From Intoshia linei (Eukaryota > Animalia > Orthonectida): 50,583 nucleotides of DNA. Position numbers and translations under genes: made by a program. The DNA is taken from NCBI GenBank assembly GCA_001642005.1, contig LWCA01000120.1, positions 1-50,583 of the forward strand. Reading direction: 5' to 3'. Position 1 is the stretch's first letter. Every line of letters starts with the position of its first letter. Under the pieces are notes generated by a model, which ran no database searches, was not told where the DNA came from, and saw only the letters and a list, made by a program, of their open reading frames with translations. Positions 1-50,583 of the stretch are shown one piece after another.

Positions 1-151
1 ATTTAATTAAATAAATTTATATTTATATAGAGTTAATATTATTTGCATGAATTGACACGAATTCTACTATGTATAACAGGGTTTCCAAATTTTTTCATAT
101 TAGCGCCCACTTGTACCAACGCATTTTAAATTATTTATAAATAAAAATTAC

Positions 152-3100
152 TTTAACATCATTCTGAGACTGGTCAACGAGATCATTAGAATGTGATTCT
201 AATTCAATAACATGAGAACGTGCCAATTTTAGTTCACTATTCAATCTTGATATTGCTTCTTTAATATTTTCTTTTTCAGCCTCTAAAACAAGATTAAAAC
301 TTTTTAAACACCCAAAAATATAAATTAGAACGTTTGATTTTTTTTGTGTTTATTCCTAAGATAAGATAATACTAAGATAATTAGAATTTTATATTTACAA
401 CTTGACGAAAAAAACATAAATTAATTTACGTTAATTTAATTAAAAAAATTCTAAATGCTACATTTTCAGTATTTTATTCCTTTACCTTTATAAAATTGAA
501 GGCTTGTATGAATGTTTTGTCGTTTACAAATTAATTACAAAATAAAATCGAAAAATTAAAAAAATCCAAATTCGTATTCATTTTTTAAGAGTGATGCAGT
601 AACGCAAATTTCTTCTCAGAAATTAACCTTTCAGGACCTTTCAGGATTAAAAGCCGCAATTTGAAAATGAAAAAATTCCTAGATAAAGTCTTACAAAAAA
701 TATTACAGCCAATACAGTGTTTTTAAGTTAACAACTGAAAAAATAATAAATCCTTTAAATTTTCCCATTTTCCTAAAATTATGATCGATACCACAGTGGT
801 ATCACCGCTTTTGATAATCACTACTTTACTTTGTTTTAAAAGACACATGAAATGAAAATATAGAAAAGTACATCTCAATATGGTCATTTTTGTTGATTAT
901 GAGTAAGTATGTAAAATATGAACATTTTAATTTATTTTTCAAAACTAAAATCTACAAATTAACATTTTAAAAAATATGGGGAATGTATATTGTACATAAA
1001 AGTTTGATAATTTTTTTAAAATTTAAAAATAAACAAATAGTTTACCAAAAAAATTTAATCACAAATAATTTCCGACCCACCTGTTGGGAAATGCTGCATG
1101 AAACTATGAAAATAAATCCCAAATACATACATTTTAGGTAAAAATATCAAATACAAACCCTTAAATTCTTCCAAAGTAGTATTATGATCGTTTTCAATAA
1201 TAGCCAAATGATTTTCAAATTCAATTCCAAGAGATTTCATATTTGCTCGATATTGCAACTCTTTATCTTGAATAAGAGAATGAAACTGATTCTGTTGACT
1301 AACAAGTTCGCTCTGAACATTTTTAAACCCGTTTTTCAATTTTTCTTCATTTTCAATGGCATAAGATAAATTGGATTTGATAAAATTAATATGAGGTAAA
1401 ACTTGTAAATTTGTAACATTAGAAAGAGACTGAATATATAAAACTTTAACCTCAAGAGCATTAAAAAGAAGATGGTACTTTTCGTGGGTATTTAAAACAA
1501 GTAAATTAAAATTTTGCATAAAAATATTAAATAAATGAAAAAATGCATTAAAACTAAAAAAAATGGATTGACACAATTTAATAAATTGCACATTATCCGT
1601 ATTATCAAACAAAGTTGAAATAACATTTTTTGGTGGGTAATTTAATGTGTCCAATTCAACAGGTGATTCAATAGAAGTGGAACCACTTTCCAAAATTAAA
1701 TTAAAATTATTTTCCATAACATTATTCAAAATAATTGGATATCTGTCAATTATACGAATCAGCGTTTTAATTTTTTGATCCAGTTTAAGTAAATGAATAT
1801 ATTTTTGAATGTTTTTAAATTTTAATACATGCAATTCGACAGAATTGACAATTTTTAGAAACCTACATACTTTTTCAGAAAAAAATTGTTCCTTTTGTGA
1901 TAACAAGATATTGAAATTTTTTTCAAAATTAATCAATATTTTTAAACAATTATTGAATTTAATTTTATACAATTCAACCTTTTTATTTTTGTTTTGGAGG
2001 GTTTTGGTTAATTTGGAAATTTTTTCATCCAAAGATGTTTCATCTTGTTTAGATTTGTGCAATTTCTTTTTATAATCTGCGCAAATTATTTTAAAAGAAT
2101 CAATTTCTTGTTTAAATTCTTTATTTTTAAGTTCAAACGTTTCAATTTTTGATTTGAGAAATTCACTATTTTTCAATTTTTTTTCGTTTGATACATTTTT
2201 GGTTATTAAATTGTAATTATCAATTTTGTACATTTTTATAAATTTTATGCAATTTTTGTTAATTTTTCCAATTTCGCTAGAATTTTTTTTCAATTTCGGG
2301 CAAAATTCTAAAATTACCATTAATATAATTTCAAATCTTAACCATTTATTAATTAATTTATAATTAATTAAGATAATTTTTAACCATTTATAAAAATTCA
2401 TTTATATTTAACAATGTGAGAGGTGTAAAGATTTATAGCAAATTTCATTTTTAGAAATATAGTCATTTATGGTCAAAATCCCAAATTACCCTCTTTTTTA
2501 AAATAAAAAAAATCCCACAATTTTATAACACGTATATTCTGGGAGTTATAAAAATCATGAGCATAATAAAACTCAAAAACTGCATCTTCACAATCAAAAG
2601 CCAGATTAATCTTTTCTAAAAAAATTTACTTACAAATCGTTAAAAAAAACAACAAAAATACTATACTGTATCAGAGGTGGGGAAGCATTTACTATTCGAA
2701 GGCAGCACTAACGTCACAAAAAAATTTAATAGGGCCGCACCTTTCTAAATAAAATTTAATCAAATAAATCAGTGTTTCTTATACGTACGACATGACAGTA
2801 CATGAAATACTATATATTCAAACAGATTAAGTAGCACTTAAATTGTTCAAAAAATCGAATCCTAACAAATCCCTATCAGAATTTCAAAAAACTAATGAAA
2901 TTATTAATTATATTCACAAATTGTTTCAAAGCATATATTCAAATTCACAAAACGTAAGTCTGGATGTAGGTGGACGTGCTTTTAAAGGGCGGTGCAATAT
3001 TAAAGTTTATCAACCCTTCAAGCCTAACAAATGGGCATTAGAAAAACGCAAACTTCATATATCTGCAATTTTATTGTCTATACGGGCAAGAAGTCAAAAG

Positions 3101-5696
3101 TGGACGATATTGTTAATAAATTGATGGAACCCTACGAAAATTTATATTATCATATCACATATGACAATTTTTAGGATTGGACTGTTTTTACTTTATTTTT
3201 AATATTATACACACATTTTGTCTAATAAAATTGGACTGTTTTTACTTTATTTTTAATATTATACACACATTCTGTCTAATAAAATTAAAAATGAGATAAC
3301 AATTGTTTTTAAAACTCTTTACGCAAATGTTAACAAACAAAAAATTAAGATGGAAGAATTCACTTTAAAGTAAAAAATAATGTGATATGATAGTTCCACC
3401 TGAAACAAATTTGGGAACCACTCATTTAAATGATTGATAATAGTGAATAGTAGGATTTTTAAGTTAGATTTTCAACATGAATTCATTTTTTTATAAAAAT
3501 GTGCCCTCGGAAGAGCTAGGTGCTGTTTATACGTAGTACATAATAGTCAAGCTAGTTATAATATAATATACAAAAATAAAATATTTTATAACCTTGCATT
3601 AATTGAACATGTTGACAGAAATCAGTTTTGAATAACAAAATATCATCAACAATAAGTTTTTGAGTTTGATGCATTGTTTGTAATGTACATTTAAAATTAT
3701 TGATACAAGATAATTGAAGAGAACTGTTTATAACGTTTAAAAAAATTTTTTGAATGTCATTTAAACACTCAAATATTATTTTAAAAAAATTGTACAAATT
3801 CTGAGAAATAAAATCCACATTGTGAGTGTCATTTAAATTCAAATTTAAATAATACATTAAATCTTGACGTACTTTAATTATAAAATCTAGTTGTTTATTA
3901 AAATTCATTTTTTCACTTTCATTTAAATTTTTATTTTCCTTTATCAATTGTAATAAATAGTCTACATTAGAACAAACTTTTTCATTGAAATCATGAAAAA
4001 TTGTTTTAAAATGATCAAAATTCAATTGCATATTTACATCATTACTTACAACATTTTGTTTATTTTTATTGTTTTCAATTTTTATGTTGAGAGACGTAAC
4101 CGTATTGGCCAAAATATCCATCTCGCTTTGATGAGATTCCATCATTAATACGTACTGTTTTTCCAAGTAATTGTTCAACGTTTCTACACCCAAAGTAGTG
4201 GCAACATCACGAAGTGTAACAGAACACCTAACAACAGCATTATCATCTTTCAATTGATCTGATTCAAATTCACCAACGCTTCCTTCGTTCCTTGATGAGG
4301 TACTAGCCATAATTAATTTTATGTTTTTAATAAAATTGATGTAATCCATTAAATTATTATATTTTGTTTTTTCTTCAATTGATAAATCAGAAGAATTGGC
4401 AGATTCGTTTGTGATGAAAACCAAATCATTTACCAAATTATTCATATTTTCAAAAGATTTCTGTAGAATATCCATATTTTCTATAGTGTTTTCACAAAAA
4501 TTTGGAATTTCAATGCCCATTGATTTTGATAAACATTGACACCACTTTTTCACAGTGTTGAGACAATTTTGAATCTGCATAAAATAAATTTATAAATTTA
4601 TCTTACACCTAAACCCCATCATGATATCGATTTGAAAATATTGAATTATGAATATATTATATACATTATAATGATATTCTCAAATTCTTACCGCATCTGG
4701 ACAAGTTTGAAAATTACGACACTGCACTAATTTGATTGTTTCATGCAATATATCAATTCCTTCTTTGGTGGACGGTTTAATTTCTTCGTTTTTAATTGAT
4801 GTTAACTACTTTTTAGTAATAAAAATTGTATTAATAAATTTTACCTGGTTAACTAAATCAGTAGTATTAAAATTTGAAATTTTACAATTATTTTTGGAGT
4901 TCTACAAAAGGTGTTAATAAATGTTGATTATTTTAAAAGAACCTTTATAATTTTTAGCTATTATCCGTTTAGAGTTGAGTTTAATTAAAGCTCAGAATAA
5001 TTTTATATTTGTGAGAATTAACGTTTATGTAAAATTAGTAAAAATAACCTTTAATTCTTCATTTTCTAATTTTAGAATTTTAATTTTTTCTTCACTCTAA
5101 ATATTATTAATTATTGGTTGCATCATTTTGTATCGATAACAATAATATTTTTAACACTATGCGTGTTATATATTTGACTAGGTTGACTGTTATGTAGTAC
5201 ATACAAACATAACCTAGCTCTGCCGAGAGCACATTTTTATTCTACCAAAAAAATAAATTCATGTTGAATATCTAATTTAAAAACCCTACTATTCACTATT
5301 ATCAATCCTTTAAAAGAGTGGTTACTAAATTTGTTCAGGTGGAACCATCATATCACATTACTTTTTACTTCAAAGTGAATTATTCCATCTTAATTTTTTT
5401 TGTTAACATTTGCGTAAAGAATTTTAAAAACAATTGTTATCTCATTTTTTTAATATAAATAAAAAAAATAAAAAACCTGATTTAGTAAATTTGCTCTTTT
5501 GCTCAATTTTTTGATAATTTTAATTAAATCTTGTTTAGATTTCATTTCTAGTTTAACTAAGGTTCCACTAGATAAATTCGATTTTGTTTCGTCCCGTTCG
5601 CGATTTTTTTCCATACTCTAATATAAAAAGATAAATTGTTTAAAAATACAATTCATGTTCAACCTCATCAGAATCTTGTTTAAGTTTTTTAAACAT
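152..5696 (-). CDS. Multi-exon long coiled-coil protein, possibly GCC2/GCC185-like golgin; 3' end runs off the window start
   Basis: GT-AG exons join in phase: 5696-5664, 5617-5477, 5096-5049, 4901-4845, 4805-4692, 4574-3593, 2307-1159, 282-152 (includes ORFs 3552..4580 and 1055..2401). Heptad-rich. N-terminal KLEMKSKQDLIKIIKK resembles recalled GCC2 KLETLPKEDLIKFAKK. No GRIP domain in the window, so identity is tentative. Confidence 0.75.
2843..3124 (+). pseudogene. piggyBac/PGBD transposase fragment in an intron
   Basis: SLDVGGRAFKGRCNIKVYQPFKPNKW matches the piggyBac core motif S(I/L)DE..I.FKGR...KQY.P.KP.KWG; truncated. Confidence 0.7.
3130..3555 (+). mobile_element. 3' part of non-autonomous Helitron family, with a ~54-bp tandem duplication at about 3170-3285
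   Basis: Similar to 27348-27640; subterminal GC hairpin (gccctcggaagagc) then CTAG|T. Confidence 0.7.
5178..5460 (-). mobile_element. 3' part of the same Helitron family
   Basis: ctaggttgactgttatg...gctctgccgagagc, near-identical to 27348 onward. Confidence 0.7.
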
Positions 5697-5770
5697 GAAA
5701 ATTCTCAAAATATATAATGTTAATATTATTTTGAAATCTATTCAAGTTTATTTGTTTATTAAAAAGCAGT

Positions 5771-5782
5771 GTCACTAGAAAC
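5771..5782. promoter_or_regulatory. Candidate RFX X-box in a short divergent promoter region
   Basis: GTCACTAGAAAC fits GTNRCY-RGNAAC; lies between the head-to-head starts of the coiled-coil gene and the ciliary/centrosomal gene TBC1D31. Confidence 0.25.
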
Positions 5783-6077
5783 TGTCTTAAACGTTTGGTA
5801 CATTGTAATATTTTCACTTTTGTCATTTTATTTAAATTTAGACTAAAATGTAAAATTTTACGCGCAAGTTATTGAAAAAGAAATAAGAATGTTATGTTGT
5901 AATGTTTTCAAATTTTGAAGAAATTGTTGAATATGCAATGTTAATATTTGAAATTGTATAGATTTTTATATGAAATCTTCATAAAACGATTGTCAAAAAA
6001 CGACAAAAAATAAATTTCGTAGTTATCCATGCATTTGATAACATTAATATATTTACCATTATTATTATCATCTATAG

Positions 6078-9000
6078 AAACATACAATCAAATCATCAAA
6101 CACAAAATTTGGTAATTCATTTAAACGAGACAAATGAACATTTTAACGATAAATAACAACAAAAAGGGATGTTTATGGTTCAGAAAATCTAACAAAAACA
6201 ATTTATTCGGTCAAGGGTAATTTGAATCAATTTTTAATGACTAATTTTAATTAGATGTAAATTAATAATCCAAGAAACGAATTGTAACTTGACTCGAGAT
6301 TTTTATCTTATAACATGCGATAAGGGAGGAGATTTATTTGCAGCATGTAGTGCAAAAAATAATTTGTACTTGTTCAATATTGGAAAAAACTTTTACAAAC
6401 ATGTAGTATCCTTTGGTTCAGTGTCAATTTTAACAATGGCGTTTTCTATTCGGAGACGAAATGAACTCTTAATAGCCACTAATGAAGATTTGGTGCATTG
6501 TATTGACGTTGAAACAGGAAACACAATTGCTACTCTTCGAAACACTTTTGGATCAATAAACCACATTTCATTGCATTCTGCGGGTCACTTGTTTATAACT
6601 TCATCCAGAGATGGAGGTCAATTGTGGGATATGAATTTGTTTAAAAAGAAGGAATGTCTAGGCGTAGATAGGAATGATGTGGAACTGACTCAAATTATGT
6701 TTTTACCAATGAGTGATAATATTGTTTCAATTTTTTCAAATAACACCATTTTGGTATGGTCTTGCTCTACTTTGGATTGCATGTATAAATTACCTTTAGA
6801 TTCAAGTGTTAATGTTAATAACACTTTTAAATCAACTAAAAATTTAAGGTACATGGCAGCGTCTTTAGACGGAAAGTGGTTGGCTGCTGTGGGTAGATGT
6901 CAGCAAATGTACATTTGGAGAATGGATGAACGTCAATTGTTTAAAATTATTAGATTACCCGGTTCTATTGGATATGTAAAAAAATGCCAATTTATCAATT
7001 CCAGTTTTAATCTCGATTATACCGTTATTTCTATTCTCACGAGTGAAGGATCTATTCGATTTTTTAATATTGATAATTGTAATGAGATGAAATCCAAAAT
7101 TGGTGGACCCGATTATAATAAAGATTTTAATGTTAAAATTAACACCTTTTCTCCAGATAAACGATTTAATTCTTATCAAATTTGTGGAGGTTCTTTTCAA
7201 GATGAATCAGAGTCTACCTGTAAATATTTGATTGCTGTTTCTGATTCTGGTCAAATTTTTGTTTTTGATTTGAGTTTCATTTTGAATTGTGTTAATAAGG
7301 TATGTATTTCATCAACATTGATTTATAGTACAATTATTTAAAAGAATTTATACAGTCTAAGTCAGTGGTTCACAGGAAATTATAGGTGCTCCACAAGAAA
7401 AATTTTAAATAAAAAAAGATAATTTTTTTTTTAACAATAATATTAAATTAGAATATTATTAATTATAGATCATTTATTATTATTATTAGTGAATGTAAAC
7501 ATCAGTTAATCAAAATGAAGTGAACATTTAATGGATAACGTGAATAATTTTCACGTGCGTTAAATTTAATCTATGTAACGATTTAACTTAGTTCGATAGT
7601 ATTTCTCGGAACCGAAACTAGCAAGCTCGTGGCCACTCCTAAAATGAAAAATAACCCCTTAAAAAAATTTATAAACGAATTATAATGTCATATAACCCTA
7701 TCCACGCTTCTAAGACTCTTGAGTTCACATTTTAAATTTAACATTCAAATGAATTGATATTTAAGAATTTTTTAAGAGTTAAGAATAATGCTCGATATAG
7801 TAAATTAAGGGTGTCTACTTAAATCCAACTATTTTTAATAAAAATCAAAATTTACAAACACTAAAAGGAAAAATTCAGTTTTAACAACCTTTAAAAGAAA
7901 AATCCACTATTACTAACCCTAAAAGGAAAAATTCGGTTTTAAAAACCCTTTAGAGAACATTCCAGGTTTACCAACCTTCAAGTGAAAAATCCAGTTTTAC
8001 AGAATTGCGGAGTATCCCATAAAAACTCAGTATCACAAACAAACAAAATCAAGTTCTCAAATAGAAAGATTAGTGATAAACAAGTTACTCGGAAGCATCA
8101 GATTCAATCAAAGTTTTCACATGAAACCAACAGTTAACCCATGTAGTGAAACTACCAAGGGTATCCATAGTTTTTATATGCCTTGCCTTTGTCAGTCGTA
8201 GTTGTTTGAATTATACACTGTTTACCTCTCTATATTGCATGTATGTTTCAGAAAATTCAACTCTTTAAGCACTCTGTTTTTCCTTAGGGGTTTGTAAATG
8301 TGGATTTTTCCATTAAAAATTGGTAAAATTGTAATTTTCCCTAAAGGGCTTTTAAAACCGAATTTTTCTATGAAAGGATGGTAAAAGTGGATTTTTAGTA
8401 AAAATGGTTGGATTTAAGTAAAAATGGTTGGGTTTAAGAATATTCTCGTAAATTAAATCCTCCATTTTAAAAAAAATTTCGTCAAGATGCTTCGGTGGAA
8501 GGATCTCGCATACGGTAGATTCGGCACAAGTATGTTTAAAATTAATAATTTTTTTAATTACGCCATTGAAGTTACCATGTCAAAATTAATGTAAAATTTT
8601 CGAATTAATTTAAAAAAATATAAATATTACCTTAGTGACGTGTTCAGGATTAAGGTAAAGTGGCCAGAAAAATACGTACTATCACTTTTAGTTTATTTGG
8701 AATAAATTTTAAGCCGAAAATTTTTATTCGTCATCATGGATAAGTTGTTTTGGCTTTACATATATATTATTATATATTATTATTGTATTTGTATTTTAAG
8801 GGTATTTTTTTTAAAAATTATGTAGTTTACACACATTTTTTTTGTGACAAGTGGTCCATGGTTTAAAAAGTTTGGGAATCAATGGTCTAAGTCTTTATTA
8901 ACGGAATTTTTGTTAGCGGAAATTCCATTTTAACTGAATTTTGAATTATTTATTTTTTTTAACGAATTTGTATGAACCATAAATTTTCACTTAATAAAAA

Positions 9001-12000
9001 TTTTAACTCTAAACCTCTAGAATCTATTTTTAATGACTAATATAAATATAAACCAATTTTTTTACTAATTAGAATTTAATTTATTACATTTTTTATCAAA
9101 TTTTTAATAGATATGAAATTAGATGGCGTTAATTAGAAATAATTACTCGCATTGCGAATCATGTTTGACTTTATTTTATTTCTGTATGATTTAAAATTAA
9201 TAAAATTTTTCATGGACCCGTTGATAATGTTTTGTATATATTAATTCGTCATATATTATTCAAAAACTCATAATAACAATAAATACAACCATTTAATGGT
9301 TTTTATTTTAAAAAATTAAATTCCGTTAATAATGGTTATAATATGGGGAAAATTCCATATTAACGAATAATATTATAAGAACTTAGACTGTAATATGAGA
9401 GTGCAAAAGCAAAAAATTTTATCTAATCAAGTTTTTCAAAAATGGTGAGCCTCCGAATGAATAAAATTATTTTAATTTTTTACCATACAAGTTTATTAAA
9501 AATTTCTATTTATGAGCTGGGATTTTAATTTACAACTATAAATGTTAAATATTTGGTCAACCTGTTTTTGATACAGGCCTCTACTTTACAAAAAATTAAA
9601 TTTTATATAACTAAGGGCTATTGTCTAATTATAAGTCAAATAATACTGATAAATGGAATATTTTTATTAGCCACCCAAACCAAAAGTTAAAATAATTGCT
9701 CAACCTAAACTGAAAAAGCTCAATTCGCTTAAAACTGTATTGGATGATGTGAAATCAAAAAATAGTGGATTCTTTATTGATAACAAATACTTGCATCAAA
9801 TTCAAGATATTCTCAAAACGTATAAAGAACTTCCAGCAAAATATAGACTGTTTATTTGGCGAAGCGTATTGAGAATCCCTGAAAATCACGAATATTATAC
9901 TGCTCTGTTTGATCAACCCATTCATATATCATATCAAAATATAGCTGAAACATTTCCAGTAAAATCCAATAAACACTTTAGAGCTTTGCAAAGGTACATT
10001 TATAAAGATAGATATTGTATCAAGAGGTTCTTCATTTATGAACGATATAATTATAAATGTTACAAAAATTTTATTTTAGATGTTTGTCAGCGTTAACATA
10101 TTGGTCTGAAATATTTAGCGAAATCACTTATCTGCCTTATATTGTTTTTCCATTTATTATGATATTTATTAATAATCAACTTATCGCTTTTGAAATTATC
10201 ATGACGTTTTTAAGTAATTTTTTGTCTCATTTTTATAATTTTCAAATGTATAGTAAATTGGGCTGCTAATTGGTTTGAATATTTTCCTAACCCTCCGATA
10301 AGTTTGTTGGCATCTATTGAGCAAATATTTATGATGTATGATTCACAACTTCTGAATCATTTTATTGCATACAAAGTCACGTCACAGGTTTATTGTATTT
10401 AATGATTATTCCTCATACATGTTTTAGATTTATGCTTGGTCTTTGATTAAAAATTTAATGACAGAAGTTTTATCTTCGTCTGACTGGTTGATTATTATGG
10501 ATCATATTTTTACTAACAAAATTTCATTTATCTATTGCATGATTTTATCGTACAGGTAATTATTATCCCACTTATACATTTTCAATGTATACAAATATAT
10601 TTAACATTAGTATAGTGTTACAAATCGATGTATTCTTTTATCTTGCAATAGTTTGAAGGATTTTGAATATTTTTTTCAACGGAAAAATGTTATTAATATT
10701 TATGATTTAATCAAAAATGCCTATAAAATTGAAACATTTTTGAAAAATTGTAATATTGAAACCAATATTAACGATAAATTAAATGTTTTGATGGAACAAC
10801 CAAAAATTCAGTATATTGATGCTAATGTGCCTTATCCTATTTTCAATAAATATCCCTCTTTTGTTGTTAATTATCAGGTACATATTCATAATTATTATAT
10901 ACCCTCCTAACAATTTTGCATTGAATGTGTAAACCAACTAAATGAAACATGAATTTTTTCTGTATTGTATAGTTTAACAAGATTTAATTACACTAACCAG
11001 CACTCACACATCTAATCTAAAATAAAAATTTTAGTAATCTTTCAAATTTAGTGTCAAACTTTTACATTGACTACTCTTTGATAACCTTTTGGGATTTACC
11101 ATTTAATATAATGTATTATTAAAATAATATGATGAATTTTAAAAATATCAACATTCCATCAATAAATCAAATGTTCTTTATTATAATTAAGTTTTCTAAA
11201 TAAAAGTGTTTTTGTATTATTATAATTTTATATTAATTTTTTTAATCTTTGCACATTTCCAATGTCGAATCGACATTGTCGACGTTTTTTCTTATGAAAA
11301 TTTACGTGCGGCCAAATTTTTTTTATTTCACAAATACACCCTGAAGTGAAAAAGATTAAGAAAGACTGTTGTATAGTCTTGTATATATCATAGTTACTAT
11401 AACGTATAATACATATATAGATAGAAGAAAGTAAACGTTTACGAAAAGAACATTTGGAATATTTAGAAAAAAAGTTAGCTTAAAGTTATTTATATTAAAA
11501 AAAATTTAGAAAAACAAATGAATTGATTCACAAATCTTCCGTGAATAGACAAATAGCTGAAGAATCTTGGTTTCGTCAACAAAAATTAATTTTGGATGCT
11601 GAGTCGGAACGTCGGAAAATAATATTGAACAAAGAAAATGCACTGGAAGAGGATCGAAAAAGGTATTTCAAGTTATGATCAATTTAATTTGAAAAGAGCA
11701 GAAATAAATTAGGTTCATGGTTTAGATCTGCATTTCTTAACCGCCGGTCCGCTTCATTTACACACGATAATACTAATATTTATCAAATTACGAGCATACA
11801 CTAGGGTGTCACATTTTTTTAAAAATTTGAGTTTTGCGGTGGTGCTTAAGGATAATTCTATTCTTATGAATGAAATAATAAGTATCCTAAATTTATTCAG
11901 AAAATAAATGAGAATTTACCATGCAGGAAGCAATCAAACTTTTACGATAATTTTTTATAAGTAACTTTATTCAATTTTTATTTATGATTTATTATTATTG

Positions 12001-15000
12001 TGTTTTTTAAAAAAATTAATAATTGATACAATTTTTTGAAGATTCTCTTCGATTTTTGAAATTTAAATGGCTTTTTTTGTATTTCATTAATATTCATTAA
12101 GCTGGATCATTGACAGAAGGAGAATTTTTCACGCATTTCACCTCCTTGAAGTAATCAGTGTGAAGGGTAAATTTGAGTTTATAACAGTTGTATATTCTTG
12201 TAAATATTGGATTAATTGTTGACGTTTTTTACCAGGCAAAAAGCATGGACATGTCATTAATTCTAGCCTTTTGTGTATCAGCGGCCTTCAACTATAACTG
12301 TAAATAACCATTGAAAACCATAAAAGGAAACATTTTTCCTCATCAGTTTGATTAAATCCTAATATATAGGATTTATGACAATATAATATATGAAACATCC
12401 ATCTTGCCTTTGACACATATTTGATTGTTGGGCAACGGTACGTGTACGTTGTTGTTCTTTTCGTTTTCTTGGTGATCAACGTCACTAACGTTTTCTAAAT
12501 CTGGTAAATCAGGTCTATCTATGTTATCTGTTGCGTGCATGTTATTACTACCATCAGATCCATTATCAGATTCGTTTCCATCATTGTTATTATTATCATT
12601 ATCGTCGTCAGCAACATTGATTCCCAAGAAATGACCATGGCCATATCATTGATCCTAGCTTGTTGTGTATCAGATGCCCTTAGCCAAAATGGTAAATATT
12701 CATAAAACACCCATATTAGGAAACATTCTGTTTCGTGGTTTTTATTGATATCCAATATAAACGATTTAGCACAATAAATTATGTGAGACATCCATCTGGC
12801 CTTTGACGATGCTCCAGGTTTTTTTAGGGATATTTCACCATTAAAAATTATTGCTAACATTAATGTAGTGTAACTGACTGCCGAAACGTTTTCCATAAAA
12901 ATGTCCGTTGTATCATTTCGGAAGGATTGAGCTAGGTAAGTAACTATTACCATAAAATTTGTTGTATTTGTTTCGTTCATTGTCATGTCCATAATACTTG
13001 TAAAATAAAATCGAAAAAAATCTAACACGTGATACCAAAAATTTAAAATATTGAAATTTATCTTACTTTCACACCCGGAAAAAACTGTAATAGAAATGTT
13101 AACTTTATAAAATTCTAAGACTAGTAGTTATTGAAATAAACGATAACACACACAGACAAAAATAATATTATATAAGTAACGATAATACACCTTAAATCAC
13201 TATTGCTGTAATGTTATGTGTGAATCTACGCTTCAGAGCATTCATCAGAAAATGTGGCTGACCACTTGTTGCTTCCAGATATTTTCTAATAGTGGCATAC
13301 CGCATCGTTGGTATAATCCTCAGATCAGGGTATTACTGACAATTCCGCTTTTTATTCCGGTCTTTTCTGAAGTAGTATCACAAATGATAATTTTTATATT
13401 GACAATTTCTTGAAATTGTAGTTGTCAATACTAATAATAAATAAATTTTGAATACATAAGATCATTATATTATATAGATTATCAAAAATAATGACCAAAC
13501 ATGCAAAATACGAATTGACACAATTGGAAGAAATTCGTAAAAAGTATATAAACACAGAAAAATCGATAAGAATGGCGGAATTGACAAGACTAGATGATAA
13601 AATATGTCAATTGGTAAACTTTAAATCACTAAAATATAAATAATAATGAATATTATTATTGTTTAATAGAAACTTAAAAATCAAAATCAAACGGACATGT
13701 TGAATGAAGCTATCAATAAAGAAAATATTGACGAAATTCTTATTGAAAAAGAAAAGGAACATGTACAATGTACATTTCTTATATTAATTATGATTGTGTT
13801 TTAGTTAGCTTATCGAAATAAGTTTGACGAAAAAACTGAATTTGATAAAATAAAGGAAAATGAAGTATTATTTATTAAAATAATTTAATTTTATGTATTG
13901 ACTTATTTATTTTTTTATTCATATATTTTTTTGTTAATTATACTGCGAAAAAAACTATGTTACATTTATGAAATATCTACTTTGAAGACTTTGTTAAATT
14001 ATTTATACATAATATAGGTCTACCAGGGTAAAAAAGTATTATATCTTTTTTGTTATATAACTCTTTTTATTTTATCTCTCTCACTAATTATTATATTTTA
14101 GTTGTTGTTGAAAAAAATAATAAATGAACGTTCCGAAGAGGTAATATTTTAATTTTTAACTGGAAGGTGTCAAATCATTATAGAATATATATTAGACAGG
14201 CACATGCCATGGGAAAATGATCTGGTTAGTTTGGGCATAAAATATATGTACAGTATAAATATTTGTTTTGTTATTATCCTTTACTTACATATACAGTGCC
14301 GGTCAAAAGTCTTGGACCCCTAAACAAAATTATAGATTTGGATTATATGAATAATATTTATTATATTTCTTAATTAAGTAAACTATTACATTTATTCCTC
14401 CTTATATTGGTGTTTTTAAAATTTTATAAAAAACATGATTACATGTATTTTTTGTACTATCTAACAAAATGTATCATTCTGTTGGGGGTCCAAGACTTTT
14501 TATCGGCATTGTATATAAAAATGACTGTCTGTGGGTAACCATTTATTGAAAATATTGTCAGTTGCAGGATTTAAAAAAACCCAATTCTAATAGAGTTTTT
14601 TCCAAGAATGTGTTTTTATCTATTTTTAAGTTTCAGAATTTAAGTCCTTCCGGGTCAGAAACCCAATTTTTCATTTCGTTTAAAAAAATCAACCCCAAAG
14701 TCTAATATAACATACATTCTGGAACGCGTTTTAAAAGCATCAACATTACCGTTAATCTCAGCCTTAAAAACGCATACCTTAATGGTCAAAACCACAAATT
14801 ACCCTTTGTTTTAAAACTGAAACATGTCCTAAAATTTTTTTAAACATAAATTCTGGGATAGTTTTTAAAATCATAAACATTATCAGAAATAAAAACCTCA
14901 AAAAAACTAATCTTTAACATCATTTATTAAAACCACGAATTATCATTTATTTTTAAAATGAAAACAGCGCTAGAATTTAAAAAAAGTTGTATTGTGTTAA

Positions 15001-16378
15001 CACACCAAAAAAATTTATTCTGAATAAGTAATGCCTTCACGGTCAAAAAAGTACTTTAATATTCATTTTTTTATTTCGAAATTATTTGAAATAATTAATG
15101 GTCCTATAATTAACAAAAAGATTAATCTGATAGAGCTTATTCCATTTGATATATATACAAAACTTCAACGACAGAAATTTTAAATTTAAATATCTAGTTA
15201 GTAATAAAAAGTTTATCATATTACCTACTGACCATTTTTGTTTTAAGAATATTTTTGAATGTAATGAATGTTATTTTTGATAACATTTTCATAGATAATT
15301 AATGGTATTATCACTAGTATTTCTGATTTGACAATTTGAGGATAATTTAATTTATAACCTTTCAATATCAAATTTTAATGTTTAGATTGAAAATTTGAAA
15401 AATGAAAATAAATACTTTTCAAATGAATTAGCTAAAACTCAACAAGTCCAGGTTTATATACATGTTAATTTTGATCAAAGGTTTCTAATTAGTTGTAATT
15501 GAGTTTTATGTTGTGTTAATTATTTTTTAAATAATATTTACTGTCGATAAAAATGGAAATTTTTGGTTAGTTTTTTTAGTGTAATTTAGTTCTCTATCAT
15601 GAAAGTGAGTTTTACAGCCATTTAAGGGTGGTTTTTGAAATATCATTTTTAACCATCTTTTAATGGGTAAAATATTTTCACTATAAAAATTATTTTATCA
15701 AATTTCTTGGATAAATGATTATTAAACTTAATCAATTTGGAATGTTAATTTTAATTAATAATATATAGTAATATGTTAATATCTAAGTTATATTTATTAA
15801 TTTTTAGATGAAATCAAATAATGAAAAAGCTAAAAGTATTTCTAATTTTGATATATACATTTTATATGTAGTTTAATATTTTGTTATCAAAAATTCTTGA
15901 AAATTTTTTTTTCGTGTCCGGTTTTAACTTTGACATAATAAAATAGTATTATTATCAAATTAATGATATTACTAAAAAATTTTGAGGGTCGACAATTTCA
16001 TCTGGCTGGCACCATGCGACCCGCGGGCTACGTTTTATACCACTTTGATCTAATCATACTTTTTCGTATACGACAATTATTTTGTTGCTAACATCTGTAG
16101 TTTTAATACTTTTAGTTATTTTTAAGATTAATATATTTTTAAAGTTGTATCGAATTTATTACGCTTTGAAATGGTTCAGTGGTTGCAATCATTTAAATTA
16201 TGTATGATTCAGAAGGGTCACCAATAATTTATTATTTGAAAATGTAAATATCTTATTTAATATTATACTATTAGTTGATTTGGATATTCTTCGACAACAT
16301 TCAAGTGATTTGACTACGACAATGGTGGACAATATATCTAATTTACGTAGAAATATTGCAAAACAAACAACATTGTAA
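6078..16378 (+). CDS. TBC1D31: TBC1 domain family member 31 (WDR67): WD40 repeats + TBC domain + coiled-coil tail; start codon unresolved
   Basis: GCLWFRKS, MAFSIRRRNELL, HSAGHLFITSSRDGGQLWD, YKELPAKYRLFIWR, WFEYFPNPP, YPIFNKYPSFVVNYQ and EESWFRQQKL match recalled TBC1D31. Exons approx 6166-6216, 6255-7299, 9671-9993, 10080-10213, 10254-10387, 10429-10555, 10611-10877, 11421-11473, 11510-11662, 13478-13613, several small exons, last exon ~16275-16378 ending TAA. Confidence 0.93.
7363..8884. mobile_element. Non-autonomous hAT element
   Basis: CAGTGGTTC...GAATCAATG ends; 8-bp TSD GTCTAAGT at 7355-7362 and 8885-8892. Confidence 0.8.
7809..8447. mobile_element. Mutator-type foldback element
   Basis: Long imperfect inverted arms built of ~33-bp subrepeats; 9-bp TSD GTAAATTAA at 7800-7808 and 8448-8456. 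Confidence 0.75.
11804..13430 (-). mobile_element. Degenerate DNA transposon of the DTT..NTG / ARWM / VND.AE transposase family (possibly Sola2-like) in a TBC1D31 intron
   Basis: Minus-strand fragments ICDTTSEKTGIKSG (~13340-13385), KPGASSKARWMSHIIY (ORF 12519..13028), SVNDPA* (~12100-12117); GGGTG terminus at ~11804; stops and frameshifts. Confidence 0.55.
14294..14511. mobile_element. Tc1-like MITE
   Basis: TA|CAGTGCCGGTCAAAAGTCTTGGACCCC...GGGGTCCAAGACTTTTTATCGGCATTG|TA; a partial end recurs at ~39768. Confidence 0.85.
14512..15200 (+). mobile_element. Helitron-like repeat (related subfamily; other copies ~41800-42220 and 42720-43480)
   Basis: Near-identical to the reverse complement of ~42950-43480; shares internal segments with 27348-28113. 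Confidence 0.6.
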
Positions 16379-17282
16379 TGTCAGTTCTTTATACATTTGT
16401 TAAGTCTTCGATTTGTAATTATTTTATTAAAAAAGTATATTTCTTTACATTTTTGCTTCAATTACTATTTTATGATTAATCAAACGTTGGTAAGATTTTA
16501 GTATCTGCACTGAAATTAATTACAATTTGCAGTAATTTGGCTAATTTTTTTTTACATCACTTACTAATGTAGTTTAGCAGCCAGGTATAACCTTTATAAT
16601 GAACTGTTCAAATGTATAAATACTTATTTAATTTCAAAATCTTGTATTTTCATGATCAAAATCCTAGATTTCCCTTTTTTTAAAAAATGAAAACAGCCTT
16701 AGAATTTAAAAAAATACTAATGATACATTTATATCCTGTTAACGCACAAAAAATTTCAAACTGACAAACTGACGCCTTCATAGTCACAAAAACACTTAGT
16801 ATTCATTTTTAACGATTCTACAATTAAAAAAGATTTTTCTAATACAGCTTAGCCAGTTGATAAAAATACAAAATTTCACCACCAGAAAGATACGCATTCC
16901 CAGTGCAAAATAATTTTATAAACCAATATTTTTGAAATTTCTGGATTAACAACTGTAAAATGACAATAAATATTCATTCTACAATTTGAACCTCTACGCA
17001 TTTCCAATAAAGAAAAATGGGTGGCAATCTATATAATTGAATTCTTCGCAATTTTTCATTTTCAAAAAGTTTAAAATCACTTCGTACTAAATTTTAGTCT
17101 AAATCTACAACAACGAAGTACTAAAAAGTACAACTTTGTTAGTATTATTTTTATATTTATTACAATGTTAGTAAAATTCATGCGAATTATGTAATTAAAA
17201 CCCTGATTCAGTTAATTATAATTATTGATACAAAATTGATATTTTTACTCATCGAAAGCAAATGCCGAATATATATCATCAC

Positions 17283-18986
17283 TAAGGCAAGCAAAAGTCA
17301 GAAAAGTTAAAATTTGATATGTTAAATAGTTTAACATTTCCAGCATAATGGCACCAATATCGTCAATATTAATTGGGTAATTAAAATTTTTTCCAAATGT
17401 TAGAATTTTTTTAAAAGTTAATAAAGTTAGATTTTGAAATATTCAATTATTTACATGTGCATTGTTTTTAAATTTTAATCTAATAGTCAGTTAATGCCTA
17501 CATTTCCAAAGTCGAGACAAGAAAAAATTAATAATATTTTAAGAATATTTCCAAATGAATATAAAATGAAGGACGGCTGTTTAATTTGTATCAAATGCAA
17601 TTGTGATGTTTCATTTGAAAAATTATATTATGTGCAGAGTCAAAGGTCGTCTGTTAAACACAAATCATTAACTTTGAATGATACTACTCCAATCCGTAAA
17701 TATTGTAAATTAAAAAGTAATTTTGTCATTGACATAGTAGAACTTTTTGCCTCGGTAGACATACCCTTATACAAGTTAAACAACAAAAAGTTAAACGAAT
17801 TTTTTACCAACATGTACAAATCGTTACCATCTGAAAACAATTGTGGTGGTAAAATCGACCAGATATATTTGAAGGAAATTGAAAGGATAAAATCGTGTTG
17901 TAAAGATGAATTAATATTTATGATCTTGGATGAAACCGATTTAAACGATGTTAAATATATAAATATAATTGTCGGTACTTTGAAAAACCCCCAAAATTTA
18001 ATGCTGTTTGACTGTGAAATGATTAATACAAACATGAATGGTCAAATTGTTCTACATAATGTGGACGACACTGCCAAATCTTTGAATATAAAGAGGAAAA
18101 ATTTTGTTTTATTCGTAACTGATGCTGCACGGTAATTTTAAGGTTTTTGTCAATTGCAAATATATATATATAATATCAATATTAGATACAATACATCGAT
18201 CACATCACAATTGAAAATACTGTATCCAAATTTATTCCATGTTACTTGCATACGCCATCTAATGCATAACTGTTGCATGTAGCTTCGACAGAAATATACA
18301 ATTTTTGACGAACTCATCGGCAGCATAAAATTTTTTACATTAAAGAATAAATCGCTTCGCGAATTGTTTTATGACATTGATTATCCACTCAGACCAGGGA
18401 TTACAAGGTGGGGTACTTGGCTTAAAGCCAGTGTTTACTATATCAACAAATTTGAATTGGTAAAAAAATACCCGAAAATGGTGTAATTATACAGCGAGCG
18501 AAAAAAGCTGTATCTATGATTGGATTATATAATGAATTAATCAAATTAAACGGGTATACATCTATATTAGGTGTTATTGACATGGCAAAAGAGTCGTTCA
18601 CTATTAATCAAGCATATGATACAATAAAAAAATACAATTTATTCCTGACCCATGTGAAATACAACTATATATAGAAAAAAGAATGATATCGAAAAAATTA
18701 TGTTAGTTGTGGATCAGTCCAAACCTCCTTCATTGTACAACCAATTGAGAAATGGCCCTTCAACTTCTAACGGTGTAGAAAGAAATTTTAGCATGCTGAA
18801 GAAATTACTCACAAAACAAAGGAATTTTTTATCTAGTAACGTTAAAAAATATTTAATATTGTACCATAATAAATCCTTAATATTTAATTTTTTATATAAT
18901 GTATTTTTTATAGGTTAAAAAAGTTAGAATTTGATTTTGATAGGTTGTATTTTGACGATTTTATAGGTTAGAAAAAGTTTGCCCTT
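17283..18986 (+). mobile_element. Full-length but inactivated hAT transposon (CGGBP1-like transposase)
   Basis: Imperfect TIRs TAAGGCAAGC / GTTTGCCCTT; 8-bp TSD ATCATCAC at 17275-17282 and 18987-18994; ATAGGTT subterminal repeats at the right end. Confidence 0.88.
17494..18918 (+). pseudogene. hAT transposase pseudogene containing a 54-nt intron (18132-18185)
   Basis: BED-like CxxC...H, DETD, VTDAAR|Y, HVTCIRH, ITRWGTW, TSNGVERNFS motifs; in-frame TAG near 18280 and later frameshifts. Confidence 0.85.
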
Positions 18987-19229
18987 ATCATCACATTGAA
19001 AAAGACAGTACTGTATTTACAATGTTATTCTTTCTGAAATTTAAGCTATTTATGAAAATTATTAGGAGTACTATTTTTACTTTATTTTAAAAATTACACT
19101 ATTAGACAATTTCAGATTTTTTTTCGACCTCTCGGAGTATTTTAATTTAGAATGGAGGACATTTTGACAAAACTAATATTGAAAAAAATGGGATTAAGGT
19201 GGAATAATTTAATTTAAAAGGTAATGGTA

Positions 19230-19397
19230 TATAACGGGTCCACATGAAACAAGTTTTGGAACCACTTTAAAGGATTGATAATAGTAGTATTTTTAAGTTA
19301 GATTTTCAAGGTGAATTTATTTTTTTAGTAGAATAAAAATGTCCGCTCTCGTCAAATCTAGGTCCATTTTTTACGTAGTACATAACAGCCAACCTAG
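19230..19397 (+). mobile_element. Helitron 3' end fragment
   Basis: Similar to 27348-27520; ends CTAG|T. Confidence 0.65.
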
Positions 19398-20203
19398 TTA
19401 ATTAAGTAGATTAATATATCACCGGTATATTATACAGGTGTGACTGTATATCACTCGACATAATCGAGAATTAAATTTATACTATAAGAATAATCTCTAT
19501 TATAAGGTGATCAGAACTTAAGAACCCAATATTGTATGCTAATTAACATAAAAAATTAACTTTTGCAAATCCAAATGAATAAATAAATAAATTGAAAATG
19601 AAGTGTAAATTAACTTGAAATTCTATAAACTATAAGTTGAATTTAATATTGAAATCATTGTGTAACTTTGAAATGATTTTCTCAATTATGCACTATTTAA
19701 CCAAGAAACCTATTTTATACAAATTTAACAAAAAAGTAATATTTTTTAACCGTTTCACCGTTTGAGAATTACCAAGAATTCAGTAAATCGCAGTGTTAGA
19801 GTTATAATGTTTTATCTGCAAAAACATAGTTTTTCATCAATCGACTTTAAAGTTTAAAAGTACTATATTGCCTAAAATATAATTTTTATGTTGAAATTTA
19901 ATTATACAATTTAGTTTTTTAATATTTGTTAAAGTATAGTGTTGTAAGGTTGTAAGTAAAGTTGAAAAGTTTCGTACGATAAAAATAAAAACATAAGGGT
20001 TTTTCAGAACTTAAATTACACTAATAGAACAATCTGTCTAACTATTTAATTTGAAAAAATTGCAAATAGAACATTATTCTATAGAAACTGTTAACATTTA
20101 ACATTTTTATTAATTTATGTTTAAATAATAAAATTCTTAACTCATTGTCCATTTTGATTAACATACTGTAATCCTTTTATAATTTGATTTTTTTGATCTA
20201 TAA

Positions 20204-20532
20204 CAGGGGTGTTAATTATGCGGCCTCCAATTATGGAATGTGCGGCCCGCGTTATAATATAAATTTTTATTTTCTTAACAATTTTTTACACATATTTATT
20301 ATTTTACAGTTTTTTCATATATTTTTCATGATGGATTTATTCATTATTACAATTTTTGCACTTATTCCATTTTTATTGTTTTATATTTCATTTTATGAAT
20401 TAAAATTATTATAAATTAATTAAATCTGTTAGTTTTAACATAATTTTTTGAGTAAAGATTTTTTTTGTGCGGTCCGCGTAATAATTTTTTTTCACATTTG
20501 GCTCGCCAAGCAAATTGAGTCTGACACCCCTG
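20204..20532. mobile_element. hAT (Charlie/Buster-type) MITE
   Basis: CAGGGGTGT...ACACCCCTG TIRs; perfect 8-bp TSD ATCTATAA. Confidence 0.9.
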
Positions 20533-20932
20533 ATCTATAATATTTAATGTAATATTACATGTAGTCATATTTAAATATTACATAATTAATGATAAGTTCA
20601 AATTGAATTGTGACAATCACAAAATTTATTTATACTTATGATTACTATTATGGTTAAAATTAAAGTTTAAATTTACATTAGGACAAATAAGATTCACTGG
20701 TGTATGGTTTACCGAGAAATGTGCCATTAATCTACCTCATGAGTGATGACTAGTATTTCATCACAAATATTTTTTAATTAAATTTCTGACTTCCCGGCCT
20801 TATGTTTTGTACACAATCTAACAAAGGATACACTTTATTTAAATAAATTTGACAATAAAATGCATTTTTAATATCAATGACATTTATATAATTGTCTTAT
20901 ATATAAAACAACTTATTACATCTTTTTTATAG

Positions 20933-21703
20933 AAAATGGTTAGAGCGAGCTATAATTTGTACATGTGTACAGCGGAATTGAACAATTTCTTAAAATTTAT
21001 GAGTCGTATCAAAAATATGAAATAAAATAAAATTAGAAATTAGAAAATGAAATTGAAGATTCTTTTTATGGGTGGTTTAAATGTCTTTGTTTACACACGT
21101 GGTTTGTGGAAAGCCGATTGAAAAGGGAAGGAAAAGAAGGACAATTTTTAAATACATTTTTCACATCATTACCTGTTGAAGATGCGGCAGCTCGATCAAA
21201 ATTTATAGTTTTTTTAAGCAGTACATTATATTCATAATATATTTAGAACGACGGTCGTCATTTACTCAGTTCAGATGAGAAACAATTAACTTGTACCAAA
21301 TTCGCTATTCATAAATTGCTAGACGAGGTACATTTTTTATATTTAGTTATATTTAAACAACTTAGAATATCAATAAATCTGATTGCCACCTCGCCAATGC
21401 CATTTGGCTCTGTTTATATAATCCAGATTCAACTAAAACACGTAACCTTGAAAAAATTGTTGAATTTGTCCGTCGACAGGTAATATAAAAAATATATTCG
21501 TTATTCGCATTTAAATTTATACAGCGTATTCAACTTAAATTTAGAAATTACACATTGATCAAATTGACACTAAAACGTTGCTAAAATCGGGGTATATAGA
21601 TTATTTAAATTTTGAAAATTTCCAAATTGAAAAAAAAAAAACACTTAAATTATGGAATGAAATTAATTACAGAATTTATAATTGTCGGTTCAAAGTTTTG
21701 TAA
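20933..21703 (+). CDS. UQCC1: Ubiquinol-cytochrome c reductase complex assembly factor 1 (CBP3 homolog); 5' exons unresolved, possible start at ~19673
   Basis: Spliced exons ~20933-21005, 21044-21208, 21247-21327, 21366-21479, ~21545-21703 give DSFYGWFKCLCLHTW..RLKREGKEG, LLDE..SDCHLANAIW, LEKIVEFVRRQ, matching recalled UQCC1 (DTFNSWF..LHVW..RMKQEG, SDDHGLAAALW, LELLVEYVRKQ). Confidence 0.9.
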
Positions 21704-22112
21704 ATAAATATTCGTCATTCGTCTTTTTATCTACATGTAGTCGCATATTTTTCATTTCAAACCTAGTCAACATTTCATTTTTACATTTTATATTATTGTA
21801 GTTTATCTGATTAACAAATTTTGATAAAATCAATTACAGTAAGAAAGATTACTGTCAAAGTAATTAAAATTCAACGATTTACCTGTTTAAAGAAATCAAA
21901 GGTACAATTAACTGTTTAAAATAAAATTAAAAAATTTTAATAATAAAAGAATGTGTATTAACAAATATTAATTGTTTCAATTCAATATTTTTTTAAATCG
22001 ATTTGACTGTTATTGTAAAATTCAAGTGAAAATGAAATTTGAATATATTATGCGTGTCAAATTAAATTTTTTTAAATTTTAACCATTTAAGTCAATGATA
22101 TTACTGTATATT

Positions 22113-22263
22113 TAATTTACGACTGCAGTATCCGAGATGATCATATAGCTCTCGGGCCAGATATCGTTATTATATTGCACACAGTTTTAAAGGCATCTGC
22201 AACATTGCATTGGCTTTGTTGAGCAAAGAATTTGTTATGGTTGGGTAGCGTTTGCGCACCCCT
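22113..22263 (+). ncRNA. U1 snRNA with a divergent 5' end
   Basis: SL1 CCGAGA/TCTCGG with loop TGATCATATAG (U1-70K-like); SL2 CAGAT/ATCTG with ATTGCAC (U1A site); SL3 CAACA/TGTTG; Sm-like site AATTTGT; SL4 GGGTAGCG-TTTG-CGCACCC; order and spacing match U1. Confidence 0.85.
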
Positions 22264-22301
22264 TAATCAATAAATAAAAGATTTTATTATTATTAGTTTA
22301 A

Positions 22302-23963
22302 CAGTGGATATCACCTACATGGCCTATGTAAATAAAAGCTTCAAAATGAAGTTAAATCAAAATTTAAAAAATAGATAATGTAGAAAACATTTCATTCATC
22401 ACAGCGCAAATATTTTAAATTCGAAATAATTAACGCATAACAACAAATACTAATTATTAAAAATAAAATTACAAAAAAATAATTAAAACCAATTAAATAA
22501 AAACAAAATATAACTGGGTTCGAGATTGCTTACTATTAAAAGTTATAAAATTATGACACGAGATTGACACGCCTTCGTTCATTTTTACATGTAAATTTAA
22601 TTGTTTTTAAGAATAATAAACATTTGTTACTTGCGTTTTAACATAAAATAATAATTATCGAAATATGACCACAATACATTTAGTTGGCCATCCGGGAAGT
22701 ATCATTTTTATGGTAATATATCATTCGTATTGAAATAATAATATAAATTTTTTATTCTAAAATAAACATGTATAAATAAAAATATACAAGTGTAATTAGT
22801 CGTAATCTGTAGATGATTCATCTCTAAAATAAAAAAATATATATACATCGAAATACTAAGTAGGCTAGTTGAACGAAATTTTATAATTTTGATTTAGATG
22901 TTCCAAAAATTCCGTTAAATTTGACTTATACTATAAATCTTATCTTAAATATTATCGCACTGTCCATTACAATGAGAAAATTCTGAATATTTTTTTCGTT
23001 GAAACATTTAAACAATTTTTCCATTCAACCAATAAAATATTTGTGATTGAACATTCCGTGATAGTTTTTTTTTACCACCCTCAAATATGTCCATTGTTGG
23101 TTTGAATAATTCGCACACTTCTCAAATTTCATTTCCTTCGTTAATAATTGCAGAAATAACACAGTATCTCTGTCCTTTAAATCTTTGAATTGGTTCGGAA
23201 TACGAATCATCTTCCGGATCATACAGATAATCGTCATGTTGAGCATAATTGACGTGAATGTACGATTGTTTTCCTTTTCGATGGCCACGTTCAATCCATT
23301 TTTTGACAAAAACCTTTGAACCTTTCTTAGTTGACTTGAAAATTCGATTCATCGAAAAGGATATATTCCTTTTCGATTAACAGATTTAAGATATCTTTAG
23401 ATACAGTTCTAGTCTTTGTCAGCTATCGCTTTCTCAAGAATTCTTTAATCATTACAGTCACGTCGAGTCGTTTAATATCAGACATGATATCAAATTTTTT
23501 CCAATTACCTTGTACCATGTACAGTTATATTCTGGTTACCTTTAGAATTTAAGTATTTATTCCAAGTATCGAAACATAAATTATTACAACTATTCAAAAA
23601 ATGTGCTGTCTGAATATCAAGGTCAACTAATTTCTGTTTTCTTTCTTAATCATAATTATAAATGATTCATTAATAATGAATTATGAAATAATCACAAAGC
23701 AAATCATGACATAATTTTAATTTTTACACTGTGACATATAGAAAATTGTAATTTTTATATCTATGAAAATATGCTTTGAAACGCATTTTTTAGTAAAATT
23801 TTGGCTAAATACGCATTTTATTTCTATTGCACATTAATTTTCATAAATTACTATTTGCGCTACATACATTTACTAGATATAAACTTAATTAGACACATAC
23901 ATATTTAAAATTTAAATTGCAACACACTTTTTTTCTCATATGCCATGTAGGTGACGCTTACTG
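22302..23963 (-). mobile_element. Defective IS630-Tc1-mariner element
   Basis: ~27-bp TIRs CAGTggataTCACCTACATGGC / GCCATGTAGGTGAcgcttACTG|TA; minus-strand fragments TRTVSKDI, SYIHVNY, KGQRYCVISAI, NYHGMFNH, IVMDSA. Confidence 0.8.
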
Positions 23964-23999
23964 TAAGTATATTAATTTGAAATTTAAAAATTGCGTAGC

Positions 24000-24741
24000 A
24001 ATAAAAAAAATTCCGAAGGAATGAATTATATAGATTTTCACCCATATTTCTTTATTGAAAATGTGCAATGCACAATTTTTTTGAAATTGTAGGATAAATA
24101 TTTACATTTTTATTTTAATTAAAAGATTAAAAATTATTTTTCATCGGGAATTCGTAGATTTCTCGGGTTGAATTTTTGTAATTATGTCAACTGGAATAAG
24201 CTCTATCAGTATAATCTTCTTTTAATTTCCGCACCGTTAATTATTTTATATTTTTTGTTTTAATAAAATATTTGGGAAAAAACTTATATGAATACTAAAA
24301 TGCTTTTTTGACCGTGAAGTCGTCACTTATTCCGATTGAAATTTTTTATGTGTGTTAACAGGATACAACTGTACCACCCGTAAATCTTTTGAAATTCTAG
24401 GGCTGTTTCATTAAAAAAAGAAGGGTAATTTGGGGTTTTAACCCTGAAGATATAATTTTTTAACTTTAAATTTATGGTAATTTTTATGATTTTAAAATCA
24501 GTATTAGCGTATATATTTTTTTTAAATTTTCCAACTTGTTTGATTTTCAAAAAGAGGGACAACTCGGGTTTTTGACCTGTAAGATGTGAGTTTTGGAGGT
24601 TGAAATTATGTTTGCGAACACCCCAGAGAAAAGTGTAATGTGAAATGTGAACTTTATAAAGTTCTAAGACGGGTAGTTATTGAAATAAACGGCAACACAC
24701 TCACAAATAAATATTGCATAGCATATTATATAAGTAAGGAT
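24000..24741 (-). mobile_element. Helitron family copy, 5' part
   Basis: Reverse complement starts ATCCTTACTTATATAATATGC; similar to 27650-28113. Confidence 0.7.
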
Positions 24742-24924
24742 ATACACTTTTTCAACTTTCAATAACTAATATTATTCATTCGTTTAATTTGCAATTTTGT
24801 CAACTTGTTTAGTTAAATTTAAATTTAAATTTTTTTGTATTAAAATTATCACAAATAGAAATGGTACATTTGTTTTTGTTACATTATATATTTGTACTTG
24901 GATACAGATAGTAAATAATAACGT

Positions 24925-27900
24925 ATGGCTAAAAAAACTAAAAAGACCACAGACAAATCTACTGCTGACGTTGTAATAACCACATTCTAAATTTTAAATA
25001 ATTTCGACATATTTTTAGTTTGATCCCGTGACTCTAGAAAGTAGTCAAAGTGCTACAGTTGTCTTACTGTTGAATTCCAAGGAAGAAGAAGTTGTCATAA
25101 AAGCTTTAGAATCCTTAGTTAGATACGCAGATAAATGTAATTTAATATATTCATGAAATGTTGATTAATTTTAATTAACTTGATTTAATTTGATTTACCA
25201 TTGTTAATTACTTTACCAAATCATTTCTGAATTTTTAATTAACAAATGAATTTTTTGGATAAAAATAAAAGAAATGAACATTATCAACCATGTATTATAG
25301 CTTCATAAAAGTACTTACCCTAATACCTGTTTTTGTTTTGTTTAGTTTAAAAATGACATTTTAGTAAAATATCGTACTTTGGAATAAATACTGTATACTT
25401 TAATTATAATGATTTGGATAAGTAATTTCAACATTTAATTTTAATATAAAATATCTGTATTATTAGGTGATGAAAATAGAAAAGATCTTTTTGACCTAAG
25501 TTCGTTAGACATTTTAATAAAACTAACACAACATGAAAACAGAACAATTAGACGAAATTCTTCAATGTGTTTGGCTATATTAACTAAAAATGGTAACGTT
25601 TATTTTCAATTTCTTAATTATTTCCATTTACTTTACATTTTTGAATATTTATAAATTTATAACACTTAGCGGATGTTAGACTCTATTTAAAAAGACAAAA
25701 TGGAGTTTTGAGTCATTTTATCAATTTGCTTGGTCCAGATGGTATTTAATATATAATTTACCTATTAATATATTTAATAAAATAAAATCTTATTTATGTT
25801 TATTTCGATGGTGTTTTAATTTAAGGGTTGATCAGAGAAGGTTAAAGTAAATCTAATCATTTTTTGATACATTTTTTATTACCCCGTCTCTTATGCTAGG
25901 TATTCAAACCCTTTTCACGATGTAGACCAGTGCTTCACAATCGTGGTCCATTATGGACACTAGTGGTCTACAGAAAATTTATTGTGATCCTCATCAACCT
26001 TCCATAAAACGCTTATTATTTAAATTTTCGCTATGAATTTAAAATCTAAAGTTTCAATACTTATAATATAAAATTGGAAATTAGCAAACCATTTCAAATT
26101 GATCAAATTTTGCTTTACTTATTTGGAAGGATTAATAAGGACTATGCAAAGATTTAAAAATATTTTAGAGAAAAATTCCCTTTCTTATAATATTTTCTAT
26201 AGCTATTTCAAACAAAATCACCAATCAGCAGTAATGAAACAATCTTTAAAATTTCAATTGATTATCTGGTACATGTATTACTTAAAATGATTATTTTTAA
26301 AAAATAATTGAATAAAATTTTTTTAACCATAGATAATTTGATGACACTGATTTATGCTGATCCACAGAGTATAAAATGGAAATACTCAAACTAATTAATA
26401 TTCTACAGCAGTGGTTCCCGATTTGGGTCCCTGGACCCCTTGAGGGTCCAAAACTATATACGAGAATCCGTGAGATTCAAATAATTTTTATCAACTTTTG
26501 TTTATGTTTATAGGAGAATTTTTAATATTTATTACATACATGTAGTTGCCAGATGTCGGGAATTTATCCAAAATCCTAGACGACCGCTACATTATTATTT
26601 CAAAAATCCCAGTTTTATTCCACCTTTAATAAAATTTAATAAAAAATACCTTTCAAACACTCAGGGAAAAATCGACTTTTACCGATATTTTTTTGAAAAT
26701 CCCGATTTCATCAAATCTTTTAACAACAACTTCCTTATCCAAAACACAAAATAAAACATCCCCTTTTTCCAATATTTTAATCATAAACAAGATTTTACCA
26801 AATTTTTGAGAAAAACCTTTAAATATTTTCATAAATATTTTTTATTTCATATTTCCTTTGGGGTCCAAAAAAATAAAATTTTAAAATGGGACCTTACACT
26901 GTTTAAATCAGGAATCAGTTCTACAATGTAGAATCTACAGAGTTTAGGAAAGTTAAAATTAAACATTGTTAAACTTCTTTTTAGATTTTTTTGTCACGAA
27001 CCCTTAATTAATATAGTAGATGACTGGAAGATGTCGTAATTTTGTGATTTATGCCCACTCGGGTCATTAGCTCCCTGTTAAAATTCTCAATTTAATGATT
27101 TTGTTTACATTTACAATTAGAATCATCAATTATACATGAATATGCAGCATTATCCCTTTCAAATATTTGCACGGATATGCATGCTGCTATTGATGTGGCT
27201 CAAAGTGATGCTTTGGATGCTTTAACAAAATTATTAGAATCTAGTGACCCAGACGTTTCAAAAAATGCTGTAGAGACTTTATCAATTTTAGCTCAGGTTT
27301 TTTATTATATGAAAATGTCTAAATTAACATTATAAATTATAATTTAACTAGGTTGACTGTTATGTATTACGTACAAACAGCACCTAGCTCTGCCGAGGGC
27401 ACATTTTTATTATACCAAAAAAATAAATTCACGTTGAAAATGTAACTAAAAAAATTCTATAATTAATTATGATTAATTTTTTAAAAGAGTGGTTCCCAAA
27501 TTTGTTTCAGGTGGAACCATCATATCACATTACTTTATACTTTAAAGTGAATTATTCCATCTTAATTTTTTTTAACATTTGCCTAAAGGATTTTAAAAAC
27601 AATTGTTCTCATTTTTTTAATTTATTAGACAAAAGGTGTATAATATATATGAATACTAAAATGCTTTTTTGACCGTGAAGTCGTCACTTATTCAGATTTA
27701 TAATTTTTGTGTGTGATAACAGGATACAACTGTGCCACCTGTAAATTTTTTTAAATTCTAGGGCTGTTTTCATAATAATAAAAAAAAGGGTAATTTGTGG
27801 TTTTGGCCTTGAAGATATATATCTTTTTTAAATTTAAATTTATGATAATATTTATGATTTTAAAATCCGTATCAGAGTATATATTTTTTTAAATTTTCCA

Positions 27901-30900
27901 ACTCGTTTGATTTTCAAAAAAAAAGGACAATTGGGCTTTTTGACCCGTAAGATGTGAGTTTGGGAGGTTAAAATTTATTTTGCTAATACACCCGGAAAAA
28001 ATGTAATTGAAATGTGGACTTTGTAAAATGCTAAGACTAGTAGTTATTGAAATAAACGGTAACACATACAGACAAACAAATATTGCGTAGCATATTGTAT
28101 ATATAAGTAAGGATTTATAATAATCATTATGAAGTAGAAATGTTAGCCTAGATTTGAATCTGCACATTGATATTAACACTGCGACTAGTACAACTTTGTA
28201 AGATTTTTTAGGGCGCGAGGTAAATAAGTTTGGGAATGTCAGCTCTAAGGTGTCGTGCACTGTAAAATAAAAAACATTCAATTAAAATAAACAAATGAAA
28301 TGACATCATGTAGAATCGGTTAAACCAGTGGCGCAGATTTCTGTACAAAAATTTTTTTTTGTTTTGAAGATCGCTATTCCAAGTTATATGTCATGAGTCA
28401 TGAATCGTGAAAGTTCACCTGATACACAATTTGCAGATTTTTTGTGTTGTTATATTTCAACACATACAATATGTACTCAAAAGTAGTAAAATTTCTTAAG
28501 CCGTACTATTTTTGGACGCACTTTTAGTTAAACCTATTTGTTAAATAATTTTTCATTGTTAATTGAAGTAATGATAATTTTAATTTTGATGAAATTTCAT
28601 ATTACTTAAGGTAGACACTGCCTACATATAATAATATGATATAATTATAACTAATGATGCCAAAATTTTCAACTTAAAATAATGTTTTAATTTAGAATTA
28701 TCAATGTCGACAATTATTATCAAATATCGAAATTTTTCCATCCTTACTAAACCTCTTAAAAAGTGATTATGCAACTATTCAACAATTGTCTCTTAAAACT
28801 TTGCAATTAGCAAGTCTAAACAGTAATTTTATAATAAAATTTTATTGAATATTTTAAATCCTATTTTCAGTTTAAAAAGTTTTAGTATCTTTAAAAAAAT
28901 GATGTAATCCATGAATTGTGTATAAAATTCTTTAATTTACGAATTAATACAAATTAGAGAGAGAATAGTTATTGTACTTATATTTTTTTATTATAGAAGA
29001 AAATCGAAAAATAATGCAAGAATTTGACGCAGTAAATAAATTGACCGATTTTCTAACACACACGGAATGGTCTGATTTGCATCCAAATGTTATATTTGTA
29101 ATGGAAAATTTGTTGGAAGACGTAGAAGTCGTAGAGGTATATTTTTAAGAAATCAAATATAGAGTGGGCGGCGTTGATTCAACGCTTTTGGAAGATTGAA
29201 CTTTGTAAAAAAATTAATTATTCTAATATATATTCTAGTATACGAGAGCTATTAATTGCAATATTTTACATCTTTTTTAATATTTCTTTCACACTTAAAT
29301 TTTAATTTTTTTTTGTTATTTTGAAGAATAAAAAATAAAAATATTGTGTTTTTCTGGATATTAGCAGCTAATAGCTGCTATTATTATGTATACAATTGTA
29401 TTTATTGGGTATTTAGGTAATTGCCTTAAAAACAAACATATTCAAATTATTACCTTTTTCACCTTATTTTGTAAATTTTTCAATTTAAACCAGTCCGGTC
29501 CGGATAAAATTATAAATTTTACATTTAAAAAAACGTTAACCAAAATTTGATATGTTACTATCTTTGATGCGACCCTAGAAGCTTAAGATACCGATTTATA
29601 CTAAATTAAATTTTACATAATTTCAAGCTATTACACACCCTTAATGACCTGATAATGACAATGAACTAATGTAAAGTAATTTAGCTAAAAACGTGTGTCT
29701 GTTTTGTCTGAAACTGTAATTTAAGAAAGTAAGTGGTGTAAAGTTTCGCAAACACCACTTTCTAATACATTTTTTCCTGATTGAAGTTTTATCGAAATTT
29801 TATTTTCAGAAATTGACTCCTTCAGGTCAAAAACCCCAATTATCATTTTTTTAATATATCACTTTAAATGAAATTTAATGCGAAATGACCGGTCATGGTG
29901 AAACAAATTGGGAACCACTCCTTTAAAAAATTGGTAATAGTGACTTTTAAGTAAGATTTTATTATTGAATTCATTTTTTGGTAGAATTAAAAAAGTTCGC
30001 CCTCGGCAGATCTAGGTACTGTTTGTAAAAGTAAATGATACTAAATAAAATACTGTACACGTGTTTGTAGGCTCATACATGATGTCGCTCTCGACACATA
30101 TATACTTTTTAATATTAGTTTTTGGTTGATGACATGCGATACAAGCAAGTATCCAGCTATTAATTATTTACGTATCCACCGTTTTAACCTTACAATAATA
30201 ATGTGAATATTTAGACATTAAGGAATAATGGAGCTTTACGCAAAATAGCTAAAATGTTGATAGACGTCAACGTAGAAGAAGATGAAACAACCAAGAAAAA
30301 ACCAACTAAAAAAGATGGAAAGAGTGGAAAGAAAAAAGGCCAACAAGATGGTTTGCATTATTATTTTAACGACTACGCATTTTTTTTAGTTATTGAAGTA
30401 GTGTTTACTACATTGTTCAACAATTTCAGATTTTTTTTCGACCTCCCGGGATATTTTTATTTAAAATGAAAGACATTTCAACAAAACTAATATTAAAAAA
30501 AATGTCAATTCCGTGATGCTGAATTTTTACCCACTCTCAAAAACACAAAATTTCCATGGTAATACTAAAATAATGAGCACTACAAACCTAGAAACCATGT
30601 TTCCACGACGATCTACTACTTACAGTAAATATTCTTTAAGATATAGTGATTTATAATAAAGTTACAATAATCACGACATTACTTATGAAACGTACTAATA
30701 GTATTGTATTAATTAGGATAGCTCAAAAACAACTCAATAAAATTGTTTAAAAATTTGACAAATACTTTATAATCATTTATAGTATATTTTATACTATTTT
30801 ATATTGAGGAGGATTTTTCAGTGTTGAACAGTGTATATATTAATTATACATTTACTTATTTATATATATAACTATATTACTTAAAAAATCTTATTATTAT

Positions 30901-33900
30901 TTCAAAAATATTATTTTTGATAATAATTATATTATACATAATAATTTAATTATTAATAATAAGTATTATAATTGAATGGAACTATCTTAGCGGATAAACA
31001 AAACAACACTGAAAGCCAAGCTGAAGCAGCAATTAAACTTTCTATTGAAATTAAAGAAAGTTTATGCAATATTATAGCTAAATCTTCATCTAATGGTAAA
31101 TTTTGTAAATTTTATTTAATTTGCAATAATAATTTTAGGATACAAATTTAAAATATTTATTTATTATTTTAGTGGACAACATCAAAATTTTCCACGAGTT
31201 TGAAATTGATAAAACATTGCTAAATATGCTGAATTCGGATAATTGGAATATAATACACCCTAGTTGTCAAACATTAGGTGTGATGGCCACAAGTTCAATA
31301 TGTCGAGAGTCTATATTTAAATATGGTAATATATATTTTAGTCAATATGTAATAACAATAAGTTATGATTAATTATTTAATATTAATTTTTTAGATGGAC
31401 TTGAAGTAATTATTAAATTGCTAAAAAATGATCATTCTCAGGTTAGACAATCAGCGACGTTGTGTTTGGCAAATTTGATTTTTGAAAATACAACAAATGC
31501 AAAGTAATTTATATAAATGTATATTTGTATTTAAAAATTAAAAAATTCTAATATTGTTTAATAAATCAAATGAATCCTGAGTCAGGCAAAGACAGCTTAA
31601 ACCTTACAGGTTAACACCTTTAAGCTGTCTTTGAGTTAGGATTCCTGATATGAGGTATACAGTATATCTGTAAATTTGTATAAGTGCCACCATTGATACG
31701 GTTTTTTAATTTTTTTTAAGCTTTGTCTATGAAAAAATTACCCATGAAAAATTATTTTTAATTGTTGTTTAAAGAAGCAGAATACTATATAACCTGAATA
31801 CTATAACTATATAAAAATGTATCTCGTGCTAGATCAGGGTGTCAGACTCAATTTGCTTGGCTGGCCAAATGTGAAAAAATATTATCACACAAAAAGATCT
31901 TTACTTAAAACATCATGTTAAAACTAACGGTTTTAATTAATTTATAATAATTTAAATTCATAAAATAAAATAAAAAACAATAATAATGGAGTAAGTGTAC
32001 AAATAATGTTAAAATTGTAATCTTGTTATAAAAATAAAAATTTATATTATAACGCCGCACATTCCACAAGTCCGCATAATTGACACCCCTGTACTAGATG
32101 AATACTGAACGTAATGTATATTATTAAATATTAATTTTTTAGTGAATTAAACAAATCTAGTATTATTGATAGCATAAATTCGATATTACAGGAATCTCGT
32201 GACAATTCTGTCATTAACGCTTCAATATTACTTAGAAATATGGCTTCGGCTAGTGCCACTATTAAATCGGATTGCATTAAAGCAGGTTGTGTCAAAGCTA
32301 TGCTGGAATCAATAAAAACCAATGCTAAGTAATTATTACTACCCACTATAGCTATAATTGTGAACCTGTACAAAATATAAATATAAACGAAACTGATACT
32401 TTTATTCGGATGTATACTATTTCACTTTCCAAACTTGCTAAAACCTCAATCCGTGGAAAAATTTTAATGTTGATATTTGAAATTATTTTAATTTATTATT
32501 TTATTTTATGAACCGTTGCACCAAACTACATGTAATTACATTTTAGTGGGATTATAATGCTGACTGAATTAATGAAGACTTTATCCTGCTACTTAACTGA
32601 TTGTGATGCTAGAAAAATTGTAATTATGCAATTATATTTAAATTTAAAATTTTAATCATACCGGCAATTAATTTTTGTCGTACTTGTTTAAATACAAACA
32701 TGACAAATTCATTACACAATGTGTAGTAACTTGTTTTTTTTAACTACGTGCAAACTGTGAAATAGCACTACCAATGGCGGACACTTCTAGATATATTTTT
32801 TAACTTTATATTATAAATTCAAACAAATTTAATTAAAATTTGAAAATGTAATAATTAATTTGAAAAATTAGTTAAATGGAAGTATTATTTTTGACTATTT
32901 TTTAGTGTTAAATGTGAATAATTCATCTTGATTAACATGTAATATTCAAAATTGTATTTTTGACCTGAAGGTCTCAATTTCTGAGAATAATTCTTGACAA
33001 ATTGTATTCAAAATTGGATTTTTTAATTCATAGGCCTTTAACTTTTTAATTTTATGGTATATATACATTGCATTGACATTCAATTTTATATAAGTAAAGG
33101 AAATTTTAGTTCGATGACTGCAATGGATCAAGTATTTTGGAAAATTGCTTGAATTTGAATGATATCAATTTGATCAGATATACATCTCAAGCTTTGACTG
33201 TAGCTTGTAATAATGAATCAATTGTGGAAAAATTAGTTAGTAGTGGGTATATTTTATTAAACTCACGTATATGTTACTCATTATTTACATTTCAAGGTAA
33301 GGTTTGGATGTATTTAGTCCCAATAAATTTCATCCATCGGGATATTTACATCATTCATTCATAAATCCGATTTTAATATTTTTGGTTGTGTAATGAGTTA
33401 TGATTATTTTAAACTATTTTTTCCGTTTTCCACCATAAAATGTTTTTAATGATATTTTATTAATTTTTTTGATAAATTTTATTGTTTCTTTAGATTTTTA
33501 ATAACTAGCCCTTGTCGCTTTTTTAAATAAAAACCAATTGGCCTGACTTAACATTAACTTCGGTAATAATTTGATATTTTAACAACCTATACACTAAAAT
33601 TGTAGATAATTTTAATTTAGAGTATTATCAAAATTGATTAGTATTTACAAATCTAAAAGTCGCACAAATATTCATACAAAATTAGCCATCGATCGTATTT
33701 TTAATTTCAATTTAACTGTTAAATTTGCTTATTTGGATAAATTGGGTATTTTGTTCAATATTATGATTAAAAAAAGGTACAACTATGTATAACTCAAATT
33801 TAGAAGAAACAGATATTGTAACTGGATTATTTGTTGATGTTGGACGGGTGCGTTCTTTGAATGATAAAGTAAAAACTTTGAATGAACTTGCTGAGGAGGA

Positions 33901-35660
33901 GGTTAATCACAAAAAACCTATAATTTTAATAAACCCTGACAATGAATTGTAATTTTATATTTTACATATATTTTTTAAATATAGATGTACAGATAATTAT
34001 TTTGAGGTACATGAGTTTTATCTAGAAATTACAATAAATTGTTTATTAAGGTATAGTTTTTTAACCTACATGCGAAATTTTTTTTTCACTTCTTCTGTTT
34101 TATTATAAGTATCGTAAGAAAATTCAATTTCATAAAATTAATTATATTTTTTTATATACCGCTGATTTTATTATTTGAATTAAAATTGCAAATACATGGT
34201 ACAAGTAAATATAAAAATTTTTAGATTGAATAAAATTTTAAACATGAACGAAGAGGAAGCTATGAAATTTATTTGTAATTTTAAAATATTAATTCAGGTA
34301 CTCAATCATATTTAGCTGATAATAAAAAAGAAGTGGAACTAATGGACATTTCATCTTTTGATTTAAGATTAACCAGTTATATTGAACATGTTATGAGAAA
34401 CATTCAGCCACTACCTACTTTATTGGACCAAGTTGAAGCATTAGCCATGTAATTTATTAAGTACACAAATATGAAGGAAAAAATTTAATATACTTCAGTT
34501 TCTTAAAGATTTATAATAACCGAATCCCTTAAAATAAAATTTTATTGGTCAAATAATTTCCTTCAAACATTTTTAACGGTGCAATTTTTCAATAACTTAT
34601 TGTTATTTATTTAGGTTTGTCTCTAAATCAATGGGAGGGTTTGTCCAATCATTATCTATAAAAGATTGTAAATATCAATTAAACTTGAGTGAACTTCGAA
34701 ATTCTTTAAATACAAATGTTATACCAATTGGACTAATTTTTAAAGGCCTTCAAGATTATCGAGCTGTACTCTTTAAGGTATTAATTCTTTTTTAATTAGT
34801 ATGTTTATGACATGTATCATAGCCATTATCAACCTTTTTCATGCTTGAACGTTTTTATTTTTTTCTCATCGGTTGATCCGAAATTTATTGGCTCTCAGTT
34901 TTTTGATATCTGCAACATTAGTAGATAATTAGATTAAATTTCATTTTAGTAAGTAATATAAGTATTATTATATTGTAAGATAAACGTTATAAGTGGTATT
35001 TTTTCACGTGAAATACCATAAGTTGTTTATAGCACGTGTATTTGATTCTTCGCATTCCACAATATGGATATATTAGATATATCTAAGATTAACAGCTATT
35101 ATTTGTTTGTGAATAAATCGAGTTTCGAATCTAATGTTACAAAAAAATATTAAAAAAAAATTGAATCAACAAAATTATTTTAAAATAAAATTAAAAGATT
35201 GTCAATTGACTCAATTACGATCCTGGGTGAGTCTGAATATTACTCATCGTATACAATATAAAATATAAAAAATTTATTTAGATTTTGGCTGACAGATTGG
35301 GAATTAGTTGTACATTAGAAAGAGGAAAATATAATAATTATTGGAATACATTAACAGTCATATTACCGGAAGGCCAAAAAACCAGCTCTCAACGTCGTGT
35401 ATGTTATTAAAATTACATTTAAACATCCTTTGATAATTTTTATCAAGGTTAAAATATTAAATGGCCGAAATGACACTATAAAACCTTCATTGGGTCTCCT
35501 GCTTTATATTGTGTATATTAAATATAATAATACATGTTATGTAATATTATATGTTTAGAAAAAAATGTTTACCAAAGATTGTATCGTGGATCTAGTGTTT
35601 CATGTCGGAAGATTAATGGATGTAACGACGACAGAAGCCATTAAATACAAATCATTTTAA
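24925..35660 (+). CDS. ARMC3: Armadillo repeat-containing protein 3 (ARM repeats + C-terminal EDR1-like domain)
   Basis: MAKKTKK..DV|FDPVTLESSQSATVVLLLNSKEEEVV, HENRTIRRN, SSDPDVSKNAVE, RAVLFK|ILADRLGISCTLERG, IVDLVFHVGRLM..EAIKYKSF* match recalled ARMC3; more than 20 GT-AG exons; TAA at 35658-35660. Confidence 0.95.
26409..26918. mobile_element. hAT-type non-autonomous element
   Basis: CAGTGGTTCC left end, degenerate right end, flanked by TTCTACA duplication. Confidence 0.55.
27348..28113 (-). mobile_element. Complete non-autonomous Helitron (~766 bp) in an ARMC3 intron
   Basis: On the minus strand A|TCCTTAC...TGTTTGTCTGT...GC hairpin GCCCTCGGCAGAGC...CTAG|T; no TSD. Confidence 0.82.
31835..32091. 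mobile_element. hAT MITE, inverted copy of 20204-20532
   Basis: TIRs CAGGGTGTCA/TGACACCCCTG; TSD TGCTAGAT/TACTAGAT. Confidence 0.85.
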
Positions 35661-36249
35661 CCTTCATTTTGATAATATACATAAAAAATCCAAAATTTAT
35701 CAACTCTTAATTAAACATTACATATAAACTTTTAATTTCAAAGTGATAACTTATAAAAATACAAATATGAATGGACTCAATCCATTGGATTTGCTAATAA
35801 TTAACAAATATTTCCACAAAACTACAGAGTTGTTAGATATAAAGTAAATTCTTCATTTAAAAAAGATCATTTTGAAATTTGTGTTTTCGATGTGTGCAGT
35901 TGTTATTTTTGCTGAAATACAGTTGTACAATTGCAAGAGTTGAAAATGTGTATTTTAGTTATAATTCGTTTAAATTTAAATTTAGTTTGAATTTAATTTA
36001 AAATTTTATGAGTCAGGATATCAAACTTTACCCTTCTTGTACCCAAATCAGTCCGTATATATATTCCCTTGGTATGTTGGTGTGGCCCTGTAAATTTAAA
36101 TTTTTTTTCAAATTAATGAAATCAATGCAATATCCCGATTCGTCACTAAGAATAAACAAATTTAAAAGAATTTTTTAGCAACAGTTAAAGCAAATTTTTA
36201 CTGCTGCAGGGTTATAATTGAAAAATTGGCATCCATAGATTAAATAAAA

Positions 36250-36912
36250 CAAAATGGTTATCTCATTTTTTTAATTTATTAGACAGAATGTGTGTATATT
36301 ATAATATATATTACAAATAAAGTAAAAACAGTCCAATCCTAAAATTGTCATAAAAAGCTTTTTTTAATTTTCGGACGCTTAATTATTTCACATTTTTAGT
36401 TTTAATAAAATATTTCGGAAAAAAATATATGAATATTAAAATGCTTTTTTAACTGTGAAGGCGTGACTTATTCAGATTAAAATTTTTTGTGTGTGTTAAC
36501 ATGATACAACTCTACACCTGTAAATTTTTTTAGTTTTAAGGCTGTTTTCATTAAAAAAAATGGTAATTTTGGGTTTCGGCCCTGAAGATATATTTTTTTT
36601 AAATTTAAATTTATGATTTTAAAATCCGCATCAAAGTATATATTTTTTTAAATTTAACCACCCGTTTGATTTTCAAAAAAAAGGACAATTGGGGTTTTTG
36701 GCCCGTAGGATGTATGTTTGGGAGGTTGAAATTTATTTGCTAACACCCACGGAAAAAACCGCAATTGAAATGTGGACTTTATAAAATTCTAAGACTGGTA
36801 GTTATTGAAATAAACGATAACACAAACAAATATTGCATAGTATATTATAATATGCTATGATTATATAAGTACAGACAAACAAATATTGCAAAGCATATTA
36901 TATAAGTAAGAA
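36250..36912 (-). mobile_element. Helitron family copy
   Basis: High similarity to 27600-28113. Confidence 0.75.
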
Positions 36913-37097
36913 TATATTAATACAATAATAACAGCGGTTTAACAACAAATTACATTACAATACTTTGAAATTCTTAGATTCCATACTACATGTATCACAA
37001 AAATGGACTTGTCATATTAAATCAAATAATGTAAACAATTTATGTAAATAATATCGTTTGAATTGACTATTCTAAAATAAATAGATATTATTCAGAA

Positions 37098-38951
37098 ATG
37101 ATGAATCAAAATTTTATTGAACCCACAATTAATCAACAACCATATCAGCAATATAGTGTATCGGATAACGTAAATTTTCAAAATGTACAAATTTCTAAAT
37201 CTAATCATTACGTAATTGTGATTATGTTGAGCGTCATATGCACTCCAATTATTGGTAATAAATTCTTACATATATTCAAAATTTTAATTTAAATTTACGC
37301 TTCATTTTAATTATATTATTGATTCCCTATTTATCTCACCATTTTGGGAATTAAAAAAGGGCGTTTATTTTCTTCTAAATATTATTGTTATTTTGTGCTA
37401 CTATTTAATGCAGTGATTCTTAACCCGTGTGCCAGGAGTAGTGTTAAGCTGCGGCCCAAAGATATTTGAGTTTATTTTATAAAAAAGTTTTTTTTTATTT
37501 TTATTTTAAAAAATTTTATAAATTAGTTTGAGACTAATTTAATATTTTACATTTCTAATGCTCTGAATAACATTTTTAATGTACAGTAATACCTCGCTTA
37601 ACGAACAAATTAAAAAACACAAAAAAATAGAAAAATGGGTATTTTCACATAAAGTTTATCATAAATAATTATATCTCTGCTATTTTATTTTGACTTGAAA
37701 AACTCCCGCTTAACGAACAAGATTTCGGAACGAATTGGTTGGTTATAGTGAGGTATTACTGTAATATTGTATACCAAAAATATCAATACATGATAGTATC
37801 ATGATGATACATCTTATTTTCTTTACTAAATTTAAGTTTGCCAAATAAAAGTATTTTTTAATTAGTCAGACCTGTATGTATTGAACACTAACTTAGAAAA
37901 AATAACGATGTTCATTATAGAGTTTATAGTGAACTTTTTATTATCCTTAAAATGCTGATTTTTCCACTTGAATCGTCATAACAAAGTTTAATCGAATCAA
38001 AATATTTTTAAAAATAGTATATTAATACAACCGAATATTCACGAAAATACTAAGTAAAATTATATTCAATATATTAAATTTTTTTTAATGTAGAAAAATA
38101 ATCAGTTAGTTTAGCTTGTCTCGACAATTTTTCCTATATTATATCATTTACCATTTTAATATATTATTAATTCCATTCAGATAATTTTCAATGTACCATT
38201 ATTGCAACTGTTTAGAAATACATAGAGCTTCGTAACAATGTATTGTCGTTTCAATGGGAGTCAACAAGCCTCTCTTCATCAATAACTTTTTTTGAAACAA
38301 GACAATGACGTTTTTTGAACGAACTTATTCAACCATTTGAAGCCTTGAAATCTTCAATTTTATAAGTTTCATACAATTTTAGAACCATTGTTTTAATCAT
38401 TTCGTCAGATAAAATAAAATTTTTCAACCTTTTAAATTCAATCCATTCAAATAGTTTTTTATCTATTTTACAGATTTTAAAGAAGCTTCTATTACGGATG
38501 ATCTTATTATCTTAAATGAGAATATTGTGTGAATTTTTAATTATTCCATTAATGCAGCCCAGAGATAATTTAAATTTCTTAGCCATATCTCGTTGGCTAT
38601 GTTTTATTTTCCTCATGAAACAGTATGATTTTTTTCTCCAATTGACAAATTTTCACGCTTTTTATCGTTCATTATATAATGTTAAAATAAAGTGCAAATC
38701 ATTAATTGATTCAAATTACGATATAATATTATGTTTTATCATGAAAACTTTAATTTCTGCACATTAAATGTATTCAATTGACTCTACCGGAAAGGACTGT
38801 TTTCTAAAAAATAACTAAATTTTCTAAAATTTGGAGATTGTTGAGTCAACAACGTAGACTGCAGTATTCTTTATTTGTGTAAGTACAAATATATTTTTTT
38901 CGTTTATGATTATTTAATTTAGGTTTAGCTTATTACATTTATACATTGTGA
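37098..38951 (+). CDS. Predicted 61-aa single-pass membrane microprotein (2 exons)
   Basis: Exons 37098-37254 and 38923-38951 join in phase: MMNQNF...QQPYQQY...HYVIVIMLSVICTPIIG|LAYYIYTL*. Confidence 0.5.
37584..37761. mobile_element. pogo/Tigger-type MITE
   Basis: TA|CAGTAATACCTC...GAGGTATTACTG|TA. Confidence 0.85.
38150..38861 (-). pseudogene. pogo/Tigger transposase relic (HTH_psq + CENP-B HTH)
   Basis: Frameshifted minus-strand fragments KKRENLSIGEK, SQRDMAKKFKLSLG, KKLFEWI, EDFKASNG..FKKRH. Confidence 0.7.
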
Positions 38952-39294
38952 ATGGTATCAATACATGATAATACTTGTTATTTTCTATTATTAATAAATG
39001 TTTCATTTTTAATTTTTGTAAAATTCAAAATACCGCTTAAATTGCAAAAAATTGTATAAATATCTAGATCAATTATCCCAAATGAGGTACTGGAACTCTT
39101 AATAAGTTTTTAACCCAGAAATTGTTTTGGGGTACCAGCTCGTCTGATATTATCATTCATAAATAATAGATATTTTTTAAATTTCCAAATTATATAACCT
39201 ATATTAAACTTTAATTGAAAACATAAAAATTATTTTATACATATAAAATATAGTATCAATTTGGATGAATAACAAATATTGTAATAAATTAAAA

Positions 39295-39564
39295 AAATGG
39301 CATAACAATTATTTTTAAAATTCTTTACGTAAATGTTAACAAAACAAAATTACGAGAATAATTCACTTTAAATTAAAAAGTGATGTGATATGACGGTTAC
39401 ACTTGAAACAAGTTTGGAACCACTGCTTTAAAGGGTTGATAATAGTAAATAGTAATATTTTTAAGTTAGATTTTCAACGTTAATTTATTTTTTTGGTAGA
39501 ATTAAAAATGTGCTCTCGGTAGAGCTAGGTGCTGTTTGTACGTAGTACATATCAGTCCACCTAG
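39295..39564 (+). mobile_element. Helitron 3' part
   Basis: gctctcggtagagc hairpin, CTAG|T end. Confidence 0.7.
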
Positions 39565-40189
39565 TATTATATAAATAAAGATGTAATACATGTACATTAT
39601 TATGTATATAAACTAATTTTTAAGTAAATTATTTTTATATCTTACATCATTTTTTCTACTTATAATTTTTATCACCTATGTCTCCTCTACATCAAAATGA
39701 ATGACAATATAATAAAATTTTTCTGTATAATTTAATCGAATATTTCATTTTTTTGTCAAATATTAAACAATTCCGATCAAAAGTCTTGGACAATATCAGC
39801 TATTTATTTCTTACTTAACCCTTAGACACCAAAATATCATATGTGAGATTTTTAAAATGACAAAATTTATTTATACTTCAACTATCTAAATTATTGACAT
39901 TTAGCTTTTTCCATCCCTCATCCTATTAAGACGTTCTAGATACCATTATTTTTTTATTTTTTAAAAAATTTTATGAATTTATTAAAGTTTTTGAAGTAAT
40001 TATTAATTAATTACACTTTTTATCAACTTCGAAGTGATTTTCGTCTGTATTTTAATTTATTCATTTAAAAAATGTTCCACCTGTATGAAATGAAACGCAT
40101 TTAAAAAATAAACTAAAAATGTAAATTTGACGATAGATACCAACTGAATGTAGAGAAATTATTTGTAAATGAATAATCCATTGGAACTT

Positions 40190-43100
40190 ATGATTTACAA
40201 AAGTGTATATAAAACAAAATTAGTGAAAAATGTGAATAATTTGATATGGATAATATGCGTTCCATACATAACCCTTTTAAATTATATACTATCCTTTATT
40301 CAAATGACCGATAAAGATCAAGATAATCGAAAAGACGACCCATGTTATGAACGATCTTGCATTATAATATTCGTTATTCCAATATTAGTCGTTCTTAGTG
40401 TAATTTTTGGGTTCATATTTGTTCCATTAATATTAGTTCGAATGTGTTTGCAAATTGAAAAAAGAAGATACGATTTTGAAGTTGTATACAGTTCTAATGT
40501 GACTAATGTTATTGAATCATCAAATAATTCGCTTCCTAAAAATTTAGTAAATGACACGTATAGAAAATCTTTAAATAACGGATCGAGTCTACCATATAAT
40601 GTAATATTTAACATACCTCCAATAGAAAAAATTTGCCAAACATCCAACTCGACTGAAATACAAGTTGTATGGCCAAAATCGAGAATTCACTTATTTACTA
40701 GTGATTTAATTTTACACTCTGAATGTTTCAATAAAATGCAAAATCTTAGTGAAACCGAATGGCGGACTAGACAAATTAGTGCAATTTTAAATAAAATTTG
40801 GAAAGATTCTCCTAATCAGAACGATAAAGATTCTATAGTTCATTATTTCTTATTACTCCAAAATATCACTAATAACAATTCACTAGGTTTTTTAACACGT
40901 TCTGTATTAAATAGTTCAGACACTCCTCTGCGTTGTGCCCTAATTAGAGGTTCACAGTTTTCCATCAATACTAATTTCTTTTGTAATGAATCTGGTCTAA
41001 TATTTTTTTCAAATTTGCTACCAATTGTCACCAAATTTATTCCTTTCTATAATAAAAGAATCAATATTAAATCGCTTTTTTCTCAAGGGTTTTATGCTAC
41101 TCTTCACAATTTGAATGATATTCATTTTAATGGCCGTAGAAACGAGAGACTTCAAAAACCTGATACCAATTTATCATATTATGCAATCTTTCATGTACAG
41201 TTGGAAATGAACGGTATTTATTTTACAATTTTTTTCGATTTATTTCAAAAAATTGGTTCATTTAACCTTTTAACACTCACCATTCATTTTGGATTAAATA
41301 TCGGAAGCTGTGATACAGAATATGTATATTGATGTCATTTAGTAGACGTTCAAATACTTTTTTGGTTGACGGACAATTTTTTAAAGGCAGTTTAAAGTTC
41401 TATCTAATATTATTAAAGAACATTTTTTCATATTCTAAACAAATTAATTAAAAAATTTTTTTTTTACTTTTCCGATTTTGTATCAAATTTGACAATAGTA
41501 TAGCACATCAGAGTTTCATGGTCTATTAATGTGCTTTTAAGCCGATTATTTTTGACCGATAAATTTTTTTTAAATTAAATATAGCGTAAGTATATATGTA
41601 ATACATGTATAATGTTACATTTTTAATGTATTAACTATGTAAATTATAATTATTAGTCACGAATGAAACATTTATCGAAAATTGCAGAACCCTTGAAAAT
41701 TGTGTGTCTCAATTTGAAAAAAGTTATAATATTGTATTATTTATGATTGCTGGTAACATTGATTCTACAGGTATTTATTTAAATTTTAATAAATCCTTTA
41801 GTTATACAATAAAAAAATGTCTGTGAGTGTGTTACCGTTTAATTAAAAAAATAAATCCTAGAATTTAAAAAAACATAAATTCTAGGATCGGATTTAAAAT
41901 CATGAGTATTATTGTAAATCGTAGCATCAAAACTTTACATTTTAACGATTTAAACCACAGATTATCCTTTTTTTGGAACAAGTTCTATAATTATAAAAAA
42001 AATTATAGCAAATAGTTATTTTCAGTTAACATACGCGAAACATGTCAAAATCAGATATTGACGCTTTCACGATTGAAAACGCTCTTTAGTAGTGATTTTT
42101 TTATTTGGTATCTTTTTTATTAAAAAAAGATTATTCTGATAGAATTTATACGGGTTGATTTAAAAAAAAGTTTGAACGTCAAAAATCTGCGTATACCCTA
42201 TTAAAAATGAATTTTTATATACATTTTTTGTATTACTAGCTTGACTGTTATGTACTTTGTACAAACAGCATCCTAGCTCTACCGTGAGCGAACTTTTTTA
42301 ATTCTATCAAAAAAATAAATGCAATAGTAAAATCTTGCTTAAAAATGCTACACTCACTATTATCAATCCTTTAAATGAGTGGTTCCTAAACTTGAATTTC
42401 ATTTTACCTATTAATTTGATTGAATTAATTAGTGAATTCATTTTATTTCGTTAACATTTGTATAAAGATTAGTCTAGTAGACTTTCAAAAACAATTTTGT
42501 GATACCATGTATTTAATGCATTAGAGAGATTGAGTGTATAATTATAAAAATAAAATCAAAACAGTAAAATCCTAAGAATTATCATAAATATCTTAAATTC
42601 CAGAAAAAATAAAATTATAAATAAACCTGTTTTGTTTTTTAATATAATGGTATATATTCAGTTTCTGCTGTCGAATCGAAAGCAGAAAGTTTCCACGAGT
42701 AAAAAATATTAAAATAAATATTTGAGAATCAAAACGTGCGTAGCAATGAAAAAAAATTCGAAGGAATCAATTATTTAGATTTACATCCATATTTTTTTTT
42801 TGGAAATGTGTAGACATTCAATGCACATTTTGTTTGAAATTGTGGGAAGATGATTTACATTTTAATTTTTAATTTAATCCAACATTTGAAAAATATTGGT
42901 TGAAAATATATTAAAAATTATTTTTCACCGGTAAAATGCTTTTTTGACCATGAAAGCATCATTTAATCAGATTGAATTTTTTTGTGTGTGTTAACTGGAT
43001 ATAACGCTATCATCTGTAATTTTTTTTAAAATTCAGGGTTGTTTTCATTTTTAAAAAAAAGAGTAATCTGGGTTTTTGAAAATGTTTTATCTGAAAATTA

Positions 43101-46100
43101 CCCTTTTTGAATATACCATTTATGATAATGCTTATGAATTTAAAAAAAATCCCAGAATTTATATTTTATAAAATTTTAGGACATGTTTCATTTTTAAAAC
43201 AAAGGGTAATTTGTGGTTTTGACTATGAAGGTATGCGTTTCTGAAGCTGAGATTAACGACAATGTTAATAATTTTAAAACGAGTCTCAGAATGTATGTTT
43301 TATTATATTTTTAGACGGATTTTTTTTAAACAAAAGTGAAAATTGTGCTTTTTACCTGAAAAAGTCTAATTCTGAAACTGAAAAAACTGTATTAGAAATT
43401 GGCTTTTCTAAATTCTACGACTGTTAATTTTTTAAACAATGGTAACACACAGACACACACTAAGACATTAATTTTTATACAACTAAAAGACAACCATTAT
43501 TTTTCAAATTTTTGAGTTAAATTAATAGACATGTATAAGATTTATTTTTAAAATCATTTCCATTTTGTCACGTTTTTGCTAAACAAAAATTAATTCGTTG
43601 AAAATAAAAAAATTACGATTTAAAAATGTTATAATCATTAATAATTTCATCTAGTGATTTTTTCCTGTCAATAATATCATTAGGAAATTTTTGATAATGA
43701 TAAATAAATTTTTTTTGGTTGCAATTATAAGATTTTGTACAATTTCTGTTCAATGGAGTATGAATGACATTAGATTGAAAATTTGAATAATGATATGCAC
43801 TGGTACAGTTTCTGGTGTACATGTTACGTGAATAATAGGTTATTGATATGTTTGATTTTGATTTATCTGAATTGGTACCTAGTAAAGACACGACAGATGG
43901 ACCCATTTCTGGAACTGTTCCATATTTAGGTATAGAATCGTTTGATACACATTTTTTATTTTCTTTACATGATTTGGCACGGATTTTTAATACGTTTTTT
44001 AAATTGTGGGTGCTTACGTTTGATATACCTTTTTGATTCATCGGAAAGTTTTTTTGATGTGTCGTAGGGTACGTTTTAATTGGTTCAGTTTCAATTGCCT
44101 TTTGGTTGTACTAACTTGATACAATATTCATATTTATAAATTCACCTTTTTAGTAAACTTTTCATTTTTTGTGGCCATCCAATTTCGATATTTTATCATT
44201 TTTTTATATTCAACTAAATTTATATTTTAACGTTTTTTGATTCAGTTTATCAAAAATTCTTCATTATAGAAATTTTTTTAACGTGATTTTTGTGGTTTGC
44301 AGAATTTCATTTTCAAAAAGCAAGGTTATTGCATAATAATTAAAATAAGAAAGAATTATTGAAATTGGGTGAAACTTAAACATGTTCCACAGTTCGTAAC
44401 TTTAACTTAAACTTGCAGGTGGTCACATTTGTCTATTCATCTTTAGTAAAGATTTTTTACACATTTAAGAAAACTATTAAGTTTTTTTAATAATAAAATG
44501 TAAACATTTAATCACTAATACATGTAGACATAATAATTATATAAATGAATACATTTTCAATTAGTGTGACAGTAAATTCAATAACAGTTACAACTACTAA
44601 TTGAATTAATTCAATTCATACACCGAATGATCAACACTATAAAATGTATAATGTCTAAAATATTTAAAATCATAACGTAGCTTTTTGAAATAAAAATTTA
44701 AATTTATAAATACACTCCCAAAGAGCCAGATTCCAACGGTATCTTCTTTCAATTTCAGAAATTTTGATTTTTAACTTTTTATTATAATCATTATGTAACA
44801 TTTTTTATATAAATGGAAATGAGTGGATCAATTGGGTCATCTATTGTGTTTTTATAGTTGTAAACATTTGTAATTTTTCTATAAATTATTTTTAGCGTTA
44901 AAGTATTTGCCAGATTTTCAAAATTGTACAGGAAATTTATGTAATTCCAATATTGTATTACATTTTATTGTTTAATTTTACTCATTGTAGGCACTAGTGT
45001 CCAAGAAAAATTTGTAAATAGCAAGGATATCAACGATAACCGCTTATACGCGTTTATTTAAATTTATAAAAGTTTAATACAATTCTAGTGCCATCGAAAA
45101 TCAGGATAAGACTGTTTTGGCTGAAAGGAACAAAACAAATATCTTTATAAGATATTCACCAAACGTTTCACGACAAAGTGTATCATTTAGCTAATTTTCA
45201 ATTATATAAGGCAGGGTTCCTATACTTTTTTCACCGCGAACCACTAAAGCGAAATTACTAGGTAAGATTAAGGAAATTTTCATAAAAAACGTAATAAATT
45301 GACTTGTAATTAGTAAATTAATTTTAAAATTATTTGGCGAACCGGCATTTGGGAAACGCTGCTATAAGGGTTTTTTATCTTCGCGATTGTGGTAGGGATC
45401 AGAGTTGCCCGATTAAAAAGTTCATATTGCGCAGAATAGTGCGTTGTAAAACTTAAATTTAAAAACTTTAAATTGATTTAATAGAAATAATCATTTACAT
45501 TGTAAATATAAAATTGTTAATTTTAAATATATTTTTTTAATTCAAAATTAATTATTTATTTCATTTGGGCTAAAAAATGGTGAAAATGAAATTTTTTGGG
45601 TTTACGATTTATGATAATGTTTATGATTTTAAAACCAATTTGAAAATTTATGGTGTATACAATTCTAGGACTTTTTTCATTTTTACAAAAAAAGGTAATT
45701 TAATGTTTTGCAGTGAAGATATAAGATTTTGAAATTGAAATTTAGCATATTATTGATGATTTTAAAATCTTTATCAGATTCTACATTTTTTATAATTCTA
45801 GGATTCGTGTAAATTTTAAAAAAAGGATAATTGCGGTTTATGACCTTGAAGGATTCAATTTCTGAAAAGTAAATTTGCGATAATACATCACTCTCGTAAA
45901 ACTGCAATAGAAATATGGCATTTTTAAAATTAGACTCCTTTTACTTTCGTAAACATATATAAACTAGAACAAACAGACAAATAAATAAATGGACAATGAT
46001 TAAGGATTGTATACAAAATTATAATTATTTAAAATTTTATTTTGTGAATTTTACAAGGTGAAATTGAATACATAATAAACCTAAATTGGTAATTGTACGT

Positions 46101-46177
46101 GTTTAGATTTAAACTTTAGTACGTTTTTCGGTTTTGCAAAAAAAGGTATTTCTGGTCTTTTTAAAATAAAATCATAA
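40190..46177 (+). CDS. Neutral sphingomyelinase 2 (SMPD3)-like protein, predicted catalytically inactive
   Basis: Exons 40190 (or 40169)-41213, 41657-41770, 44896-44940, 44991-45051, 45089-45177, 46107-46177 join in phase. SFIQMT...RKDDPC, two N-terminal hydrophobic segments, FTSDLILHSECFNKMQNLSETEWRTRQI and NESGLIFFS..PI...SLFSQG resemble recalled SMPD3 (SFIPTT...RADDPC, ATANVCLLPDSLARVNNL, NSGLFFASRYPI, ALASKG). Confidence 0.78.
42237..42590 (-). mobile_element. Helitron 3' part
   Basis: ctagcttgactgttatg...ctagctctaccgtgagc, similar to 27348 onward. Confidence 0.65.
43613..44310 (-). CDS. Unknown ~197-aa protein nested antisense in an SMPD3-like intron
   Basis: Exons 44310-44283 (tentative), 44213-44146 and 44110-43613 join in phase; the second intron is a 35-nt GT-AG intron; includes ORF 43613..44041. 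Confidence 0.6.
45212..45361. mobile_element. Small hAT MITE
   Basis: CAGGGTTCC/GAAACGCTG ends; TSD (a/c)TATAAGG. Confidence 0.75.
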
Positions 46178-47768
46178 TCGAAACAATACAATATGCAATA
46201 AGACTCCTACTGTAGGAGTCATTTAAAAATAATTACAAATTGTATACCAATAAAATATCAGCTTTTTTAAATTGATTTGGAAAAGGTTTAGTTACTACAG
46301 TGCACTGTTGTATAGATAATATCATATTATATATGAAAAAAAACTCAGAGTACATTATTGTATATTCAAAAAAAATGATATTAATTAGAATATAATGTAC
46401 AATGGTATCACCAATGGTACTTTGTCATCATTATATTAAATGAACCGAAAATTTTATATATTGTATTGTTAACATGAATATATTTAATTAGCCTACTCCA
46501 TGTCTATTAATTTTTTATAATTAATCAAATCTCAGTGACATAATTAAAATTGATCAACAATATCGAATATTAACCAAATTATATGATACATTTTAAATTT
46601 TAGCAAACAGTGACAATTAATACAACCTTAAAAGGCCTAACATCAAGTCTTTTGACGGAACTAGTGTTTGATGTTGTTTGTCAAAATATTGAATAAATTT
46701 TTGTGTTATTTCTTCACGACTCCCATACTGTGAGTACTATTATAGTACTTTTAAATATTTTAAGTTACTTTTTTTTTAATTTTCCATTTTGCAAGAATTT
46801 CAAATGGTATTATGGTAGTGTATTTTCTATTCTACCTCGTAATTTTAGAAAAGTAATGAATTTTCACAATTTAATGTGAAAATTATTTCTTTGTTTTATA
46901 AAATTGTTCACAATATCTTATTTTGTTAATTGATAATTAACTCACAGGTCTGTATTAAATTTTTAATACTCTTAACTAATTAATGAATATATTAAGAGTC
47001 TTGACTAGTTAACTTGTGGCTAACCTTGGCTGGTTACTATCTTTTCATCTTCCGAAGCCCCCCTGGATCATGAGGCTCCCGTGGAGAATAGCTAATTAAA
47101 CGCATAACCAATATAATTGACAAAGACATGAGAAATATCTACAATCAACAATCTACAAGTTTTTTGTAAATATTAAAAACACATGCTCTTTTTCTAAAAT
47201 AATAAATTTATTTATCTTATTTATAAAAATAATTGAAATTAACACTCATTTCGAATCAAGTGTAGTGAATAAAAATTTTATGAATAGACAATTGGTATAT
47301 CGATTGGAAACAAATAGTCATTTTTGTTTCAATTATGAATGCTTAGACATATTGCTACAAGGCACAACATTGTAGTAGTTACAGTTTTTGAGAAGTAATT
47401 TGTTGTCAGTCGAATCTATCAATATCGTGTCTCGGAATTGTTCAATTACATGCAATTTCGTTACAACAGTACAATATCCGGTTCAATGTTGAAATTATTA
47501 TTTCTCATTTTCCGAGTAACATAATATTTGACATTTAATTCAATCAAAACAATTTGTTTAATTTCACATCTTCATCGTTGAATTGATATTTGCATCGAGG
47601 CCAACAATAAAGGTACTTTTTAATTAATTGAAACCACATTTAATGTAGAAAATTCCGATGGAAAACATTTTTGTATGTACTTTAATGTGTGTACTTTCTT
47701 TAATGTCAAGTTTGTCGCAAAATTCAAGTAATTTTTATAGAAAATTGTTGTAATTGTAATTTGATTAG

Positions 47769-49339
47769 TTTACCTTGATGGTCAATCCTGTTCAACACAG
47801 ATTGTGGTCAGTGGTACTTCAATTTATTCTCACTCAGGATTCAACCAAAGACTTGCATTCAGTAAAAACATTGAATGCACAATTCGCCTAGTATCTAAAT
47901 TTAAAAATGGACATATAAATCTTATGGTAAAAAGTTTCCATTTACCGCAAAATTTCGAAAATATCGATAATCAATGTCACAGTGTTTTGTACATATTCAA
48001 TTTCAACAAAGTAAATAGTACCTCCAGTGTTGTAAGGATTTTCTATTTTTATATTCTTCATTGAAATTTTATTTTTTTAACCCTCATTACCAATTTTTTT
48101 TATATATTGGCATGGATTTGGAAAGTATTTTTTTTATATAGGCGACCATGTAAAATGACTGTTTTTGGAATTTTAATTATCCATTAATAAGCAATATTGA
48201 CGATACCATCTGCTTGAAATGATATGATAATTAAAATATATAATCCAATATTTATTAAATTTAACTCGCCTGTAATTATATGACGGTTTATTATCGATTA
48301 ATTTAAAATTTAATTTTTAGTCATGTTTATTTAGTTTTTGAGACTAAAAAATATACAATTTAGAAAAAAGATGATGGAACAAATGGTTATTGTGGTAAAA
48401 AAATATTTGAGAATTATTTATCCATTGGACCCAATATGACATTATATTTCAAGTAAATTTACTTATAAATTTTTATATCTATATTTAGAACTCAACGTAA
48501 TACAGTTGGTGGGTATGGTTTTCATATCATTGCTACCGCCGTTTATCAAAGTAATTAATTTTTTTCTCATGTTTATTGTAATATGATTTATATTTTACGT
48601 TTCAGTTTTCTGGTAATTCTCGTTGCCAGGCTGATTGGACTTCTTTTGACTCATGGATTCTAATAACTGATCCGCCAAAGCTTTGCTTATTTAAGTGTTC
48701 AATTTTTAGACTAGCCATAGTTCTTGATTTAGATTTTAAATTTAACACAAAAAATAGTTATAATATTCAATACAATCTTTACTTATATAATATGCTTGTC
48801 TATATTTGTTTGTGTGTGTGTTACCGTTTATTTCAATAACTACCAGTCTTAGAATTTTATAAAGTCTACATTTCAATTACTGTTTTTTCCAGGGATGTTA
48901 GCAAAATAAATTTCAATCTCCCAAACTCACATCTTACGGGTCAAAAACCCATATTGTTTTTTTTTAAAAATCAAACGAGTTCGAGAATTTAAAAAAATTT
49001 ACACTCTAATACGGATTTTAAAATCATAAATTTAAATTTAAAAAAATATATCTTCAGGGCCAAAACCACAAATTACCTTTTTTTTTAAATGAAAACAGCC
49101 TTATAATTTAAAAAAATTGTACAGTTGTATCCTGTTAACACACACAATTTATTAATTTGATAATTCACAATATTGTAACAACATATTATTTTTTTATTAT
49201 AATCACTTTATAGATAAATACTGTGCTGACAATTTCCAATGTAGATCAAGCCAATATTGTATAGATAAAGATTTAATTTGTGATGGCACAAAACACTGTT
49301 TTGATGAATCTGATGAAAGTACAATAATGTTATGTAAAG
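47769..49339 (+). CDS. CUB + LDL-receptor class A domain protein (partial; 5' end unresolved, continues past the window)
   Basis: IYSHSG...NIECTI, GYCGK, MTLYFK, GYGFHIIATA (CUB) then CADNFQCRSSQYCIDKDLICDGTKHCFDESDE (LDLa) in GT-AG exons. Confidence 0.85.
48776..49150 (+). mobile_element. Helitron 5' part
   Basis: A|TCTTTACTTATATAATATGC...; reverse complement of the 27700-28113 region. Confidence 0.75.
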
Positions 49340-49771
49340 GTAATTTTTTTTTATTTGGATGAATTTAATTTTTAAATTTAAGTGTTTTAAAAAAAATGTG
49401 AACTTTTAAAGAGGATTGTTTGTAATTGGAGACAATTAAGAAACTTTAATTAGATCCAAAATAGTATATTTAAAAGCCTTATAACATGAAATGTGTTGAA
49501 TCAATTTTCAGAATTATTAAAAATCAATGAAGGATTAAAAATTGCTAAAAATACTCAAAAGACCAGCAAAGTTAATTTTTCGTCCCCACCATCAATTTGC
49601 TAGGAATCGTCCAGCCTAAACATTGTATACGATTTTAAATTTTTTAATGTTATCATAAATAAGCAACACAAAAGTTTTAGATTTCACTATTCTTAGCCTA
49701 ATTAATATTTATTTAAACCACCTTAGCTTTCTTTATTTGTATTTGTAACCTTTTAAAATCAACCTTTAATG

Positions 49772-50583
49772 CAGGGGTTTGCGACAATTGAACAATCGGT
49801 GGCCAAATCTGTTTAGCGGAAATTCCTAGAAGCCACAACAAAAAATAAAAATAATTGTTGTATGTATTTGCATAAATTCCTTTTCTTTCATATGTTTATA
49901 TTACAAAGAATTGTTGCTCTTAAAATCAGTTCAATGAAGAGATTAAAAATAATTTCCTCAGAAAAGTAATTTATTTTGAACTGTTGAACTTGTTTTTGTA
50001 TTTAGCTGTTGCCAAATCGTCAATGTCTGGTTCAAACTTGCTAGTTTTCAAAATCAAACTCTTTAAAAGGTGTAGGTCTGTGATATTGGTTCGTTGGGAA
50101 CATTTTATTTTGGTCATGTGAGAAAATGTAGACTCGCAGCAATAAGTTGTTGAAAAAATTGTTAAAAGCATTCTTGTATTTTCACGCAAAAGTGATAATT
50201 TGTAGCATGACGCTAGATGTCAAAGATATCTTGGTTTTTCTGAAACCGGTCAATTAATATATTATCATTTTACAACTCAATCAACTCTAGTTAAAAATTA
50301 TCGTTACATTCATCGATCTTAACCATGTATGGCTCAAAAACAAGTTGCATTGATGGTTCAAATTTTTCAAAATCTTGAAACCGTGTCATACGCAAATGTG
50401 CAAGAAATCCTGAATTTTTACCAAGCATGGCAGGTGCTCCGTCTGTACAAATACTTATCATATTTTCTTTATTAAGATCATATTGAACAAACAGCTCGTT
50501 GCTTGATTATAAACATCCAATCCTCGAGTCTGTCCAGTGATCGTCTGCATACCTAACAATTCTTCAAAAAGATTAAAATTTTG
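49772..50583 (-). mobile_element. hAT (Buster/SPIN/GTF2IRD2-like) transposon relic, internally deleted
   Basis: EELLG..TI.GQTRG, TDGAPAMLGKNSGF, FSTTYCCESTFSHM (hAT dimerisation domain); CAGGGGT terminus at ~49772. Confidence 0.85.

What the first reader, a model, noticed from the sequence alone, without database searches (positions are those of the whole stretch)
22113..22263. U1 snRNA with a rewritten 5' splice-site recognition arm
Seen: all U1 body elements are present (SL1 with a 70K-like loop, SL2 with ATTGCAC, SL3, Sm-like site, SL4), but the 5' arm reads (T)AATTTACGACT. Established: ATACTTACCTG is near-invariant, with C4 pairing G+5 and CUG pairing exonic CAG. Inference: this arm would read GTAAATT, dropping both the G+5 pair and the exonic AG pairing. 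It may be a spliceosome adapted to AT-rich donors or a specialised variant U1. Stems still pair despite sequence divergence, which argues against simple decay.
Basis: partly seen in the sequence, partly recalled or inferred. Interest (0 to 1): 0.85.

Follow-up and report, generated by a model that had tools for sequence, protein, structure and literature searches.

The report
Variant U1 snRNA gene, altered arm
This is a real, well-preserved gene for a divergent U1 splicing RNA whose splice-site-reading end has been changed. It is one of eight such variant genes that sit beside three normal U1 genes in a tiny, AT-rich animal genome, but whether it is expressed could not be tested.

Summary
Window 22114-22263 (+) encodes a U1-like RNA with helix H, four stem-loops, a GAUCA-type SL1 loop, the AUUGCAC SL2 loop and an AAUUUGU Sm site. 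Its 5' arm reads AAUUUACGACU, not ACUUACCUG. Rfam U1 scores 36.9 bits, below the 69.5 cut-off (E 1.9e-7).

It is not a rewritten sole U1. The genome (41.6 Mb; an earlier scan note calls it Intoshia linei) has 12 full-length U1-like genes:
- Three are canonical and one has arm AAUUACCU.
- A separate clade of eight shares AAUUUAC: B, D and six type C copies. The window copy is type C.

Stems are kept by compensatory changes. Type C coding regions diverge 2-4 times more slowly than their flanks.

The window copy lies closest to the type C consensus and carries no damaging change. It has the upstream motif found before U1 and U4 genes, a distal motif at -260 specific to its clade, and a 3' box. 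Several siblings are visibly decaying.

The exon-side GACU matches no common donor class.

Best reading (0.5): a transcribable variant U1 gene reading A/U-rich donors. Main rival (0.3): a recently silenced copy.

The scan's first readers had already noted sister U1 variants elsewhere in this genome.

The parts
21770..22295 (+). The roughly 520-bp duplicated unit: about 340 bp upstream, the gene and its 3' box. It is shared with the other type C loci.
   Evidence: blastn of the window against the other loci. Homology to C2162, C3240, C1887 and C429 copies begins near 21770 and ends near 22290.
21853..21867 (+). Distal upstream element TGTCAAAGTAATTAA, at -261 to -247 (candidate enhancer or DSE). 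It is specific to the B/C/D clade.
   Evidence: The motif lies at -246 to -261 in type C copies, at -259 in B (1 mismatch) and at -257 in D (2 mismatches). It is absent before canonical U1, V, U2, U4 and U5 genes. With up to 1 mismatch there are 6 hits on both strands of 306 kb, and 5 of them are at this position.
22040..22054 (+). Proximal sequence element (PSE)-like motif TGAATATATTATGCG. Its core starts 71 nt before the predicted first base.
   Evidence: This is the only exact GAATAWATTATG in the 50.6-kb window. In all fetched loci, every exact match is a U1 or U4 promoter site; one of them (C2162a) is now separated from its gene by an insertion. The distance to +1 equals that of U4 and canonical U1. 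Type C has T where the others have A at one position.
22085..22091 (+). Second upstream box ATTTAAG, at -29 to -23 (PSEB-like by position).
   Evidence: Similar A/T-rich TTTAAG or TAAG boxes lie at the same distance before canonical and variant U1 copies. This is a weak motif in AT-rich DNA, so it is inferred.
22114..22263 (+). Predicted variant U1 snRNA (type C), about 150 nt.
   Evidence: Rfam U1 match at 36.9 bits. The family model R1 gives 161.4 bits, though the window copy was part of the model. The start is set by the PSE distance. The 3' end is set by the end of SL4 and the 3' box. Neither end has been mapped experimentally.
22114..22123 (+). Single-stranded 5' arm AAUUUACGAC. U22124 already pairs in helix H.
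   Evidence: The same arm is found in 4 of 6 type C copies, and D has AAUUUACGAU.
22124..22126 (+). Helix H, 5' strand (UGC). It pairs with 22223-22225 (GCA); the fourth pair is a C.A mismatch here.
   Evidence: Pair 11-117 is U-A in the B/C/D clade and A-U in the canonical clade.
22128..22158 (+). Stem-loop 1, with loop UGAUCAUAUAGC at 22138-22149 (U1-70K-type loop).
   Evidence: Six to seven pairs are kept, and 7 of 8 pairs show double changes across the family.
22159..22198 (+). Stem-loop 2, with the AUUGCAC loop at 22174-22180 (U1A-type loop).
   Evidence: The outer helix CAGAU/AUCUG covaries with B. The inner helix has two U.U mismatches that are U-A pairs in D.
22200..22221 (+). Stem-loop 3.
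22229..22235 (+). Sm site AAUUUGU.
   Evidence: It aligns to the Rfam AAUUUGUGG block.
22243..22261 (+). Stem-loop 4, GGGUAGCG-UUUG-CGCACCC.
   Evidence: The loop is UUUG here and UUCG in all other copies.
22269..22285 (+). 3' box-like signal, AATAAATAAAAGATTTT.
   Evidence: Similar AAT(T)AA..A(T)AGA(T)T blocks lie 5-20 nt after U1, U2, U4 and U5 genes of this genome.

Best explanation
Window 22114-22263 is the best-preserved member ('type C') of an old, second subfamily of U1 snRNA genes in this genome.

How it would work:
- It has the layout of a Pol II snRNA gene: a distal element at -260, a PSE at -74 to -60, a box at -29 to -23, and a 3' box.
- It would give a roughly 150-nt Sm-class RNA that folds as U1 and keeps the loops that bind U1-70K and U1A.
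- Its free 5' end is AAUUUACGAC instead of ACUUACCUG.

The most likely role (inferred) is as an alternative U1 snRNP. Its intron-side bases AAUUUAC would pair with A/U-rich donors of the form GUAAAUU. It would work beside canonical U1 and the other arm variants (AAUUACCU, AAUUUACUUUU, AAUUUACGAUU) in a genome whose donors have largely lost +5 G. The exon-side GAC(U) matches no common donor class, so this type is either specialised or uses only the intron side.

Shown: gene anatomy, family structure, structural and sequence constraint, promoter-motif conservation.
Inferred: transcription, snRNP assembly and target class.
For: 1. U1 identity. Rfam U1 matches full length with E 1.9e-7. All body motifs are present.
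2. Family size. There are 12 full-length U1-like genes and no more at the depth searched. They form two clades with 100/100 support, and the window copy has the shortest end branch among the type C copies.
3. Structure kept by compensation. 21 of 37 pairs have double changes; 87.8% of cells are paired against 32-47% in slid controls. Window copy against D: 6 pairs changed on both sides and kept, and only 1 lost.
4. Sequence constraint. Type C genes differ by 5-9% and their flanks by 12-27%, with Fisher p from 0.02 to 7e-8 in all six pairs.
5. Promoter. The exact PSE motif occurs once in the window, at the right place. In the loci, every exact match is a U1 or U4 promoter site, and the spacing to +1 is the same 71 nt as for U4. 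A 15-nt element at about -260 is conserved across B, C and D although their flanks are otherwise unalignable. The 3' box resembles those of U2, U4 and U5.
6. State of this copy. Its 3 private substitutions all fall in unpaired positions and none hits a known motif.
7. Donor context. In ab initio donors, +5 G appears in 1 of 24 and 2 of 46, and +4 to +7 are A/U-rich. First-reader notes s1-779317 and s1-787776 report the same; they are unchecked AI notes.
Against: - No expression data.
- Three canonical U1 genes exist, so nothing requires this RNA.
- Five of the six other type C copies, counting the C429 fragment, are visibly damaged; the sixth has a broken stem pair and a changed arm. The family is therefore partly dying.
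- On end branches alone the gene-to-flank substitution ratio is only about 0.35-0.68, from small counts. Recent loss of function of this copy cannot be excluded.
- Gene conversion limited to the coding part could mimic constraint.
- The exon side of the arm fits predicted donors no better than decoys, and perfect targets are not enriched.
- Helix H has only 3 pairs.
- The type C PSE differs from the U1/U4 consensus at one position.
- The Rfam score is below the family cut-off.
- My donor set is small and noisy.
Confidence: 0.5

Rival explanations
1. This is a silent or recently silenced copy (a pseudogene in the making). The B/C/D subfamily was functional in the past, but the type C burst of duplicates is now decaying. 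The window copy simply has had the least time or luck to collect damage.
For: Most type C siblings carry disabling changes:
- AUUGCAC loop lost in three copies.
- Sm site hit in one.
- An SL4 pair broken in one.
- One copy cut off from its promoter by a roughly 455-bp inverted-repeat insertion.
- One copy internally deleted.

The pair C1887/C3240x shows no excess conservation of gene over flank: gene 92%, flanks 88-97%. Canonical U1 genes are present. No RNA holder was found. [quoted passage not shown]
Against: - The window copy has no disabling change, and its three private changes avoid all pairs and motifs.
- The PSE, the distal element and the 3' box are intact.
- Gene-to-flank divergence is significantly low in all pairs that include the window copy.
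- The clade kept its fold through many compensatory changes, so at least one member per type must have been functional for a long time. For type C, this is the best candidate.
Confidence: 0.3
2. This is an expressed U1-like snRNA whose job is not general 5' splice-site recognition. Examples would be regulation of a few specific transcripts, suppression of premature polyadenylation at particular sites, or a stage- or sex-specific form of U1 snRNP.
For: - The exon-side GACU does not fit the donors I could predict, and there is no excess of perfect targets.
- The B/C/D clade has its own distal upstream element, absent from canonical U1 genes. This suggests separate regulation.
- Human vU1.8 affects gene expression without clear splicing effects (PMC3561869).
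Against: - The GUA-reading core UAC and the whole U1 protein-binding body are kept, which is what a splice-site reader needs.
- The arms of V, B, C and D all change towards A/U at the +4 to +6 reading positions, in step with the donor drift of the genome.
- No candidate alternative target was found.
Confidence: 0.15
3. It is not a U1 relative at all: a chance match in AT-rich DNA, or another snRNA such as U11.
For: The Rfam score is below the gathering cut-off. The single-sequence fold is no better than shuffles.
Against: - It aligns full length with a graded series of paralogues up to canonical U1 at 88.7 bits.
- Covariation supports the U1 fold.
- It shares the U1/U4 promoter motif.
- A separate, good U11 gene exists at C2444:52372-52513, with 80.5 bits.
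- The arm is not complementary to U12-type donors.
Confidence: 0.02

Closest known systems
Human variant U1 (vU1) snRNA genes (O'Reilly et al. 2013, PMC3561869; Wong et al. 2024, PMC10870369; Mabin et al. 2021, PMC8457000)
   Same: Both are paralogues of U1 with their own PSE/DSE-type promoters and 3' boxes. Many have base changes in the 5' splice-site recognition motif (52% of the human vU1s, per PMC3561869). In both cases they coexist with canonical U1 and with dead copies.
   Different: - Here the variants form an old, deeply split clade (about 0.58 changes per site between clades). It has many compensatory stem changes and its own distal promoter element. Most human variants, by contrast, are recent near-copies.
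- The variants outnumber the canonical genes, 9 to 3.
- The genome's donors appear to have drifted away from the canonical arm.
- Expression and snRNP assembly are shown for the human variants but not here.
Co-evolved U1 arms in Entamoeba (AACAAAC), Mastigamoeba (ACGUAC) and Physarum (ACAUAC beside standard copies) (Roy and Bowser, bioRxiv 10.1101/2022.06.08.495308)
   Same: The U1 pairing region is changed in a lineage with atypical donor sites. According to that preprint, Physarum carries both standard and modified U1 copies, as this genome does.
   Different: - In Entamoeba a single U1 matches a nearly universal donor perfectly. Here there are several arm classes, degenerate donors and no perfect match on the exon side.
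- This is an animal.
- The match between arm and donors is only partly shown here.
Developmentally regulated U1 isoforms of animals (mouse U1b, Xenopus and sea urchin embryonic U1, insect U1 isoforms). This comparison is recalled from my own knowledge, not checked here.
   Same: Multiple U1 gene classes with different promoters in one genome.
   Different: As far as I recall, those isoforms keep the ACUUACCUG arm and differ in the body. Here the arm itself differs.
U11 snRNA (Rfam RF00548, same clan as U1)
   Same: An Sm-class, four-stem 5' splice-site reader with a non-U1 arm.
   Different: A separate U11 gene exists in this genome. The window RNA keeps the U1-type AUUGCAC loop, and its arm cannot pair with AUAUCCUU-type donors.

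Membership tests
U1 spliceosomal snRNA (Rfam RF00003) | Covariance-model score at or above the curated gathering score (69.5 bits) | tested here: not met
   36.9 bits, E 1.9e-7 locally. No hit at gathering level. Canonical copies of the same genome score 83.7-88.7 bits.
U1 spliceosomal snRNA (Rfam RF00003) | Helix H plus four stem-loops in U1 order, supported by comparison | tested here: met
   33 of 37 model pairs form in the window copy. The family-wide covariation score is 0.421 against 0.05-0.19 for slid controls.
U1 spliceosomal snRNA (Rfam RF00003) | SL1 loop of the U1-70K type (GAUCACGAAG in human) | tested here: inconclusive
   The loop is UGAUCAUAUAGC. GAUCA and the final AG are kept and the middle differs. 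It is close to this genome's canonical C2786 loop, GAUCAUUAAG. Binding is not testable here.
U1 spliceosomal snRNA (Rfam RF00003) | SL2 loop AUUGCAC (U1A site) | tested here: met
   Present at 22174-22180 and identical to the canonical copies.
U1 spliceosomal snRNA (Rfam RF00003) | Sm site between SL3/helix H and SL4 | tested here: met
   AAUUUGU at 22229-22235.
U1 spliceosomal snRNA (Rfam RF00003) | 5' arm ACUUACCUG complementary to CAG|GUAAGU | tested here: not met
   The arm is AAUUUACGAC(U). Only UUAC is shared.
U1 spliceosomal snRNA (Rfam RF00003) | Pol II snRNA gene signals: PSE at a fixed distance, and a 3' box | tested here: met
   The PSE motif is shared with U1 and U4 genes at the same 71-nt spacing. 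The 3' box resembles those of U2, U4 and U5. This rests on motif comparison only, not on function.
U1 spliceosomal snRNA (Rfam RF00003) | Expressed, TMG-capped, assembled with Sm and U1 proteins, and bound to 5' splice sites | not testable with these tools
Variant U1 (vU1-type) gene | A U1 paralogue with its own promoter and a changed recognition motif, beside canonical U1 genes | tested here: met
snRNA pseudogene | Loss of promoter or 3' box, broken stems or motifs, truncation, or retro-copy marks | tested here: not met
   None of these applies to the window copy. Homology extends 340 bp upstream, so it is a DNA-level duplicate and not a retro-copy. Several siblings do meet this definition.
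U11 snRNA (RF00548) | Best hit to the U11 model, and an arm complementary to U12-type donors | tested here: not met
   U11 is found elsewhere at 80.5 bits; none of the U1-like loci is hit. Clan competition in cmscan kept U1.

The most novel reading that the evidence does not exclude
This compact animal genome runs a multi-U1 system. As its donor sites lost +5 G and became A/U-rich and degenerate, U1 split into at least four arm classes: ACUUACCUG, AAUUACCU, AAUUUACUUUU and AAUUUACGAYU. These sit in two old gene clades with different distal promoter elements. Each would read a different subset of donors, or act in different stages of the parasite's life cycle. The window gene would be the working copy of one class. 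That would be a division of labour in 5' splice-site recognition not described for any animal.
Probability: 0.25. Interest if true: 0.85.

Novelty: new variant of a known kind. Interest (0 to 1): 0.6.

Why it matters
The U1 5' end is among the most conserved RNA sequences in eukaryotes. Lineages with odd donor sites usually keep it unchanged; Entamoeba, Mastigamoeba and perhaps Physarum are the reported exceptions.

Here an animal with eroded donor sites keeps canonical U1 genes. It also maintains a second, old U1 clade with a different arm, under structural constraint and with its own promoter element. If these RNAs are expressed, the system would make testable two questions: how splice-site recognition co-evolves with degenerating splice signals, and whether several U1 species can share the work.

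If they are not expressed, this is a tidy example of birth and death in an snRNA gene family.

Tried and rejected
- Default Rfam scan of the window: no hit. The variant only appears with E-value thresholds.
Loci could no longer be cut out. Promoters of U11 and other snRNAs therefore could not be compared, and the donor analysis stayed at 306 kb.
- Ab initio intron finding:
  - The first EM run drifted to GC-rich false introns and was discarded.
  - A composition-aware run was still noisy.
  - Only the codon-filtered sets were used, and only as weak evidence.
- Test for dedicated targets. The perfect 11-nt complement of the arm is not enriched: 48 non-self sites against 98 for the reversed control.
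- Idea that the U1 unit travels with the repeat at window 23974-24745: rejected. That repeat is everywhere in the sample.
- U11 identity: rejected.
- Single-sequence folding energy gives no support, z +0.45.
- Literature. No paper in the library links this species to U1 variants or gives its donor consensus.

Full report
**What is there.** The window is AT-rich, about 25% G+C. At 22113-22265 (+), Rfam U1 (RF00003) aligns over its full length with 36.9 bits and E 1.9e-7 in a 1.2-kb search. This is below the curated cut-off of 69.5, so the default scan reports nothing. The sequence shows:
- helix H
- SL1 with loop UGAUCAUAUAGC
- SL2 with AUUGCAC
- SL3
- an AAUUUGU Sm site
- SL4

The 5' end reads (U)AAUUUACGACU where U1 normally has AUACUUACCUG.

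**The genome and the family.** The assembly is 41.6 Mb in 3,520 contigs. An earlier follow-up note of this scan names it Intoshia linei, an orthonectid. I did not verify the name. The size and base composition fit what I recall of the published genome, and short introns (median 57 bp) are reported for that species (PMC6543705).

Rfam U1, BLAST with the window copy and a family-specific covariance model (R1) together find 12 full-length U1-like genes. By predicted 5' arm they are:

| Class | Arm | Locations |
|---|---|---|
| Canonical (3) | ACUUACCUG | C2786, C1710, C504; 83.7-88.7 bits |
| V (1) | AAUUACCU-AA | C2786 |
| B (1) | AAUUUACUUUU | C2162 |
| D (1) | AAUUUACGAUU | C3240 |
| C (6) | AAUUUACGACU or near | window, C1887, C2162 x2, C3240 x2 |

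There is also an internally deleted fragment on C429. A maximum-likelihood tree splits the genes into two clades with 100/100 support: canonical plus V, and B plus D plus C. About 0.58 changes per site separate the clades. The window copy has the shortest end branch among the type C copies. A good U11 gene lies elsewhere, so these are not U11.

**Is it decay?**
- At family level, no. On the 12-copy alignment with the U1 cloverleaf, 87.8% of pair cells are standard pairs, against 32-47% when the partners are slid. 21 of 37 pairs changed on both sides, and no shuffle of 500 reaches the observed covariation.
- Between the window copy and D (77% identical, nearly the same arm), six pairs changed on both sides and stayed paired, and only one was lost. 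Against B the count is seven. The clade with the new arm therefore evolved for a long time under selection for the U1 fold.
- Among type C copies, the RNA-coding part differs by 5-9% and the alignable flanks by 12-27%. This is significant in all six pairs tested, with Fisher p from 0.02 to 7e-8. That points to constraint, or to conversion limited to the gene.
- The type C family is nonetheless partly dying:
  - Three copies have lost the AUUGCAC loop.
  - One has a hit in the Sm site.
  - One has a broken SL4 pair and a changed arm.
  - One is separated from its promoter by a roughly 455-bp insertion with inverted ends.
  - One is internally deleted.
- The window copy is the closest to the type C consensus. 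Its three private substitutions (22163, 22212, 22253) all lie in unpaired positions outside known motifs.

**Gene signals.**
- A motif GAATA(A/T)ATTATG lies upstream of canonical and variant U1 genes and of the single U4 gene. In the window it occurs exactly once, at 22041-22052. In about 300 kb of other loci, every exact match is a U1 or U4 promoter site.
- The core of the motif starts 71 nt before the first A of U4, of canonical U1 (ACUUACC...) and of the window copy (A22114). This sets the predicted start and suggests that all U1s of this genome lack the usual leading AU.
- A TTTAAG-like box sits near -26.
- A 3' box-like AAT..AAAAGATTTT follows the gene, as after U2, U4 and U5.
- A 15-nt element TGTCAAAGTAATTAA lies at about -260 in the B, C and D genes (0-2 mismatches) but not before canonical U1, V, U2, U4 or U5. 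With up to one mismatch it has six hits in 612 kb of both strands, and five of them are at that position. So the variant clade has its own conserved distal element.
- The duplicated unit is about 520 bp and includes 340 bp of upstream sequence. These are DNA-level gene duplicates, not retro-copies.

**What would the arm read?** By complementarity, AAUUUAC pairs with GUAAAUU, and GACU pairs with AGUC before the GU. I therefore predicted introns from long open segments filtered by codon usage.

The sets are small and noisy (24 and 46 donors), but they agree with each other:
- +5 G occurs in 1 of 24 and 2 of 46.
- +3 is A or U.
- +4 to +7 are A/U-rich.
- GUAAUU is the commonest hexamer.
- C is the rarest letter at -1.

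Two first-reader notes report the same erosion (s1-779317, s1-787776).

The intron side of the variant arms thus moves in the direction of the donors. The exon side of type C fits donors no better than random GT sites. Perfect 11-nt targets are not enriched in the genome: 48 against 98 for the control. Type B (UUUU) fits the common A-rich exon ends better than type C does.

**What could not be done.** Expression is untested. The sequence is held by DNA-type runs and by one run of unknown kind. I sent nothing from that stretch to any search tool afterwards.

**Verdict.**
- The most likely reading (0.5) is a transcription-competent variant U1 gene, the best-kept copy of its type, giving a U1 snRNP with an A/U-reading arm beside canonical U1.
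- A recently silenced copy is the main rival (0.3).
- A non-splicing or stage-specific role is possible (0.15).

Compared with known cases (human vU1 genes, PMC3561869 and PMC10870369; co-evolved U1 arms in Entamoeba, Mastigamoeba and Physarum, bioRxiv 10.1101/2022.06.08.495308), this is a new variant of a known kind. It is of real interest if expression is shown.

First readers of this scan had already noted the sister loci (s1-780911, s1-784649, s1-780953, s1-780954).

Noticed in passing
L008:3482-3936 (= C2162 about 31481-31935, minus strand): A roughly 455-bp insertion with terminal inverted repeats (CAGTCGGACTCGTCAATAA...TTATTGACGAGTTAGACTG), apparently flanked by TA. It sits between the type C promoter and the coding part of copy C2162a. 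It looks like a MITE-type element that inactivated that copy.
   Followed up: partly
window 23974-24745: A highly repeated interspersed element with dozens of partial copies at 70-90% identity in 306 kb of sampled genome. It is not specifically linked to the U1 loci.
   Followed up: partly
L017:1379-1583 (C429 about 35478-35682): A type C U1 copy that keeps its promoter, the first roughly 44 nt and the last roughly 16 nt, but lacks the middle roughly 90 nt (window 22158-22247). It is a truncated pseudogene.
   Followed up: partly
L002:1501-1658 and L003:1501-1658 (C1710, C504): Two of the three canonical-arm U1 genes have an SL1 loop AGGACAAGAGG in place of the GAUCA-type loop kept by the third canonical gene and by all variants. 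The U1-70K site may be remodelled in the copies with the standard arm.
   Followed up: no
all U1 loci; window 22113-22115: By PSE spacing, all U1 genes of this genome start at ACUUACC or AAUU. That means they lack the AU dinucleotide that is highly conserved at the U1 5' end and is said to favour cap-binding-complex binding (PMC5766165). This is only predicted; the 5' ends are not mapped.
   Followed up: no
L018-L024 (U2, U5 and U4 loci): The sharp PSE motif GTGAATAAATTATGC is shared by U1 and U4 genes. The three U2 and three U5 genes show only loose A/T-rich resemblances at that distance. All share the 3' box-like AAT(T)AA..ATAGA.
   Followed up: partly
306 kb sample (window plus loci): Predicted donors are degenerate: +5 G is nearly absent, many are GTT donors, TAG acceptors are frequent, and introns go down to about 35 nt. 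This comes from ab initio prediction only.
   Followed up: partly
Nothing from it was searched afterwards, and its content was not examined.
   Followed up: no
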